A stretch of DNA of 64,000 nt from Candidatus Kaftiobacterium secundum (GCA_031459765.1 JAVKHY010000001.1:468156-532155), one strand, 5' to 3'. Positions 1 to 64,000 are shown, counted from the first letter of the stretch. The notes: a model not told the origin generated them from the letters alone. Numbers and translations: made by a program.

Positions 1-4
1 CGCC

Positions 5-1468
5 GTGCGCCTGATCGGCGACCTGGAGGCCCTGAAGGAGCGGGCGTCCACACCCGGTGGGGACATTGCGGCGGACAGCGATGGGCGGGCCAGCCGCAGG
101 GCGGACCTCGTCCGTCGGAGGGCAGGCCCGGGAGGGTGGTTTACGCCCGGACGGGTCTACGCCGCCGAGCCGTGTAGGGAGGAATCGCCGGTCATCAGCC
201 GCGAGCAGGTGAGCGCCAGCGGGTTCGACGCCCTGAAAGGTGTTCTCCGCGAGAAGCTGAGGGGGGTCCTCCGAGGTGGGCCCGTCGGGGAGAGGGTTCA
301 CAAGCAGGTCCGCGACTACAACACCCTGGTGTTGGTCCTGGCCGCCCTGCGGATCGAGGTCGCCATGGACCCGCCGGGGCCCCCGTTGTTTCGAACCAAG
401 ACGACCGAGCCCGGGGAGCAGCGGTTCATCACGGCGAGGGTGTACCTTGATCCCAAATCCGAGGCCCTGGGCATGAAGGACTGCATTAACGCCCTGCTCG
501 CCAGGCTGGGCTTGAAGCTCAACGTAGGCGACCCTAGGAGCGGAAGCATCGCCGGCGTGCCCCTCACTTGGCGCCTGACGGCCGGCGACGACGTGCTGCT
601 GGTGGAGGCGGGGGTCGGCCAGACCGATCAGGATGGGTCGGAAGCGTTCGCCGTGCTGGGCAAACCCCAGGCCAGGAACCTGGACGCCGACGCGAAGCGC
701 GTCAGCAAGCAGGCGGCGGTGGCGGTGCGGTTCGACCTGCGGCCGTACGCCCTGCTCGGCACCACCCCCGGCCCCGGCGGCCCTCTGACGGCGCCGGAGG
801 TCCTGCTAGATCTCACCTACGGGTACGAGGTGACGTATCCCTTCGAGGTTGTGGATTGGGAAGGCGGGGGCGGGTGGATCGGAACGGTCACGTACACGGA
901 GACCAGGCACGCACAGACTTCCGTGGGGGGTCCCGACAGCCACTATGAGACCGAGTCCACCAGCACCCTCCGCCTCGTTGCGGAAGCGGGTGAAACGACG
1001 ATGCAGGACATCACCATCGACGACAGGACCTTCGTCACCGTGGTGGCCACTGTGCGCGGCGAGTACTCCAGGCAGTTTCGGTCCAGGGGCCGGCATCGTA
1101 CCTACTGCGGCGCGAATGCGGGTGGCTGGCGCACCCTGAACTCCGTCATGGATGAGACGGTAAGCGGTTCGGGATCGGCGCCGGGGTACATCAGGATCAC
1201 CCTGACGCAGGAGAGAGCCACCATCCACGCCGGCTCCGAGGGGAGCTTCCCCGCGCCAGGACGGAAGGTCGGCCGGGCGGAGGGCTGCCCCAGGGATTCG
1301 ACGGTTCAGCAGGACCTTCAGGAGACGGTGAGGCTCGACATCGGGCTCATCGATATGATCAGAGATCCTCGCTCTCCCGACATCCTGCGGGGGAGCCGCA
1401 CCAGCACCAGGCGCGAGGGCGAAGCCCGTATCACCTCCACCATGACCTGGGATCTCCGACGCAGGTAG
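5..1468 (+). CDS. hypothetical protein, probably 5'-partial (reading frame open to window edge)
   Basis: long ORF with no stop between position 2 and 1468; no recognisable motif. Confidence 0.5.
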   Translation: MRLIGDLEALKERASTPGGDIAADSDGRASRRADLVRRRAGPGGWFTPGRVYAAEPCREESPVISREQVSASGFDALKGVLREKLRGVLRGGPVGERVHKQVRDYNTLVLVLAALRIEVAMDPPGPPLFRTKTTEPGEQRFITARVYLDPKSEALGMKDCINALLARLGLKLNVGDPRSGSIAGVPLTWRLTAGDDVLLVEAGVGQTDQDGSEAFAVLGKPQARNLDADAKRVSKQAAVAVRFDLRPYALLGTTPGPGGPLTAPEVLLDLTYGYEVTYPFEVVDWEGGGGWIGTVTYTETRHAQTSVGGPDSHYETESTSTLRLVAEAGETTMQDITIDDRTFVTVVATVRGEYSRQFRSRGRHRTYCGANAGGWRTLNSVMDETVSGSGSAPGYIRITLTQERATIHAGSEGSFPAPGRKVGRAEGCPRDSTVQQDLQETVRLDIGLIDMIRDPRSPDILRGSRTSTRREGEARITSTMTWDLRRR

Positions 1469-1479
1469 CGCGGCGCGCG

Positions 1480-1746
1480 ATGGGGACGTATATGGCCGAT
1501 TGCGACCTTCCGGGGATGACACCCGAGCAACTGACGGGCACCGAGGCGCGCGTCCGGCGGGCGTGCGAGCAGGCCGCCGCCGCCGGCGCCGTCATCCGGT
1601 ACCTGCGCGCGATCTGGGTGCCCGGCGACTGGCGCGTGATGTACCTGTTTCAGGCTCCTGACGCCCCTGCCGTGGAAGCGGTCTGCCGCGCAGCGCACAT
1701 CCCGTTCCTGCGGGTCGTGGACGCCGTCGAGGGGAGTGGGGCGTAA
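1480..1746 (+). CDS. DUF4242-like small protein
   Basis: 88 aa; pattern GAVIRYLRAIWVP...YLFQAPDAPAVEAVCRAAHIP resembles the DUF4242 (SCO4226-like) small-protein family. Confidence 0.5.
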   Translation: MGTYMADCDLPGMTPEQLTGTEARVRRACEQAAAAGAVIRYLRAIWVPGDWRVMYLFQAPDAPAVEAVCRAAHIPFLRVVDAVEGSGA

Positions 1747-1779
1747 CCTTCGCGTCCAGTGCCGGGCGGGCCCGGCCCG

Positions 1780-2535
1780 CTACAGAAGTCTTCCCAGCAT
1801 CCAGAAGCTCCCGGCCAGGACCCGTCCCGCGGCCGGTTCGCCGCCTAGCGTCTCGCGGTCGGCGAAGGCGTGCAGCCGGACACCCTGGATCGTGACCTGC
1901 ATCCACCAGTACGGTGCGCCCGTGGCCGGGTTGGTGAGCAGGCGGGCCCAGTCGATGGGCGCGCTGAGCATTCCCGTGGCCTCCGTGAATGATGCGACCT
2001 CCTCGTCCGCGGCGAAGTGGGCGCTGGAGACGAAGGAGCCCAGGGGCACACGGTAGACCTCGCCGGGGGCGTTCACGTACGCCTGGGGATCGGGGTAGAG
2101 GTCGGCTTCGTGGGCCAGGGCGGCGAGCTCGACGGCGTGCACGGAGGGGAAGCGCACCAAGCGGGTCCGGGTCACCGCGTAGTTGACGAGATCGACGCGC
2201 AGCGGAAACGCCCCGGAGTAGGGCTCGTCGTCCTCGGTGGGCTCGATCCAGCCGTCGATCCAGCCCGCCAGTTCATCATCGGGATCCTCGCCGGTTCCGG
2301 TGACCGCGATCTTGTGCCTCTGCCCGGTGGCGAAGAAGGGCACCGCGCCGGTCACTTCCCCGGCGCGGTTGACAGTGCTCCAGATCTCGGGTCCGGAATC
2401 GACGGTCCAGCGGACCAACGCGCTGCCGTCCGCGGCGAGATCCCGCACGCCCGAGGAGGCGGCGCGGCGGGCCAGGGCCCAGTATTCGTCCATGCTGCGC
2501 ACGGGGAAGCCCACTGCGCTGAAGTGGCTGGACAT
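1780..2535 (-). CDS. hypothetical protein
   Basis: 251-aa ORF, compositionally coding, no recognised domain. Confidence 0.45.
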   Translation of the reverse strand: MSSHFSAVGFPVRSMDEYWALARRAASSGVRDLAADGSALVRWTVDSGPEIWSTVNRAGEVTGAVPFFATGQRHKIAVTGTGEDPDDELAGWIDGWIEPTEDDEPYSGAFPLRVDLVNYAVTRTRLVRFPSVHAVELAALAHEADLYPDPQAYVNAPGEVYRVPLGSFVSSAHFAADEEVASFTEATGMLSAPIDWARLLTNPATGAPYWWMQVTIQGVRLHAFADRETLGGEPAAGRVLAGSFWMLGRLL

Positions 2536-2606
2536 CGCTCACCTGGTGCGGGCGACCTGCACGACCTCCATGGTCGCCTCCCGCGCCTTGCTATGATAGC
2601 ACTGCC

Positions 2607-3893
2607 ATGAGGGAGAGCTCCTTTCCTCCAGGGTTCCGCTGGGGGACGGCGACCAGCGCCCACCAGGTGGAGGGCCACAACGTGCACAACGACTGGTGGG
2701 CGTGGGAGGCGCAGCGGGGGCGCATCAAGGAGAACGGACGTTCGGGGGCGGCCTGCAACTGGTGGGAACGGGCGGAGGCGGACTTCGACCTGGCGGCGGA
2801 GCGCTATCAGAACGCGCACCGGCTGTCCGTGGAGTGGAGCCGCATCGAACCCCGCCCCGGGCAGTGGGACGACCGCGCGCTGGACCGCTACCGGGAGATG
2901 CTCCGCGCCCTGCGGCATCGCGGGATCGAGCCGATGGTCACCCTGCACCACTTCACGAACCCCCTGTGGTTCGCCAACCGCGGCGGATGGGAACGCGCCG
3001 ACGCCCCGCAGCTGTTCGTCCGCTACGTCGAGCGCACGGTGCCGGCTCTGACCGAATTCACCCGGCTGTGGTGCACGCTCAACGAACCGGTGCCGTGGGC
3101 GCTCCACGCCTACGTCACCGGACGGTGGCCTCCGGGACGGCGCTCGCTGCGGGCCGCCTGCCGCGTGCTTACCGCACTGGCACGCGGCCATGCCCTGGCC
3201 TACCGGGCGATCCACCGGCTTCAGCCCGACGCCCAGGTCGGGCTGGCCCACTACTTCCGCATCTTCGATCCCGCCTCGCCGCGCTCACCCTTCGACCGGT
3301 GGGTTACCGCGCTGCAGGACCGCATCGTGAACCGGTCGTTTCTCGACGCGGTGAGTTCCGGCCGGGTGCGCGCCTTCCCCTGGGTGGCGAGGATTCCGGA
3401 AGCCGCCGGCACGCTGGACTTCGTCGGGGTGAACTACTACACGCGCGACCTGGTGGCCTTCGACCTCCTGGCCCCTCAGCGTCTCTTCGGCCGCAACTAC
3501 CTCAACCCCGACGCTCCCCACAGCGACGGCGGGTACGGAGAGATCTATCCCGAGGGGATGTATCGCGCCCTGCGTCTGGCCGGGCGCTACGGCCGGCCCG
3601 TCTACGTCACGGAGAACGGGCTTCCGGACGCCGACGACGACCAGCGCGGGGAGTTCATCCTGTCGCACCTGCGGGAGCTCCGCCGCGCCATCGAGGACGG
3701 CGTCGACGTGCGCGGCTACTACCACTGGTCGCTTCTGGACAACTTCGAGTGGGCCGAGGGGTGGACGCTGCGCTTCGGCCTGATCGCCGTCGATCCGACC
3801 ACCCAGCGGCGCACCCCGCGCCCCAGCGCCGACCTCTACGCGCAGATCTGCCGGCGGAACGCGCTGCCCCAGGAAGCGCCTACGTCACGATAA
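2607..3893 (+). CDS. glycoside hydrolase family 1 beta-glucosidase
   Basis: N-terminal FRWGTATSAHQVEG; catalytic motifs TLNEP and YVTENG; 428 aa. Confidence 0.9.
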   Translation: MRESSFPPGFRWGTATSAHQVEGHNVHNDWWAWEAQRGRIKENGRSGAACNWWERAEADFDLAAERYQNAHRLSVEWSRIEPRPGQWDDRALDRYREMLRALRHRGIEPMVTLHHFTNPLWFANRGGWERADAPQLFVRYVERTVPALTEFTRLWCTLNEPVPWALHAYVTGRWPPGRRSLRAACRVLTALARGHALAYRAIHRLQPDAQVGLAHYFRIFDPASPRSPFDRWVTALQDRIVNRSFLDAVSSGRVRAFPWVARIPEAAGTLDFVGVNYYTRDLVAFDLLAPQRLFGRNYLNPDAPHSDGGYGEIYPEGMYRALRLAGRYGRPVYVTENGLPDADDDQRGEFILSHLRELRRAIEDGVDVRGYYHWSLLDNFEWAEGWTLRFGLIAVDPTTQRRTPRPSADLYAQICRRNALPQEAPTSR

Positions 3894-3978
3894 GGGTGCC
3901 CTTTAATCCGCCCGTGTAGTGGTTGGTGCCGCCGGTCGGGAGGTGGCGGCCGATCTCGAACCGCCCCTTTCTTGATGT

Positions 3979-5043
3979 CTACGACCAGATCCCGGGGATG
4001 GCCGTGCCGCAGTCCGGACAACGCCCCCGATGGGGGCTGAGACGGTCGCGCAGGATCAGGTACCCTCGCCGCGCCACCAGAAGCGCCCCGCAGTGGTGGC
4101 AGAAGGTGTGCTCGTAGCGTCCCACCCGCCCCGGCAGATTCCCGGCGTAGACGTACTTCAGGCCGGCGGCTTCGCCGATCCCTGCCGCGCGGAGCAGCGT
4201 CTCCGCGGGGGTGTCGTCGGGCTCCGTCATCCTGTAGTCCTTGTGGAAGGCCGTGACGTGCCAGGGGATCAAGGGCGAGACCGAGGCGATGAACTCCGCG
4301 ATGGCGCGCAGCTCGTCGCCGGTGTCGTTGAACCCGGGGATGACCAGCGTCACGATCTCCGTCCAGAACCCCAGGGCATAGACGCGTTTGATGGTGTCCA
4401 GGACGCGTTCCAGGACGCCGCCGAGGTACCGGTAGTTCCGGTCGTTGAAGCTCTTCAGGTCTATCTTGTAGCAATCGGTCCACGGCCGCAGGGCGGCCAG
4501 GACCTCGGCCGTGCCGTTGCCGTTGCTGACGTAGCCGGTGCGCAGACCGGCCTGCTTCGCTTCTTTGAAGATCGCCAGCGCCCACTCGGTGGTGATCAGG
4601 GGCTCGTTGTAGGAGCTGACCACATACGCGGCGCCCTCGCCTACCGCCAGGCGCACGATCTCCTGAGGCGAAATCTCCATCGGCTCCGTCCCTGCCACCG
4701 GATCGCGCAGCGCCTGGCTGGTCAGCCAGTTCTGGCAGTTCGGGCACCGGTAGTCGCAGCCGAGCATGCCGAAGGTGAGGGCGCGCGCGCCGGGGCGGAC
4801 GTGGTAGAAAGGTTTCTTTTCGATCGGATCGCACTGCAGTGCGGCGACGTAGCCCCAGGGGACGCGCAGGACGCCGTTGTCGTTGAACCGCACCCGGCAG
4901 ATCCCGCGGCGGCCGGGGAAGATGACGCAGCGGTGACCGCAGGCCAGGCAGCGAACCTTTCCCGCCCCCAGGCGTTCGTAGAGTTCCCCTTCGACCGTCA
5001 GGCGGTCGAGCAGCAGGGCCAGCGTGGGGACGGCGCGGGCCAT
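3979..5043 (-). CDS. AmmeMemoRadiSam system radical SAM enzyme
   Basis: CDYRCPNC (CxxxCxxC) radical SAM motif; characteristic N-terminal RCLACGHRC...VPWGYVAALQCDPIEKKPFYHV. Confidence 0.85.
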   Translation of the reverse strand: MARAVPTLALLLDRLTVEGELYERLGAGKVRCLACGHRCVIFPGRRGICRVRFNDNGVLRVPWGYVAALQCDPIEKKPFYHVRPGARALTFGMLGCDYRCPNCQNWLTSQALRDPVAGTEPMEISPQEIVRLAVGEGAAYVVSSYNEPLITTEWALAIFKEAKQAGLRTGYVSNGNGTAEVLAALRPWTDCYKIDLKSFNDRNYRYLGGVLERVLDTIKRVYALGFWTEIVTLVIPGFNDTGDELRAIAEFIASVSPLIPWHVTAFHKDYRMTEPDDTPAETLLRAAGIGEAAGLKYVYAGNLPGRVGRYEHTFCHHCGALLVARRGYLILRDRLSPHRGRCPDCGTAIPGIWS

Positions 5044-5104
5044 CGGCTCTCAGACCGATTGTAGCAACGAGGAGAGAGGCTGCGCGGCCGGGATGGGCCC
5101 CGGA

Positions 5105-6001
5105 TTACCGCCTGTCCAGGCCGAGGATGCGGCGCGCATTCCCGGCCAGGATGGCCTGCCGGTCGTCGTCGCTCAGTTCGAGCCGCCGGAGAATCGCCAC
5201 CTGCTCCTTGAGGATGTGGCCGCGGTAGCCCCCGTAGGCGGTCGAGTCCGTGCCGAAGAGGATGCGTCCGGGCCCGAAGGCGCGCAGGGCGTCCCTGAAC
5301 ACCTGCTCCAGGGACGGCTGCCCCGGATAGTAGTCGCGCCAGTTGTTGGTCCCGGAGGTGTCCACGCAGACGTTCTCCGTGTGGTAGGCCAGAAACAGCG
5401 TCTCGCGAAAGAAGCCGGCGCCGAAGTGGGCGATGACGAAGGTGACCTCCGGAAACTCCTTCACCGCCGCGGACAGGGGCAGCGGGCTGGCAAAACTCAG
5501 ATCATAGAAGGCGCCGACGGTGATGCCGAAATGGAAGAGGATGGGCAGTGCCGCCTCCGCCGCGGCCTCGTAGACCGGGTACAGCGCCCGGTCGTTGGGC
5601 AGGAACCGCTGGATCGGCGGGTAGAGCTTCAACCCGGACAATCCCATGGAGCGGAACTGGGCCACCGTCCGTCCGGCGTCGGGATGGCGCGGATCGGAGA
5701 GCGAACCCCAGCCGATCAGGCGTTGCGGGTTCATGGCCACGAACCGGGAGAGTTCCTCGTTCCCTTCGCCGACCGCAATGAACGCCCCGGCCTGGACCCC
5801 GGCCGCATCGAAGGCCTGGAGCCAGGAGCGGGCGTGGTCTTCCAGCGACTTCCCTTCCAGCTCGGCCAGACGTTCCTCGAAGGTCTTCCCCCGGACCCTG
5901 GCCGCCTCCATCGCCTTCTTCCGGTACTGCGGAAGGCGCTCGCGCTGGCGCCGGAGCATCGCCGCGGTGATCAGGTGGAGGTGGCTGTCGATGATCGTCA
6001 T
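5105..6001 (-). CDS. amidohydrolase family (TIM-barrel metal-dependent hydrolase)
   Basis: N-terminal IIDSHLHL metal-binding motif; 298 aa; amidohydrolase_2-like. Confidence 0.75.
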   Translation of the reverse strand: MTIIDSHLHLITAAMLRRQRERLPQYRKKAMEAARVRGKTFEERLAELEGKSLEDHARSWLQAFDAAGVQAGAFIAVGEGNEELSRFVAMNPQRLIGWGSLSDPRHPDAGRTVAQFRSMGLSGLKLYPPIQRFLPNDRALYPVYEAAAEAALPILFHFGITVGAFYDLSFASPLPLSAAVKEFPEVTFVIAHFGAGFFRETLFLAYHTENVCVDTSGTNNWRDYYPGQPSLEQVFRDALRAFGPGRILFGTDSTAYGGYRGHILKEQVAILRRLELSDDDRQAILAGNARRILGLDRR

Positions 6002-6118
6002 GGGGCCAGCGTACTGCGGGGTTTCTCAGAGCGTCAATACGAAGTCCCGCAGCGGATGTCGAGCGCTGCTCGTCGGCCCCGGCTTGCCCTGGCACGCCGG
6101 ATGCTCTTTCCTCACAGC

Positions 6119-6559
6119 ATGGGGTCGCGGATGAGACTGGACGGTGTGGAGTGCAGGACGGAGGGGCGGCAGGTCGTGGCCAGGGTCAGGCTCAGCCTGG
6201 ACGACGACGTGCGCACCGGCTCCTCCAGCGCGCCGGCCGTAGGGACCGGATGGCAGCGCGCCGTGGCCGAGGCCACGCTGCAGGCGGTCGCCGCCTTCGT
6301 GGGCGGCGGTGTCGCCTTCACCCTGGACTCCGTCACGGAAATCCGGACCGGGCGTCATCCGCTGATCGTGGTGACGATCGTCGTCCACGACGGGCGTCGC
6401 GAGGTCTTCCTCTCCGGTGCCTCCCGGATCAAGGACCATCCGCCCACGGCGGTGGCGCGCGCCGTCCTCCACGGCCTCAACCGCTGGACGGAGTTCCTGC
6501 ACGAGCGCGACATCACCGCCGATCCCCTCGCCGATCACTCCGGCTCGGCGATTCACTGA
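6119..6559 (+). CDS. hypothetical protein
   Basis: ATG inside the long 5024..6559 frame; 3' end overlaps the QueG 3' end convergently by about 47 nt, so it may be spurious. Confidence 0.3.
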   Translation: MGSRMRLDGVECRTEGRQVVARVRLSLDDDVRTGSSSAPAVGTGWQRAVAEATLQAVAAFVGGGVAFTLDSVTEIRTGRHPLIVVTIVVHDGRREVFLSGASRIKDHPPTAVARAVLHGLNRWTEFLHERDITADPLADHSGSAIH

Positions 6560-7691
6560 CCAGGATCTCCTGCAGGGCCCATTCCACCTCTTCTCGGACG
6601 GCAGGATCCGTTTCGACCGCCCGCCTCCTGAGCAGGGCCTCCATCGCTTCGTTCCCCCCGATCCGGCCGAGGGCCCAGGCCGCGTGCCCGCGCACCATGG
6701 GGTCGTCGTCCTCCAGGGCCCGGCCGAGGGCGGGCAGGGCGCGGGGATCGCGCAGGTTGCCCAGGGCCACGGCGGCGTTGCGGCGCAGCCCCCGGCGCTT
6801 CGCCCGTTTGATCGCGCTGTGGCGGAAGCGCGTCTGATAGGTGGATTCGTCGATGTGCAGCAGTTCCACAAGATCCGGAAACGCCACGTCGCGCCGCGGG
6901 GCGAAGGAGGCATGCAGGCCCCGCGCGACCAGGGCGTTGTGCGGGCAGACGTCCTGGCAGACGTCGCAGCCGAAGACCCATGTCCCCAGGAGCGGCCGCA
7001 GCTCCCGCGGGATCCAGCCCCGCAGTTCGATCGTCAGATACGAGATGCACCGTCGCGCATCGACGACGTAGGGCGCGACGATCGCGCCCGTCGGACACCG
7101 GTCCAGGCAGATCCGGCACTGCCCGCACGATCCTTCCAGCGGCGGGTCCGGCGCCAGGGCCAGGTCGGTGAGGATCTCTCCCAGGAAGACATAGGACCCG
7201 AATCCGGCCTTCGTGATCACCATCGCATTCTTCCCGAACCAGCCCAGCCCGGCCCGCTGGGCCAGCGCCCGGTCCAGCAGGGGTCCGGTGTCCGCGTAGT
7301 ACCGCGCCACGGCGGCGCCTCGATCCCGCAGGAAGGCGGCCAGCGCCCGGAGCTTTTCTTCCATCACCCGGTGGTAGTCGGTGCCCCAGGCGTAGGCCGA
7401 GATCCGGCCGCGCAGCCGGTCGTCGCGGGGAGGCGGTGCGTCCCACCGGTAGGCGAGGCCGACGACCACCGCCGAGCGCGTACCCGGGACGACCTCGGCG
7501 GGAGCCGCGGCCCGCGGCGCGTGTTCCGCCATGTAGCGCATCGTCCCGTGCATGCCCGAAGCGACCCACGCCGCCAGGTGCCGGTCGTGGGGTTCCAGCC
7601 GGTCGGCGGTGGTCACGCCCACCAGGTCGAATCCCAGCCCCCGCGCGTATGCCTTGACCTCCTGCGTCAGCGTCGCCTCCATCGGGTCCAT
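6513..7691 (-). CDS. queG: tRNA epoxyqueuosine(34) reductase QueG with C-terminal HEAT-repeat region
   Basis: two 4Fe-4S motifs CGQCRICLDRCP and CDVCQDVCP; C-terminal HEAT-like repeats (DPMVRGHAAWALGRIG); the 613-aa track ORF was trimmed to the internal start MDPMEATLTQ at 7691. Confidence 0.85.
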   Translation of the reverse strand: MDPMEATLTQEVKAYARGLGFDLVGVTTADRLEPHDRHLAAWVASGMHGTMRYMAEHAPRAAAPAEVVPGTRSAVVVGLAYRWDAPPPRDDRLRGRISAYAWGTDYHRVMEEKLRALAAFLRDRGAAVARYYADTGPLLDRALAQRAGLGWFGKNAMVITKAGFGSYVFLGEILTDLALAPDPPLEGSCGQCRICLDRCPTGAIVAPYVVDARRCISYLTIELRGWIPRELRPLLGTWVFGCDVCQDVCPHNALVARGLHASFAPRRDVAFPDLVELLHIDESTYQTRFRHSAIKRAKRRGLRRNAAVALGNLRDPRALPALGRALEDDDPMVRGHAAWALGRIGGNEAMEALLRRRAVETDPAVREEVEWALQEILVSESPSRSDRRGDRR

Positions 7692-7817
7692 TGTAGAGCC
7701 TTCGACCAGGGGAAAGAGGATAGGGGAGCAAAAGAATCCAGAAACTCTGCAATAACCTATTCCCGTTTCCGCGTCTGTAGTCTGTGAAAGCGGGTCGTCT
7801 GTGTACCCGGTGTCAAG

Positions 7818-8387
7818 ATGAGCGATCCCTTCGAGCAGATGGTCCGGCCGCACCTGGACTTCCTCTACGGTCTTGCCGTGCGGTTGTGCGGCGACCGCAC
7901 CGCGGCGGAGGATCTGGTGCAGGATGCGCTGCTCCGCGCTTTCCGGGCTTTCCCGGGGCTGCGCAACCGGGAGCGCCCGAGACTGTGGCTGACGCGGGTG
8001 CTGACCTCGGCCTTCCACGATCGGGTGCGCGCGCAGGGCGCCGACCTCATGGACCGCGAGGCGGACCGGGAGTTCGACCTGTTCGACCGCATCACGGAAG
8101 AGGATCCGTTCCCGTATTCGGATCGGGTGCACCTGGACTTCCTCGATCTCTTCGACGACGCGAAGATCCTGGAGGTGCTCCAGGCACTGCATCCCGACCT
8201 GCGCGCCGCCTTGATCCTGGCCTATGTCTACGGGTTCACGGCGAAGGAGATCGGCGAGATTCTGGAGCGGCCGCTGGGGACGGTTCTGTCCTGGCTGCAC
8301 CGGGCGCGGAAGCAACTGGAGCGGGAGCTGTGGGAGTACGCGGCCGCCAGGCACCTGTTGACGTCACGGACGGAGGCGCGGGTGTGA
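7818..8387 (+). CDS. ECF (sigma-70 family group 4) RNA polymerase sigma factor
   Basis: region 2 (LVQDALLRAF) and region 4 (LILAYVYGFTAKEIGEILERPLGTVLSWLHRARKQL) signatures; stop overlaps the start of the anti-sigma gene (GTGA). Confidence 0.85.
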   Translation: MSDPFEQMVRPHLDFLYGLAVRLCGDRTAAEDLVQDALLRAFRAFPGLRNRERPRLWLTRVLTSAFHDRVRAQGADLMDREADREFDLFDRITEEDPFPYSDRVHLDFLDLFDDAKILEVLQALHPDLRAALILAYVYGFTAKEIGEILERPLGTVLSWLHRARKQLERELWEYAAARHLLTSRTEARV

Positions 8388-8626
8388 TCAGCTGCAAGGA
8401 AGCCGTCTCACGGCTGTGGACGTACCTCGACCGCAACCTCGGGCGCGTCCAGGAGCACGAGCTGGAAGAGCACCTGGGACTGTGCCGGCACTGCTGCGGG
8501 GAACTGGAGTTCGCGCGGCAGATCAGGGAGCGCCTGCGGGCCACGGCCGCGGGGAGCGAAATCCCGCCCCAGACGCGCGAGCGCCTGGAGACCTTCGTCA
8601 GGCGCCTGGGCGATGGAGGAGCGTGA
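8384..8626 (+). CDS. zinc-finger (ZAS, RsrA-like) anti-sigma factor
   Basis: 80 aa; N-terminal Cys plus HLGLCRHCC (HxxxCxxC) motif; 4-nt overlap with the sigma factor gene. Confidence 0.8.
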   Translation: MISCKEAVSRLWTYLDRNLGRVQEHELEEHLGLCRHCCGELEFARQIRERLRATAAGSEIPPQTRERLETFVRRLGDGGA

Positions 8627-8631
8627 CCGCG

Positions 8632-9453
8632 ATGGAGACCCACCTGCACCCTCCGGCACCGCGGACCGACGATCTGCTGGGTCAGGCGGAAATCACCGCT
8701 TCGGTGCAGCAGGCCTACCGGGCCGTGATCGGGACCCGGACCGAGGTCGCCGCCCGCCTCTATGACCCGGCCCAACTCGCCCAACTACCCCGGGGCGCCA
8801 TCGAGCAGGCGTTGGGGGTGGGGAATCCGGTACGCGCCGCCGGGTTGCGCCCGGGCGAGGTGGTGATCGATCTCGGCTCCGGCGGGGGCATCGACACCAT
8901 CCTGGCCGCCCGGGCCGTCGCTCCCGGCGGGGAGGCGATTGGTCTGGACATCCTCCCGGAGATGCTGGAGATTGCGGCCCGCAACGCCGCGGAAGCCGGC
9001 GTCACCAACGTGCGGTGGCTGCAGGGCCAGATGGAGGCCATCCCGCTGCCCGACGAGAGCGTGGACGTCATCATCAGCAACGGTGTCGTCAACCTCTCGC
9101 CGCGCAAGTCGCGCGTGTTCGCCGAGATGTTTCGGATCCTGCGGCCGGGCGGGCGCTTCTCCGTGGCGGACATCGTCCTGGACGAGGATCTCCCGCCGCA
9201 GATTGCCACGCATCCAGCGGCCTGGGCGGGCTGAATTTCGGGGGCCCTGGCGGAGCGTGTCTTCGTCAGCAAACTGGTCAAGATCGGGTTCGTCGAGGTG
9301 GCGCGGGGTGAGGAGTTGCCCTTCGGCGTGGAGGAGTGCAGCCAGTACCCATTGTTCACGCCGGAGCTGATCGCGCTGATGCGGCGGCTCATCCCGCCGG
9401 AGAAGCAGGCCGCGGTGGCGCGGTCGGTGATCTTCACGGCGCGGAAGCCGTAG
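8632..9453 (+). CDS. ArsM/UbiE-like SAM-dependent methyltransferase with an in-frame TGA (9232..9234) at the conserved WAG-C-ISGAL cysteine position; selenoprotein candidate or interrupted gene
   Basis: SAM motif VIDLGSGGGID; ...DIVLDEDLPPQIATHPAAWAG-TGA-ISGALAERVFVSKLVKIGF... stays in frame with homology continuing to the stop at 9453. Confidence 0.6.
9247..9269 (+). other. SECIS-like hairpin 13 nt downstream of the in-frame UGA
   Basis: CUGGCGGAG-CGUGU-CUUCGUCAG: 9-bp stem (two G.U pairs) with a GU-containing apical loop; loop G lies about 23 nt after the UGA. Confidence 0.35.
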
Positions 9454-9464
9454 GAGGGCTGGTC

Positions 9465-10049
9465 ATGACCTGGGTGCGGACACTGGACACGGATGAGGTG
9501 ACCGGCCGGCTGCGGCAGGTGTACGAGGCCGAGGAGGCCCGGCTCGGGTTCGTGATGGAGGCCACCAAAGCATTGTCAGCCAGGCCGGCTCTGGCCGAGG
9601 CCTTCGACGCCTTCACCGCCGCCGTGAAGGAGGCCTCGGCGCTGACGCCCCAGGAGCGGCGGCTGATCAGCCTGCTCGTGGCCCACCGGTTGAAGTCCAC
9701 GTACTGCGTGCTGGTGTATGCCACGGACGTCGAGCGCGACCTCGGCGGGCTGGACCGCCTGCGGGCGGTCCTGGAGGACTACCGCCGCGCCGGCCTCAGC
9801 GTGCGCGACGTCGCCATCCTGGATTACGCGATCGCCGCGGCGGCGGGCCATCCCACCGAGGAGCACGTCGCCCGTCTGCGCGAACTGGGTCTCGACGACG
9901 GGGCCATCATCGATGTCGCGGTGTGGGCCAACCTCCGCGCCTTCCGCAGCCGGATCTACGAGGCGCTGGGGACGCAAACCGACCCGTTCTTCCTGGAGCA
10001 GCAGGATCTCGTCGAAGCGGTGACGCTGCCGGAGCGGCAGCGCATCTGA
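9465..10049 (+). CDS. carboxymuconolactone decarboxylase (AhpD-like) family protein
   Basis: 194 aa; AhpD/CMD-like helical pattern; GGAGGG RBS 6 nt upstream of the ATG; track ORF trimmed to MTWVRT. Confidence 0.7.
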   Translation: MTWVRTLDTDEVTGRLRQVYEAEEARLGFVMEATKALSARPALAEAFDAFTAAVKEASALTPQERRLISLLVAHRLKSTYCVLVYATDVERDLGGLDRLRAVLEDYRRAGLSVRDVAILDYAIAAAAGHPTEEHVARLRELGLDDGAIIDVAVWANLRAFRSRIYEALGTQTDPFFLEQQDLVEAVTLPERQRI

Positions 10050-10137
10050 AGCGGTCTCTTCACAGTCGTCACCCCCGGGGACAGGCATGCCTGACGCTGC
10101 GGGAGAGGCCGTACATCACGCAAGGAGGGAGACCGAG

Positions 10138-10704
10138 ATGAAGTCCACGACTCCCGCGTCACTGAACGGCGTGAACGTGCAGCAACTGGTCGACACCATC
10201 AACGCCGTCAAGTCCAACCCCGATATCGCCCGCTTCCGCTTCCGGGCGGAAACGGACTGGATCGAGGGCGGGCACTCGCGCACGAAGATCCAGGGGTTCT
10301 TTGGGGCCGGGCAGGAGGACACGTCCCGCGCCCGCCCGTTCGTCCTCGACGGCGACGAGCCGCCGGTGCTCCTCGGCACGAACGCCGGTCCCAACGCCGT
10401 GGAGGCGGTGCTCCACGCGCTGGCGTCGTGCCTGGCCGTCGGCTTCGTCTACAATGCGGCGGCCCGCGGGATCAAGGTCGAGAGCCTCGGCTTCCGGCTG
10501 GAGGGCGACCTCGACCTGCACGGGTTCCTGGGGCTGTCCGAGACGGTGCGCCCCGGCTATCAGAACATCAAAGTGACGTACCGGGTGAAGGCGGATGCGC
10601 CCCGCGAGCAGATTGTCGAACTGTGCAACTACGTGCAGAAGACATCGCCGGTGCTGGACATCATCCGCAACCCGGTTCCCGTCACCGTCGCCCTCGAGTC
10701 GTGA
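10138..10704 (+). CDS. OsmC/Ohr family peroxiredoxin-like protein
   Basis: OsmC-family pattern incl. conserved Cys regions (ALASCLAVGF, IVELCNYV); AGGAGGG RBS. Confidence 0.85.
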   Translation: MKSTTPASLNGVNVQQLVDTINAVKSNPDIARFRFRAETDWIEGGHSRTKIQGFFGAGQEDTSRARPFVLDGDEPPVLLGTNAGPNAVEAVLHALASCLAVGFVYNAAARGIKVESLGFRLEGDLDLHGFLGLSETVRPGYQNIKVTYRVKADAPREQIVELCNYVQKTSPVLDIIRNPVPVTVALES

Positions 10705-10823
10705 GGCGGGCGGGCCTGACGTGAGAGGGTGCAGCGATATTCCGCGGGGGACGGCGGGAACGACCGTCGTCCCCCGTGCGAGTTCTTCCGGCAGGGAGAA
10801 ACCGCTCAGGAGGGGAGGAAAGG

Positions 10824-11228
10824 ATGGATCCGAAGTCGCAGGCGCAGGTCGGCCCGGCAGGGAGTCGGAAGATGGCGAGCATCGAGGGGAAGAATTTCGA
10901 CACACCGGATGAGACGCGCCGCCCCTTTGCCAAGGGGCGGGTCGAGGTCATACGCGTCGGAGGGCTGACCTTCTACCGCGAAACCCTGGAGCCGGGCTGG
11001 CGCTGGTCGGAGCACGTCAGGCCCGTCGTGGGCGGAACGAGCTGCCAGCGCTACCACGTCAAGATCTTCCTGAGGGGACGCCAGCGGATCCGCATGGACG
11101 ACGGGACCGAGATGGAGTTCGGGCCGGGGGATGTCGCCGTCATGCATCCCGGCCACGATGCCTGGGTCGTCGGCGACGAGCCCAACGTGCTGATCGAACT
11201 GGCGGACGCGGTGAAATCGGCTCCGTAG
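10824..11228 (+). CDS. cupin domain protein
   Basis: cupin-2 motifs (GWRWSEHV..., MHPGHDAWVVGDEP); RBS AGGAAAGG. Confidence 0.7.
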   Translation: MDPKSQAQVGPAGSRKMASIEGKNFDTPDETRRPFAKGRVEVIRVGGLTFYRETLEPGWRWSEHVRPVVGGTSCQRYHVKIFLRGRQRIRMDDGTEMEFGPGDVAVMHPGHDAWVVGDEPNVLIELADAVKSAP

Positions 11229-11258
11229 ACACCTGCGGGTGTCCGGCGGCGCCGCGCT

Positions 11259-12137
11259 TCAGATCCGCATCCGCGGGTCGAGCAGGTCGCGCAGGCCGTC
11301 GCCCAGGAGGTTGAAGCCCATCACGGTCAGGAAGATGGCCAGCCCCGGGTAGATCGACAGCCACGGCGCCTCGGTCAGGTAGTCCCGCCCGACCGTCAGC
11401 ATCGATCCCCAGGACGGCGTGGGGGGTTGCGCGCCCAGGCCGAGGAAGGAAAGGCTGGCCTCGGCCAGGATCGCGCCGCCGATGCCCAGGGTGACCAGGA
11501 TGATGGCCGGGGCGACGATGTTCGGCAGCAGGTGCCGCACGATGATGCGCCGGTTGCTGGCGCCCAGAGCCCGGGCCGCCTCGACGAACTCCTGTTCTTT
11601 CACCGCCAGCACCGCGCCCCGCACGACGCGGGCCAGGGAGGTCCAGCTCACCAGGCCCAGGGCGATGAAGACGTTGTAGAGGCTGGGGCCGATCACGGCC
11701 ATGACGGCGATGGCGAAGAGGAGCCCGGGGAAGGCGAAGATGATCTCCGCCAGGCGCATGATCAAATTATCTACCCAGCGCCCGTAGAATCCTGACAGCA
11801 GGCCGAGAGCCACTCCGATCGTCAGCGCGGAGGCCTGGACGGCGATCCCCACGCCGAGCGAAATGCGCGCCCCGTGGAGGATCCGACTGAGGACGTCGCG
11901 GCCGAAGGTATCGGTCCCGAACAGGTACCGGCCGCCGGGCGGCCGGAGGTAGTCGTTCAGGTCCCCGCGCACCGGGTTGTGGGGCGCAATCCAGGGCGCC
12001 AGGACCGCCACAAGGATGAAGACGGTCACGATCGTCCCGCCGACGGTCAGGTTGCGCAGACGGCGGGCGCGTCGCCACAGCGACCGCCGGGGGGCGCGGC
12101 GGAGGGCGGCGGGGGGCGTGGCGGCCACGACGTTCAT
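11259..12137 (-). CDS. peptide/nickel ABC transporter permease (DppC/OppC-like)
   Basis: DppC-type N-terminus and EAA-like loop; operon with 12154..13101 and 13156..14751. Confidence 0.85.
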   Translation of the reverse strand: MNVVAATPPAALRRAPRRSLWRRARRLRNLTVGGTIVTVFILVAVLAPWIAPHNPVRGDLNDYLRPPGGRYLFGTDTFGRDVLSRILHGARISLGVGIAVQASALTIGVALGLLSGFYGRWVDNLIMRLAEIIFAFPGLLFAIAVMAVIGPSLYNVFIALGLVSWTSLARVVRGAVLAVKEQEFVEAARALGASNRRIIVRHLLPNIVAPAIILVTLGIGGAILAEASLSFLGLGAQPPTPSWGSMLTVGRDYLTEAPWLSIYPGLAIFLTVMGFNLLGDGLRDLLDPRMRI

Positions 12138-12153
12138 CGCCTGACCGTCCTGC

Positions 12154-13101
12154 TCATTCGTAGCGGATCCTGGGGTCGAGCCAAGCGTAGGAGAGATCGA
12201 CGACGAGGTTCAGGATGATGAAGACCGAGGCGATGAAGAGTACGCAGCCCTGGACTACGGGCAGGTCGCGCGCGCCGATGGAATCCAGCAGCAGACGGCC
12301 CACCCCCGGCCAGGAGAAGACGCGCTCGGTGATGACCGCCCCCGACAGCAGCCCGCTGATCTGCACCCCGATGATCGTCACGATGGGGATCGCCGCATTC
12401 CGCAGGGCGTGCGCCACGATCACCCGGCGCTCGGCCAGGCCCTTGGCCCGCGCCGTGCGCACGTAGTCCTGCCGGATCACCTCCAGCATCGAGGAGCGCG
12501 TGAGGCGGGCGATCACCGCGGCCAGCCCCGTCCCCAGGGTGAGGGCCGGCATGATCAGGTACGGGTACGGCGGGCCGTAGCCCGACGGCGGAAGCCAGCG
12601 CAGCTCGACGGCGACGACGTAGATCAGGAGCAGCCCCAGCCAGAAGTTGGGGATGGAGACCCCGAAGGTGGCCAGTGAGATCGCCGCCGCGTCCAGCGCC
12701 GTATTCTGCCGCAGCGCCGCGAGCACGCCCAGGGGGATGCCGATGGCGACGGCGACGGCCAGCGCGGCCGCGGCGAGCCGGGCGGTGGCGGGAAAGCGCT
12801 CGAGGACGGTGCTCAGGACGGGCTGTTCGCTGCGGAAGGACAGCCCCAGGTCGCCCCGCAGGGCGTTGCGGAGGAACTTCAGGTACTGCACGGCGAGCGG
12901 ATCGTTGAGGCCCCACTTCTCCCGGAACAGCCGCGCGGCGGTGGGATCGGTGCTGGCCATCTTCTCCTCGACCATCACCGTGACGGGATCGCCCGGGACG
13001 ACGTACATCAGGACGAACGTGACCAGAGTGACACCGACGAAGACGGGGAGGGCGAGGAGGAGACGACGGGCGATGAACGCGGGGAGGCCTGTCCTCATCA
13101 A
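12154..13101 (-). CDS. peptide/nickel ABC transporter permease (DppB/OppB-like)
   Basis: MMRTGLPAFIARRLLLALPVF... typical DppB N-terminus; 6-TM permease. Confidence 0.85.
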   Translation of the reverse strand: MMRTGLPAFIARRLLLALPVFVGVTLVTFVLMYVVPGDPVTVMVEEKMASTDPTAARLFREKWGLNDPLAVQYLKFLRNALRGDLGLSFRSEQPVLSTVLERFPATARLAAAALAVAVAIGIPLGVLAALRQNTALDAAAISLATFGVSIPNFWLGLLLIYVVAVELRWLPPSGYGPPYPYLIMPALTLGTGLAAVIARLTRSSMLEVIRQDYVRTARAKGLAERRVIVAHALRNAAIPIVTIIGVQISGLLSGAVITERVFSWPGVGRLLLDSIGARDLPVVQGCVLFIASVFIILNLVVDLSYAWLDPRIRYE

Positions 13102-13155
13102 CTAAAGACATGCCCGGCGGGGAAGACCTCCCCGCCGGGCGGCCGCGGAGGGCAT

Positions 13156-14751
13156 CTAGCGTCCTCCGATCCAGACCCGGGTCATGTCCTGGACGTCCAT
13201 CTCCATCGGATTCCCCACCAGGCCGTGCACGTTGGGCTGGTGCACCAGGACCGCCTTGTTGTAGTTGAAGAAGAACCACGGCGCGTCCTGCACGATCAGC
13301 TCCTCCGCCTGCTGGCAGAGCCGGATCTGCAGGGGAGATCCCGCCGCCGCGCGCTCCGCCTGGTCCAGCAGCTGGTCCACGCGGTCGTTCTTGTAGAACA
13401 TGCGGTTTCCGGCCGGGCCGAAGTTGCGCGAGCGGAAGGGCCCCAGATAGCCGACACAGTTGGGCGTCCCGCCGTGGGAGAGAACGTAGGTCGGAATCTC
13501 TCCCTTCCCGGCGCGGTCCAGCACGACGCCGAAGTCCTGCTGCTGGATGCGCGTCCGCACCCCCACGTCGTTCCAGTAGCGCTGGATGCCTTCCATCCAG
13601 CGGCCGACGGTGGGACTGGTCGAGCCGTTCAACTCCAGATCGAACCCATTGGGGAAGCCGGCCTGAGCCAGCAGCTCGCGCGCCCGCTGAGGATTGTACT
13701 CGTAGCCCCGGAGGTTCCGGTTGTAGGCGGGGTGACTGGGCGGGAAGACGCCGGTGGGGGGGAAGGCCTTGTTCCCCAGGACGGTGCGCACGAGCGCCGC
13801 TTTGTCCACGGCGTAGTTCAGGGCCTGGCGGACCCGCACATCGTTGAGCGGGGGTCGGGTCACGTTGAAACCCACGTGCCGGGTGAACAGCTCCGCCACT
13901 TCGATGACGTAGGGCTGCCACCGGGGGTCCTCGGCGTAGCGGCGGTAGTTCACATCGCTCAGCAGCATGAACTCCAGCCGTCCGGTGTCGAATTCCGCCT
14001 GGGCGGTGGCCGGATCGGGGATGATGCGGAACTCGAGCGCACTGATGTAGGGTCTCCCGCCCCAGTAGTCGTTGTTCGCCCGCAGCAGGATGCTGGTGTC
14101 CTTCTGCCAGGAGACGAAGAGGAAGGGCCCCGAGCCCACCGGCCGCTGGCCGAAATCCCGGCCCAGGCGTTCCGCCTCCTCCCGGGGGACGATGTACAGG
14201 CCGAAGGCGCCGGCGAAGTTCCAGATGAAGTTGGGGTCGGGTTGCGTGATCGTGATGGCCAGACGGTAGCGGTCCAGCACCCGGATGCCGCTCACCTCGC
14301 GGGCCTGGCGGGCGATGAACTCCTGGGCGCCGACGATGCGGTCGTATCCCCGCACCTGGGGCGACGCCGTCTCCGGGGCCAGGATGCGCTCGATGCTGTA
14401 CTTCACGTCGTCGGCCGTCATCTCGCGCCCGTGGTGGAATCGGATGCCCCGGCGCAGGGTGAAGGTGAAGGTCCGCCCGTCGACACTGACCGACCACGAC
14501 TCCGCGGCCCGCGGGGTGAAGCGCAGCGTCCGCGGGTCGACGTCCAGCAGCGTGTCGAAGATGTTCATCCGGACCGCGTCCTGACGGACGAGGCGCGTCC
14601 CGGCGGGATCGAGGGTGGCGGGATCGCTGCTCAGCGCCCGGCGGAAGTGGCCGCCCCGCACCGGCGTCTGAGCCATCGTCGGGGGGACCGCCGCCGTCAA
14701 CAGGAGAACGATGACCGCCCAGGCGCCCGGGCGCCGCAGATCGAGTTTCAT
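13156..14751 (-). CDS. ABC transporter substrate-binding protein, family 5 (peptide/nickel)
   Basis: signal peptide then SBP_bac_5 pattern; 531 aa. Confidence 0.85.
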   Translation of the reverse strand: MKLDLRRPGAWAVIVLLLTAAVPPTMAQTPVRGGHFRRALSSDPATLDPAGTRLVRQDAVRMNIFDTLLDVDPRTLRFTPRAAESWSVSVDGRTFTFTLRRGIRFHHGREMTADDVKYSIERILAPETASPQVRGYDRIVGAQEFIARQAREVSGIRVLDRYRLAITITQPDPNFIWNFAGAFGLYIVPREEAERLGRDFGQRPVGSGPFLFVSWQKDTSILLRANNDYWGGRPYISALEFRIIPDPATAQAEFDTGRLEFMLLSDVNYRRYAEDPRWQPYVIEVAELFTRHVGFNVTRPPLNDVRVRQALNYAVDKAALVRTVLGNKAFPPTGVFPPSHPAYNRNLRGYEYNPQRARELLAQAGFPNGFDLELNGSTSPTVGRWMEGIQRYWNDVGVRTRIQQQDFGVVLDRAGKGEIPTYVLSHGGTPNCVGYLGPFRSRNFGPAGNRMFYKNDRVDQLLDQAERAAAGSPLQIRLCQQAEELIVQDAPWFFFNYNKAVLVHQPNVHGLVGNPMEMDVQDMTRVWIGGR

Positions 14752-14868
14752 CGTGCCCTCCCGTCTACATGTCGCCGTGTTCTTCGCCGCGTCACCAACC
14801 CGCCCTGCCAGGAAAGGTCTGCCCGGGGAAGGCGGGGCCGGGCCGGTTGCGAATCGTTACACGCGGAG

Positions 14869-16068
14869 ATGTCCTCACCCTCCCTGGTCATCGCCGCCGA
14901 GCGGGTGATCGCCGAACAGGGCGATCTGGCCCCCGGCGTCGTGGAAGTCCATCGGGGGCGGATCGTCGCCGTCCGCGGCGGTCGGCCTCCCCGCAAAGCG
15001 CGCCTGGAGCGCGGTTTCCTCGCCCCGGGCCTCGTCGACCTGCAGATCAACGGCTGCGCGGGCGTCGATTTCGTCACCCTGGAGGACCCCGGCCGGCTCC
15101 GGCCCGTGCGCCGCCTCCTGCTCGCCTGCGGAGTCACCGCCTTCCTGCCCACCCTGATCACCACACCCCTGCCGGTATTGCGGCGGGCGCTGGCGTTCTG
15201 GCGGGAGGTCGCCCGCTCCGGCGGTGCGCCCCGCGTGATCGGGGTCCACCTCGAAGGTCCCTACCTCAATCCCGATTTCGCCGGCGCCCATCCCAAGGAG
15301 CATCTGCGGACGCCGGATCCCGCGGAGTTCGCCGCGTTGCTCGACGCCGCCCCCGGGCTGGTCCGGCTCTTCACCCTGGCGCCCGAACTGCCGGGTGCGG
15401 AGGAGGTGATCAGGGCGGCGCGGGCCCGCCGCATCGTGCTCAGCGCGGGGCACACCGGCGCAACCTTCGAGCAGGCCCTCCGCGCCTTTCGGGCGGGGGT
15501 GCGGATGGTCACCCACCTGTTCAACGCCATGCGCCCGCTCCACCATCGGGAACCGGGCATCGTGGGAGCGGCGCTGGCCGCCGACGGTGTGACCGCGGGC
15601 CTCATCGCCGACCTGGTCCACGTCCATCCGGCGGTGGTGCGGGCGGCCATTGCCGCCAAGGGCTGGTCGCGCATCGCCCTGGTCACCGACGCCGTGGCCG
15701 CCGCGGGGCAGGAGGCGGCGGCCGGCCGGCCGGTGGGGACTTCCTCTCTGGCGGGGCAGACGGTCACCGTCTCGGATGCCCCGCGGCTGCCCTCGGGAAC
15801 CCTGGCCGGCAGCCTGCTCACCCTCGACCGGGCCATCCGCAACGTGGTGACCCTGGGGGTGCCGGTGCGCGAGGCCGTTCTGATGGCCTCCACCGTTCCG
15901 GCCTCGCTGCTGGGGCGGCGCGACCTGGGCCGGATCGCAGTGGGCGCCCGCGCCGATCTGGTGCTCTTCGACCGGAGGCTCGGGGTGCGCTCCGTCTATG
16001 TGGCCGGAGAGCGGGTGTTCCACCGGGCGCGGGAGCGGACAGGAATCCCCTCTGCGGCGACGGAATAG
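14869..16068 (+). CDS. nagA: N-acetylglucosamine-6-phosphate deacetylase
   Basis: QINGCAGVDF, HLEGPYLNP and SAGHTGAT motifs typical of NagA; embedded in the artefactual long ORF 13225..16068. Confidence 0.85.
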   Translation: MSSPSLVIAAERVIAEQGDLAPGVVEVHRGRIVAVRGGRPPRKARLERGFLAPGLVDLQINGCAGVDFVTLEDPGRLRPVRRLLLACGVTAFLPTLITTPLPVLRRALAFWREVARSGGAPRVIGVHLEGPYLNPDFAGAHPKEHLRTPDPAEFAALLDAAPGLVRLFTLAPELPGAEEVIRAARARRIVLSAGHTGATFEQALRAFRAGVRMVTHLFNAMRPLHHREPGIVGAALAADGVTAGLIADLVHVHPAVVRAAIAAKGWSRIALVTDAVAAAGQEAAAGRPVGTSSLAGQTVTVSDAPRLPSGTLAGSLLTLDRAIRNVVTLGVPVREAVLMASTVPASLLGRRDLGRIAVGARADLVLFDRRLGVRSVYVAGERVFHRARERTGIPSAATE

Positions 16069-16106
16069 CGCAACGGAGCCGGGAGAGAGACTCCGGAGGT
16101 GTACAG

Positions 16107-17663
16107 GTGAAGAGATTCCGCATCTGCGCTCTCGGGTTAGCGGTGCTGCTCTTTGCGCTGACCGGCGCGCAGGGGCAGACCCCCGCCCCCCAGCGGGGCG
16201 GGACGATCCGGGTGGGGATCACCCAGGAGATCCTGAACCTCGACCCGCACGTCGCCACCGCCTTCTCGTCGTTCCAGGTCCTGGACCTGGTCTATGAGAG
16301 CCTGCTGCGGTTGAACCCGCGGACGCTGAAGCTGGAGCCGGGCCTGGCGCAGTCCTGGACGGTGTCCCCCAACGGGCTGGAGTACACTTTTACCCTGCGC
16401 CGCGATGTCACATTTCACGACGGCAGCGCGCTGGACGCCAGTGACGTGAAGGCCACCATCGACCGCATCCTGGACCCGGCGACGCGCTCGCCCCAGGCCA
16501 GTTTCCTCGCTCCCATCGGCGAGGTGACCATCGTCAACCCCTTCGTGGTGAAGGTGACGCTCAAGCAGGCCGCGCCCTTCTTCCTCTCGCTGCTGACGGT
16601 GCCCGGCCGCGGGATCGTCCCCGCCAACTTCGTCGACAAGGTGGGCGATCCGCGGGTCAAGACACTGGGCACCGGCCCGTACATGCTGACCGAGTTCGGT
16701 CCGGGCTCCGTGCGCCTCACCCGCTACGAGCGGTACTGGCGGAAGGACGCGGCGGGAAACCGCCTGCCCTACGCCGATGCCGTCATCTATCGGGTGATCC
16801 CCGATCCGGCCACGCTGCGCGCCGCGGTCCGCGCCGGCGAGGTAGACCTGATCATCGGCTTCGGGGTGGACATCACGGCCGCCCGGGCCCTGGCCGGGGT
16901 GAGCGACCTCCGGATTATGTCGGTGCCGGACCTGTCCTACAGTCTCGTGGGGATCAACGCCGGGAAGGCCCCCTTCAGCGATGTGCGGGTCCGCCAGGCG
17001 ATGAGCCTGGCCACCAACCGCGAGCAGATCGTCCAGGTCGTCTACGGCGGGCGGGGCACGGTGGGCGGCCCCATTCCCCCCACCCTGGAGGAGTGGCGGC
17101 CGGTGCCGGCCCGCAACCTGCCCCTGTACCAGCCCGATCCGGCCCGCGCCCGGCAGCTGCTCCAGCAGGCCGGGGTCAATTTGCCCGTCGCCGTCAAGAT
17201 GATGCCGATCCCCACGGTCCCCGAGGCCGTGCAGATGGCCCAGGTGCTCAAGGAGCAGTGGGCGGCGGCCGGCTTCACCGTGGAGATCGAGCAGGTGGAC
17301 TTCGCCACCTTCCTGGCGCGCTGGCGCGGCAGCCAGTTCGACACCTTCGTCTCCCTCAACGGCGGCGCCGTGGACCCGGACATCCACCTCTACCGGCACA
17401 TCCACTCCACCGGCAGCACCAACGTCTTCAAGTTCAAGGACGCCGCCATCGACCAGCTCCTGGACCAGGCCCGGGCCACGGCCGATCCGGCGCGGCGGGC
17501 GGAGCTGTACACGAGGCTGCAGCGGGCCATCGCCGAGCAGATCCCCTTCCTGTTCGTGGCCTACGCCGACCTGTTCGCCGTGGCGCGGACGCAGCTCAAC
17601 GGGTTCGTGCTGTCGTCGACCAGGTCGATGACGCCGCTGGCGGAGTCGTGGCTGAGCAGGTGA
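16107..17663 (+). CDS. ABC transporter substrate-binding protein, family 5 (peptide-type)
   Basis: GTG start after GGAGGTG RBS; lipoprotein-like signal; SBP_bac_5 pattern. Confidence 0.85.
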   Translation: MKRFRICALGLAVLLFALTGAQGQTPAPQRGGTIRVGITQEILNLDPHVATAFSSFQVLDLVYESLLRLNPRTLKLEPGLAQSWTVSPNGLEYTFTLRRDVTFHDGSALDASDVKATIDRILDPATRSPQASFLAPIGEVTIVNPFVVKVTLKQAAPFFLSLLTVPGRGIVPANFVDKVGDPRVKTLGTGPYMLTEFGPGSVRLTRYERYWRKDAAGNRLPYADAVIYRVIPDPATLRAAVRAGEVDLIIGFGVDITAARALAGVSDLRIMSVPDLSYSLVGINAGKAPFSDVRVRQAMSLATNREQIVQVVYGGRGTVGGPIPPTLEEWRPVPARNLPLYQPDPARARQLLQQAGVNLPVAVKMMPIPTVPEAVQMAQVLKEQWAAAGFTVEIEQVDFATFLARWRGSQFDTFVSLNGGAVDPDIHLYRHIHSTGSTNVFKFKDAAIDQLLDQARATADPARRAELYTRLQRAIAEQIPFLFVAYADLFAVARTQLNGFVLSSTRSMTPLAESWLSR

Positions 17664-17821
17664 CGCCCGGAGCCACAGGGCCGTCAGTCCAGGTCTTTCA
17701 ACCCGCGTAGCCGGGAGCGGCTTCTCGCCAGGGGCGAAAAGCGTACCGGGCGCGTCCGACGCAATCCCCTCCCGCCGGAGGAGGGGATGGCGTCGTTTCA
17801 GGTGCAAAGGAGCACAGCGGG

Positions 17822-18769
17822 ATGCAGAGGTACGTCGCGCAGCGGCTGCTGCTCCTGATCCCCGTCCTCCTGGTCATCTCGGCGCTGGTGTTCTCGCTGA
17901 TGCACCTCATCCCCGGGGATCCGGCGCAGGTCATCCTCGGTTTCGAGAACACCGACCCCGTTCAGCTGGAGGCGGTGCGCCGCGACCTGGGATTGGACCG
18001 GCCCGTCTACGTGCAGTACGGCCGCTGGCTGTCCCGGGTCGCCCGCGGGCAGTTCGGCACGTCGGTGCGCACCGGGCGGCCCATCGGGACGCTGCTCGGG
18101 GAGGCGCTGCCGTTCACCATCGAGCTGGCGCTGTACGCGGTCCTGCTGGCGATGCTCATCGGGATCCCGGTCGGCACGCTGGCCGGGACGACGCGCTCCC
18201 GCGCCGCTGACGGAGCGATGCAGACCCTGACGCTGCTGGGGTTGTCCCTGCCCGCCTTCTGGGTCGGGGCGATGTTCATCTTGCTGTTCAGCGTCCACCT
18301 GCGCTGGTTTCCCGTCCTGAGCTATCCGCCGCTGGCCACCGACCCGCTGGCCAACCTGCGCGGGTTCTTTCTCCCGGCGTTGACCCTGGCCGTGCCCAAC
18401 GCCGCGGCCATCGCCCGGATGGTGCGGGCCTCGATGGTCGCCGTGCGGGGAGAGGAGTACGTCAAGGCGGCGCGGGCCAAGGGGTTGAGCGAGGTCCTTG
18501 TGGTCCGGCGCCATATGCTGAAGAACGCCCTCATCCCCGTCGTCACCCTGATCGGCATCGTCACGGGGTACCTGCTGGGCGGCGCCATCGTCGTGGAACA
18601 GGTTTTCGCCATCCCCGGCGTCGGACGGATGGGACTGCAGGCCATCGTGCAGCGGGACTACCCGGTCCTCCAGGCCGTGGTGCTCGCCGTCGCCGGGCTC
18701 TTCGTGCTGGTCAACCTGGTCGTGGATCTGATCTATGTCCTCCTCGATCCCCGAATCCGCTATTCGTGA
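17822..18769 (+). CDS. peptide ABC transporter permease (DppB-like)
   Basis: MQRYVAQRLLLLIPVLLVIS...; RBS AAAGGAG. Confidence 0.85.
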   Translation: MQRYVAQRLLLLIPVLLVISALVFSLMHLIPGDPAQVILGFENTDPVQLEAVRRDLGLDRPVYVQYGRWLSRVARGQFGTSVRTGRPIGTLLGEALPFTIELALYAVLLAMLIGIPVGTLAGTTRSRAADGAMQTLTLLGLSLPAFWVGAMFILLFSVHLRWFPVLSYPPLATDPLANLRGFFLPALTLAVPNAAAIARMVRASMVAVRGEEYVKAARAKGLSEVLVVRRHMLKNALIPVVTLIGIVTGYLLGGAIVVEQVFAIPGVGRMGLQAIVQRDYPVLQAVVLAVAGLFVLVNLVVDLIYVLLDPRIRYS

Positions 18770-19652
18770 TCGCGTCGCCTGGGGCGCGGCGCGGGTCGCT
18801 CCCGGACGCCGCGGTCTGGTCACCTTTGTCGTGCGCTCGCGGAAGTTTGTCGTCGGATCGAGCATTCTGGCCGTCGTCGTGCTGGCCGCCCTGCTCGCCC
18901 CCCGCCTGGCGCCCTATCCCGTCACCGAGATGCACGCCCTGGACCGCTTCGCCCCGCCCGGGAGCCGGTACTGGCTGGGCACCGACTTCTTCGGACGGGA
19001 TCTGTTCAGCCGCATTCTCTTCGGCTACCGCACCTCGCTGCTGGTCGCCGCTCTATCCGTGGCCTTCGCCATGACCGTGGGCAGCGCCCTGGGCGTGGTG
19101 GCGGGCTACGCCGGCGGGGGTATCGATACCGCGCTGATGCGCGCCATGGATATCCTCTTCGCCTTTCCCGTGCTGCTGCTGGCCATCGCCATCGTCGTCG
19201 TGCTCGGCGCCGGTACGCTGACCACGGTGTTGGCCATCGGGATCGTCTACGTGCCCATCTTCGCCCGCATCGCCCGGGCCCCGACCCTGGTGGTGCGGGA
19301 GCAGGCGTACGTCGAAGCGGCCCGGGCCCTGGGCCAGCGGACGCGCCGGATCCTCCTGCGCCACGTCCTGCCCAACGTGAGCACGCCGATCTTCGTCCAG
19401 GCCACGATCAACCTGGCCACGGCCATCCTCTTCGAATCGGCGCTGAGCTTCCTGGGGCTGGGCACGCAGCCGCCCTATCCGTCGCTGGGGCTGATGGTCA
19501 GCGAGGGACGCAACTACCTCGAACTCAGCCCCTGGCCCTCGGTCTTTCCGGGTCTGGCCATCGTGTTGGTGGTGCTGGGCTTCAACCTCGTGGGCGACGC
19601 CCTGCAGGAGATCCTCGACCCGCGCCTGCGGCAGACCTGGGCGGGCTCATGA
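18735..19652 (+). CDS. peptide ABC transporter permease (DppC-like)
   Basis: DppC-type pattern; start uncertain (overlaps upstream gene). Confidence 0.8.
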   Translation: MSSSIPESAIRDRVAWGAARVAPGRRGLVTFVVRSRKFVVGSSILAVVVLAALLAPRLAPYPVTEMHALDRFAPPGSRYWLGTDFFGRDLFSRILFGYRTSLLVAALSVAFAMTVGSALGVVAGYAGGGIDTALMRAMDILFAFPVLLLAIAIVVVLGAGTLTTVLAIGIVYVPIFARIARAPTLVVREQAYVEAARALGQRTRRILLRHVLPNVSTPIFVQATINLATAILFESALSFLGLGTQPPYPSLGLMVSEGRNYLELSPWPSVFPGLAIVLVVLGFNLVGDALQEILDPRLRQTWAGS

Positions 19653-20785
19653 TCACGCTGCGCAGCGGGACACCCGAAGAGGCGGAGCTCGATCCCGGGC
19701 GGCTGGCGGCGGTGGAGGCCCTCCTGGCCGAAGGGGTGCGCGACGGCGTCTTCCCCGGCGCCGTCGCGCTCGTCGCCCGCGGCGGGGTGGTGGGATGGCA
19801 GCACGCGGCAGGATGGGCGCAGCTCACCCCCTCCCAGCGGCCGGCCGCCCCGGACACCATCTACGACCTCGCCTCGCTGACCAAGGTCACCGCAGCGCTG
19901 CCGGTGGCCCTGGCCCTGGTGGACCGGGCGCTGCTGGATCTCGATGCGCCGGTGCGCGCTCTGCTCCCCGAGTTCACCGGAGGGGCCCGGGACCTGGTGA
20001 CCTTCCGCCACCTGCTGGCCCACACCTCGGGACTGCCCGCCTGGCGCGCCCTCTACCTGCGGGCCGCGGCGCGGGCGGAGGTGCTCCGGGTGATCTGCGA
20101 CGAGCCGCTCGTCGCCGACCCCGGCGCCCTCGTCGAATACTCCGACCTGGGGATCATCCTGCTGGGGTTTGCCATGGAACGGGCCCTGGGGGTCCGCATC
20201 GATGCGCTCGTGCGCGAGTACGTCACCGCCCCGCTCGGGCTGCGGGAGACGATGTACACGCCGCCCCCGGAGCTGTGGGGGCGTTGCGCGGCCGCCGAGG
20301 TCGGCCACAGGTACGAGCGGGAGAAGGTGGGCGAAGAGGGCCGGGAGCACTCCTGGCGCGAGGAGGTGCTGTGCGGCGAGGTGCACGACGGGAACACCTA
20401 CTATGCCATGGAGGGGGTGGCCCCACACGCGGGGTTGTTCTCGACCGCCCGGGAGGTGGCGGAGGTGGCCTTCCAGTGGCTGCGGCCCGGCGGCCTGCTC
20501 AGCGCCGCGGCGGTTGCCGACGCCACCACGGACCAGCGCGCCGGCGCGGCGGGGTATCCCCGGGGGCTGGGATGGGTTCTCCACCACGAGGGGGTCTTCT
20601 TCGACGCCTTCGGCCCCCGGTCGTTCGGGCACACCGGATTCACCGGCACTTCTGTGGCCGTCGATCCCGATCAGGACCTTGTCGCCGTGCTGCTGACGAA
20701 CCGGGTGCACCTGGGGGGATCGAACACGAAGATTCAGGAGTTCCGTCCGCGCTTCCACCGGGCGGTGCGGGAGGCGCTGCGCTGA
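19649..20785 (+). CDS. beta-lactamase-fold serine hydrolase, AmiE(YbbE)-like candidate MurNAc-L-Ala amidase
   Basis: S-x-x-K motif DLASLTKV; class C beta-lactamase/transpeptidase-like fold; sits beside murQ/nagZ as B. subtilis amiE does. Confidence 0.7.
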   Translation: MITLRSGTPEEAELDPGRLAAVEALLAEGVRDGVFPGAVALVARGGVVGWQHAAGWAQLTPSQRPAAPDTIYDLASLTKVTAALPVALALVDRALLDLDAPVRALLPEFTGGARDLVTFRHLLAHTSGLPAWRALYLRAAARAEVLRVICDEPLVADPGALVEYSDLGIILLGFAMERALGVRIDALVREYVTAPLGLRETMYTPPPELWGRCAAAEVGHRYEREKVGEEGREHSWREEVLCGEVHDGNTYYAMEGVAPHAGLFSTAREVAEVAFQWLRPGGLLSAAAVADATTDQRAGAAGYPRGLGWVLHHEGVFFDAFGPRSFGHTGFTGTSVAVDPDQDLVAVLLTNRVHLGGSNTKIQEFRPRFHRAVREALR

Positions 20786-21720
20786 TGATCCTGGTCGGGG
20801 TGGACGCGGGAGCCACCACCACGCGCGCCGTCGCCTCGGAGGACGGGCGTCTGGCGGGCCGGGCCACCGCCGGATCGGGGAATCCGCACAACGCCGGCGT
20901 GGGGGCGGCGGCCGAGGCGATTGTGCAGGCCGTGCGCCGGGCCGCCGGGGGGCGGGCGGCCGACCTGGTTGTGGCGGGGGTCGCCGGGCTGGAGGACCCC
21001 AGGATCAAAGAAGGCCTGCACTCGGCGCTGGCCGCCAGCGGCTTCTCGCAGCAGTTTCACATTTCCTCGGACGCGCTGATCGCCCTCGACGGGGCGTTTC
21101 TGGGCGGGCCGGGCATCATCGTCATCTCCGGAACGGGGTCGGTGGCCTGGGGGCGGAACGAGCGGGGGGAAGAAGCCCGCTCCGGCGGGTGGGGGCACGT
21201 AATCGACGACGCCGGCAGCGGGTACGACATCGGACGGTCGGTGCTGCGGGCCGTCCTGCGCGCGCACGACGGGCGAGGGCCGGCGACGATCATGACCTCC
21301 AAGGTCTTCGAGACGCTGGGCGTCCGCCTGCCGGAGCAGATCGTCGGCGCGGCGCGGGAGATGTCCCCTCCGCAGATGGCCGCCCTGGCGCCGATCGCCC
21401 TGGAAGCGGCGGCGGAGGGCGATGCCGTGGCGAGGGAGATCCTCGCCGTCGCCGGCCGGGAGCTCGCCGCGACGGCGGAAGCGGTGTGGCGGCAACTCGG
21501 GTTCGCGGGTCCGCATCCTGTGGCCGGCATCGGCGGGGTGTTCAGCCACGCCGGGATGCGCGAGGCGTTCGTCGAGGCGCTGCGCGGGCTGTGCCCCGAG
21601 GCGGTGTTCACCCCGCCCCGCCTGCCGCCCGTGGGCGGGGCGCTGTGGCGCGCCTTTGCGATGCGCGGCCTTCGGCCGCCGGAGGCGCTCATCAGGCAGG
21701 TGGCGGAGGGCGATCGATGA
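20785..21720 (+). CDS. BadF/BadG/BcrA/BcrD-type ATPase, MurK-like MurNAc/GlcNAc kinase candidate
   Basis: ILVGVDAGATTTRAV...ISGTGS ASKHA motifs; ATGA start/stop overlap with neighbours. Confidence 0.75.
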   Translation: MILVGVDAGATTTRAVASEDGRLAGRATAGSGNPHNAGVGAAAEAIVQAVRRAAGGRAADLVVAGVAGLEDPRIKEGLHSALAASGFSQQFHISSDALIALDGAFLGGPGIIVISGTGSVAWGRNERGEEARSGGWGHVIDDAGSGYDIGRSVLRAVLRAHDGRGPATIMTSKVFETLGVRLPEQIVGAAREMSPPQMAALAPIALEAAAEGDAVAREILAVAGRELAATAEAVWRQLGFAGPHPVAGIGGVFSHAGMREAFVEALRGLCPEAVFTPPRLPPVGGALWRAFAMRGLRPPEALIRQVAEGDR

Positions 21721-22643
21721 GCGACAACCCGTCGGGGAGGAACGACTTCGGCGATCTCGTCACGGAGAGGCGGAACCCCCGCTCGATGCGGCTCGACGTG
21801 ATGAGCACGGCGGAGATTGTCGCGCTGATCAACGACGAGGACGCCACCGTCGCCGCCGCCGTGCGCGGGGCCCTGCCCGAGATCGCGCGCGCCGCGGACC
21901 TCATCGCCGACCGCCTGCGGCGGGGCGGCCGGCTGTTCTACGTCGGGGCGGGCACCAGCGGGCGGATCGCCATGCTTGATGCCGCGGAGTGGACGCCGAC
22001 CTTCGGCACCGATCCCGGGCTGGTCCGCGCCGTCGTCGCCGGGGGCGCCGAGGCGACCATCGCGGCGGCCTCCGCGCTGGAGGACGATGCGGAACAGGGC
22101 GCGCAGGACCTGGCCGTCCACGATCCGGTTCCATCTGATGTGGTGGTCGGGATCGCCGCCAGCGGCCGGACTCCGTACGTGCTGGGCGCGCTGCGGAAGG
22201 CCAGAGCCGCCGGCGCGGCGACGATCGCCCTCTGTTCCAACGCCAACACGCCGATGGCGGAGGAAGCCGACCTGGCCATCGTCGTCCTCACCGGTCCCGA
22301 GGTGCTCACGGGATCGACGCGGATGAAGGCCGGGACGGCGCAGAAGATGGTGCTGAACATGCTGAGCACCGCGGCGATGGTCCGCCTGGGGAAGGTGTAC
22401 AGCAACCTCATGGTGGACATGGTCCCGGCGAACGAGAAGCTGCTCCACCGCGCCCGGCGGATCGTCGCCGAGGCGGCGGGCGTCTCGCCCGCCCAGGCCG
22501 CGCAGGTGCTGGAGGCCGCAGGCAACCACGTGAAGACGGCGATCGTCATGGCCGTCCTCCGCTGCGGGCGGGACGAAGCCCGGGCGGCGCTGGAGCGGGC
22601 CGGCGGCATGGTGCGTATCGCCCTGGAGGCGCGGCGGCCGTGA
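21717..22643 (+). CDS. murQ: N-acetylmuramic acid 6-phosphate etherase
   Basis: SIS domain with the MurQ N-terminus (ERRNPRSMRLDVMSTAEIVALINDED) and GAGTSGRIAMLDA. Confidence 0.85.
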   Translation: MSDNPSGRNDFGDLVTERRNPRSMRLDVMSTAEIVALINDEDATVAAAVRGALPEIARAADLIADRLRRGGRLFYVGAGTSGRIAMLDAAEWTPTFGTDPGLVRAVVAGGAEATIAAASALEDDAEQGAQDLAVHDPVPSDVVVGIAASGRTPYVLGALRKARAAGAATIALCSNANTPMAEEADLAIVVLTGPEVLTGSTRMKAGTAQKMVLNMLSTAAMVRLGKVYSNLMVDMVPANEKLLHRARRIVAEAAGVSPAQAAQVLEAAGNHVKTAIVMAVLRCGRDEARAALERAGGMVRIALEARRP

Positions 22644-23797
22644 TACGCACCTGGCCGGCGGCGGCCGACCGCCTGGTGGTGGTCGGGCTCATCTCCGGAA
22701 CCTCCGTGGACGGGATCGACGCCGCGGTGGTTGAGGTGACCCGCCGCCCGGACGGCGGAGTTACCGCGCGCACCCTGACCGCCATGACGCGGCCCTATCC
22801 GCCTGACATGCGCGAGCGGATCCTCGGCCTGTGCCGCCCCGACGCGCCGCTGGAGGAGGTGTGCCGGGCGAACTTCGACGTGGCCGCGGAGTTTGCCCTG
22901 GCCGCGCAGGAGGCCCTGGAGGCGGCGCAGCGGGTCGGCCTGCGCCGCGAGGATGTCGACCTCATTGCCTCGCACGGGCAGACGATCTGGCACATCCCCC
23001 GCCACAGCACGCTGCAGATCGGCGAGGCCGCGGTCATCGCCGAGCGCACCGGCTTGCCCGTGGTCAGCAACTTCCGCGCGCGCGACGTTGCCGCCGGCGG
23101 TCACGGTGCGCCGCTCGTTTCTTATGTCGACTACGTTCTCTTCCGCGATGCCGCGCGCGGCCGGGCCCTGCAGAACCTCGGCGGGATCGGCAACGTCACC
23201 TGGATTCCGGCCGGCGCCGGGCCCTCCGACGTCCTGTCCTTTGACACAGGGCCGGGCAACATGCTGATCGACGGGGTGGCCCGCCTGGCCGCGGGGCGGG
23301 AGCGCGACGACGGCGGCGCGCTGGCCGGGCGGGGACGCGTCCACCCGCAGCTGCTGGAGGAGCTGCTGGGCGACCCGTACTACAAGGAACCTCCGCCCAA
23401 GACGACGGGACGCGAGAAGTTCGGCGAGGCCTGCGCCCGGATGGTCCTGGCGCGCGGGCGGGCGCTGGGGGCGGGCCCGGAGGACCTCCTGGCGACCGTG
23501 ACGATGCTGACCGTCCGGACGATCGCCGACGCCTACCGCGCCCACCTGCCCGGCGTGCAGGAGGTCGTCCTCAGCGGCGGGGGCGTCCACAACGCCACAT
23601 TGGTCCGCTGGCTGCGGGAGGCCCTGTCTCCCGCACCGGTGATCAGCAGCGCGGAGTACGGCGTCGACCCCGACTTCAAGGAAGCCGTGGCCTTCGCCGT
23701 GCTCGGCGCGCAGACGGCCTGGGGCCGACCCGGCAACCTCCCCGCCGCCACGGGAGCCTCGCGGGCCGTCATCCTCGGCGACCTCACGCCGGCCTAG
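22640..23797 (+). CDS. anmK: anhydro-N-acetylmuramic acid kinase
   Basis: GLISGTSVDGIDAAVV N-terminus typical of AnmK; GTGA overlap with murQ. Confidence 0.85.
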   Translation: MIRTWPAAADRLVVVGLISGTSVDGIDAAVVEVTRRPDGGVTARTLTAMTRPYPPDMRERILGLCRPDAPLEEVCRANFDVAAEFALAAQEALEAAQRVGLRREDVDLIASHGQTIWHIPRHSTLQIGEAAVIAERTGLPVVSNFRARDVAAGGHGAPLVSYVDYVLFRDAARGRALQNLGGIGNVTWIPAGAGPSDVLSFDTGPGNMLIDGVARLAAGRERDDGGALAGRGRVHPQLLEELLGDPYYKEPPPKTTGREKFGEACARMVLARGRALGAGPEDLLATVTMLTVRTIADAYRAHLPGVQEVVLSGGGVHNATLVRWLREALSPAPVISSAEYGVDPDFKEAVAFAVLGAQTAWGRPGNLPAATGASRAVILGDLTPA

Positions 23798-23927
23798 TTC
23801 CTTCCTCCTCCGGTCCATCCCGGTCGGAAAAGATCAGGTCTCGACCCGATCTCTCCGGCATCGTTCCGGGTAGAGAAGGACAGTAGCGTCGGTTATCCCT
23901 GTCGGTTTGGGGAAGGATTGATGGAAG

Positions 23928-25811
23928 ATGCTCGTCCGCCGCCCTCTCCTCGCTCTTACGGCCGTCTTCCTCCTGGCGATGCTGGCCGGCTTCCCTGCGG
24001 CGCCGGCGCGGGCCCAGTACGAAGACCTCATCGCCCAGGTGAAGCCCGCCGTGGTCCTGATCCAGGTGACCCACGCCCTGGGCGGGCGCGGACACGGCTC
24101 GGGGTTCGTCTACGATCCTTCCGGCTTCATCCTCACCAACCACCACGTCGTGGAAGGGGCGGCGCAGATCACGGTGCGGCTGCAGGACGGCCGCACCTTT
24201 CCGGCCCGGGTCGTGGACTACGTCCGGCGCGCGGAGTACTCGTGTCCGCCGCAGGTGGCGCGGATGGTCGATGCCGCGGTCCTGAAGATCGACGCCACGG
24301 ACCTCAAGGCCATCCCGCTGGGCGATTCGTCGTCGCTGCGGCAGGGACAGGAACTGCTGGTGCTCGGCTATCCCGGCGGGGTCGGGACGGAGGAGGTGAG
24401 CGTGACCCGGGGCATTGTCGGGGCGCTGCGCAGCGGATGGTTCCAGACCGACGCCACGATGATGCCGGGCAACAGCGGGGGCCCGGCGGTCGACCGGCAG
24501 GGCAGAGCGGTCGGGCTGGTCGCTTTCGGCACCGGCCAGTACTTGAAGATCGGCGGCGTCATCGCCATCAACGAAGTGCGGGCCATGGCCGCCGCCGCCC
24601 TCTCTCCCGACGGTCCCCGGACGCGCCAGGTCCTCGTCAGCGGCCGGGAGTTCGTTGCGGCCATGGAGGTAGGCCGCCGGAAGACCCTGCGCCAGACCGC
24701 CGAGGCTCCGGGGATGCGCACGTCGGTGTCGGAGTACAGCTCGGAGGTGACGCAGGTTCAGGAGTTCGCCGGCGCGTTGCTGGCGACGATCCGCACGGGC
24801 CAGGACCGTGAAATGCGCGAGCTGCTGGATGCCGACGGCCTGTTCATCGTCGGCATCTCCGGCGACCGCCACTGGAAGCACTCCTTCCGCGAGCCCTGGA
24901 CCCTGCTCTCGTTCCCCCTGTGCCCCGGCGTCGGATGGCGGAGCCAGGTCGGCATGCAGGAGCTCTCCGACGGCACCATCCGGCAGATGACGATCTCCGC
25001 CCGGGTGGAGGCGGTGGGTGAGACGGTGACGGTCCCGGCCGGGACCTTCTCCGGAACGGTGAAGATCGTCGAGGCGTACGAGATCGTCGATCTTTCGGGT
25101 CGGAAGCCGCCGATCCGCCAGCAGGAGACGGCCTGGTGGGCCCAGGGCGTCGGCGCGGTGAAATCCGTGACGGTGGACGCCGCCACCCAGCAGCGCTGGA
25201 CCGACGAGCTGGTGTCGTCCAGTACCGTTGCGGCCGCGCCCCCGGCGCCTCCGCCCACCCCCGCCCCTTCGCCCTCCGCCCCGACCGTCCCCGCGCCCTC
25301 GGCCCCGGGCCCGTCGACGGAGCCCGGAGCGCCGGCGGCCCGCCCGCCGGCCCCCAACGACCGGGTCATCGTGCCCGGCGAGCGCGTGGGGGCCGTGCGC
25401 ATCGGCGATCCTCTGGACCGGCTCTTCGAAACGCTGGGAGAAGTCCCCACGGTGTCGGGGTCCCAGCGTCCCGGACAACCCTCCGGCTGGATCCGGTACC
25501 AGTGGCGGAACAGGGTGTACGCCTACGTGGAGAAGGACCGGCGGCTGATCACCGAGGTGGGGGTCTGGGCGCCGAACCCCGGCGAGATCGCGCAGCCGCC
25601 CTTCCGCATGGCAAACGGGATCGGCCTGGGCAGCACGGAGGGCCAGGTGGTGGCCGCCTTCGGCCGGCCCCCCAAACGGCAGGAGGGGGCGCGCCACGTC
25701 ATCTACATCTACAGCCCTCAGGGAGTCGCCTTCTTCATCGGGACGAATCCGGGCTATGCCTTCAACGGGCAGGTGTACGACATCTTCGTCTTCCCGCCGG
25801 GCACGTACTGA
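23928..25811 (+). CDS. secreted trypsin-like (S1) serine protease with Pro-rich linker and C-terminal domain
   Basis: signal peptide; HHVV (His), GNSGGP (Ser) active-site motifs; PAPPPTPAPSPSAPTVPAPSAPGPS linker. Confidence 0.75.
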   Translation: MLVRRPLLALTAVFLLAMLAGFPAAPARAQYEDLIAQVKPAVVLIQVTHALGGRGHGSGFVYDPSGFILTNHHVVEGAAQITVRLQDGRTFPARVVDYVRRAEYSCPPQVARMVDAAVLKIDATDLKAIPLGDSSSLRQGQELLVLGYPGGVGTEEVSVTRGIVGALRSGWFQTDATMMPGNSGGPAVDRQGRAVGLVAFGTGQYLKIGGVIAINEVRAMAAAALSPDGPRTRQVLVSGREFVAAMEVGRRKTLRQTAEAPGMRTSVSEYSSEVTQVQEFAGALLATIRTGQDREMRELLDADGLFIVGISGDRHWKHSFREPWTLLSFPLCPGVGWRSQVGMQELSDGTIRQMTISARVEAVGETVTVPAGTFSGTVKIVEAYEIVDLSGRKPPIRQQETAWWAQGVGAVKSVTVDAATQQRWTDELVSSSTVAAAPPAPPPTPAPSPSAPTVPAPSAPGPSTEPGAPAARPPAPNDRVIVPGERVGAVRIGDPLDRLFETLGEVPTVSGSQRPGQPSGWIRYQWRNRVYAYVEKDRRLITEVGVWAPNPGEIAQPPFRMANGIGLGSTEGQVVAAFGRPPKRQEGARHVIYIYSPQGVAFFIGTNPGYAFNGQVYDIFVFPPGTY

Positions 25812-25884
25812 GTCGAACAGGAAACTCATCGAGGTCTGCGGCCCGCCGCCCCCGGCAACGAGTATAGTGAGGGACAAGAGGCGC

Positions 25885-27423
25885 ATGCGGTCGCAGACGG
25901 CCGACCTCGTCGGCCAGCATTTCATCGTCGATTTTTCCGCTCCCGAGGTCACGCCCGACCTGGAGCGTCTGGTGCGCGAGGGGCGCATCGGCGGGGTGAT
26001 CCTCTTCGCCAAGAACATCCGCTCCGCCGCGCAGGTGCGCACCCTGACGGCCGACCTGCAGCGTCTGGCGGCGGACGCCGGGCTGCCGCCGCTGTTCGTG
26101 ACGGTCGATCAGGAAGGCGGCGTCGTGGCCAGGCTGCACGAAGGGTTCACCGTCTTCCCCGGGGCGATGGCCCTGGGAGCGACGGGACGGCCGGAGGACG
26201 CCGCGACCGCCGGCCGCGTCACGGCGCAGGAACTGCGGGCGCTCGGCATCAACGTCAACCACGCCCCCGTGCTGGACGTCAACACGAACCCCGCCAACCC
26301 GATCATCGGGCCGCGGGCCTTCGGCGACGACCCGCACGACGTGGCGCGGTTCGGGATCGCCTACCTCCGGGCCCTGCAGGCCGCCGGCGTGCTGGCCACC
26401 GTCAAGCACTTCCCCGGTCACGGAGATACCGTCCTCGACTCCCACCTCGACCTGCCCACGGTGGGGAAGGATCTGCGGCGGCTCCGGGAGGAGGAGCTGT
26501 ACCCCTTCCGGGAGGCCGTCCGCGCCGGCGCCGACGGTCTGCTGTCGGCGCACATCGTCTATCCCGCCCTGGACGCCTCGCGTCCGGCCACGCTCTCCCC
26601 GCGGGTGATGCGGGACCTCCTGCGCGGCGAGCTGGGCTTCGAGGGTGTGGTCATGACGGACTCGATGGCCATGAAGGCCATCGCCGACCGCTGGTCGCGG
26701 GGGGCGGCCGCGGTGGAGGCCCTGCGCGCCGGATGCGACCTCATCCTGGCCTGCGGGTCCCGCGAAGAGCAGTGGGCGTCCATCGAAGCCGCCCGGCAGG
26801 CGGTCGCCGACGGGAGGCTCGATGCCGGCATGATCGAGCAGAGCGGCGCGCGGATTGCCGGAATCAAGGCGCGGTATGCGCGCCCCTCCTCCGGGGACGG
26901 CGGGGCCACCGGGACGGCCTGGCCCCTGGCCCAGGCCATCGCCGACCGCGCCGTGACCCTGGTGCGAAACGACGCCGGACGCATCCCGCTGGGATCCGGG
27001 CGTGTCGCCGTGATCGCCGTAGGCGACCGCACCTGGGAGGACCGCTTCCCGACGCTCGGTGAGGAGCTGGCCCGGGCGGGGCCGGGGGTCGTCGTCGTCA
27101 CGTCGCTGGACGAGGTCCTCAATGGCACCTGGGACACCGTTGTGGCCGCCAGCCTGACCCTGCGCGCCGCCGAAGGAGTGGAGGCGGTGCGCGCCCTGCA
27201 CCGGCATCTCGGTGACCGGCTGGTCGTGGTCGGGATCGGGAGTCCGTACGAGTTGCTGCGGTTTCCCGAGGTCTCGACCTACCTGGCCGCCTACGGGCCG
27301 GATCCGGCCAGCGTCCGCGCCGCGGCGAAAGCCCTGACCGGCGCCCTGACGCCTTCCGGCCGCCTGCCCGTGGCCCTGCCCGGCCTGCATCCCCGCGGGT
27401 GGGGCGTCAGCGCACGCGGGTAA
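25885..27423 (+). CDS. nagZ: beta-N-acetylhexosaminidase, GH3
   Basis: GGVILFAKNI..., KHFPGHGDT motif of GH3 NagZ. Confidence 0.8.
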   Translation: MRSQTADLVGQHFIVDFSAPEVTPDLERLVREGRIGGVILFAKNIRSAAQVRTLTADLQRLAADAGLPPLFVTVDQEGGVVARLHEGFTVFPGAMALGATGRPEDAATAGRVTAQELRALGINVNHAPVLDVNTNPANPIIGPRAFGDDPHDVARFGIAYLRALQAAGVLATVKHFPGHGDTVLDSHLDLPTVGKDLRRLREEELYPFREAVRAGADGLLSAHIVYPALDASRPATLSPRVMRDLLRGELGFEGVVMTDSMAMKAIADRWSRGAAAVEALRAGCDLILACGSREEQWASIEAARQAVADGRLDAGMIEQSGARIAGIKARYARPSSGDGGATGTAWPLAQAIADRAVTLVRNDAGRIPLGSGRVAVIAVGDRTWEDRFPTLGEELARAGPGVVVVTSLDEVLNGTWDTVVAASLTLRAAEGVEAVRALHRHLGDRLVVVGIGSPYELLRFPEVSTYLAAYGPDPASVRAAAKALTGALTPSGRLPVALPGLHPRGWGVSARG

Positions 27424-28450
27424 CCTTGCGCAGTCCCCGCGGCCGGTCGGGATCGAACCCTCTGGCCAGGGCCAGGTGCGCGGCGAACAGCTGCAGCGGG
27501 ACGATGTAGACGTGGGGGCTCAGCACCTCGTCCACAGGTCCCGGGGCGGGCAGCAGGGTGCGGGCCGGCGCCCGGAGGGCCGGGCTGGAGGAGACCGCGA
27601 TCACATCCGCGCCGCGGGCGCAAAGGTCGTGCGCCACCCTGGTCAGGTGGGGCCGCGTCCGTCCGGGAGGCGCGATCACGATCACCGGGAAGCGCCGTTC
27701 CACCACGGCGATCGGACCGTGCAGCAGGTCGGCTGACGACAGCGGTTCCGCCGCGATATAGCCCGTCTCTTTGAGCTTCAGCGCCGCTTCCCTGGCCGTG
27801 GCGTAGTTGTAGCCGCGCGACGTCACGATACAGCGTTCGATCCCGCGATAGCGGTGGGCGGCGTTCTGGAGCACTTCCTCGGAGGCCAGCGCCCGCCCGA
27901 CCAGGTCGGGGAGGAGGCGGTGGCGGTCGAGGAGGCGGCGGTCTTCCGCCACGGCCCCGACCAGGAGGCTGAGGATCGCCAGCTGCGCCGTGTAGGTCTT
28001 CGTCGCCGCCACGCTGCGCTCCGGACCGGCGTGGAGCAACAGCGTGCTGTGCGCGGCGCCGGCCAGCGGGGAGCGACCGTCGTTGGTGATGGCGATGGTG
28101 CGCGCGCCGGCCCCGCGGGCCGCCCGGAGGTACTCGACGATGTCGGGTGAGCGACCGGACTGGGACAGCCCCATGACAAGCATCCCCCGCAGCCGCGGGA
28201 CGCGCCGGTAGAGCGTGACCACCGACGGCGAGGCCAGGGAGACGGGGATACGCAGAACCGTTTCGATGAGATAGTGGCCGTACAGCGCGGCGTTGTCCGA
28301 GGAGCCGCGCGCCGCCAGCACGACGCCCAGGGGAGGATGGCGGCGCAGCCCGGCGGCGACGGCCTCCACGGAGCGCCGTTCCCGGTCCAGCAGCCGGGCC
28401 AGGACCTCCGGCTGCTCCCGGATCTCTGCGATCGTCAGCGTTCCCTTCAC
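27407..28450 (-). CDS. SIS-domain sugar-phosphate isomerase/deaminase (GlmS C-terminal-like, AgaS/NagB-II type)
   Basis: two SIS domains (GSSDNAALYG..., SRGYNYATAREAALKLKETGYIAAE); GTG start with GGAGG RBS; track ORF trimmed. Confidence 0.7.
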   Translation of the reverse strand: MKGTLTIAEIREQPEVLARLLDRERRSVEAVAAGLRRHPPLGVVLAARGSSDNAALYGHYLIETVLRIPVSLASPSVVTLYRRVPRLRGMLVMGLSQSGRSPDIVEYLRAARGAGARTIAITNDGRSPLAGAAHSTLLLHAGPERSVAATKTYTAQLAILSLLVGAVAEDRRLLDRHRLLPDLVGRALASEEVLQNAAHRYRGIERCIVTSRGYNYATAREAALKLKETGYIAAEPLSSADLLHGPIAVVERRFPVIVIAPPGRTRPHLTRVAHDLCARGADVIAVSSSPALRAPARTLLPAPGPVDEVLSPHVYIVPLQLFAAHLALARGFDPDRPRGLRKVTRVR

Positions 28451-28539
28451 GGTTGTTCCTCCGCTGGATAATGTTAGAACAAGGGGCAGGGTTTCCCCGT
28501 AGAGGGGAGAAGGCGGCGGGGAGTCGAAGGAGGCGGCCC

Positions 28540-29796
28540 ATGGCGACACTCACCATTCGAACGGCGGCGCTCCTGGCCCTCGTCCTGGCCGTGGCGGCGG
28601 CGGCGCCGGCCGCGCCCCGGGCGACGATCGAGTTCTGGACGATCTCCCTGCAGCCGTTCTTCACCGACTTCGTGCAGGGCCTCGTCGCCGGCTACGAGCG
28701 GGCCAACCCCGGGGTGCAGGTCCGGTGGGTGGATGTGCAGATGCAGGCCATCGAGCAGAAGCTCCTGGCCGCCATCGCCGGGGGCGTGCCGCCCGACGTC
28801 GTCAACCTGAATGTGGAGTTCACGGTACGCATCGCGGAGAAGGGGGCCCTCCTGGACATGGACGGCGCCGTCCCCGCCGCCGATCGGGCCAAGTACTTCG
28901 AGGGGTTGTGGACCAGCGCGCGGTACCGCGGCCGCAGTTACGGCATCCCCTGGTACATCGCCCCGCCGGTCCTCTTCTACAACAGCGACCTCTTCAAGCA
29001 CGCCGGGTTGGATCCTCTGCGGCCGCCGGCCACCGAGGAGGAGATGATCGAGGCCGCCCGGCGGATCAAGGACCGCACCCGGACCTACGGCTTCATGCCG
29101 CTGATCGACGGCACGCGCCTGATGCACCGCTTCCTGGAGAACGGGCTGCCGATGTTGAGCCCGGACGGCAGGCGCGCCGTCTTCAACTCCCCGGCCCACG
29201 TCGCCTACCTGGCGAAATACGTTGACCTGTTCAAGAAGGACTACTTCCCGGACGACACGCTGCGCCGCGGGTTCGCCGGCGCGGTGGAGCGCTACAGCGC
29301 CGGCCAGCTGGGCATGCTGCTGGTGGGACCGCAGTTCCTGCTGCGGATCAAGGAGAGCAACCCGGAGGTCTATGCGAAGACCTTCGTCGGCCCCTACCCC
29401 ATGGGCGGGGGGAAGGTGATCCACACCGGGCTGATGGTGCTGGCCGTGCCGAAGACCAGCCGGAATGCGGCGGAGGCGGTGAGGTTCGCCCTCTACGTCA
29501 CCAACGACGAGAACCAGCTGGCCTTCTCCAAACTCCCCCTCACGGTGCTGTTCCCCTCCACGAGGAAGGCCGCGGCCGACCCCTTCTTCAAACAGCAGGG
29601 CGCCGGGCCGGAGTGGAAGGCGCGGGCCATCGCCGCAGACGAGCTGAAGTTCGGGCGGGACCTCACCGTGGTCGTAGCCAATCAAAGCGAACTCTACAAG
29701 ATCTTCCGGGAGGCCGTGGAGAGCGCGTTCTTCGGGAAGATGAGCCCGAAGGAGGCGCTGGACTGGGCCGTCCGGGAGTGGAATGCCCGGCTGTAG
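28540..29796 (+). CDS. sugar ABC transporter substrate-binding protein (family 1)
   Basis: signal peptide; SBP_bac_1 pattern; AGGAGG RBS. Confidence 0.8.
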   Translation: MATLTIRTAALLALVLAVAAAAPAAPRATIEFWTISLQPFFTDFVQGLVAGYERANPGVQVRWVDVQMQAIEQKLLAAIAGGVPPDVVNLNVEFTVRIAEKGALLDMDGAVPAADRAKYFEGLWTSARYRGRSYGIPWYIAPPVLFYNSDLFKHAGLDPLRPPATEEEMIEAARRIKDRTRTYGFMPLIDGTRLMHRFLENGLPMLSPDGRRAVFNSPAHVAYLAKYVDLFKKDYFPDDTLRRGFAGAVERYSAGQLGMLLVGPQFLLRIKESNPEVYAKTFVGPYPMGGGKVIHTGLMVLAVPKTSRNAAEAVRFALYVTNDENQLAFSKLPLTVLFPSTRKAAADPFFKQQGAGPEWKARAIAADELKFGRDLTVVVANQSELYKIFREAVESAFFGKMSPKEALDWAVREWNARL

Positions 29797-31984
29797 CCCG
29801 CCCGCCCGCAGGCGGGGGATCGTTCTCCTCTTGCTGATCCTGGCCGCGGCCGCAGGGTCGCCCGCTGTCGGGGCCCCCGGTCGCGCCGTGCCGGACGCCT
29901 ATCTGCCCGCGCCCGCATCCGGCGATCTGCTGCCGGTCCCAAAGGAAGCGACCATCGGCAGGGGATCCTTTGCGCTCTCTTCCGCGACGCGGATCGTCGT
30001 GGCCGACGGCGCGACGGACGAGGACCTCTTCGCCGCGCGGGAGCTCAACGAGGAACTGCGGGCCATGGGGGCTCCCGCGCTGCAGGTGGTCCGAGAGCGG
30101 GAGGTCTCCGGTCCCGATGGCCACGTCCTCATCGGGCAAAACTCCGCCCACGCCTTGCTCCGCCGGGCGTTGGGTGATGCGGCGCCCGTCGCCCGTCCCG
30201 AAGGGTATCTGTTGCGGGTCACTCCCTCGGCCGTTGTCGTCGCCGGGGCGGACCGCCGCGGCACCTTCTACGGCGCGCAGACGCTCCGCCAGTTGCTGCG
30301 GCGCGGGGCGGGGCGCAGTATCCCCGAAGCCGTGATTCGCGACTGGCCCGACCATCCCATCCGCGCCGTACACCTCCTGCTGGACAACGCCTCCGACCCC
30401 TTCCACATCGACCTCATCGACCGCATCCTGGCGCCCTACAAGTTCAACACCATCGTCGCCGAGGCCGAGCACGTGCAGTGGGAGAGCGGCCGTCCCTGGT
30501 GGAGGCCGGATTCCCGGGGGGCGACGAAGGCGCAGGTCCGTCGGCTGCTGGAGGCCGCCCGGGAGCACCACATCCAGGTCATCCCGCTCGTGGCGACGCT
30601 CGGCCACAGCGAGTGGGTCTTTGCCGGGTTGCAGGACGAGACGCTGTGCCCCCGGCTCGCCTACAGTCCGCGGGGAGAGGTCACCTGCGACCGCGGGCGC
30701 GGGGTGTTTCCCGCCGTCTACGATCCCACCAGGCAGTTCACGGTGGAGGGCCGGACGACCACGCTCAACGAGGCCCTGATCGTTCCCGTCCTGAAAGAGG
30801 CGGTGGATCTGTTCAGACCGCAGTACCTGCACCTCGGCCACGATGAGGTCCGCGGACCGTCCGGGCTGCGCTACGAGATGGCGCTCTACCTTCGGGACGT
30901 CATCGCGCTGGCCGGCGAACTGCGCGCCCTGAACGTCCGTCCGATGATTTGGGGCGACGTCCTGTGGGAGCGCAGGGCCGAGGCCACGGCCCAGCCGCAG
31001 TACAGGGACCTGCCCCCGGACCTGGTGATCGTGCCCTGGAAATACGAAGAGGTTCGGGACTACCCCGAGCTGGCCTACTTCCGCCAGGCCGGATTCGACG
31101 TGCTCGGCGCCACCTGGTACCGGACGGCCAACAACCACTTCTTCAGCCGCGCGGCGAGGGCGGCCGGGGCCCTCGGCATGATCCGCACCACGTGGACCGG
31201 GTCCTTTCAGAACCGCGCGGCGCTCGGTCGCGCCTACCAGCAGCTGTATACCTACCTCACCGCCGCGACCTATTTCTGGACGGCGGACCGGCCGGCCCCC
31301 GACCGCGCGCCGTCCGATGGCGAGTTGAGCCGGCGGTTTGCGGATGCCTGGACCCGGGGGACGTCGGTCCCGGAGCAGTCATCAGGCACCTTGCTGGACC
31401 TCTCCCCCGTCGCCAACCAGCGGCACATCGACGACGACGGGAAGGGCTGGCTGGGCAAGGGGCGCGACTACGACCTGCGCGCGCTCCGGCCGGGCCGCCG
31501 GCGACTCGGCGGCGTGCTGTTTGAGGTGCTCGATCCCGCCCGGAACCGGGGCCGGAGCATCATCATGCTCAGGGGCGAGCGCGACGTGGCCGCCTCCCTG
31601 CCCGAGCGGGTGACGGTGCGGTTCGGCGGGCGCGCCGCCTGCCTGGTGTTTCTCCACACCACGCTGGACCGGGCGGTCACCTTCGGCGAAGTCGTCGGCC
31701 GCTACACCATGGTCCTGGCGGACGGCCGCCGTGTGGCGCTGGAGCTCAGGTACGGGCAGAACATCAGTAGCTGGTTGGCGGATGCGGAGAGAGGAATCCC
31801 GTCCATCGAACAGGAAGTGGCCTGGACAGGCCGGACGGTCGCGGGCAACGATGTGCTGCTGACGATGGTCCGCTGGAAGCACCCCCAGCCCGAGGTGCCC
31901 GTGCAGTCCATCGAACTGGCCAGCGCCGGCGGCCGGGCCTCTCCGGCCGTCTTCGCGATCACGGCGCTGGACCGATGCCCGTGA
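29783..31984 (+). CDS. secreted GH20-like beta-N-acetylhexosaminidase family protein
   Basis: signal peptide; GH20b-like N-domain (GTFYGAQTLRQLL) and LHLGHDE catalytic-type motif; assignment moderate. Confidence 0.6.
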   Translation: MPGCSPPARRRGIVLLLLILAAAAGSPAVGAPGRAVPDAYLPAPASGDLLPVPKEATIGRGSFALSSATRIVVADGATDEDLFAARELNEELRAMGAPALQVVREREVSGPDGHVLIGQNSAHALLRRALGDAAPVARPEGYLLRVTPSAVVVAGADRRGTFYGAQTLRQLLRRGAGRSIPEAVIRDWPDHPIRAVHLLLDNASDPFHIDLIDRILAPYKFNTIVAEAEHVQWESGRPWWRPDSRGATKAQVRRLLEAAREHHIQVIPLVATLGHSEWVFAGLQDETLCPRLAYSPRGEVTCDRGRGVFPAVYDPTRQFTVEGRTTTLNEALIVPVLKEAVDLFRPQYLHLGHDEVRGPSGLRYEMALYLRDVIALAGELRALNVRPMIWGDVLWERRAEATAQPQYRDLPPDLVIVPWKYEEVRDYPELAYFRQAGFDVLGATWYRTANNHFFSRAARAAGALGMIRTTWTGSFQNRAALGRAYQQLYTYLTAATYFWTADRPAPDRAPSDGELSRRFADAWTRGTSVPEQSSGTLLDLSPVANQRHIDDDGKGWLGKGRDYDLRALRPGRRRLGGVLFEVLDPARNRGRSIIMLRGERDVAASLPERVTVRFGGRAACLVFLHTTLDRAVTFGEVVGRYTMVLADGRRVALELRYGQNISSWLADAERGIPSIEQEVAWTGRTVAGNDVLLTMVRWKHPQPEVPVQSIELASAGGRASPAVFAITALDRCP

Positions 31985-32853
31985 AGCGGCGCGCCACCCT
32001 CGTCGCCTACCTCTTCCTGTTGCCGGCACTCGGGCTGCTCGCGGTCTTCACCTTCTACCCCGTGATCTACGGGACCGTCCTCAGCCTGTTTGAGTACGAC
32101 ATCATCAACCCGCCGCGCTACGTGGGGCTGCAGCAGTTCCGGCGGTTGCTGGGCGACCGCTACTTCTGGATCGCCATTGCGAACTCGGCGAAGTACATCC
32201 TGGTTGTGCCGGTCATCCAGCTGGGTTCGATCCTGCTGGCCGTGCTGGTGAACCGGCGGCTGCGGGGCATCGGGGCGTTTCGCGCCGCCTACTACATTCC
32301 GGTGATCACCTCCTGGCCGGTGGTGGGGATCATGTGGACCTGGATGTACGATCAACAGGGCGTCGTGAACTGGATCCTGCGCAGCCTGGACCTCATCAGC
32401 CGCCCCGTCTCCTGGTTGAGCCATCCGACGATCGCGCTGTACGCCGTGATGTTCGTCACGATGTGGAAGGGCCTGGGCTGGTACATGGTCATCTACCTGG
32501 CCGGGCTGCAGTCGATTCCCGCGGAGTACGAAGAGGCGGCGATGCTGGACGGGGCCTCACGGAGCCGCATCTTCTGGCGGATCACCGTGCCGCTGCTGCG
32601 GCCCTACGTCCTGCTGGCCTCGCTGATCTCCACGATGGCCGCGGTGAAGGTCTTCGAGGAGATCTACGTCATGACGCGCGGTGGCCCGTTCTTCAGCACC
32701 TACACCATGTTCATGTATATCTTCGACGAAGCGTTCCAGGAGTTGAACATGGGCTATGCTGCGGCGCTGGCCGTGGTGCTGGCCGCGGTGATCCTGGTCT
32801 TCTCCGTGGTGAACTTCCGCGTCTTCCGATCGGGCGGACTGGAATGGTACTGA
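31975..32853 (+). CDS. sugar ABC transporter permease (MalF/UgpA-like)
   Basis: EAA motif region AGLQSIPAEYEEAAMLDGAS. Confidence 0.85.
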   Translation: MPVKRRATLVAYLFLLPALGLLAVFTFYPVIYGTVLSLFEYDIINPPRYVGLQQFRRLLGDRYFWIAIANSAKYILVVPVIQLGSILLAVLVNRRLRGIGAFRAAYYIPVITSWPVVGIMWTWMYDQQGVVNWILRSLDLISRPVSWLSHPTIALYAVMFVTMWKGLGWYMVIYLAGLQSIPAEYEEAAMLDGASRSRIFWRITVPLLRPYVLLASLISTMAAVKVFEEIYVMTRGGPFFSTYTMFMYIFDEAFQELNMGYAAALAVVLAAVILVFSVVNFRVFRSGGLEWY

Positions 32854-33656
32854 GGAAGGCCGGCCTCTACCTGATCCTGCTCGCCCTCGCCGCCTTCACC
32901 ACCTTTCCCTTTCTGTGGACGCTGCTGGTCTCGCTGCGCACCCGCGGGCCCATCTTCGCCATCCCGCCGGATTTGAGTCTGGGGGGGCTGAGCGCCGCCA
33001 ACTACGTGGGGGTCTGGAACACGCTGCCCCTGCCGCGCTATGTGCTGAACAGCCTGTACATCGCCGCCATGGGCGTCGGGCTGACGCTGATCGTCTGCTC
33101 CCTGGCCGCCTATCCCCTGGCCCGGATGCAGTTCCCCGGTCGGAATGTGGTCTTCTACGCGATCATCGCCACGCTGATGCTGCCGGAGCACATCGGGCTG
33201 ATCGTGAACTTCATCACGATGATGCGCCTGCGCCTGGTGGACACCTACATCTCGGTGTACCTGCCGAGCGTCGCCAGCATCTTCGGCATCTTCCTGCTGC
33301 GCCAGGCCTACCTCTCCATCCCCCAGGAACTGGAGGACGCGGCGCGCATCGACGGGGCCGGGGAACTGACCATCTGGTGGCGGATCCTGCTGCCCCTTAC
33401 GGTCCCGGCGCTGGCCACCCTCGCCATCTTCCAGTTCGTGGCCTTCTGGAACAGCTTTCTCTGGCCGATCATCATCCTGAAGACTCCGGACAAATACCCG
33501 CTGGCCGCCGGGCTCCTCTACCTGCGCGGGCTCTTCGCCCACAACACCCGCTTCATCGCCGCCGGCACGGTGATCGCCACACTGCCGATCATCGTGGTTT
33601 TTCTCTTCACCCAGCGCTACTTCATGCGCGGGATCACGGCAGGGGCGATCCGGTGA
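32844..33656 (+). CDS. sugar ABC transporter permease (MalG/UgpE-like)
   Basis: EAA motif LSIPQELEDAARIDGAG; 10-nt overlap with the upstream permease. Confidence 0.85.
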   Translation: MVLRKAGLYLILLALAAFTTFPFLWTLLVSLRTRGPIFAIPPDLSLGGLSAANYVGVWNTLPLPRYVLNSLYIAAMGVGLTLIVCSLAAYPLARMQFPGRNVVFYAIIATLMLPEHIGLIVNFITMMRLRLVDTYISVYLPSVASIFGIFLLRQAYLSIPQELEDAARIDGAGELTIWWRILLPLTVPALATLAIFQFVAFWNSFLWPIIILKTPDKYPLAAGLLYLRGLFAHNTRFIAAGTVIATLPIIVVFLFTQRYFMRGITAGAIR

Positions 33657-35689
33657 CGCGGCATCCGGTCCTGCTCTTCGTGCCTCTCGATGACCGGCCG
33701 GTCACCTGCGACATGGTGGTGGAGCTGGCCGAGGCGGCGGGGGCGGAGGTGCGCACGCCCGACCGCGCCCTGCTCGGGGACCGCGATCGGCCCGGGGATG
33801 TGCGGGGAATCTGGGAGTGGCTGGAGGCCGCAGCGCGCCGTGGGGACGGCGCGGCGCTGATCGCCTCGGCAGAGATGCTCTGCCTCGGCGGGCTGGTCGC
33901 TTCCCGCAAGAGCGAGGCCGAGTTCGAGGAGATCGCCCCTCTGCTCGAGCGCCTCGTCGCCCTCGCGGCCCGCCTGCCCGTCTACGTCTCGGCGGTCATT
34001 CCCCGCACCCCGGTGGTGCCCACGGACGAAGACGCACCCTACTGGGCCGCCTACGGTGATGCGCTGCGGAGTATCACGGCGGGCGCGGAAGGACCGCAGC
34101 CCTCCGTCCCGGAGGCGCTGGACGTCGTCCTGCAGGCCGCAGACCTCCCCGACCCGGTCCGCGAGGCCGTCCGGCGGCAGCGGGGCCGCCATCTCCGGAT
34201 CAATGCCCGGCTGATCGCCGCGGCGGCGTCCGGCGCCATCCGGTATCTCCTGATCGGGCAGGACGACACCGCGCCGGGCAGCCTGTCGCAGATCGAGCGG
34301 GAGGCGCTGCAGGCGCTCGTGGATCAACTCGCCGCATCCGGCGTGATGCTGACGAGCGGGGCGGACGAGCTCAATGCGCGGTTGCTGGCCCGGTGGCTGA
34401 ACGACCTGACCGGCCGGCGGCCGTCGGTGCGCGCCCTCTACACTTTCCCCTGGAGATCCGACGGCGTTCCCCTGTACGAAGCGCAGCCCCTCAATCGCAC
34501 GGTGGCCGAGCACGTTGCCAGCGCAGGGTGTGTTCCGGGCGGCGACGATCCGGAGATCGTGCTCTGGGTGCACAACTTCGAGGACCGCCAGCGCGAGGCG
34601 CAGGATCAGCACGAGGCGCCGTCCCTGCAGGGGCTGGAGCCTCTCCTGAGGGCCGTCCGCGCCGCCGTGCGCGAGGACCGCGTGGTCGCCCTGGCCGACG
34701 TCCGGTTCGCCAACGGCGGCGACCGGGAGCTTGTCACCCGTCTCCTCGATGAGCCGCGATTCGCCGGGATCGTCGCGTATGCCGGGTGGAACACCTGCTC
34801 CAATGCCCTGGGATCGGCCATCAGCCAGGCCGTCGTCGCCTGCCATCTGCGTGCCTACACGCTGCCGGGGGACGACCGTCGGTACCGTCTTGCGCTCTTC
34901 CGACGGCTCCTCGAGGACTGGGGATATCAGAGCGTCGTCCGGCCGCTGCTGACCCGGTGGATCATCGACCAGGGGGGGCGCTCCGCGGAACTGGGTGAGC
35001 ATGAGGCCGAGGCCGAGCGGCGGGCCCTGGAGGGCATGAGAGATGTTGTGCTCCCCCCTCTGCAGCGGTCGTACCGTTACCATCCGATCGACGTGCAACA
35101 GGTGATCTTTCCCTGGCACCGGCTGTTCGAGGTGCGGATCGCCCTGCAGATGCCCGCCACGAGTCGGGGCCGGCAGCAGATCGTCGTTGTGGACTACGAT
35201 CCCGACTGGCCGCGGCGCTACGAAGAAGAGAGGGCCGCCATCGTTCAGACGCTCGGTCCCCTCCTCCGGGGGATCGAGCACGTCGGCAGCACTGCCGTGC
35301 CCGGGCTGGCGGCGAAGCCCATCATCGACATCATGGTCGGGGTGGCCGCCGACGATCTGGACGGGGTCATTGAGCCCCTGGCCGTCCTCGGGTACGAGTA
35401 CGGTCCCGACTGGGAGATCTCGATGCCGCTGCGCCGGTACTTCCGCCGTCTCGCCCCGGACGGTTCGCACACTCATCACCTGCACGTCGTGCCCTACGGG
35501 GAGGAGTTCTGGACGCGGCACCTGCGCTTCCGCGACTACCTCCGGACGCACCCGGAGGCGGTGCGCGCCTACGGTGACCTGAAGAAGCGCCTCGCGGCCA
35601 CCCGCCGGGAGAGCATCGACTACACCTTCGCCAAGACGGAGTTCATCCTGTCCACCGAGGCGGAGGCGGGAGTGGTCCACCGCAGATGA
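33653..35689 (+). CDS. DUF4127 domain fused to a C-terminal GrpB (UPF0157) domain
   Basis: N-terminal DUF4127-like region; C-terminal GrpB-family pattern (HVGSTAVPGLAAKPIIDIMVGV...HHLHVV); GTGA overlap with the permease. Confidence 0.6.
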   Translation: MTRHPVLLFVPLDDRPVTCDMVVELAEAAGAEVRTPDRALLGDRDRPGDVRGIWEWLEAAARRGDGAALIASAEMLCLGGLVASRKSEAEFEEIAPLLERLVALAARLPVYVSAVIPRTPVVPTDEDAPYWAAYGDALRSITAGAEGPQPSVPEALDVVLQAADLPDPVREAVRRQRGRHLRINARLIAAAASGAIRYLLIGQDDTAPGSLSQIEREALQALVDQLAASGVMLTSGADELNARLLARWLNDLTGRRPSVRALYTFPWRSDGVPLYEAQPLNRTVAEHVASAGCVPGGDDPEIVLWVHNFEDRQREAQDQHEAPSLQGLEPLLRAVRAAVREDRVVALADVRFANGGDRELVTRLLDEPRFAGIVAYAGWNTCSNALGSAISQAVVACHLRAYTLPGDDRRYRLALFRRLLEDWGYQSVVRPLLTRWIIDQGGRSAELGEHEAEAERRALEGMRDVVLPPLQRSYRYHPIDVQQVIFPWHRLFEVRIALQMPATSRGRQQIVVVDYDPDWPRRYEEERAAIVQTLGPLLRGIEHVGSTAVPGLAAKPIIDIMVGVAADDLDGVIEPLAVLGYEYGPDWEISMPLRRYFRRLAPDGSHTHHLHVVPYGEEFWTRHLRFRDYLRTHPEAVRAYGDLKKRLAATRRESIDYTFAKTEFILSTEAEAGVVHRR

Positions 35690-37053
35690 GCGAGACCTAC
35701 GACGTCGTCGTTGCCGGAGGCGGTCCCGCCGGAACCGTGGCCGCCGTGGCCGCGGCGCGCAACGGCGCCCGGGTGGCGCTCATCGAGCGCTACGGGTTCC
35801 TGGGCGGCGCCCTGACCGCGGCGATGGTCGCCCCCATGATGGGATTCCATGCCGGGGATCTCCAGGTCGTGCGCGGCATTCCCCAGGAGATCATCGAGCG
35901 GCTGCAGCGCCTCGGCCTCTCTCCCGGGCACGTCCCCGATCCCATCGATTTCTGCTACACGGTGACGCCCTTCGACTACGAGGGGCTGAAGCGCGTCCTG
36001 CTGGAGCTGGCCGTCGAGGCGCAGGTGGAGGTGTGGCTGCACAGCCTGATGCTCGCGGCCGACGCCGCCGCGGGGCGCGTCGGCTGCGTCCGCGTGTGGC
36101 AGAAAGACGGCGTGAAGACGCTGAGTGCCGCCGTGTACGTGGATGCATCAGGTGACGCTGATCTCTGTGCCTCCGCCGGGGCTCCCTTCGAGATCGGCCG
36201 CGCCGCAGACGGCATCCCGCAGCCTATGACCCTGATGTTCCGGCTGCACGGCGTCGATTGGGACGCGGTGATGGCGCACTTCGCCCTGCACGACGAGGAC
36301 CTGCAGCACGGCCAGGGCGTCCACGAGCGCATCGATCTGGACTGGCTGCGGCATTTGCCGATCCGCGGTTTCGCCGGGTTCAAGGGGCTTGTGGCGGAAG
36401 CCCGGGAGCGCGGAGAGTGGACGGTGCCCCGGGACCGCCTCCTGGTCTTCGAGGGCATTCGCCCGGGCGAGGCGGTGGTGAACACGACGCGGGTCACCGG
36501 CGTCGTCGGCGTGCGCGGGGCGGATATGATCCGGGCGGAGATCGAAGGCCGGCGGCAGGCGCACGAGGTGGTGCAGTTCCTTCGCAACAGAGTGCCAGGA
36601 TTCCAGAGCGCGTTTCTCGTCGAGACTCCGGCACAGATCGGGGTGCGGGAAACACGCCGCGTGCTCGGCGCGTATGTGCTGCAGCAGGAGGACATCCTGG
36701 GGGGCGTCAAGTTCCCGGACGCCGTGGCCTGCGGCGGCTACCCCATCGACCTGCACGACCCGGTGTCGATGCGTCTTACCGCGAAGCGCCTGCCGCCGGG
36801 CGAGTACTACACCATTCCCTACCGCTGCCTGTTGCCCCGCGGACTGCACAATGTGCTGACCGCCGGCCGCTGCATCTCCGCCACCCACGAGGCCTTCGCC
36901 GCCTTCCGCGTTTCAGCCATCGCCATGGCCATCGGGCAGGCCGCCGGCACCGCGGCGGCGATGGCGGCCGCCTCCGGCCGTCCCCCCGCCGACGTGGACA
37001 TTACGGAGCTGCGCCGCCGGCTCCGGGACCAGGGGGCGTTCCTCCCCCCGTGA
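35686..37053 (+). CDS. FAD-dependent oxidoreductase
   Basis: DVVVAGGGPAGTVAAVAAARNGARVALIER dinucleotide-binding motif. Confidence 0.75.
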   Translation: MSETYDVVVAGGGPAGTVAAVAAARNGARVALIERYGFLGGALTAAMVAPMMGFHAGDLQVVRGIPQEIIERLQRLGLSPGHVPDPIDFCYTVTPFDYEGLKRVLLELAVEAQVEVWLHSLMLAADAAAGRVGCVRVWQKDGVKTLSAAVYVDASGDADLCASAGAPFEIGRAADGIPQPMTLMFRLHGVDWDAVMAHFALHDEDLQHGQGVHERIDLDWLRHLPIRGFAGFKGLVAEARERGEWTVPRDRLLVFEGIRPGEAVVNTTRVTGVVGVRGADMIRAEIEGRRQAHEVVQFLRNRVPGFQSAFLVETPAQIGVRETRRVLGAYVLQQEDILGGVKFPDAVACGGYPIDLHDPVSMRLTAKRLPPGEYYTIPYRCLLPRGLHNVLTAGRCISATHEAFAAFRVSAIAMAIGQAAGTAAAMAAASGRPPADVDITELRRRLRDQGAFLPP

Positions 37054-37721
37054 TGATTCCCGACCGCCGGCCGCTGCTGATCGTCAGCCTGCCCCGGAAC
37101 GATCCGGCCCTGGCCGCGGCGGCGCGTCAGGGCGGCGCCGACGTCTTGAAGGTGCACGTGAACGTACGCCACCTCGCCTCGGGTACTGTATTCGGGACCC
37201 TCGCGCAGGAGCGGCCGCGCCTCGAGCAGATCCTGGCCTTCGGGTTGCCCACGGGCCTGGTGCCGGGAGAGGAGCGGATGCTCGCCCCGGAGGAGATGCC
37301 CGAGATCCGGCGGATGGGTTTCGCCTTCCTCGACGCGTTCGTCGACACGATCCAGCCGCATCTGTACGAGGCCGGCATTCCGGTCATCCCGGCGCTGCCC
37401 CACTCCGCCGACGATCGTTTCCTGGAGCGGTCCCGCGATCTCCCGGGCGACTGGGTGGAGGCCGCGGTCGTGGCGCCCGATGGCTACGGGAAGCCGCCGG
37501 AAAAGGCGGACTTCGTCGCCCTGCGGAAGGTGGGGAAGGCGACGAGAAAACGCCTGATCGTGCCCAGCCAGCGATGGATCACTCCGGCGCACGCCGTGCG
37601 GTACTTCGGAATTCCCCAGGTGACGGCGCTCATGATCGGCGCCGTCGTCACGGGCATGGAGGCGAAGTCGCTGGGCGCCGCCACCGCCGCCTTCCGCCGC
37701 GCCCTCGATCGCCTCTTTTGA
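37053..37721 (+). CDS. hypothetical protein, possibly NanE-like TIM-barrel
   Basis: ATGA overlap with the oxidoreductase; weak resemblance to ManNAc-6-P epimerase-like barrels. Confidence 0.45.
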   Translation: MIPDRRPLLIVSLPRNDPALAAAARQGGADVLKVHVNVRHLASGTVFGTLAQERPRLEQILAFGLPTGLVPGEERMLAPEEMPEIRRMGFAFLDAFVDTIQPHLYEAGIPVIPALPHSADDRFLERSRDLPGDWVEAAVVAPDGYGKPPEKADFVALRKVGKATRKRLIVPSQRWITPAHAVRYFGIPQVTALMIGAVVTGMEAKSLGAATAAFRRALDRLF

Positions 37722-37729
37722 TCGGCTGA

Positions 37730-37758
37730 TTGACACCCGCGGAGGTCACTCCTAGAAT
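37730..37758 (+). promoter_or_regulatory. sigma-70-type promoter upstream of tRNA-Asn
   Basis: TTGACA (37730..37735), 17-nt spacer, TAGAAT (37753..37758), about 24 nt before the tRNA 5' end. Confidence 0.6.
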
Positions 37759-37781
37759 GAGGTTGCCCTAATAGCTTTCGC

Positions 37782-37856
37782 TCCGCGGTAGCTCAACGGT
37801 AGAGCGTCCGGCTGTTAACCGGAGGGTTGTAGGTTCGAATCCTACCCGCGGAGCCA
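37782..37856 (+). tRNA. tRNA-Asn (anticodon GUU)
   Basis: cloverleaf: acceptor UCCGCGG/CCGCGGA, D-arm GCUC..GAGC, anticodon loop CUGUUAA, T-arm GUAGG-UUCGAAU-CCUAC, G73, encoded CCA. Confidence 0.9.
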
Positions 37857-38179
37857 CTTAGAACGGCCCCCCGTTTTCGACAGTATCGCAAACGCTGGTT
37901 TCAGGTTCAGATGCACCTTTCCGTCGTTTAGGACGGCGTTCGAAGCGACCACATTCAGAAGGGTCTTCTTGCGGTCCGAGTCCCCATTCATGAAGATTTC
38001 GGAGAGTCGCCGGGCGAAGATCAGGAGGGGTGACCTTGCGGATGGAGGGCACGGATCTGCGCCCAGGTGTTGTACGTGAGCAAGTCGGCACCTCGCCAGT
38101 TGGTGACTGGGAGGGCCTTTTCCTCTGGCATTCTCACACCCCCTGGGGGCGCCTTAGGGGGTGGGCCAGATTTCGAGCA

Positions 38180-38419
38180 TCACTCCTGGATCAGTTTACA
38201 GGCATCGCTAACACCATGGGCTCGATGGACTTGCGCGGCAGGTCCAGCAACTGGCCGTGGAGGTACTGCAACCCCCCCTGCCCGTTGTTCGCGCCGGCGG
38301 AAGAGGGGGCTGAAGATGGCGTGGTAGGCCTGGAGTTCCTCGACGAGGGCCTCCACGTCCCGGGGCGCCAGATTCACTGTTGGGGGTGAGGCAAGGACAG
38401 GGGCGGGTGTCCGTGGCAT
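38180..38419 (-). pseudogene. transposase N-terminal fragment (IS701-like)
   Basis: 79-aa ORF with ...LQAYHAIFSPLFRRREQR... resembling IS701/IS4-type transposase N-termini; no DDE domain follows. Confidence 0.4.
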
Positions 38420-38636
38420 GGGTGCGACTCCTGGTCCGACGTCTGCTGCGACGATGGCGACGACCGTTGCCAGGCCGATTGTGCTACGCTCGGAGGTTAA
38501 TGTCTCGTTGTAATACTAAGGATCAACCCTGCTAGGAAGACGCTGCTCGCATTCGGGCGTGCCGCACAACGGCCGTTTGGGACCGTCAGCTTCGAAGATA
38601 GACGTAAGATTGATACCCGAATTGCTGAGATCCTGA

Positions 38637-38903
38637 ATGACTGACCAACTGCTTGTCGTTCAATTTCCTCACCCTGGCCATGAGCACGGGTCGGATTGGG
38701 ATAACGTCAAGGAATGGAACGTGGGCCGCCACGCGCGGAAGTTCATGGAAGTTTCCGGGCGGTGGCGAGAGACCTCCGATCTCTCGCGGCCAGAGAGCGC
38801 AAGGGCGGCATCGTCTTCTGGGGTGAGGGGGACCGCAATCGTTCGTAAGATCGTCCTGCGCGGGGAGTCGATGCGCAAACTCTGCGCCAAGCGGCGGACA
38901 TGA
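38637..38903 (+). CDS. hypothetical protein
   Basis: 88-aa ORF in the lower-GC segment; no recognised motif. Confidence 0.25.
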   Translation: MTDQLLVVQFPHPGHEHGSDWDNVKEWNVGRHARKFMEVSGRWRETSDLSRPESARAASSSGVRGTAIVRKIVLRGESMRKLCAKRRT

Positions 38904-39254
38904 GGACGCGCACCAGGGCCGTGAGGGGGGACGGGTGAATTACTTACGCCACGCCGAGAGGGGGTGAGACGTCTCCGAGACGGCGGCTCGTCGCTGCGCT
39001 CCGACGGTGATCGCTATCACTGGACTGGGTGATCGGTAAGGCGCGAAGCGGCCGTTGGGAATCACACTGAACTGGGTGTTCGAATTCCGCGAAATCCGCA
39101 CGACGCTGCCCTGGGGTCGCCGGGAAGGACACAAATCATGGCTGTTGCGTTACTCCTGTCATGAAGACATATTTGACCTGCCCCCCGAAAACTGATCCAG
39201 GCTAAATGAGACTGCCGCCCTGGGGGCGAAGACGCAGCCCCTAAGGAGGCAGCC

Positions 39255-39521
39255 ATGCGGAAGAGTCGCTTCACCGAGGAGCAGATCATCCTCATCCTGC
39301 GGGAGGCCGAGGCGGGCGCCGCGGTCACGGAGCTCTGCCGCCGGCACGGGATAACCAAGCAGACCTTCTACCGCTGGAAGGAGAAGTATAGCGGTCTGAG
39401 CGTCGACGAGGCGCGGCGGCTGCGGCAGCTGGAGGATGAGAACCGGCGGCTGAAGCATCTCGTCGCCGATCTCACGCTGGACAATCAGGCCCTGCGGACG
39501 GTGCTCGCAAAAAAGCCCTAA
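39255..39521 (+). CDS. IS3-family transposase OrfA (HTH)
   Basis: MRKSRFTEEQIILILREAEAGAAVTELCRRHGITKQTFYRWK... typical OrfA; leucine-zipper-like C-terminus. Confidence 0.85.
   Translation: MRKSRFTEEQIILILREAEAGAAVTELCRRHGITKQTFYRWKEKYSGLSVDEARRLRQLEDENRRLKHLVADLTLDNQALRTVLAKKP
39509..39515 (+). other. programmed -1 ribosomal frameshift heptamer A_AAA_AAG
   Basis: A AAA AAG in the orfA zero frame just before the orfA stop (39519..39521). Confidence 0.7.
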
Positions 39522-40369
39522 GGCCCGCCGCGCGGCGAGAGGCCGCCCAGATCGTCCGGCAGGAGCTTGGCCTCTCGGAACGCCGCGTGTGCGGGCTGCT
39601 GGGTCTGGCGCGATCGACGGCGCGCTACCGCAGCCGGCGCGGCCAACCCGAAGTGCTCGATCGCCTGCGGATGCTCGCCGCGCGCTGGCCGCGGTACGGT
39701 TATCGCCGCCTGCACATCGAGTTGCGGCGGGAGGGGATGCGGATTAATCACAAGCGGGTGTATCGCCTCTACCGGCTCCAGGGGCTCGCGCTGCAACGCC
39801 GAACGCGCAAGCGCGCGGCCGGGCTGCGGGGGCTGCCGCTCGGCGTGCCGAGCCGTCGCAACCAGCGCTGGTCGATGGACTTCCTCAGCGATGCCCTGGC
39901 CAGCGGGCGCCGGTTCCGGGTGCTGATCGTCCTAGACGACGGCATCCGGAAGGCGCTGGCGCTCGAAGTAGACACGTCGCTGCCGGGGCGGCGGGTGGTG
40001 CAGGTCCTGGAGCGATTGATTGCGGCGTACGGGAAACCGGAGCTCATGGTGATCGATAATGGGCCGGAGTTTGCCGGACGTCTCTTAGATCAGTGGGCGT
40101 ACGAGCACGGGATCAAGCTCCACTTCATCGAGCCAGGCAAGCCGGTCCAGAACGCCTATGTGGAGAGCTTCGCCGGAAAGCTACGCGATGAGTGCTTGAA
40201 CGGGCACTGGTTCACCACCCTGGCCGATGCCCGGCAGACCATCGAGGCCTGGCGGCGGGAGTACAATGAGATCCGCCCGCACAGCGCGTTGGGCGATCTC
40301 CCGCCAGAGGAGTTCGCACGGTTGGTGGAACAAACAGAGCTCGCTCCCCAGGCTGCAGTCACATTATGA
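39509..40369 (+). CDS. IS3-family transposase OrfB (DDE/rve integrase), made as OrfAB by -1 frameshift
   Basis: rve-domain pattern (WSMDF...VLIVLDDGIRKAL...HSALGDLPPEEF); frame is -1 relative to orfA. Confidence 0.8.
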   Translation, partial: KKALRPAARREAAQIVRQELGLSERRVCGLLGLARSTARYRSRRGQPEVLDRLRMLAARWPRYGYRRLHIELRREGMRINHKRVYRLYRLQGLALQRRTRKRAAGLRGLPLGVPSRRNQRWSMDFLSDALASGRRFRVLIVLDDGIRKALALEVDTSLPGRRVVQVLERLIAAYGKPELMVIDNGPEFAGRLLDQWAYEHGIKLHFIEPGKPVQNAYVESFAGKLRDECLNGHWFTTLADARQTIEAWRREYNEIRPHSALGDLPPEEFARLVEQTELAPQAAVTL

Positions 40370-40942
40370 CTGGACCAGAAAAGGGGGGCAGGTCATATTC
40401 GCCCTGGGTGGACTTAGGATGCGTTGCATCACTACCACACCGCTTTCTTTGACACCAAACTTCTTAGGGGGTTGTTTTTCTATGATATCGAAGCCAACAC
40501 GTTGAAAGAATCGAAGGGCCTGCTGGTTGTGCTCCAAAACGCCGATCCGAATCCTTCGGGCACCCTGGCTCGCTGCCCACTTCTCAAACGCAGAGAATAC
40601 CTCGGAACCTACGCCCTGCCGCCTGCGTGACGGATGTAACAACATTAACCCGATGCTCCATTCGCCAGCCGCCGGATAATCCCGGATTACATCAAGAACA
40701 CCTGCCAGAATGTCATCAGCCTCAAATAGACCAATCAGAAGTTTGTCTTCGTAGTGCTTTCCCTCGGGCAATGCGATGAATGTGCTATGCGCTTCCGAAG
40801 GTCCAGGGGGCAATCCGAACTCCAGTTCAAAGTACTCTTGGGATTGCTCGAAGAGTTCTTGCAGTGCGGGAACATCCTGCTCCGCGATTATTGCCGCGGA
40901 CCAGGCCCCTGTTCGAAATAACTTGTTCCGGCGAGCGGTCAT
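40364..40942 (-). CDS. GNAT family N-acetyltransferase; 3' end runs into the IS3 right end
   Basis: GNAT motif RRQGVGSEVFSAFEKWAASQGARRI; the last about 10 codons are encoded by the IS right inverted repeat. Confidence 0.7.
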   Translation of the reverse strand: MTARRNKLFRTGAWSAAIIAEQDVPALQELFEQSQEYFELEFGLPPGPSEAHSTFIALPEGKHYEDKLLIGLFEADDILAGVLDVIRDYPAAGEWSIGLMLLHPSRRRQGVGSEVFSAFEKWAASQGARRIRIGVLEHNQQALRFFQRVGFDIIEKQPPKKFGVKESGVVVMQRILSPPRANMTCPPFLVQS

Positions 40943-40991
40943 GAAATTGCAGCGAGCGCTACCGAACGCGCTGCATCATCTCTGTGAAGGA

Positions 40992-41201
40992 TTACCTTGT
41001 CTTATCCTCGACATCGCCGCTGAGCACAAGTAGGGTTCTGGACAGAGCCGCAAGAATCGGAATGACTTCGCCACGTACGGCATTCCGGGAATGCGACGGG
41101 TCGAAGAAATTGTCCGCCATGATGTCCTGGATGTCAGCAATCGTGTGCTGACCATCACATAGTCTCCAAATCAAGTAGGTGGTCGTACTCATACCAACCA
41201 T
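40992..41201 (-). CDS. PqqD-like peptide chaperone / RiPP recognition element (RRE)
   Basis: YLIWRLCDGQHTIADIQDIMADNF...RGEVIPILAALSRTLLVL matches the PqqD/RRE pattern; track ORF trimmed to MVGMST. Confidence 0.55.
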   Translation of the reverse strand: MVGMSTTTYLIWRLCDGQHTIADIQDIMADNFFDPSHSRNAVRGEVIPILAALSRTLLVLSGDVEDKTR

Positions 41202-41320
41202 GCCGCGGATCCCTGGAGAATAGCAGATTGCAGCTCCCCACTCTGGGAGAAACCGACACCGGACCGCTGGATTCCTGCGATATGTCTCCTGTTCTCGCTG
41301 TCTAGCCCCTTTCACAGATT

Positions 41321-42334
41321 CTATCCTCCCTGGACCTTCCAGCACAGTGGGTCGGGTGCGTCCCAGCATCCCGTTACATAGAACGCCGATGCTCGGCAAC
41401 CTCCTCCGCAGGCGGCGAACAGCTGACACCCATCGCACTCACCTCTAGGCCTCACGTGGCGTAGTGACGTCCATGCGGGAGAATCCCACATTTCAAGCAG
41501 TGGTTTGGTCCAAATATTCCCATAATAGCATACTTCCCTGAGATAAGAGCAGCCAATGACATTCCCGCAGGCATCGACCGTACATGCTTGCGTGCAGCAG
41601 TTGTGGATATTGGGGTAGTATCGATGGGCCACAGTGATGCCCTCAACCGACTTCAGACTCTCAAGGGCATCACGAAGTTCTACTTTGGTGGGGGAAATCT
41701 CAGCCCAATTCCGTTTCGCCCCGCCTACGTAGTAGACGCCTAGCAGATTCACTCTCCTTACTCCAAGGTTCCTTGCAAACTCTATGTAATCCTGAAGCAG
41801 CAGGATGTTCTGACGTATGACCGATGTGTAGAGAATTGTCTCAACCCCAGCTGATCGTAGATACTCTATGCCGCGAATCGTTGCCGCAAAACTCCCGGGC
41901 GTTCTCGTGACCGCCTCATGGGACGTCTGCGTAGGACCGTGTAAAGCAACAAATACCGCACTGACTCCGAGTTGATAGGGGCGGCGAGCTGCCCGGCTGT
42001 CGAGCAGCGACGCATTGGTGGATATATCTACAGAAAGTTGGCGTGTTGCATGGTCCAAGATCTCAAACAAGTCGGGTCTGGAGAAAGGTTCTCCTCCCTC
42101 AATGAGTAGGCCGAGGAACTGGCTCTCCACCAGGTAATCAATAAATGAGGTGATTTCTGCTGTCGAAAGCTCGCCTGGGGCTGGTTCGGCACTACATCGG
42201 TAACAATGAAGGCAGCGCAGATTGCAGGCAGCCGTGACCTCGAGGGTACACGAGATTGGTCTTGTTGGTGGTTTCACTGGCTTACCCTCTCTATGGAGGT
42301 ACTCCCTTCTTGTAAACCGTGGGCGCGATGTCAT
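41321..42334 (-). CDS. radical SAM enzyme with C-terminal SPASM domain (peptide-modifying type)
   Basis: CNLRCLHCY (CxxxCxxC); Cys-rich C-terminus CTQACTVDACGNVIGCSY...CDGCQLFAACGGGCRASA; start uncertain. Confidence 0.75.
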   Translation of the reverse strand: MTSRPRFTRREYLHREGKPVKPPTRPISCTLEVTAACNLRCLHCYRCSAEPAPGELSTAEITSFIDYLVESQFLGLLIEGGEPFSRPDLFEILDHATRQLSVDISTNASLLDSRAARRPYQLGVSAVFVALHGPTQTSHEAVTRTPGSFAATIRGIEYLRSAGVETILYTSVIRQNILLLQDYIEFARNLGVRRVNLLGVYYVGGAKRNWAEISPTKVELRDALESLKSVEGITVAHRYYPNIHNCCTQACTVDACGNVIGCSYLREVCYYGNIWTKPLLEMWDSPAWTSLRHVRPRGECDGCQLFAACGGGCRASAFYVTGCWDAPDPLCWKVQGG

Positions 42335-43547
42335 AAGGCCACAGGGCGTGTCCCGCCAAGAACGCACCTAAGCTCAGGAGGCTAGCCACTGCAAATAGAG
42401 AGCGTGTGGGGAAGTATTGAGCTAGTGCGCCCCAGGTCATCATGCCAAGAACCTGTGCACTCTGGATCGCTAAGGTGCTAAACGCAAAGACACGTCCGCG
42501 CAGAATATCAGGTACCAGCCGCTGTAGGATTGTGGTAAGCAGGATTGCAGTGAGGGCGTTCCCGATACCGCCTACTGCCAGCATCGCGAGGACAGTCGCT
42601 AAGCTCACACTAGTAGCCACTCCCATTGTGGAAACGCCCAGGAGCAGCGATCCGCCCAAGAAGAGGCGTCGCCAACTCCAATGGTGGCCAACGCGCATCA
42701 GGAGGCCGGAGCCCACGACCATGCCGAGACCCCAGAAGGTGACCATCATGCCGAAAGCAAGCTCGGCGTTGGCAGAGATTTCGCGGGCGAAAACCGGCTC
42801 AAGAGCGTTCAACGCGGCGGCCCCGAGAATGGTGGCAGCCACGATCGTCACGGCTCCGAGCGCAACCTTCTGACCAATTAGGTAGTTGAAGCCGGCCAGC
42901 ATGTCTGAGTGAAAGGACTTGTCAAACTTCTCGACACCATTGGTGGGCAAGCCACGCATACGTATAGTGACAAGTAACAGTGCGGATATCAGGAACGAAA
43001 CGGCATCAACCACAAAGGCACCTCTGGCACCGACAAGCCCCAGCGCTATCCCGCCGACGGCGGGACCTGCTACCATCGCGCCGGTGTTTAAGCTCTGACG
43101 GAGCGAGTTGAATTTCAGCAACGATCTTTCGTCAACAAGATTTGGAAGGACCGCGGCGAGGGCTGGACCGAAGAACTGTGACACAGCACCGACTGAGAAC
43201 GCGGCCGCCAACAATAGCCACAACTCGTTTGTGAGCACCATGACTACAAGAAGTCCGGCTCGCACTAGATCGCTGATAATTAATATGTTCCGTCGATCGT
43301 AATAGTCTGCCACGACTCCGGCGAAGGGTGCCACGAGAATGGCCGGCAGTAGCTCGAAAAGCAAGGAAAAAGACGCGAGAATCGGTTGGCCAGTCCAGTC
43401 TAGTACCAGAAGCGGCAAGGCGATGTAAGCCAACCAGTCACCTATCTGCGACAGAAACTGACCCAGGAGGAGCCGAGCCAAATCCCCACGTATCTTACTC
43501 GCCCGTCGTCGTAGCGTGCCAAAATCAGGCGTCACAGGGTCACGCAT
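42291..43547 (-). CDS. MFS transporter (EntS-like exporter type)
   Basis: 12-TM MFS pattern; lower-GC codon usage. Confidence 0.75.
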   Translation of the reverse strand: MRDPVTPDFGTLRRRASKIRGDLARLLLGQFLSQIGDWLAYIALPLLVLDWTGQPILASFSLLFELLPAILVAPFAGVVADYYDRRNILIISDLVRAGLLVVMVLTNELWLLLAAAFSVGAVSQFFGPALAAVLPNLVDERSLLKFNSLRQSLNTGAMVAGPAVGGIALGLVGARGAFVVDAVSFLISALLLVTIRMRGLPTNGVEKFDKSFHSDMLAGFNYLIGQKVALGAVTIVAATILGAAALNALEPVFAREISANAELAFGMMVTFWGLGMVVGSGLLMRVGHHWSWRRLFLGGSLLLGVSTMGVATSVSLATVLAMLAVGGIGNALTAILLTTILQRLVPDILRGRVFAFSTLAIQSAQVLGMMTWGALAQYFPTRSLFAVASLLSLGAFLAGHALWPYDIAPTVYKKGVPP

Positions 43548-43563
43548 CTCAACAACCCAGGCG

Positions 43564-44853
43564 TCACGCGCCGGATTCCCCAATTTGAGGTACCCGCTGC
43601 ACAGTTCCCCAGGGAACGAAATACACTAAGCCACGATCCGACATCTGACGCAACATGAACGAAAACTCCGCGGCAGTCACCCCGGCTCGCCGCCAGAGTT
43701 CCGTCGAAAGCTCGTGAAGCGTAAGCCTTCCGTCAACGCTCAACCATATAAGTGCACCAGCGGCATTGAGGCGAAAAACCCGCTCCGTGTCAACGTCCAA
43801 TAGTACGAATGCCCCGGGGCGGACTCGCAGGTACACTACCCCCGGAGCTCGAACGGGAATCAACGAGACGTCTTCCTCAGGGTTGGCAGCAATATACGCG
43901 TTGCTCACGAACCCGCTACGACGCAACCGGCAAATGCTCCCTGCAATGTCAGCGTAAGGGTAAGGGAGAGCTACTAAATCAGCATCCCGGCGTGGAATCT
44001 GCTTCGTCCCAAAACTATGAGAGTATACGCGGTGCAAGACCGCGGCATCGACTCGCGAGAGCAATACGAGGTGTCGATACCCGACATGGTAAGCGACAGC
44101 AACCGGTCCTCTTGCGCCGCTCAGAGGATCCTCGGGCATGTCCCGGAGTTCGAACCATTTGTTCCCTTTCGGAATTTGGCGTGAAGGCTTAACCCCGGCC
44201 TCTTGATAACAGGAACGCAGGAAGTTCCACTCTTCCCAGCGCTCCTTGAACCCCAGGGTCCGCTTTAGGGGGACACGTCCCACTACTCTGTAGGCTTCAT
44301 CGATCAAATCCTGACCGACCCATCGCCTTAATATTTCCGCCGCGGTCTCCTGACTCAGCCCCTGCTCCACTTCGTATCTGCGCTCTGGGCTCAGCTCATC
44401 CTCGTCTGCAGGCGGAAGAATGTGAACACCGAAGCGCGCAGGATCCTGCGCGACGCGCGAAAGCACGTCCAACCGAAAGATACCCACCCCATTGGAGCAG
44501 TGCTGGTTTCCAAATTCGCGGGTCGTTAGCTTTGATATTTCGTCCAGGAAGGTAAGAGTCCGTTCTGCATCCTCGGCTGTTTCGCCGGGGAATCCCAGGA
44601 AACAGAATAAGTGATAACCAATGCCTCTTGCTAAGCATCGTTTCAGAACAGGAACTATGTCGGCAAGTTTGACCCCTTTGTCCATGAGATCAAGAACTCG
44701 TTGATTGTAGCTCTCCAACCCGAACTGGATGATTCGCATACCCGCTCGCGCTAACTGAGCAACCAAATCCTCGTCAAGGTTCGGGTTGAAGCGGGTCTCC
44801 CCGTACCACCGGAGCACAAGCGCCTGATCGAGAATACTGCAGGAGAAGCACAA
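43564..44853 (-). pseudogene. 5'-truncated radical SAM enzyme fragment with C-terminal PqqD-like RRE domain
   Basis: radical SAM C-terminal half (FGLESYNQRVLDLMDKG) and RRE-like tail (VFRLNAAGALIWLSVDGRLTLHELSTELWRRAG); frame closed by TAA at 44860..44862 so the Cys-triad N-terminus is absent. Confidence 0.6.
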
Positions 44854-44889
44854 TGCCCTTTACTTTACCTTCGTCGATGAGACGCTTGA

Positions 44890-46563
<1,674 letters not shown>

Positions 46564-46592
46564 CCTGCGGTCGAGCAAGGTGGTGGAGAGAG

Positions 46593-46847
46593 TTGGGCAG
46601 AGCCAAGAAGAAGGTGAGGGAGCGCACCCGAGAGCTGAAGGCGGAGGGACGCGGCGACAGGGACGGCAAGGTCGTCTGCTTCTTCCAGGGCGCGCACAAG
46701 TTCAAGACCAGGTACGCGACGTTAGGCTTCAGCGATGCGGCGAACCTCGACGAAGGTGCGATGTGGCCGACCGCTTTCGCCCTGAAGGAGTGGACGCCCG
46801 CGGTCGAGGCCAGAATCGTCGCCCTGGTGAAGAAAGCCGTGAGCTGA
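46593..46847 (+). CDS. small hypothetical protein (possible DUF1801-like C-terminal fragment)
   Basis: 84-aa ORF; weak resemblance to DUF1801 C-terminal half; start ambiguous (TTG 46593 or GTG 46581). Confidence 0.3.
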
Positions 46848-46875
46848 GGGCGGTCGATGGTCGTCCTCAGGCGCT

Positions 46876-47292
46876 TCACTTCCTCGCCGTCACGTTCACC
46901 ATCCACTGCACGCCGAACTTGTCCGTGCACATGCCGAAGGTATCTCCCCAGGCGGCCTTCTCCAGCGGCATCACGACCGTGCCACCGGCGGCGAGGTTGT
47001 TGAAGTAGGTCGTGAGCGTGGACTGGTCGTCCCCGCTGAGGGACAGGCTGATGCTCGAGCCCGTCTGGTAGGGCATTCGCCTGGGGGTGTCGGAGGCCAT
47101 GAGCACCAAGCCGGCGGGGGTATCCAGCCGCGCGTGCATGATCTTGTCGTCCTCGCTCGGGTCGTCCGAGGCCTGGAACTCCCTGAAGGTCGTCAGGGAG
47201 AGCTCACCGCCGAAGACCGATCGGTAGAACTCCATGGCTTGCCGGGCGTTGTCCTTGAAGCTGAGATACGGATTCAGCAGCACCGTCGTCAT
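46876..47292 (-). CDS. VOC/glyoxalase-fold protein (PhnB-like)
   Basis: 138 aa; YLSFKDNARQAMEFY...VQWMVN pattern of PhnB/3-demethylubiquinone methyltransferase-like VOC proteins; trimmed from the artefactual ORF 46876..48501. Confidence 0.75.
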   Translation of the reverse strand: MTTVLLNPYLSFKDNARQAMEFYRSVFGGELSLTTFREFQASDDPSEDDKIMHARLDTPAGLVLMASDTPRRMPYQTGSSISLSLSGDDQSTLTTYFNNLAAGGTVVMPLEKAAWGDTFGMCTDKFGVQWMVNVTARK

Positions 47293-47451
47293 CCGTCCCT
47301 CCCTGGCGCCCACGGAGGTGGTTCTGGGCGAGCCTCGTTGTTGCCCCTTCCAACGACGGGCGGTGCCTCCTATTCCCGTGGCGGCAGGCCGGCTGAAGGG
47401 GGCGGGGAAGGCCGGATGGAACCCTGTGCACAAAGCCGTAGGAGGGACGGA

Positions 47452-48465
47452 ATGAAGACCGCACAGATCAGGATTGTCGCGGCGCTGCTCGCGCTGGGTG
47501 CGATGCTGTGGCCTCTGCTGCCGCCCTTCGGGGCCGATCTGCAGGCCGCTCCGGCCGCCAGACTGAAGGTGGCCGCGGTGTTCCCCGGCGTGGTGACCGA
47601 CGCCGACTACAACACGCTGGGCTTCGTCGCCCTCCGGTCCGTGGGGAACGAACTGGGCGTCGACGTGGCCTACTCGGAGAGCGTCGCCGTGCCCGACGTG
47701 GAGCGGGTGATGCGGGAGTACATCGACCTGAAGTACACCGTCATCTGGACCCACGGCGGCCAGTTCATCTCCCAGACGGAGAAGCTGGCCCGGGAGTTCC
47801 GCAACGTGACCTTCGTCGCCGAGGCGGACGCCCCCCTGGGGGAGCTGCCGCCCAATCTGTGGGTCATCGACCGTAACTTCCAGATCGGGTTCTACCCCAT
47901 CGGCGCCCTGGCCGCGATGCTCACCCAGTCCGGGAAGATCGCCTACGTCGGGGGGCTGACCCTGCCCTTCTCCTACGCCGAAGTGCACGCCGTCCGCCAG
48001 GCGCTGCGCGACCAGCGGCGGACGGTGGACCTGAAACTGGTCTGGGTGGGCGACTTCAACGACCCGGCCAAGGCCCGGCAGGTCGCCGACGCCCTCATCG
48101 CCGACGGCGTGGACGTCATCATGGGCTCCCTCAACCTGGGGATGCTCGGGATCTTCGAGGCCGTGAAGGCCGCGCCCCGGCGCGTGCTGGTCACGGCCAA
48201 GTACACGGACAAGGCTGGCTTTGCCCCCCAGCATTACGTCACGTCGGTGCTGTACGACTTCGCCGGCCCGCTGCGTTCCATCGTCCGGCGCATCCAGCGG
48301 GGGGAGACGAAGGGCTATTACCCGCTGGGCTTCGACACCGGCGTCGGGCTGCAGTTTCCGCTGCGGAACACTCCGGAGTCGGTGAGCGCGACGATGCGCA
48401 GGCTGATGACCGACCTCGTGGCGGGGAAGATCAAGGTCGTCAAGGACTTCACCCCGGTGCGTTAG
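47452..48465 (+). CDS. BMP-family ABC transporter substrate-binding lipoprotein (nucleoside type)
   Basis: signal peptide; Bmp/Med pattern (KVAAVFPGVVTDADYNTLGF); GGAGGGA RBS. Confidence 0.85.
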   Translation: MKTAQIRIVAALLALGAMLWPLLPPFGADLQAAPAARLKVAAVFPGVVTDADYNTLGFVALRSVGNELGVDVAYSESVAVPDVERVMREYIDLKYTVIWTHGGQFISQTEKLAREFRNVTFVAEADAPLGELPPNLWVIDRNFQIGFYPIGALAAMLTQSGKIAYVGGLTLPFSYAEVHAVRQALRDQRRTVDLKLVWVGDFNDPAKARQVADALIADGVDVIMGSLNLGMLGIFEAVKAAPRRVLVTAKYTDKAGFAPQHYVTSVLYDFAGPLRSIVRRIQRGETKGYYPLGFDTGVGLQFPLRNTPESVSATMRRLMTDLVAGKIKVVKDFTPVR

Positions 48466-48473
48466 CAGGCGAG

Positions 48474-50087
48474 ATGCCCGTGCTCCCGGCCGCCGGACCA
48501 CCGGCGGATCTCCTCCCGCCCGGTCCCCGGACGATTCTGGAGCTCCGGGGTGTGCGCAAGGCCTTCGGACCGGTCGTCGCCCTGGCGGCGGCGGATTTTC
48601 AGCTCCGGGAGCGGGAGATCCACGGGCTGCTGGGCGGGAACGGCGCCGGGAAGACCACCCTGATGAACATCCTCTACGGTCTGTACCGGGCCGACGCCGG
48701 TGAGGTCTTCCTGGACGGTCGTCCCATCGAGATCCGTTCTCCTCGCGACGCCCTTCGGCACGGGATCGGCATGGTCCACCAGCACTTCCTGCAGGTCGAG
48801 ACCTTCACCGTGGCCCAGAACATCGCGCTGGGGATGCCCGCAGGGCGCCGGCTGCTCCCCACCCCGGTTGAATCCGAGCGGCGCATCCGGGAGCTGGCCG
48901 CGCGGTTTGGTCTCGAGGTGGATCCCCACGCCCTGGTGGCGGAGCTGCCGGTGGGCGTGCGGCAGCGCGTCGAGATCCTCAAGGCGCTCTACCGCCGGGT
49001 GCGGATCCTGATCCTCGACGAGCCCACCACGAACCTGACACCGCAGGAAGTGGACTCCCTGTTCGCCTCGCTCCAGGCCATGGTCAGAGAGGGGATCAGT
49101 GTCGTCTTCATCACCCACAAGATCCGGGAGGCCCTGGCGGTCTGCCAGCGCATCACCGTGATGCGGTCGGGACGGCGCGTCCTCACCGTGCCGCGGGAGG
49201 AGGCGGCGGAGGAGGCGCTGGTGCGGGCGATGGTGGGGGAGGAGGTCGACCTCGGCCGCAGCGTGCTGTTCTCCGGCGGAGGCGGGAAGCGGCGGCCCTC
49301 CGGAGGACCGGCGGTGCTGCGGGTGGACGGGCTCTCGGTGAGCGCGAAGGGCGGCGTGTCCCTGGTCAGGGACTGCAGCCTCGCCGTGTCTGCCGGGGAG
49401 ATCTTCGGCCTCGCGGGGGTGGCGGGGAACGGACAGCGCGAGCTCGTCGAGGCCCTGGTGGGCGTGCGTCGGGCGGCGGGCGGCCGGGTGTGGATCGGGG
49501 AGGCGGAGGTCACGGACGCCGGCACCGCGGACCGGCTGGCGCTGGGTGTGGCCTACATTCCGGAGGACCGCCTGCACGATGGATTTCTCCCCCGAGGGAC
49601 GGTGGCGCAAAACCTCATCCTGGGCGCGCACCGCCGCCGGCCTTACGCCCGAGGGCCGTGGCTGGACTGGCGGGCCGCCTTCGAGGCGGCGAGGCGGCTG
49701 ATCGAGGAGTACCGCATCCACACTCCGGGCCCCGACACTCCCGCCGTGAATCTCTCCGGGGGAAACATCCAGCGGCTGATGCTGGCCCGAGCCTTCTCTT
49801 TTCCGTGCCGTCTCCTCATTGCCCACAATCCCACCCGCGGATTGGACGTGCCCTCCACGGAGTTCGTCTACCGGAAGTTCCTGGAGTTGCGGGACCGGGG
49901 GGCGGGGACCCTTCTGATCTCCGAGGATCTGGACGAACTCTTCCTCCTCTGCGACCGGATCGCGGTGCTGTACCGGGGCCGGATCGCCGGGGTGCTGGGG
50001 CGGGAAGAGTTCGACCGCTACCGGATCGGGCGGCTGATGGCCGGCGTGGAGGCGGCCGGTGCCGGACCGGCGGGTGCGCGTCCGTGA
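48474..50087 (+). CDS. ABC transporter ATP-binding protein (tandem NBDs)
   Basis: two Walker A (GGNGAGKTT, GVAGNGQRE) and two signature motifs (LPVGVRQRVEILKAL, LSGGNIQRLMLAR). Confidence 0.85.
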   Translation: MPVLPAAGPPADLLPPGPRTILELRGVRKAFGPVVALAAADFQLREREIHGLLGGNGAGKTTLMNILYGLYRADAGEVFLDGRPIEIRSPRDALRHGIGMVHQHFLQVETFTVAQNIALGMPAGRRLLPTPVESERRIRELAARFGLEVDPHALVAELPVGVRQRVEILKALYRRVRILILDEPTTNLTPQEVDSLFASLQAMVREGISVVFITHKIREALAVCQRITVMRSGRRVLTVPREEAAEEALVRAMVGEEVDLGRSVLFSGGGGKRRPSGGPAVLRVDGLSVSAKGGVSLVRDCSLAVSAGEIFGLAGVAGNGQRELVEALVGVRRAAGGRVWIGEAEVTDAGTADRLALGVAYIPEDRLHDGFLPRGTVAQNLILGAHRRRPYARGPWLDWRAAFEAARRLIEEYRIHTPGPDTPAVNLSGGNIQRLMLARAFSFPCRLLIAHNPTRGLDVPSTEFVYRKFLELRDRGAGTLLISEDLDELFLLCDRIAVLYRGRIAGVLGREEFDRYRIGRLMAGVEAAGAGPAGARP

Positions 50088-51136
50088 CCGAACGGGTGCT
50101 TCGCGGTCGGGGTCCGCAGGGATGGCCGGTGCTGGTCGTCGCCGGCGCCGCTCCCTACCTGCTCGGTATCGCGGCGGCCTTCGCGGCGGTAGGTCTCTTC
50201 ATGGCCGTGATGGGGTTTGATGTCGCCAGGGCGTACAGCACGATCCTGTTCACGTCTTTCAGGAGCGCCAACGGCTTCGTCCAGACCCTGTTGAAGTTCA
50301 TCCCGCTGGTGCTGCTGGCGCTGGCCTTCACCGTGCCGCTGGCCGCCTGGAAGTTCAACATCGGGGGAGAGGGGCAACTGATCGCCGGGGCCATCGGCGC
50401 CGCCGCGGCGGGGATCCTCCTGGCCGGCCTGCCGGCGGTCGTCCTGCTGCCGGTGCTGATCCTGGCCGGCGTCCTCTGCGGCGCGTTGTGGGCGCTGGTC
50501 CCGGCCTGGCTCCTCTACCGGTTCGGGATCAACGAAATCCTCACCACGGTGTTGATGAACTTCGTGTCCTTCAGCGCCATGGATTACGTGGCCACGGAGA
50601 TCTGGCCGGATCCGGCGGCCGGGCACCCGACCACGGTCCCCATCGCCGCCGCCGCCCGCCTCCCCCTCCTGGTCGGGAGTCCGCCCCTGCACGCCGGGTT
50701 CCTCATCGCGCTGGCCGCGACCGTCGCCGTCCACCTCTACGTGAACCGCACCACAGCAGGGTACGAGTTGCGGGCCACCGGCGCGAACCTGCGCGCCGCG
50801 CTGCTCCACGGTATCGCCGTGCACCGCATCGCCCTGCTGTCCCTGGTGCTGGGAGGGACTCTGGCCGGACTGGCCGGAGCCGTGGAGGTGGCCGGCGTCC
50901 ACCACCGGCTGATCGAGGGCGTGCAGTCCAACTATCTGTTGCTGAGCATCCTCATCGGTCTGATCGCCAAGGGAAACACCGCGGCCGTACCCCTCGTGGC
51001 CTTCGCCATCGCCGCGCTGGAGGTCGGGGCCCGGGCCATGCAGCGGACGATGATGATCCCGGCGGAGATCGTCTTCGTGGTCGAGGGGGTGATCCTGATC
51101 TTCGTCCTCCTCTCCGACGTCGTGCGCAGGAGGTAA
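50084..51136 (+). CDS. ABC transporter permease (BMP/nucleoside type)
   Basis: GTGA overlap with the ATPase; multi-TM. Confidence 0.8.
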   Translation: MTERVLRGRGPQGWPVLVVAGAAPYLLGIAAAFAAVGLFMAVMGFDVARAYSTILFTSFRSANGFVQTLLKFIPLVLLALAFTVPLAAWKFNIGGEGQLIAGAIGAAAAGILLAGLPAVVLLPVLILAGVLCGALWALVPAWLLYRFGINEILTTVLMNFVSFSAMDYVATEIWPDPAAGHPTTVPIAAAARLPLLVGSPPLHAGFLIALAATVAVHLYVNRTTAGYELRATGANLRAALLHGIAVHRIALLSLVLGGTLAGLAGAVEVAGVHHRLIEGVQSNYLLLSILIGLIAKGNTAAVPLVAFAIAALEVGARAMQRTMMIPAEIVFVVEGVILIFVLLSDVVRRR

Positions 51137-51176
51137 CCTGGTCATCGACGCGTTTGTCACCTTCGCCCGGCTGGTC

Positions 51177-52079
51177 GTGCTCACGCTGGTCCCGTACGTC
51201 CTGGCCGGCCAGGGGACGATGCTGGCCGGGCGGGCCGGGGTGTTCAACGTGGCCCAGGAGGGCATCATGCTGGTCGGCGCCTCGGTGGGCTTCCTGGGCG
51301 CCTATCTCTCGGGGGGGAACCTGCTCGAGGGCCTCCTGCTGGCGGCGGTCGTCGGCGGCCTCTTCGGGCTGGCCCTGGCCTATTTCACGACCACGTTGAA
51401 AATGGACCAGTTCGTGATCGGCCTGGCCCTGTACTTCATCGGCCTGGCGCTGTCCACGCTCTTCTACCGGCTGGCGGTCGGCGTCACCCTCGCCCCTCCG
51501 CTGATCTCCACGCTGCGGGATCTGCCCGTGGCCGGCCTCAGCCGCATCCCGGTGCTGGGCCCGATCCTCTTCCGGCAGAACGTCCTGGTGTACGGCGCCG
51601 TGCTGCTCTCCGCGGCGCTCTCCCTCTTGCTCCGGTCCACCGGGCCCGGGCTGGCCCTGCGGGCCGTCGGGGAGAACCCCATGGCCGCCGACGCCCTCGG
51701 CGTGAATGTGCCGCTGGTGCGTTATCTGACCACCGTGGTCGGGGCCATACTCATCGGGCTGGCCGGCGCCTACCTGCCGATGGTCTACACCGGCACCTTT
51801 ACCGAGGGGATGGTGCGGGGCCGGGGCTGGCTCTCCATCGCCCTGACCTTCTTCGGCGGGTGGAATCCGGCGCTGATCTTCCTGGGGGCCCTGTTCTTCG
51901 CGGGGGTCGAGGTGCTGGCGTTCCGGGTGCAGGTCACGGGCGCGGGGATCCCGTACCAGTTCATCCTCATGCTCCCCTACCTGGCCACCATGGTCGTGAT
52001 GATGCCCGCCTTTCGGCGTCTTCAGGTGCCCGCGTTCCTGGGGAAGAACTACGACCGCGAACGACGGTTGCTGCTGTAG
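51177..52079 (+). CDS. ABC transporter permease (second subunit)
   Basis: multi-TM; true start may be a little upstream (in frame from 51138). Confidence 0.75.
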   Translation: MLTLVPYVLAGQGTMLAGRAGVFNVAQEGIMLVGASVGFLGAYLSGGNLLEGLLLAAVVGGLFGLALAYFTTTLKMDQFVIGLALYFIGLALSTLFYRLAVGVTLAPPLISTLRDLPVAGLSRIPVLGPILFRQNVLVYGAVLLSAALSLLLRSTGPGLALRAVGENPMAADALGVNVPLVRYLTTVVGAILIGLAGAYLPMVYTGTFTEGMVRGRGWLSIALTFFGGWNPALIFLGALFFAGVEVLAFRVQVTGAGIPYQFILMLPYLATMVVMMPAFRRLQVPAFLGKNYDRERRLLL

Positions 52080-52167
52080 CCGAACGGGACGACACGGGAT
52101 CCGAAAGGGATTGGACCCTCGGATCGAGCACTGGTAAACGCGGTTCGCCATCGAGGTCGCCGCCAGA

Positions 52168-54291
52168 GTGGCCCGGGAGCTCGACGACGGCGTGGTCTTC
52201 GTCGATCTCGCGCCGGTCCGTGATCCCGCCCTGGTCTTGGACGCCGTGGCCCGGACGCTGGACCTACCGGATTACCCCGGCCGGCCATCACTGGAGCGCC
52301 TGCGCCGGCACCTGGGTGACCGGAACATCCTGCTCGTGCTCGACAATCTCGAGCACCTCATCTCCGCCGCTCCGGACATTGGTGACGTTCTGGCCGCCTG
52401 CCCGACCGTCAAGGTGCTGGCTACGAGTCGCCAGCCGCTGCACCTCCGCTGGGAGCGTCACTACCCGCTGCTCCCCCTCGGTCTCCCGGAGCCAGGCGCG
52501 GTGCCGGATGCGACGAGACTGCTCCGGTCCCCGGCCACGGCGCTCTTCATTGAGCGGGCTCGCGCGGCCCAGCCGACGTTCACGGTCGACGACCGGAATG
52601 CTCCCGCGATTGTCAAGATCTGCCGCCGGCTGGACGGCCTGCCCCTGGCGATCGAGCTGGCCGCGGCCTGGGTCGGACCGCTGGGGCTGGAGGCGATTCT
52701 GTCCAGGCTGTCCGCCCACCGCGGACTTCCCGCCGGCGGCTCGCCGGACGCGCCCGAGCGCCAGCGCACCCTCATCGACGCCATCGGCTGGAGCTACGAC
52801 CTGCTGAACGACACCGAGCGGATGGTCTTCCGCGCGCTCGGGGCATTTTCCGGCGAGACCCCGCTCGAGGCGATCGAGGCCGTGTGCGAGGGGCTGCGCG
52901 TCGATGCGCTGATGCCTGTTGCCCGGCTCGTCGACAAGAACCTCCTGATCCGCGTCGAAGACGGCGCGCCGCGCTTTCGCATGCTGGAAACCATCCGCGA
53001 GTTCGCGGAGGAACGCCTCGAGCTGACGGGCGAGGCGGAAGCCGTGCGCCGGCGCCACGCGGCGTGGTTCCTCGACCTCGCCCGGCAGGCGGAGCGGTAC
53101 CTGTGGAGCGAGCACCAGGCGGTGTGGTTCGGGCGGATCGAGCAGGCGCACGACAACATCCGCGCCGCCCTGCGGTGGTGCCTTGACGGAGCGGATGAGG
53201 AGACGGGGGTGCTGCTCGCGGCCTCGATGCACCGCTTCTGGTTCTCGCGCGGCCACATCCGCGAGGGCCGTCGGTGGGGTGAGATCGCGGCGTCGAAGCA
53301 GAACGTCTCTGACCGGGCGCGCGCCCTGGCCCTCAGGAACCTGGCATTCTTCCTCGTGCACCAGGGCGAGGCAAGGCAGGCGCTCGGGTTGATGGAGCAG
53401 GCGCTGGCCCTGGCGCGGCGGGTCGGAGAGCCGGCGACGACGGCCTGGGTCCTGCACGGGCTGGCCCTGGCCGCGGCCGGGGCAGGCGATGCCGAACGAT
53501 CCGAACGCGTCAATCTCGAGATGCTGGACGCGGCCCGCCTGGCGGGTGATGAAGCGCTGGCGATCCGGGCGCTCTGCGGGATCGCGAGCGCCCTGCACCG
53601 TCGCGGGCAGACGTCGCGCGCGCGGGAGATCTTCGAGGAAGCCCTGCGCCTGGCCCGGCCGCGCCACGACAAGTGGCTGACCGGTGTGGTGACGGGCGGG
53701 CTGGGCCGGGTGCTCCTGCGAGACGACCCCGCCCAGGCCGTGGTGCTGCTGGAGGAGAGCCTGGCCCTGGCGCACGACGTCGGCCATCGCTGGCTGACGG
53801 CGCTCGGCCTGCAAGACCTGGCCGGTCTTCTGGCCCGCTCCGATCGTGCCGGCATCGCCGCGGCGCTGCTGGGCGCGTCGGAATCGCTGCGGGAGGCTTT
53901 CGGGCTGGTTCCCGGTCCCGGCGTCCAGGCCGCCTTGAGGGAAGCCGGCGAGGCGGCGTGCGAGCGCCTCGGCGATGCCGTCTATGAGGCGGAGGTGGCG
54001 AAGGGGCGGGCGATGACCGTGGACGAAGCGGTCGCCCTGGCGCTCGGGCGAACGCTCCCGCCCGGGAAGACGCGCCCGCAGCGCCCCGGCGGACTGACCG
54101 GTCGTGAAGCGCAGATCGTCCTGGACATCGCCCGCGGCCTCACCAACCGGCAGATCGCGACCAGGCTGGAGATCTCCGAACGCACCGTGGACGCTCACCT
54201 CCAGAACATCCGCAACAAGCTCGGCATGGAGAAGCGCGCCCAGATCGCCGCCTGGGCTTCCGCGCACCTGCCGAAGGGCGCGCGGGCTTAG
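52168..54291 (+). CDS. LuxR-family STAND-type regulator (TPR, C-terminal LuxR HTH), 5'-truncated with disrupted Walker A; possible pseudogene
   Basis: paralog of 56616..58991 but homology begins inside the P-loop (..TRFAIEVAARVARELDDG); 1-nt deletion in GGTAAA(A)CGCGGTTC relative to the GKTRF codons; C-terminal TGREAQIVLDIARGLTNRQIATRLEISERTVDAHLQNIRNKLG. Confidence 0.65.
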   Translation: MARELDDGVVFVDLAPVRDPALVLDAVARTLDLPDYPGRPSLERLRRHLGDRNILLVLDNLEHLISAAPDIGDVLAACPTVKVLATSRQPLHLRWERHYPLLPLGLPEPGAVPDATRLLRSPATALFIERARAAQPTFTVDDRNAPAIVKICRRLDGLPLAIELAAAWVGPLGLEAILSRLSAHRGLPAGGSPDAPERQRTLIDAIGWSYDLLNDTERMVFRALGAFSGETPLEAIEAVCEGLRVDALMPVARLVDKNLLIRVEDGAPRFRMLETIREFAEERLELTGEAEAVRRRHAAWFLDLARQAERYLWSEHQAVWFGRIEQAHDNIRAALRWCLDGADEETGVLLAASMHRFWFSRGHIREGRRWGEIAASKQNVSDRARALALRNLAFFLVHQGEARQALGLMEQALALARRVGEPATTAWVLHGLALAAAGAGDAERSERVNLEMLDAARLAGDEALAIRALCGIASALHRRGQTSRAREIFEEALRLARPRHDKWLTGVVTGGLGRVLLRDDPAQAVVLLEESLALAHDVGHRWLTALGLQDLAGLLARSDRAGIAAALLGASESLREAFGLVPGPGVQAALREAGEAACERLGDAVYEAEVAKGRAMTVDEAVALALGRTLPPGKTRPQRPGGLTGREAQIVLDIARGLTNRQIATRLEISERTVDAHLQNIRNKLGMEKRAQIAAWASAHLPKGARA

Positions 54292-54487
54292 ACTCCGACC
54301 GACTCGCTTTCGCCCACGGCTCTCCCGGTCTTTCCCCTGGTACTTAGGTCCTTCCTCGGATGGCGGCGGTCCAGCCGAAGCGCAAGATAGGTGGACAGCG
54401 AGACATGCGTCCTGGACCGGAGCCCTTGGCTGTGGCGCGGCGCAGGGGAGCCCGGAGCCGGGCGCTTCGCAAAAGGAGGAACTGCCA

Positions 54488-55114
54488 ATGGGAAGGCGTC
54501 TGGTTCTTGCCGCCGCCGTCTTGCTCGCGGGGGCGTTCCTGCTGTCGACGACCGCGGTCGCCCAGCAGACCATCGTGCCCGGATCCCTGGTCGTCAAAGC
54601 GCTCACGGAGAAGAAGGTGACGTCGTTGCCGGTGGGTCGGCCGCGGCTCTACTGGCGGATCGAAACATTTCCCACTCTCGTTCAAGCGCAGGCGGCGGCC
54701 ACCGGACCCTGGGCGCTGGCCGCTGAGGCCTTCGGGAGCGCCTGGCTCTTCAGGCTGGGACCCAAGGGCATGGTTTCTTCAGGTGGGACCCATGCGGCCG
54801 AGGTCGGCCCCCTCCCGCCGGTACGGGCGACGGAGTATCTCCTCCGGATCAATCAAGCCACCGGCGCGCCCGGCAGCATCACCACCGTGCACACTCATCC
54901 GGGAACTGAAGCCTTCTACGTGCTTGCAGGAGAGGGATGCCTGCACACGTCCGGCGGTGTGCTCCGCATCCCGGTCGGTCGGGCCACGGCAGGGGCGGAG
55001 GCGGAAGTCCCCGTCCAGGTCTCAAGTTGCGGCTCGACGGAGTTGCGCCAGTTGATCATGTTTGTGGTGGATGCGAACAGGCCGTTCTCATCTCCGGCCG
55101 TGTTCCACCATTGA
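54488..55114 (+). CDS. secreted cupin domain protein
   Basis: signal peptide; cupin motifs TVHTHPGTEAFYVLAGEG; AAGGAGG RBS. Confidence 0.65.
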   Translation: MGRRLVLAAAVLLAGAFLLSTTAVAQQTIVPGSLVVKALTEKKVTSLPVGRPRLYWRIETFPTLVQAQAAATGPWALAAEAFGSAWLFRLGPKGMVSSGGTHAAEVGPLPPVRATEYLLRINQATGAPGSITTVHTHPGTEAFYVLAGEGCLHTSGGVLRIPVGRATAGAEAEVPVQVSSCGSTELRQLIMFVVDANRPFSSPAVFHH

Positions 55115-55181
55115 GCGGGCCTTTGGAGGAGGGCGGCCGACCGCGTAGACAGTCCCAGCGCCCTGCCGCTATGCTTGCCGC

Positions 55182-56300
55182 ATGACCCTGCGCGTGAGCT
55201 GGCGGCAGGCGCTGGCCTGGCGAATGCGGCGCCACCTGCTGGATCCGGTGGGAACGCTGCCCGTCGCCGGCGTGGTCCGCCGCCTCTGCGCCGTCCAGAC
55301 GCAGGTCGCCTCATCCGCCGAACTCGCCGTCCGCCTCCGACGTGAGCGATCGCGGCCTGGCGAGGTCGCCCGCGCCCTGGCCGAGGGTCGCCTCATCAAG
55401 ACCTGGGCGATGCGCGGGGCGCTCCACCTGCTCACCCCGGAGGACGGCGGCGCCTTCCTCTCGCTGATCGCCGCGGGACGGCGCTGGGAACTCCCCAGCT
55501 GGCAGCGGTACTTCGGCCTGACCCCGCAGGTCATGATCCACTTCCGCGAGGCGGTTCGCGAGGCGCTCGACGGTGCTCCCCTCACACGCGAAGAACTGAT
55601 CGCCGCCCTGGTCCGGCGCCGCCGGCTGCGGCATCTGGGCGAAGGGCTCCGGTCGGGCTGGGGCACGCTCCTCAAGCCCCTGGCCTGGCTTGGAGACCTG
55701 TGCCACGGACCGGCGCGGGGCCCCCGCGTCACCTTCACCCGTCCGGAGGCGGCGAGTCCGCGCTGGGCCAGCCTGCCCGATCCCGATGAGGCCGGGCCGG
55801 TCGCCGTCCGTGCGTACCTTGCGGCATACGGGCCGGCGACGATGGACAACTTCGGCCGCTGGCTTGGCGCCGGAACCGGCAGACGACGGCTGCGGGCGGC
55901 CTTCGCCGCGCTGGGCGACGCGCTGGCCGAGGTCGAGGTGGACGGCGAGCGCGCCTACGTCCTGGCGGAGGACGTCGATGCGCTCGCATCAACAAAGCCT
56001 ACCGCAGCCGTCCGCCTGCTTCCCGGTTTCGATCAGTACGTCCTCGGTCCCGGGACCGACGATGTGCATATCCTGCCGCCCGGGCGGCGCTCCGCCGTGA
56101 GCAGGCAGGCCGGCTGGATTGCGCCGATCGTTGTCGCCAGCGGTGTGGTGTGCGGCACGTGGGAACCGGACGGCGACCACGTGCGCATCGCCTGGTTTCG
56201 GGAAGCGGGCCGGCCGCCCAGGAAAGCGCTGGAGGCGGAGGTTGCCCGCCTCTCCTCGATCCTGGCGCGTGATTTTGGCGCGGTGGTTACACAGGCGTAG
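55182..56300 (+). CDS. winged-helix DNA-binding protein, YcaQ/AlkZ-like (DUF1006) family
   Basis: MTLRVSWRQALAWRMRRHLLDPVG...ELAVRLRRERS... pattern of the YcaQ/AlkZ crosslink-repair glycosylase-like family. Confidence 0.6.
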   Translation: MTLRVSWRQALAWRMRRHLLDPVGTLPVAGVVRRLCAVQTQVASSAELAVRLRRERSRPGEVARALAEGRLIKTWAMRGALHLLTPEDGGAFLSLIAAGRRWELPSWQRYFGLTPQVMIHFREAVREALDGAPLTREELIAALVRRRRLRHLGEGLRSGWGTLLKPLAWLGDLCHGPARGPRVTFTRPEAASPRWASLPDPDEAGPVAVRAYLAAYGPATMDNFGRWLGAGTGRRRLRAAFAALGDALAEVEVDGERAYVLAEDVDALASTKPTAAVRLLPGFDQYVLGPGTDDVHILPPGRRSAVSRQAGWIAPIVVASGVVCGTWEPDGDHVRIAWFREAGRPPRKALEAEVARLSSILARDFGAVVTQA

Positions 56301-56305
56301 CTGAA

Positions 56306-56551
56306 ATGCCAGCCAGGGGGTGGTCCGTGAAGATCGATCGGGTGCGTCGGTTCGCCCTCTCCTTGCCCGAAGCGACGGAAGAGCCGCACTCCGACAAGTC
56401 GTCTTTTCGAGTCAAGGGCAAGATCTTCGCCACTGTGCCTCCAGACGGGCGCCATCTTCACGTGTTCGTGGACGAGGAGCACCAAGACCTCATGGTCTCT
56501 GTGGAGTTGCTGCGTTCAGCGTGGCAACGGAAGGTCCGGATTGGAAAATAG
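56306..56551 (+). CDS. MmcQ/YjbR-family small DNA-binding protein (short form)
   Basis: RRFALSLPEATEEPHSDKSSFRVKGKIFATV pattern. Confidence 0.5.
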   Translation: MPARGWSVKIDRVRRFALSLPEATEEPHSDKSSFRVKGKIFATVPPDGRHLHVFVDEEHQDLMVSVELLRSAWQRKVRIGK

Positions 56552-56615
56552 GCGGAGGAGGCCGGGATTCGCCAGGAACGCGAGTGTCCGAGGCGAATAG
56601 GGTCAGTCACCCGTC

Positions 56616-58991
56616 GTGAAGATCGCGAAGAAGATGGTCCCGTCCAGGGCGCCCGCCGGTTCCTCCTCCGTAGAGAATTCCCGCCGCCGTCCGCCGCCGC
56701 ATCCCCACCGCCTGATCGGGCGGGAGGAGGAACTGGGAGCCGCCCAGGGCCTCATTCTGCGCCGCGACGTCAGGATGCTCACGATTACCGGTCCGCCGGG
56801 GGTCGGGAAGACCCGATTCGCGATCGAGGTCGCATCCGCGGTGGCCAGCGAGTTCGATGACGGCGCCCTGGTTGTGGATCTGGCGCCCATCCGAGACCCG
56901 GCCCTCGTTCTGAGCGCGATCGCCCAGGCCCTGGGCGCGTACGTGCCCCCGAACCAGCCGATCGCGAGGGTCCTGCACGATACCCTGTGCGGGCGGAATC
57001 TGCTCCTTGTGCTGGACAACTTCGAGCAGGTCGCGGCGGCGGGCCCCGAGGTTGCCGGACTCCTGGACGCCGCCCCGGATATCAGGTTCCTCATCACGAG
57101 CCGGGAACCGTTGCATGTCACCTGGGAGCGCGAGTACCGACTGTCTCCGCTGCCGGTCGCCGATCCACGGCTCTCGCAGTGGACAGCGATCAGGCGCAGT
57201 CCTGCCACGGCGCTGTTCGCGGAGCGGGCGAAAGCCGCCGACCCGACGTTCGCCCTGGACGCCGCCAACGCCCGGACGGTTGCGGAGATCTGCCGGAGGC
57301 TGGACGGCCTTCCCCTGGCGATCGAGCTGGCCGCCGCCTGGATCGGCCGTCTGGATCCGGAGGCCATCCTGGCGCGGCTGGAGGCACGGCGCGGCCTGCC
57401 GGCAGAACCGTCCGAAGCGAGGGGCCGACACCGGAACCTCGGCGAGGCGATCGCCTGGAGCTACAACCTCCTGGGTAATGTGGAACGAGCCGTCTTTCGA
57501 CGGGTGGGGATCTTCGCCGGCGGATGTACGGTGGAGGCGATCGAGGCGATCTGCGAGGATCTGAACGTCGGCGTGCTCGAGCCGATCGCCTCGCTCGCCG
57601 ACAAGAACCTGCTCATCCGCATCGAAGACCCCGCCGACGGGCAGCGCGAGCCGAGGGTCCGGATGCTGGAGACAATCCGCGAGTTCGCCCTCCAGGAGCT
57701 GAACCGGGCCGGCGAGACAGATGCGGTGGCCGGGCGCCATGCCCGGTGGTTTCTGGCCCTCGCCGAGCGCGCCGAGCCGCTGTTGTGGAGTCAGGATCAG
57801 ACGGGGTGGCTGGACCGCCTGGACCGCGAGCACGACAACATCCGCGCCGCGCTGCGGTGGTGCTTCAGCGGCCATGGTGATGAGACGGGCGCGCGGCTTG
57901 CCGCGGCAATGGGAAGATTCTGGTTTGCGCGCGGGTACTTCCGGGAGGGACAGGCGTGGTTGGAGGCCGCCGCCTCCAGGCAACAGGTCCCCGCCCGTGC
58001 CCGGGCCCGAGCGCTCGCGGGGCTGGCCGCCTTGCTCTGGCCTCAAGGCAAGGGGGAACGGGCCTCCAGGCTGGCAGAGGAAGCTCTGCTGGTGGCGAGA
58101 TCTGTCGAGGACCCCGCCCTGACCGGGTGGGTGCTGCTGCAGGCGGGCTTGGCGGCGGATTCCATGGGAGATGTGCGGAGCGCCGAGGGCCACCACCGAG
58201 AGTTGATCGCCGTGGCCCACGACGCCCAGGACAGCTGGCTCGAGGCGCGCGGCTCATGCAACCTGGCCATGATCCTGTGGGCTCGGGGCGAAACCGAAGC
58301 CGCGCGGAAATCGGCGGAGAGGGCACTCGTGCTTGCACGCCGCCTGCGGGACAGGTGGTTGACGAGTCTCGTCACCGAAACCCTGGGACGAATACTGCTG
58401 TCCGAGGAACCTGAGAAGGCGCGCGCGCTGCTGGAAGAGAGTCTGGCGCTGTCCAGCGAGATCGGTCACCGCTGGCTCCTGGCCAGCGGCCTGGAGAGTC
58501 TGGCGGCCGTGCTGGTCTGGACCGATCGCGCCGAGCAGGCGGCCCTGTTGATGGGAAGTGCGGAAGAGCTGCGGCGCGCCATCGGGTCGGTGAGAGACGA
58601 CCTCGATCAGGCCGAGATCGCCCGCGCCACGGCAGCCGCCCGTGAACGTCTGGGGAGGACGCGCTTCGAGGCGGCCTGGAATCGAGGCCGGGCCATGACG
58701 GTCGGCGAGGCCGTGGCGTTGGCCCTGGGCAGGCCATCGCCATCTCAGGAGAGGCGAACGCCGCACCCCGGCGGACTCACCGGCCGCGAGACCGAGATCG
58801 CGCGCCACATCGCCGAGGGGCGGACAAACCGTCAAATCGCGATCGCCCTGAGCATCTCCGAGCGGACCGTAGACACGCACGTGCAGAATATTCTGAATCG
58901 CCTGGGCCTGGAACGCCGCGCACAAATCGCCGCCTGGGTTACGGCACACCTGCCCGGCAGCGCCTCCTCCCAGCGAACCCGAACCCAGTAA
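56616..58991 (+). CDS. LuxR-family STAND-type transcriptional regulator (P-loop NTPase, TPR, LuxR HTH), full length
   Basis: Walker A GPPGVGKT; TPR-like repeats; C-terminal TGRETEIARHIAEGRTNRQIAIALSISERTVDTHVQNILNRLG. Confidence 0.85.
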   Translation: MKIAKKMVPSRAPAGSSSVENSRRRPPPHPHRLIGREEELGAAQGLILRRDVRMLTITGPPGVGKTRFAIEVASAVASEFDDGALVVDLAPIRDPALVLSAIAQALGAYVPPNQPIARVLHDTLCGRNLLLVLDNFEQVAAAGPEVAGLLDAAPDIRFLITSREPLHVTWEREYRLSPLPVADPRLSQWTAIRRSPATALFAERAKAADPTFALDAANARTVAEICRRLDGLPLAIELAAAWIGRLDPEAILARLEARRGLPAEPSEARGRHRNLGEAIAWSYNLLGNVERAVFRRVGIFAGGCTVEAIEAICEDLNVGVLEPIASLADKNLLIRIEDPADGQREPRVRMLETIREFALQELNRAGETDAVAGRHARWFLALAERAEPLLWSQDQTGWLDRLDREHDNIRAALRWCFSGHGDETGARLAAAMGRFWFARGYFREGQAWLEAAASRQQVPARARARALAGLAALLWPQGKGERASRLAEEALLVARSVEDPALTGWVLLQAGLAADSMGDVRSAEGHHRELIAVAHDAQDSWLEARGSCNLAMILWARGETEAARKSAERALVLARRLRDRWLTSLVTETLGRILLSEEPEKARALLEESLALSSEIGHRWLLASGLESLAAVLVWTDRAEQAALLMGSAEELRRAIGSVRDDLDQAEIARATAAARERLGRTRFEAAWNRGRAMTVGEAVALALGRPSPSQERRTPHPGGLTGRETEIARHIAEGRTNRQIAIALSISERTVDTHVQNILNRLGLERRAQIAAWVTAHLPGSASSQRTRTQ

Positions 58992-59125
58992 TCCTCGCAA
59001 TTTCCCGATAGAAGCGCGCTCCTACGCCTTTTCCCGGATGCCCGAGCAGCCGGCGGTGGCTAGAGTAGGGGCATCACAACGCCGCGGGCGCACCGTGCCC
59101 ACAGGCCGAGGAGGAGGAACTGATA

Positions 59126-59647
59126 ATGGCCAGAGCGATCGCTGTGATCGCCGCAGTGCTACTTGGGGGTGCCGCAACGGCAGTTACGCCCCGGGAATCC
59201 ATGGGGATGCCCATCAGAGACGAAGCTGCAGCAACGGTCACGGCCCAGGAAGCCATGATTGTCTTCACCCCCGGGCAGTTGAAGTGGCAGGCCGCACCGC
59301 CCTCGTTGCCGCCCGGTGCCCAGATCGTCATCCTGGAAGGTAACCCGGCGCAGGCGGTGCCCCTGACCATGCGGTTGAAGTTCCCGGCCGGATACGCGAT
59401 CCCGCCCCACACCCACCCCGCGCTTGAGCACGTCACCGTGCTGTCCGGGCGGTTCGCTATCGCCATGGGGGACGTGCTCGACAAATCGAAGGGGACAGCC
59501 TACGGCCCTGGGAGTTTCTTCGTGATCGCGCCGGGGATGCGCCACTACGCCTGGACGACGGCTGAAACCATCATCCAGCTGCACAGCGTCGGTCCCTGGG
59601 GCATCACCTACGTCAACCCCGCGGACGATCCGCGGAACAGCCGGTAA
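59126..59647 (+). CDS. secreted cupin domain protein
   Basis: signal peptide; cupin motifs IPPHTHPALEHVTVLSGRF...GPGSFFVIAPGMRHYA; GAGGAGGAA RBS. Confidence 0.7.
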   Translation: MARAIAVIAAVLLGGAATAVTPRESMGMPIRDEAAATVTAQEAMIVFTPGQLKWQAAPPSLPPGAQIVILEGNPAQAVPLTMRLKFPAGYAIPPHTHPALEHVTVLSGRFAIAMGDVLDKSKGTAYGPGSFFVIAPGMRHYAWTTAETIIQLHSVGPWGITYVNPADDPRNSR

Positions 59648-59734
59648 CGCGCTGATCCACGTCGCGGTCAGGTCGTGGTCGGGGAGGGTTGCCTCCCGGG
59701 CCGCGACCTGGCCCGACTCCCCTGGAGGTGTGTC

Positions 59735-59995
59735 ATGACCGTGGATGTGACGACAGAGATCAAGACCAAGGCCCGAGCCGTTTGGGCCAAGGGGGCGTAC
59801 GGCGAGAGCGCGCGGAACCTGGTGGAGGTGTCCGCGCACCTGGTTCGGGCGGCAGGGGTAGGCGCGGGGGACCGCGTCCTCGACGTGGCCACCGGGACCG
59901 GCATCACGGCGATTACGGCCCGCCGGACCGGAGCCTACCTGGCTCCGGTTAAGTCCGCCGGAGTTGATACGGCGATCACGATCAGACGCGGGTAA
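59735..59995 (+). pseudogene. class I SAM-dependent methyltransferase N-terminal fragment
   Basis: AKGAYGESARNLVEV...RVLDVATGTGITAITAARRTGA then loss of homology and early stop. Confidence 0.35.
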
Positions 59996-60016
59996 GCTGA
60001 CCGGATCCGGAACGAG

Positions 60017-60051
60017 AGGGCCCGCTCGCAGGACGACGAGACGGGCCCTCC
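60017..60051. terminator. bidirectional hairpin between convergent genes
   Basis: perfect 9-bp inverted repeat GAGGGCCCG...CGGGCCCTC with 17-nt loop, followed by GTGTGTT. Confidence 0.4.
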
Positions 60052-60079
60052 GTGTGTTCGGAGCGACCGTTCGGGATGC

Positions 60080-60517
60080 CTACCATCCGGCGAGGAAGGG
60101 CAGCGCGATCGCCCCGGGGCCGGTGAAGAGCAGGGCCAGGGCCGCCACCATCAGGGCGAACTCGAACTCCCACCCGGATGCCTGCAGCTCCATGAAACGG
60201 GCCTTGGCCATTCCGCGCTTGACCAGCCGGATGGCCGCGAGCATGTCGATGGCCAGCCCCAGAGCGATGATCCGGGTGGCCACACCCAGGACGAGCAGGA
60301 CGGCGCCGGCCGTCTCCAGCAGGATCACGACCCAGCCCAGCAACGCCGGCAGCGGGACCTCCAACTGCCTGAGGAACCCGACGAAACCGGCCGGGCCCTT
60401 CATCGGACTGTTGGGATTGAGCTTGGGCCAGCCGTGAACAAGAAAGATGATGCCCAACCCTACCCGGAGAATCAGCAGTCCCCAGTCACCCACCGGTTCG
60501 AAGACCCCCTCCAGCAT
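60080..60517 (-). CDS. DoxX family membrane protein
   Basis: LLILRVGLGIIFLVHGWPKL DoxX pattern; AAGGAGGG RBS; track ORF trimmed to MLEGVF. Confidence 0.75.
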   Translation of the reverse strand: MLEGVFEPVGDWGLLILRVGLGIIFLVHGWPKLNPNSPMKGPAGFVGFLRQLEVPLPALLGWVVILLETAGAVLLVLGVATRIIALGLAIDMLAAIRLVKRGMAKARFMELQASGWEFEFALMVAALALLFTGPGAIALPFLAGW

Positions 60518-60680
60518 CTGGTTCCCTCCTTTGCCTGCCGCCCCGGACCGTCGGGTTCCGGGGGAATGTCTTACACATAGTAAGGTGCTTGATAATAATA
60601 AGTCAACCCATGCAGTCCGGCGATCGCCTCCGGGGAGAGCGGGCGGCGCCGGGTTGCGGGGGGCGCGGCGCTCCTGCACA

Positions 60681-61937
60681 ATGGAGGACACAGGAGCCGA
60701 AACCGGCGGGTTGCCTCTGGACGTGGAACGTCAGGTCGCCAGTCATCCGGTCACGATCCAGGAGTCCGCGCTCCGCCCGGGCCATCCCGACTTCCTGGAT
60801 CTCCCCTGGCATGCCCCCGTGGAGATGTGGGACGGATTGTCGGAGCGCATCGTGCGGCGCCCCAGCGGCCCCTCCCGGCACCCCGTGGTGTTCGCGGACT
60901 ACGGGGGCCGGGTGTACGCCTTCAAGCAATCCTCCCGGGACGCTGTGGTGCGGGAGTATGAACGGCTGCGGAGCCTGGAAGCCCTCCGCCTGCCCGTGGT
61001 GACCCCGGTAGGGTACATGCACGTGCGCACGCCCGTCCATGAGGCGGCGGTGCTCATCACCCGCTACCTGGACTACGCGCTGCCCTACCACCACCTCTTC
61101 ATGCAGCCCGACCTGGAGCGGTATCGAGAGCACCTGCTGGACGCGCTGGCCGGGCTGCTCGTGCAGCTGCACATCGCCGGAGTCTACTGGGGAGACTGCT
61201 CCCTCTCCAACACCCTGTTTCGCCGGGATGCCGGCGCGCTGCAGGCCTACCTGGTGGATGCGGAGACGGCCGAGGCGCACCCCCATCTCGCCCCGGGGCT
61301 GCGCGAGCACGACCTGGAGATCATGGAAGAGAACGTCTACGGCGCGCTGCTGGACCTGACCGCCATGGGCGCGCTGCCGCCCGGCTACGCCGTGGACAGG
61401 GTGGGCGCGGAGATCCGCCGCCGCTACGGGCGGCTGTGGGGTGAGATCACCCGCGAGGAGGTGTTGAGCCCGCACGAGCGCTACCGCATCCAGGAGCGCA
61501 TCCGGGCCCTCAACGCCCTGGGCTTCTCTGTGGAAGAGGTGGAACTGACCTCGGTGGCGGCCGGCGATCGCCTCCGCCTGCGCGTGTTCGTCGCCGACCG
61601 GAACTTCCACCGGGACCTGCTGGTCCGGCTGACCGGGGTGGAAGCGGAGGAGGCGCAGGCCCGTCAGATGATGGGCGAGATCCAGGAGTTGAAGGCCACG
61701 CTCTCCCGGGAGGAAAACCGGAGTCTGCCCCTCAGCCTGGCCGCGCAGCGCTGGCTGGCCGAGATTTACCACCCCATTGCCGCCCGGCTGCGCACGCTGG
61801 CCGGCGACGGCACCCCGCTGCCGGAGCTCTACTGCCAGTTGCTGGAACACAAGTGGTATCTCTCGGAGGCCGCGGGGAGGGACGTGGGGCATGCGGCGGC
61901 GCTGGACGACTATGCGCGCCGACTGACCGCGAAGTAA
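60681..61937 (+). CDS. DUF4032-like / kinase-fold hypothetical protein
   Basis: about 418 aa; HIAGVYWGDCSLSNTLF...YLVDAETAE region resembles Kdo/RIO-like kinase-fold families; start uncertain. Confidence 0.5.
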   Translation: MEDTGAETGGLPLDVERQVASHPVTIQESALRPGHPDFLDLPWHAPVEMWDGLSERIVRRPSGPSRHPVVFADYGGRVYAFKQSSRDAVVREYERLRSLEALRLPVVTPVGYMHVRTPVHEAAVLITRYLDYALPYHHLFMQPDLERYREHLLDALAGLLVQLHIAGVYWGDCSLSNTLFRRDAGALQAYLVDAETAEAHPHLAPGLREHDLEIMEENVYGALLDLTAMGALPPGYAVDRVGAEIRRRYGRLWGEITREEVLSPHERYRIQERIRALNALGFSVEEVELTSVAAGDRLRLRVFVADRNFHRDLLVRLTGVEAEEAQARQMMGEIQELKATLSREENRSLPLSLAAQRWLAEIYHPIAARLRTLAGDGTPLPELYCQLLEHKWYLSEAAGRDVGHAAALDDYARRLTAK

Positions 61938-61943
61938 CCCCCG

Positions 61944-62165
61944 GTGCCAGGAGCATTGTCCGTTCTGCTGCCCGTCGGCCTCGTCATCGGGGCGGCGGTG
62001 GCCGTCCTCTTCGGCGGCCACGCGGCTTTCCGTCGCGGGGCCAGGAAGGAGACCCACGCATTTCTGACGCCGGCGCGTGACGAAGCCCGGGTGATCGTCA
62101 CGGAGGAGATGCTCCAGGGTCTGCCCGCGCTCGTGTGCAATGGCGGGAAGCAGCCTGACGGTTGA
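61944..62165 (+). CDS. small hypothetical membrane protein
   Basis: 73-aa ORF with one hydrophobic segment. Confidence 0.25.
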   Translation: MPGALSVLLPVGLVIGAAVAVLFGGHAAFRRGARKETHAFLTPARDEARVIVTEEMLQGLPALVCNGGKQPDG

Positions 62166-62331
62166 GGGGGTTGAGATCGGCGGATCGGCGGACGGCCCGC
62201 TTTGATCAGCGGGCGCGGCGGAAGCGGGCGGCCACGATCGCGTAAAGCACCAGCAGCGACAGCAGGGTGCCAACGGCCACCGCCGCGGCGTCCCCGATCC
62301 CCGGGACGGACCCGGGCGGCGGAGGCGGAGG

Positions 62332-63465
62332 TTGCTGCAGCAGCAAGGACGGCATCCCGTCCTCTCATTCCGCAGGACCGCCGCAACCCCTACCGAAGTC
62401 ACCTCCACCGTGGCCACGCGCACCGAACTTGTCATCCGGACGAGCCTGGTGGTCACCACGGCTCTTGTCCTTATCGGGCTGGCCCGCCTGATCACCCAGA
62501 TCGTCGGCATCCTGCTCGTCGTCCTGGTCGCGGCGATCCTGGCCACGGGCGTGGCTCCCCTGGTCAGCAGCCTGGAGCGCCTCCGGTGGGGCCGGCGCGG
62601 CTGGCACCTCCCCCGGACCGGGGCGATCCTCGCCGTGTTCCTGGGCATCGCCCTCGCGCTGCTGTCGCTGACGGGACTGCTGGTGACGCCCGTCGTCATC
62701 GAGGCGCAGCAGTTCCTGAGCAACCTGCCTCAGAATGTGACCCGGCTGGAAGCCTCCCTGCAGGCCTGGGAGGACCGGTACTCCTGGCTGCCCGATCTCA
62801 GCGGGATCGTCCGGCGCATCCCCCAGGAGATCTACCGGCTGAACCGGTACTTCGGGCAGGCCGCGGGCGTGGCGTTCCGCTTCGTCGGCGGGCTGGCCAC
62901 CGCGGTCACGGTGCTGTTCCTGGCGTTCTACATGCTGGTCGAGGGGCCGGCCATCAAGGCCGGTTTCCTGGCGCTGTTTCCTCCTCCGAGCCGGCGCGAG
63001 GTGGCCGACGTCCTGGAGCAGATCGGGGCCAGGTTCGGCGGATGGGTGCGGGGCCAGTTGCTGCTGGGCCTGATCATCGGGGTGGCGGCGGGAGCGGGCA
63101 TGGCCGCCATCGACATGCCGTTCCCGATCCTGCTGGGGATCGTGGCCGGGATCACCGAGCTCATTCCCATGATCGGGCCGACGCTTGGCGCCATCCCCGC
63201 CGTGTTCCTGGCCCTGTTCCAGCCTCCCTGGAAACTGATCTTCACCATCGCCTGGTATGCCGCCATCCAGCAGGCCGAGGCCAACTTCGTCGTCCCGCGG
63301 GTGATGCGGGCCTCGGTGGGCCTCTCGCCGCTGCTGACGATCATCGCCCTGATCGTCGGCGCGACGCTGCTCGGCGCGGTCGGGGCGCTGCTGGCCGTGC
63401 CGGTGGCCGCGGCGCTGCAGGTGGTGGTCGGAACGATCGCCGGCCGAATCAGGCCGAAGGAGTAG
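62332..63465 (+). CDS. AI-2E family transporter (UPF0118/PerM-like)
   Basis: multi-TM; VGIVAGITELIPMIGPTLGAIPAVFLAL and C-terminal LAVPVAAALQVV pattern; start uncertain (TTG 62332 or GTG 62410). Confidence 0.8.
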   Translation: MLQQQGRHPVLSFRRTAATPTEVTSTVATRTELVIRTSLVVTTALVLIGLARLITQIVGILLVVLVAAILATGVAPLVSSLERLRWGRRGWHLPRTGAILAVFLGIALALLSLTGLLVTPVVIEAQQFLSNLPQNVTRLEASLQAWEDRYSWLPDLSGIVRRIPQEIYRLNRYFGQAAGVAFRFVGGLATAVTVLFLAFYMLVEGPAIKAGFLALFPPPSRREVADVLEQIGARFGGWVRGQLLLGLIIGVAAGAGMAAIDMPFPILLGIVAGITELIPMIGPTLGAIPAVFLALFQPPWKLIFTIAWYAAIQQAEANFVVPRVMRASVGLSPLLTIIALIVGATLLGAVGALLAVPVAAALQVVVGTIAGRIRPKE

Positions 63466-63900
63466 TCAGGGCGAGACGATCACGGTCAGCACGAAGGCCG
63501 TCTCCGGCGCCGCGTAGGGCGTGACGATCCGGATGCGGTAGACTCCCGGCGTCCGCTGCCGGAAACCTGCCTCCGCCACATCCAGCCCCGGGTCGGGAAG
63601 AACCACAGTGGCCGGCCCTCCGCCCACGGCGAGCACGCGGAGGGGTTGCCGCGGTCGGAGGGAGACGACGCGCTGCCGCGCCACCACCCGTCCGTTGCGA
63701 ACCGTGTACCGCCAGCTCACCCCGGGCGGCGCCGCCGGGATCTCCGGAGGATCGGCGGCGGTCCACCGGCCGTCCTGCCAGCGCCAGGCCCGCGTCTCTC
63801 CCCGCCGGCGCTCGACCAGCAGCGGCTCCACCACGTGCAGAGTCCCGAGGAATCGCGCCTCGCGCAGCACCGCGGGGGCGCCGCCCCGCAGACCGATCAC
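63466..63900 (-). CDS. hypothetical protein (may extend beyond window end)
   Basis: 144-aa ORF convergent with the AI-2E gene; no motif recognised. Confidence 0.35.
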   Translation of the reverse strand: MIGLRGGAPAVLREARFLGTLHVVEPLLVERRRGETRAWRWQDGRWTAADPPEIPAAPPGVSWRYTVRNGRVVARQRVVSLRPRQPLRVLAVGGGPATVVLPDPGLDVAEAGFRQRTPGVYRIRIVTPYAAPETAFVLTVIVSP

Positions 63901-64000
63901 CCGGTACTCCTGCGTGCCGTCGTCGTGCAGCCCGGAGAAGATCGCCGCATCACGACCCTCCAGCAGACGCGCGGCGTCGGCGGAGAAGGGGACCGTCCCG

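Follow-up and report, generated by a model that had tools for sequence, protein, structure and literature searches.

Two paralogous STAND-type regulators, each beside an unrelated cupin predicted to be exported, in an Armatimonadota genome

Introduction

The closest described relatives of the regulators considered here, MalT and the LALs, AfsR and GutR, are one-component regulators built on the same plan: a P-loop NOD, helical repeats (TPR) as the sensor, and an effector domain that binds DNA and is of the LuxR type in MalT and the LALs. Activation of STAND proteins has been described as an inducer-driven exchange of ADP for ATP with oligomerisation (PMC4381067). As to the genes next to these regulators, the periplasmic cupins MncA and CucA of Synechocystis are delivered by Tat and by Sec, respectively (PMC4192464). 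The association of ToxR-like regulators with periplasmic beta-barrel partners is a known principle as well (PMC9214523).

Here we describe two regulator-cupin pairs of an Armatimonadota metagenome-assembled genome (MAG), Candidatus Kaftiobacterium secundum, located in a window of 64,000 nucleotides, by which we mean the whole stretch of DNA analysed. All features given below lie on the + strand. Our literature search returned no paper describing such a regulator-cupin pairing.

Results

The region contains two paralogous STAND-type regulators (NB-ARC-like ATPase, TPR sensor, LuxR/GerE HTH), each 134-196 nt upstream of a small signal-peptide cupin gene. Regulator 1 (52168..54291, 707 aa, start GTG 52168) is separated by 196 nt from ATG 54488 of cupin 1 (54488..55114, 208 aa), and regulator 2 (56616..58991; 791 aa from GTG 56616 or 785 aa from ATG 56634) by 134 nt from ATG 59126 of cupin 2 (59126..59647, 173 aa). 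A Shine-Dalgarno sequence precedes both cupins (AAGGAGG for cupin 1, GGAGGAGG for cupin 2), and both proteins, predicted to be exported, begin with a hydrophobic signal-like segment ending in AVA or ATA (MGRRLVLAAAVLLAGAFLLSTTAVA before QQ in cupin 1). Between the cassettes, and belonging to neither, lie an AlkZ/YcaQ-like gene (55182..56300; Pfam PF06224, E 3.3e-50) and a shortened YjbR/MmcQ-like gene of 81 aa (56306..56551; profile positions 1-49 of 88 matched). An earlier note on this DNA had proposed a cupin with its own ribosome-binding site after each regulator, signal peptides on both cupins, and an AlkZ-like and a short MmcQ-like gene between the pairs; all of this was borne out. On the outer sides, the final permease gene of an ABC transporter of the Bmp type (51177..52079; Pfam BPD_transp_2) abuts the truncation junction of regulator 1 described below, and cupin 2 is followed by an N-terminal fragment of a SAM-dependent methyltransferase (59675..59995), a kind of gene that often adjoins cupin-2-type genes elsewhere.

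Both regulators were matched in Pfam by TPR_12 (E 1e-16 and 7e-11) and the GerE HTH (E 9e-16 and 2.5e-15), and NCBIfam and PDB sequence matches back the domain assignments. Walker B (LLVLDN) and the GLPL motif LDGLPLAIELAA are present in both, and no TM segment was found in either. Regulator 2 scores in Pfam as NB-ARC/AAA_22, TPR_12 and GerE HTH and carries a Walker A, GPPGVGKT, at 56790-56813; the cassette that it forms with cupin 2 is intact. In the related locus L002, the alkZ and regulator 2 genes are reduced to fused remnants, and in L168/L169 the regulator 2 orthologue forms a chimera, joined in frame to part of an ABC ATPase. A defence-system reading of the STAND proteins (Avs etc.) was rejected, PADLOC giving only generic HTH and TPR matches.

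The regulators are 54% identical in protein over about 707 aa and 66-73% similar in DNA, the latter limited to 52138-54272 versus 56811-58954, and their HTH regions are alike. The earlier note had reported long stretches of near-identical DNA. This holds for a 35-mer found exactly at 52630..52664 and with 1 mismatch at 57300..57334, a repeat never produced by shuffles (0 expected), but elsewhere only the above levels of similarity are reached. The 35-mer represents the codons of the conserved NB-ARC GLPL motif in a 70% G+C genome. The same note had interpreted the region as a tandemly duplicated module, that is, a recent tandem duplication of a two-gene unit, regulator plus cupin, with later divergence. 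The paralogy and collinearity of the regulators, the repeat spacing of about 4670-4680 nt, the CGGATG / 17-nt spacer / -10-like layout common to both intergenic regions, and the relative L170, which also has two regulator-cupin cassettes in tandem, fit such a duplication. However, the DNA similarity between the cassettes stops where the regulator genes end.

The cupins themselves also speak against it. Cupin 1, characterised by ORF analysis, Pfam, alignment and modelling, has an N-terminal beta domain, then a C-terminal cupin barrel, with two near-invariant Cys, and matches Pfam Cupin_2 below threshold. Its motif 1 (G(X)5HXH(X)3-4E(X)6G) is complete and invariant in the family alignment (G129...H135-x-H137...E141...G148), while motif 2 (G(X)5PXG(X)2H(X)3N) retains P-x-G and has no His at that place; some homologues have GH[GS]AD a few residues after the motif-2 His position. 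Cupin 2, characterised in the same way, is a Cupin_7-type putative metallocupin (Cupin_7 E 1.5e-8; DUF4437 sub-threshold, E 0.0014) in which both motifs are complete (HxH...E...H), with G89...H95-x-H97...E101...G108 and H140 invariant. A small beta-barrel (jelly-roll) cupin fold was predicted for both by AlphaFold2 (pLDDT 83.7 for cupin 1 and 85.0 for cupin 2), and Foldseek searches with both models retrieved many cupin structures at probability 1.0 (TM1459, DddK, germin, KdgF). A specific function drawn from structure was rejected, as these Foldseek matches were only generic; sequence searches gave no solved close relative in the PDB and no matching NCBIfam family. Compared with each other, the two proteins gave a BLASTP E of 0.006 over 82 aa and differ in length, Pfam family and metal motifs. 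Judged by their sequences, they are unrelated members of the cupin superfamily. The earlier note had itself named cupins of unrelated subfamilies as an outcome that would refute duplication; this outcome was obtained, and the duplicated module is therefore refuted on its own terms.

The distribution of the cassettes agrees. Cupin-1 relatives occur in 454 places among species-representative genomes, and the neighbourhoods of the 80 best loci were inspected. A regulator gene lies next to the cupin in 51 of these 80, and no other neighbour is conserved. In 8 of the 80, a full-length regulator 1 orthologue is present, with identities of 64-81% to regulator 1 and of 54-57% to regulator 2; the sources of these loci are Armatimonadota-like MAGs, Anaerolineales, Meiothermus and Calidithermus. 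At 7 of them the orthologue is co-directional with the cupin and about 100-170 nt upstream of it, and at L007, where two cupin-1 copies stand in tandem, it lies before the first. Regulator 1 and cupin 1 form an old cassette. Cassette 2 (regulator 2, cupin 2 and the intergenic region) recurs at 81.5% DNA identity in sister MAGs, in a different genomic context. Of the interpretation in the earlier note, the regulator-cupin cassette itself stands as real and recurrent, cassette 1 in 8 other genomes of several phyla and cassette 2 in sister MAGs. Neighbour-joining placed regulator 2 as sister to the entire clade of cupin-1-linked regulators from the different phyla, so the split between the regulators is ancient. 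Regulator 1 being nearer to its orthologues in other phyla (64-81%) than to regulator 2 (54%), and the regulator-2/cupin-2 unit standing alone at another locus in sister genomes, a recent duplication of the pair is highly improbable: the layout is an ordinary regulator-plus-target one. At L168, the regulator-2/cupin-2 unit has a P-type ATPase, MerR and CopD as neighbours; a link to metal homeostasis remains only a lead, because L168 and the window lack synteny.

Other regulators accompany these cupins as well. Among the 80 cupin-1 loci, 8 have the NB-ARC-TPR-LuxR type and 43 have regulators of the Trans_reg_C wHTH type, of which L050, the member examined, is wHTH-TM-TPR; wHTH-AAA16-TPR proteins occur at L025 (Rokubacteria) and L079 (Methylomirabilota). 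In Proteobacteria, cupin-1 genes adjoin membrane-anchored wHTH-TPR regulators, mostly in divergent orientation. Close cupin-2 relatives adjoin other STAND regulators (NB-ARC-LuxR, BTAD-AAA16-TPR, LAL), and the wider cupin-2 family is mostly not adjacent to STAND regulators. The regulators examined beside cupin-1 genes all contain TPR repeats, although they are built in three ways, and no other neighbour is conserved. This could mean that the cupin is a signalling partner or co-sensor of the regulator, binding or making its ligand or docking on the TPR domain, and the ToxR-like systems mentioned above would provide a precedent. But most of the proteobacterial gene pairs are divergent, the usual arrangement of a regulator and its target, rather than co-transcribed like ToxRS or VtrAC; moreover, TM segments are missing from the STAND regulators and export is predicted for the cupins, so the mature proteins would reside in different compartments. 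We regard a co-sensor role as improbable.

Regulator 1 keeps Walker B, the GLPL motif, the TPR sensor and the HTH, and its homology with regulator 2 begins at regulator 2 residue 66. An in-frame TAA (52135-52137) directly precedes the homology with regulator 2 and with the L002 orthologue, which starts at 52138, and no Walker A was found in any frame. Across the junction (52080..52167), GGTAA-ACG in the window aligns with GGCAAGACG (G-K-T) of L002, the stop and a 1-nt gap falling exactly on the G-K-T codons. Compared with its orthologues, which are 771-801 aa long and have a P-loop, the gene has lost about 75 codons at its 5' end in this species, those of the Walker A loop among them. A frameshift-rescued P-loop was rejected, since the upstream frame (...WTLGSSTGK) is one residue short of Walker A, and further N-terminal homology was not found in that frame. 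An assembly artefact was ruled out: the 707-aa product occurs on 11 contigs, and three further assemblies (MAGs GCA_031459255.1 and GCA_031459045.1, and the Logan assembly of SRR27730044) have the same junction at 100% identity. Regulator 1 is thus a 5'-truncated gene lacking a P-loop, and the 'P-loop/TPR/LuxR' description that the earlier note gave to both regulators applies in its P-loop part to regulator 2 only. Other family members that are short at the N-terminus were seen (P0305, P0314, P0318 and P0319, two of them inside contigs), by truncation or as a gene-calling effect.

Without Walker A, the canonical ATP switch cannot operate in regulator 1. The protein is therefore either a remnant devoid of activity or a short form that works independently of nucleotide. 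The first of these options belongs to a wider reading, in which the genes of the region are decaying: regulator 1 would be dead, and cupin 1 would either be silent or have come under the control of regulator 2 or of some other paralogue. The truncation of regulator 1 at the G-K-T codons, the shortened YjbR gene, the fragmentary methyltransferase, the remnants in L002 and the chimera in L168/L169 are compatible with decay, and the similarity of the two HTH regions with cross-control. However, the remaining 707 codons of regulator 1 are intact, with a dN/dS of 0.22 versus the L002 orthologue and symmetrical amino-acid changes on the two branches (40 versus 37), that is, no branch acceleration. 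GAGG at 52153-52156, 10 nt before GTG 52168, may serve as its ribosome-binding site, and the cupin 1 gene, its promoter block and its ribosome-binding site are fully conserved. The truncation could also simply be recent: the compared assemblies are 100% identical over 50000-59500, every difference lying beyond 59501, and since this includes regulator 1, selection after the truncation is not measurable. On balance decay is unlikely, though it is the alternative to which we give most weight. The recurrent N-terminal truncations and chimeras (in the window and in L168/L169) may be functional nucleotide-independent short forms, or debris.

A conserved cis element was found upstream of cupin 1 (54339..54391) in alignments A5/A6 of 9-12 loci from several phyla. 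It comprises the near-palindrome GGTACTTAGGTCC with the core ACTTAGGT at 54342-54349, CGGATGGC at 54357-54364, a -35-like ATGGCG at 54360-54365, a 17-nt spacer and a -10-like CAAGAT at 54383-54388. This block of about 50 bp is common to STAND-linked cupin-1 loci. A search for the 8-mer AC[CT]TA[AG]GT in 1.39 Mb of fetched loci plus the window gave 19 occurrences, of which 15 fell just upstream of a cupin-1-type gene. Thirteen were at STAND-linked loci (one with a duplicated box, and five of these loci being copies of the window locus), and one more was at L005. The block at L005 has no regulator within 6 kb, so control could act in trans. Upstream of cupin 2, a promoter-like block of the same layout (59035..59066) contains CGGATG at 59035-59040, a -35-like ATGCCC at 59038-59043, a 17-nt spacer and TAGAGT at 59061-59066. 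It is nearly identical in L168, and in the window it lacks the TAGGTAC palindrome found in other cupin-2-type promoters. A scan for consensus promoters and terminators called nothing in the spacers, neither cupin promoter included, its only match being a promoter-like site before alkZ. An RNA element in the regulator-cupin spacers was rejected, as Rfam gave no match at E <= 1 and the conserved cupin 1 block showed no consensus structure.

Discussion

The reading that we favour, and consider probable, is that of two independent regulator-target cassettes side by side, each regulator likely activating the adjacent cupin promoter. Control of the cupin by its neighbour is proposed because both the adjacency and the cis element are conserved. 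The STAND regulators beside close cupin-2 relatives also favour this reading; the uncalled promoters, the missing TAGGTAC palindrome before cupin 2, the lost Walker A of regulator 1, the L005 block with no regulator nearby and the neighbourhoods of the wider cupin-2 family count against it. Each cassette consists of a cytoplasmic STAND transcription factor, a predicted intergenic promoter and, as a monocistronic unit, the gene of a small cupin predicted to be exported by Sec. On the model of the MalT-type STAND activators, a ligand would bind the TPR sensor, ADP in the ATPase domain would be exchanged for ATP, and the protein would oligomerise. An HTH dimer may then bind the palindromic box GGTACTTAGGTAC, which lies beside a weak -35 with its centre some 50 bp ahead of the predicted start site, and recruit RNA polymerase; the cupin would be made, exported and metallated in the periplasm, where it might bind or convert a small molecule. 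No ligand or enzymatic activity can so far be proposed with any confidence.

A more general proposal, which we put forward as speculative, is that an exported cupin and a TPR one-component regulator constitute a widespread, uncharacterised two-gene response module. It may sense and answer periplasmic chemical or metal stress, and where the regulator is membrane-anchored, as in Proteobacteria, the periplasmic TPR sensor might receive feedback from the cupin. No concept is changed by our findings, a regulator beside its target being the default bacterial arrangement. Should the proposed regulation be correct, a large uncharacterised STAND/LuxR regulator family (at least about 75 clusters at 90% identity among the top matches) would gain a regulator-operator-target triple open to testing, and two very large exported-cupin families of unknown function (more than 3400 and more than 5700 database hits) would gain a first functional handle. 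The conserved palindrome and promoter allow reporter and EMSA tests in cultured Deinococcota.

Several described systems resemble parts of the locus. Cupin 2 matches Cupin_7, the cupin domain of ChrR-type anti-sigma factors, and, below threshold, DUF4437, but it opens with a signal peptide in place of the N-terminal zinc anti-sigma domain of ChrR, scores 19 bits against TIGR02451 (cut-off 124.5) and has no adjacent ECF sigma gene. To our knowledge, no dedicated STAND regulator of MncA or CucA has been described. Like these proteins, cupins 1 and 2 are small, predicted to be exported and endowed with a putative His/Glu metal site, although MncA is a bicupin and no sequence relationship was detected, MncA and CucA being absent from the PDB sequence matches at E <= 1. 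The proteobacterial cupin-1 gene, beside a ToxR/CadC-like membrane-anchored wHTH regulator, recalls ToxR/ToxS (PMC9214523), the cupin being a predicted periplasmic beta-barrel, but the genes are divergent rather than organised as an operon, a large TPR domain of the regulator is periplasmic, and the regulator in this window is cytoplasmic. Compared with MalT, regulator 2 is smaller (785-791 aa versus about 900-1100 aa), regulator 1 lacks Walker A, and the ligand, regulon and operator may well be others. The NOD scores as NB-ARC/AAA_22 and not as the MalT-type AAA_16 (22.7 bits, cut-off 32.6), TPR_MalT stays below threshold (22.7 bits, cut-off 45), and the NCBIfam MalT model matches the HTH only (22-30 bits, cut-off 537). 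What the locus has in common with MalT, besides the domain plan, is a target promoter with a weak -35 beside the presumed binding box.

The cassettes share a layout and not a common DNA module

Eight genes lie on the forward strand of this region (window G+C about 70%): an ABC permease gene (51177-52079), the last of a Bmp-type transporter; regulator 1 (52168-54291, 707 aa); cupin 1 (54488-55114, 208 aa); an AlkZ-like gene (55182-56300); a short YjbR-like gene (56306-56551); regulator 2 (56616 or 56634 to 58991, 791 or 785 aa); cupin 2 (59126-59647, 173 aa); and a methyltransferase fragment (59675-59995). The sole sigma-70 consensus match in 52000-60000 (TAGACA, 18 nt, TATGCT; 55146-55175) lies just 5' of the AlkZ-like gene.

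The earlier note had read this stretch as a tandemly duplicated regulator-plus-cupin module, citing a 35-mer repeated in long stretches of near-identical DNA. The repeat is real, with an exact copy at 52630 and a one-mismatch copy at 57300, and no shuffled sequence yielded such a repeat; the 35-mer codes for the NB-ARC-type ATPase GLPL motif, LDGLPLAIELAA. The long near-identity did not hold: outside such motifs, the regulator genes are 66-73% identical in DNA and 54% in protein. The BLASTN match pairs 52138-54272 with 56811-58954 and ends there, and the same search found no DNA match between the two spacers or the two cupin genes. On pairwise alignment of the modules, therefore, only the regulators align in DNA, the cupin proteins being alignable in just 82 aa at the HxH motif (29% identity, E 0.006). 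What stands of the observation, besides the repeat, is a cupin gene after each regulator, at gaps of 196 and 134 nt, with a strong Shine-Dalgarno sequence and a signal-like N-terminus, and the AlkZ and YjbR assignments of the intervening genes. The regulator-cupin cassettes are real, but they do not form a duplicated module.

Regulator 2 contains Walker A, Walker B, GLPL, TPR_12 and GerE elements and falls below the MalT and AAA_16 thresholds. DevR/NarL/GerE structures are the nearest matches of its HTH, and LGN/Pins-type repeats those of its TPRs; no transmembrane segment was found in either regulator. A neighbour-joining tree of 436 shared columns places the regulator-2 lineage as sister to the entire cupin-1-linked clade, which rules out the two regulators being recent duplicates. 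The regulators found near cupin-2 relatives in loci L163 and L082 fall far outside (39% identity). The regulator of cassette A in L170, an Armatimonadota MAG, falls within the cupin-1-linked clade, but its cargo differs, consisting of an exported protein of 163 aa and a Cupin_2 protein of 138 aa. By these tree positions and this cargo, regulators and cargo have been re-assorted. L170 (1484-8314) itself carries tandem STAND-LuxR regulators, RegA and RegB, with unlike cargo: RegB is followed by a cupin-1 homologue, RegA by the two L170A proteins.

Cupin 1 is paired with its regulator across phyla

More than 3400 relatives of cupin 1 were found in databases. A scan of species-representative genomes gave 454, from which the best 80 loci were retrieved. 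Eight of these 80 (L002, L003, L004, L007, L008, L009 from Meiothermus, L011 from Calidithermus roseus, and L017) contain a full-length orthologue of regulator 1, 64-81% identical to it and 54-57% identical to regulator 2; in seven of the eight it precedes the cupin co-directionally by about 100-170 nt. In L007 (5186-6600) the regulator is followed by two tandem cupin-1 copies, the second of which carries a separate copy of the promoter block's -10-proximal part.

In 43 of the 80 best loci (L012-L081), mostly from Proteobacteria, the neighbour belongs to another cluster, of regulators of about 570 aa mostly divergent from the cupin and about 100-250 nt away. In L025 (Rokubacteria) and L079 (Methylomirabilota) the neighbours, of 937-938 aa, also belong to this cluster; that of L025, examined, is wHTH-AAA_16-TPR. 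No further conserved neighbour of cupin-1 genes was found among the 80 best loci.

For cupin 2 (more than 5700 database relatives), an NB-ARC-LuxR regulator lies upstream in only one of 80 metagenome loci, the closest, L082; across the wider family, the genes most often found next to the cupin encode LysR regulators and a SAM methyltransferase. Among close relatives, an NB-ARC/GerE regulator lies 108 nt upstream (L163), a BTAD-AAA_16-TPR regulator 33 nt upstream (L164) and a LAL-type regulator downstream (L162). A true orthologue of regulator 2 (77-81% identical) followed by a cupin-2 orthologue was found in the sister Armatimonadota MAGs L168 and L169, which match window 57374-59800 at 81.5% DNA identity in a different genomic context. 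Searching other genomes thus bore out the proposed pairing for cupin 1 in eight of the 80 best loci, and for cupin 2 in this pair of MAGs. The L168/L169 units are neighboured by P-type ATPase, MerR and CopD genes.

A palindrome-containing block precedes cupin 1

A conserved spacer block lies 5' of the cupin-1 orthologues of nine STAND-linked loci, in L005 and in both L170 cassettes, with 16 invariant columns across the 12 sequences. In the window it consists of a near-palindrome, GGTACTTAGGT (54339-54349), a 7-nt spacer, a box overlapping the -35-like hexamer, CGGATGGC (54357-54364), a spacer of about 17 nt, and the -10-like hexamer cAAGAT (54383-54388). Taking ATGGCG and CAAGAT as -35 and -10, separated by 17 nt, would centre the palindrome near -50. 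This candidate promoter was not among the calls of the consensus scan, and the block gave neither a consensus RNA structure nor an Rfam match. Its core, AC[CT]TA[AG]GT, forms a full or near palindrome, namely ACCTAGGT in L002 and L170B, ACTTAAGT in L009 and L011, and ACGTACGT in L170A. The core 8-mer occurs 19 times in the 1.39 Mb of fetched loci plus the window. Fifteen of these sites immediately precede a cupin-1-type gene, and five of the loci concerned are copies of the window's own; our estimate from base composition is about 0.003 chance occurrences per 150-nt spacer. The L170 RegA promoter follows the layout of this block, its palindrome being the variant TACGTACGTA. In lineages with variant boxes the start of the HTH recognition helix also varies (SE to SQ or RQ, NIRN to NILN), in a sample too small to serve as evidence.

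In L005, a Bacillota MAG, the complete promoter/palindrome block (5851-5921) lies upstream of a cupin-1 gene and no STAND-LuxR regulator was found within 6 kb, which implies that the regulator either acts in trans or has been lost. The cupin-2 spacer of the window has the same layout (CGGATG, 59035-59040; 17-nt spacer; TAGAGT, 59061-59066) and lacks the TAGGTAC box present in L082, L163 and L162.

Regulator 1 has lost its P-loop

Homology of regulator 1 to regulator 2 starts at residue 66 of the latter (the T of GPPGVGKT), at 52138, right after an in-frame TAA and only 58 nt past the ABC permease stop codon. The orthologue closest to regulator 1, in L002 (81% identical), has 791 aa with LVTVTGPPGVGKTRFAIEV. 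At the junction, the DNA alignment reads GGCAAGACGCGGTTC in L002 versus GGTAA-ACGCGGTTC in the window, with no convincing similarity between the two 5' of it. We considered an assembly artefact and rejected it, because the junction is identical in all three other assemblies compared as DNA (MAGs GCA_031459255.1 and GCA_031459045.1, and the Logan assembly of SRR27730044); the exact 707-aa product is present on 11 contigs.

All 707 remaining codons are intact, dN/dS against L002 is 0.22, and of the amino-acid changes 40 fall on one branch and 37 on the other. Regulator 1 has therefore either been truncated recently or stayed under selection, the two being inseparable because the compared genomes are identical across the gene. 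Without a P-loop, it cannot run the STAND ATP switch. The protein may be inactive, leaving cupin 1 silent or under cross-control, or it may instead work independently of nucleotide. Four family members (P0305, P0314, P0318 and P0319; 683-719 aa) also start at or past the P-loop, through real truncation or a gene-calling effect; P0319 and P0305 are internal to their contigs, and a cupin-1 homologue follows P0319.

Other signs of decay surround the cassettes. The YjbR/MmcQ-like product has 81 aa and covers only positions 1-49 of the 88-position profile; at the C-terminus it has ELLRSAWQRK, similar to the usual end of YjbR proteins, which suggests an internal deletion. The ORF at 59675-59995 encodes about 70 aa from the N-terminus of a SAM-dependent methyltransferase, ending just past motif I (VLDVATGTG); genes for the full-length enzyme often adjoin cupin-2-type genes (11 loci). 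In L002 (5791-6052), after cupin 1, the first 22 alkZ codons are fused to a 127-nt regulator-2 fragment, 86% identical to window 57023-57149 and followed by a tRNA-Ala(CGC) gene; most of the alkZ-yjbR-regulator-2 stretch has been deleted there. The regulator-2 orthologue of L168 (4053-5870) and L169 (2685-4502) is an in-frame chimera, 68 residues of an ABC-transporter ATPase with its own Walker A being joined at about residue 255 of regulator 2.

A possible mechanism and its known counterparts

For the architecture, conserved adjacency and conserved cis block observed here, the MalT paradigm (PMC4381067) would predict that an inducer binds the TPR sensor, that the NOD (nucleotide-binding oligomerisation domain) then opens and swaps ADP for ATP so that oligomers form, and that the HTH binds the palindrome (GGTACTTAGGTAC box) beside the weak -35, transcription of the cupin gene following. 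The cupin would be exported and metallated afterwards.

Cupin 1 belongs to a 205-aa family that has an additional beta domain at the N-terminus, and its Cupin_2 match is sub-threshold; cupin 2 is Cupin_7/DUF4437-like. Cupin motif 1 is complete in both, and the motif-2 His is present in cupin 2 and missing from cupin 1. A disulfide between C151 and C181, two near-invariant Cys of the cupin-1 family, is possible and would be consistent with a periplasmic location. Both AlphaFold2 models have confident scores (pLDDT 83.7 and 85.0) and match only generic cupin structures (TM1459, DddK, germin, KdgF). Exported bacterial cupins are known in MncA and CucA (PMC4192464), to which no sequence relationship of cupins 1 and 2 was detected.

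The cross-phylum cassette and its putative operator are useful leads of overall modest significance. The one member of the 43-locus cluster examined, in L050 (4113-5834, 573 aa), is ToxR/CadC-like, having an OmpR-type wHTH (Trans_reg_C), one transmembrane segment and a TPR region beyond it. The region described here consists of STAND one-component regulators with an adjacent putative target, a kind already known.
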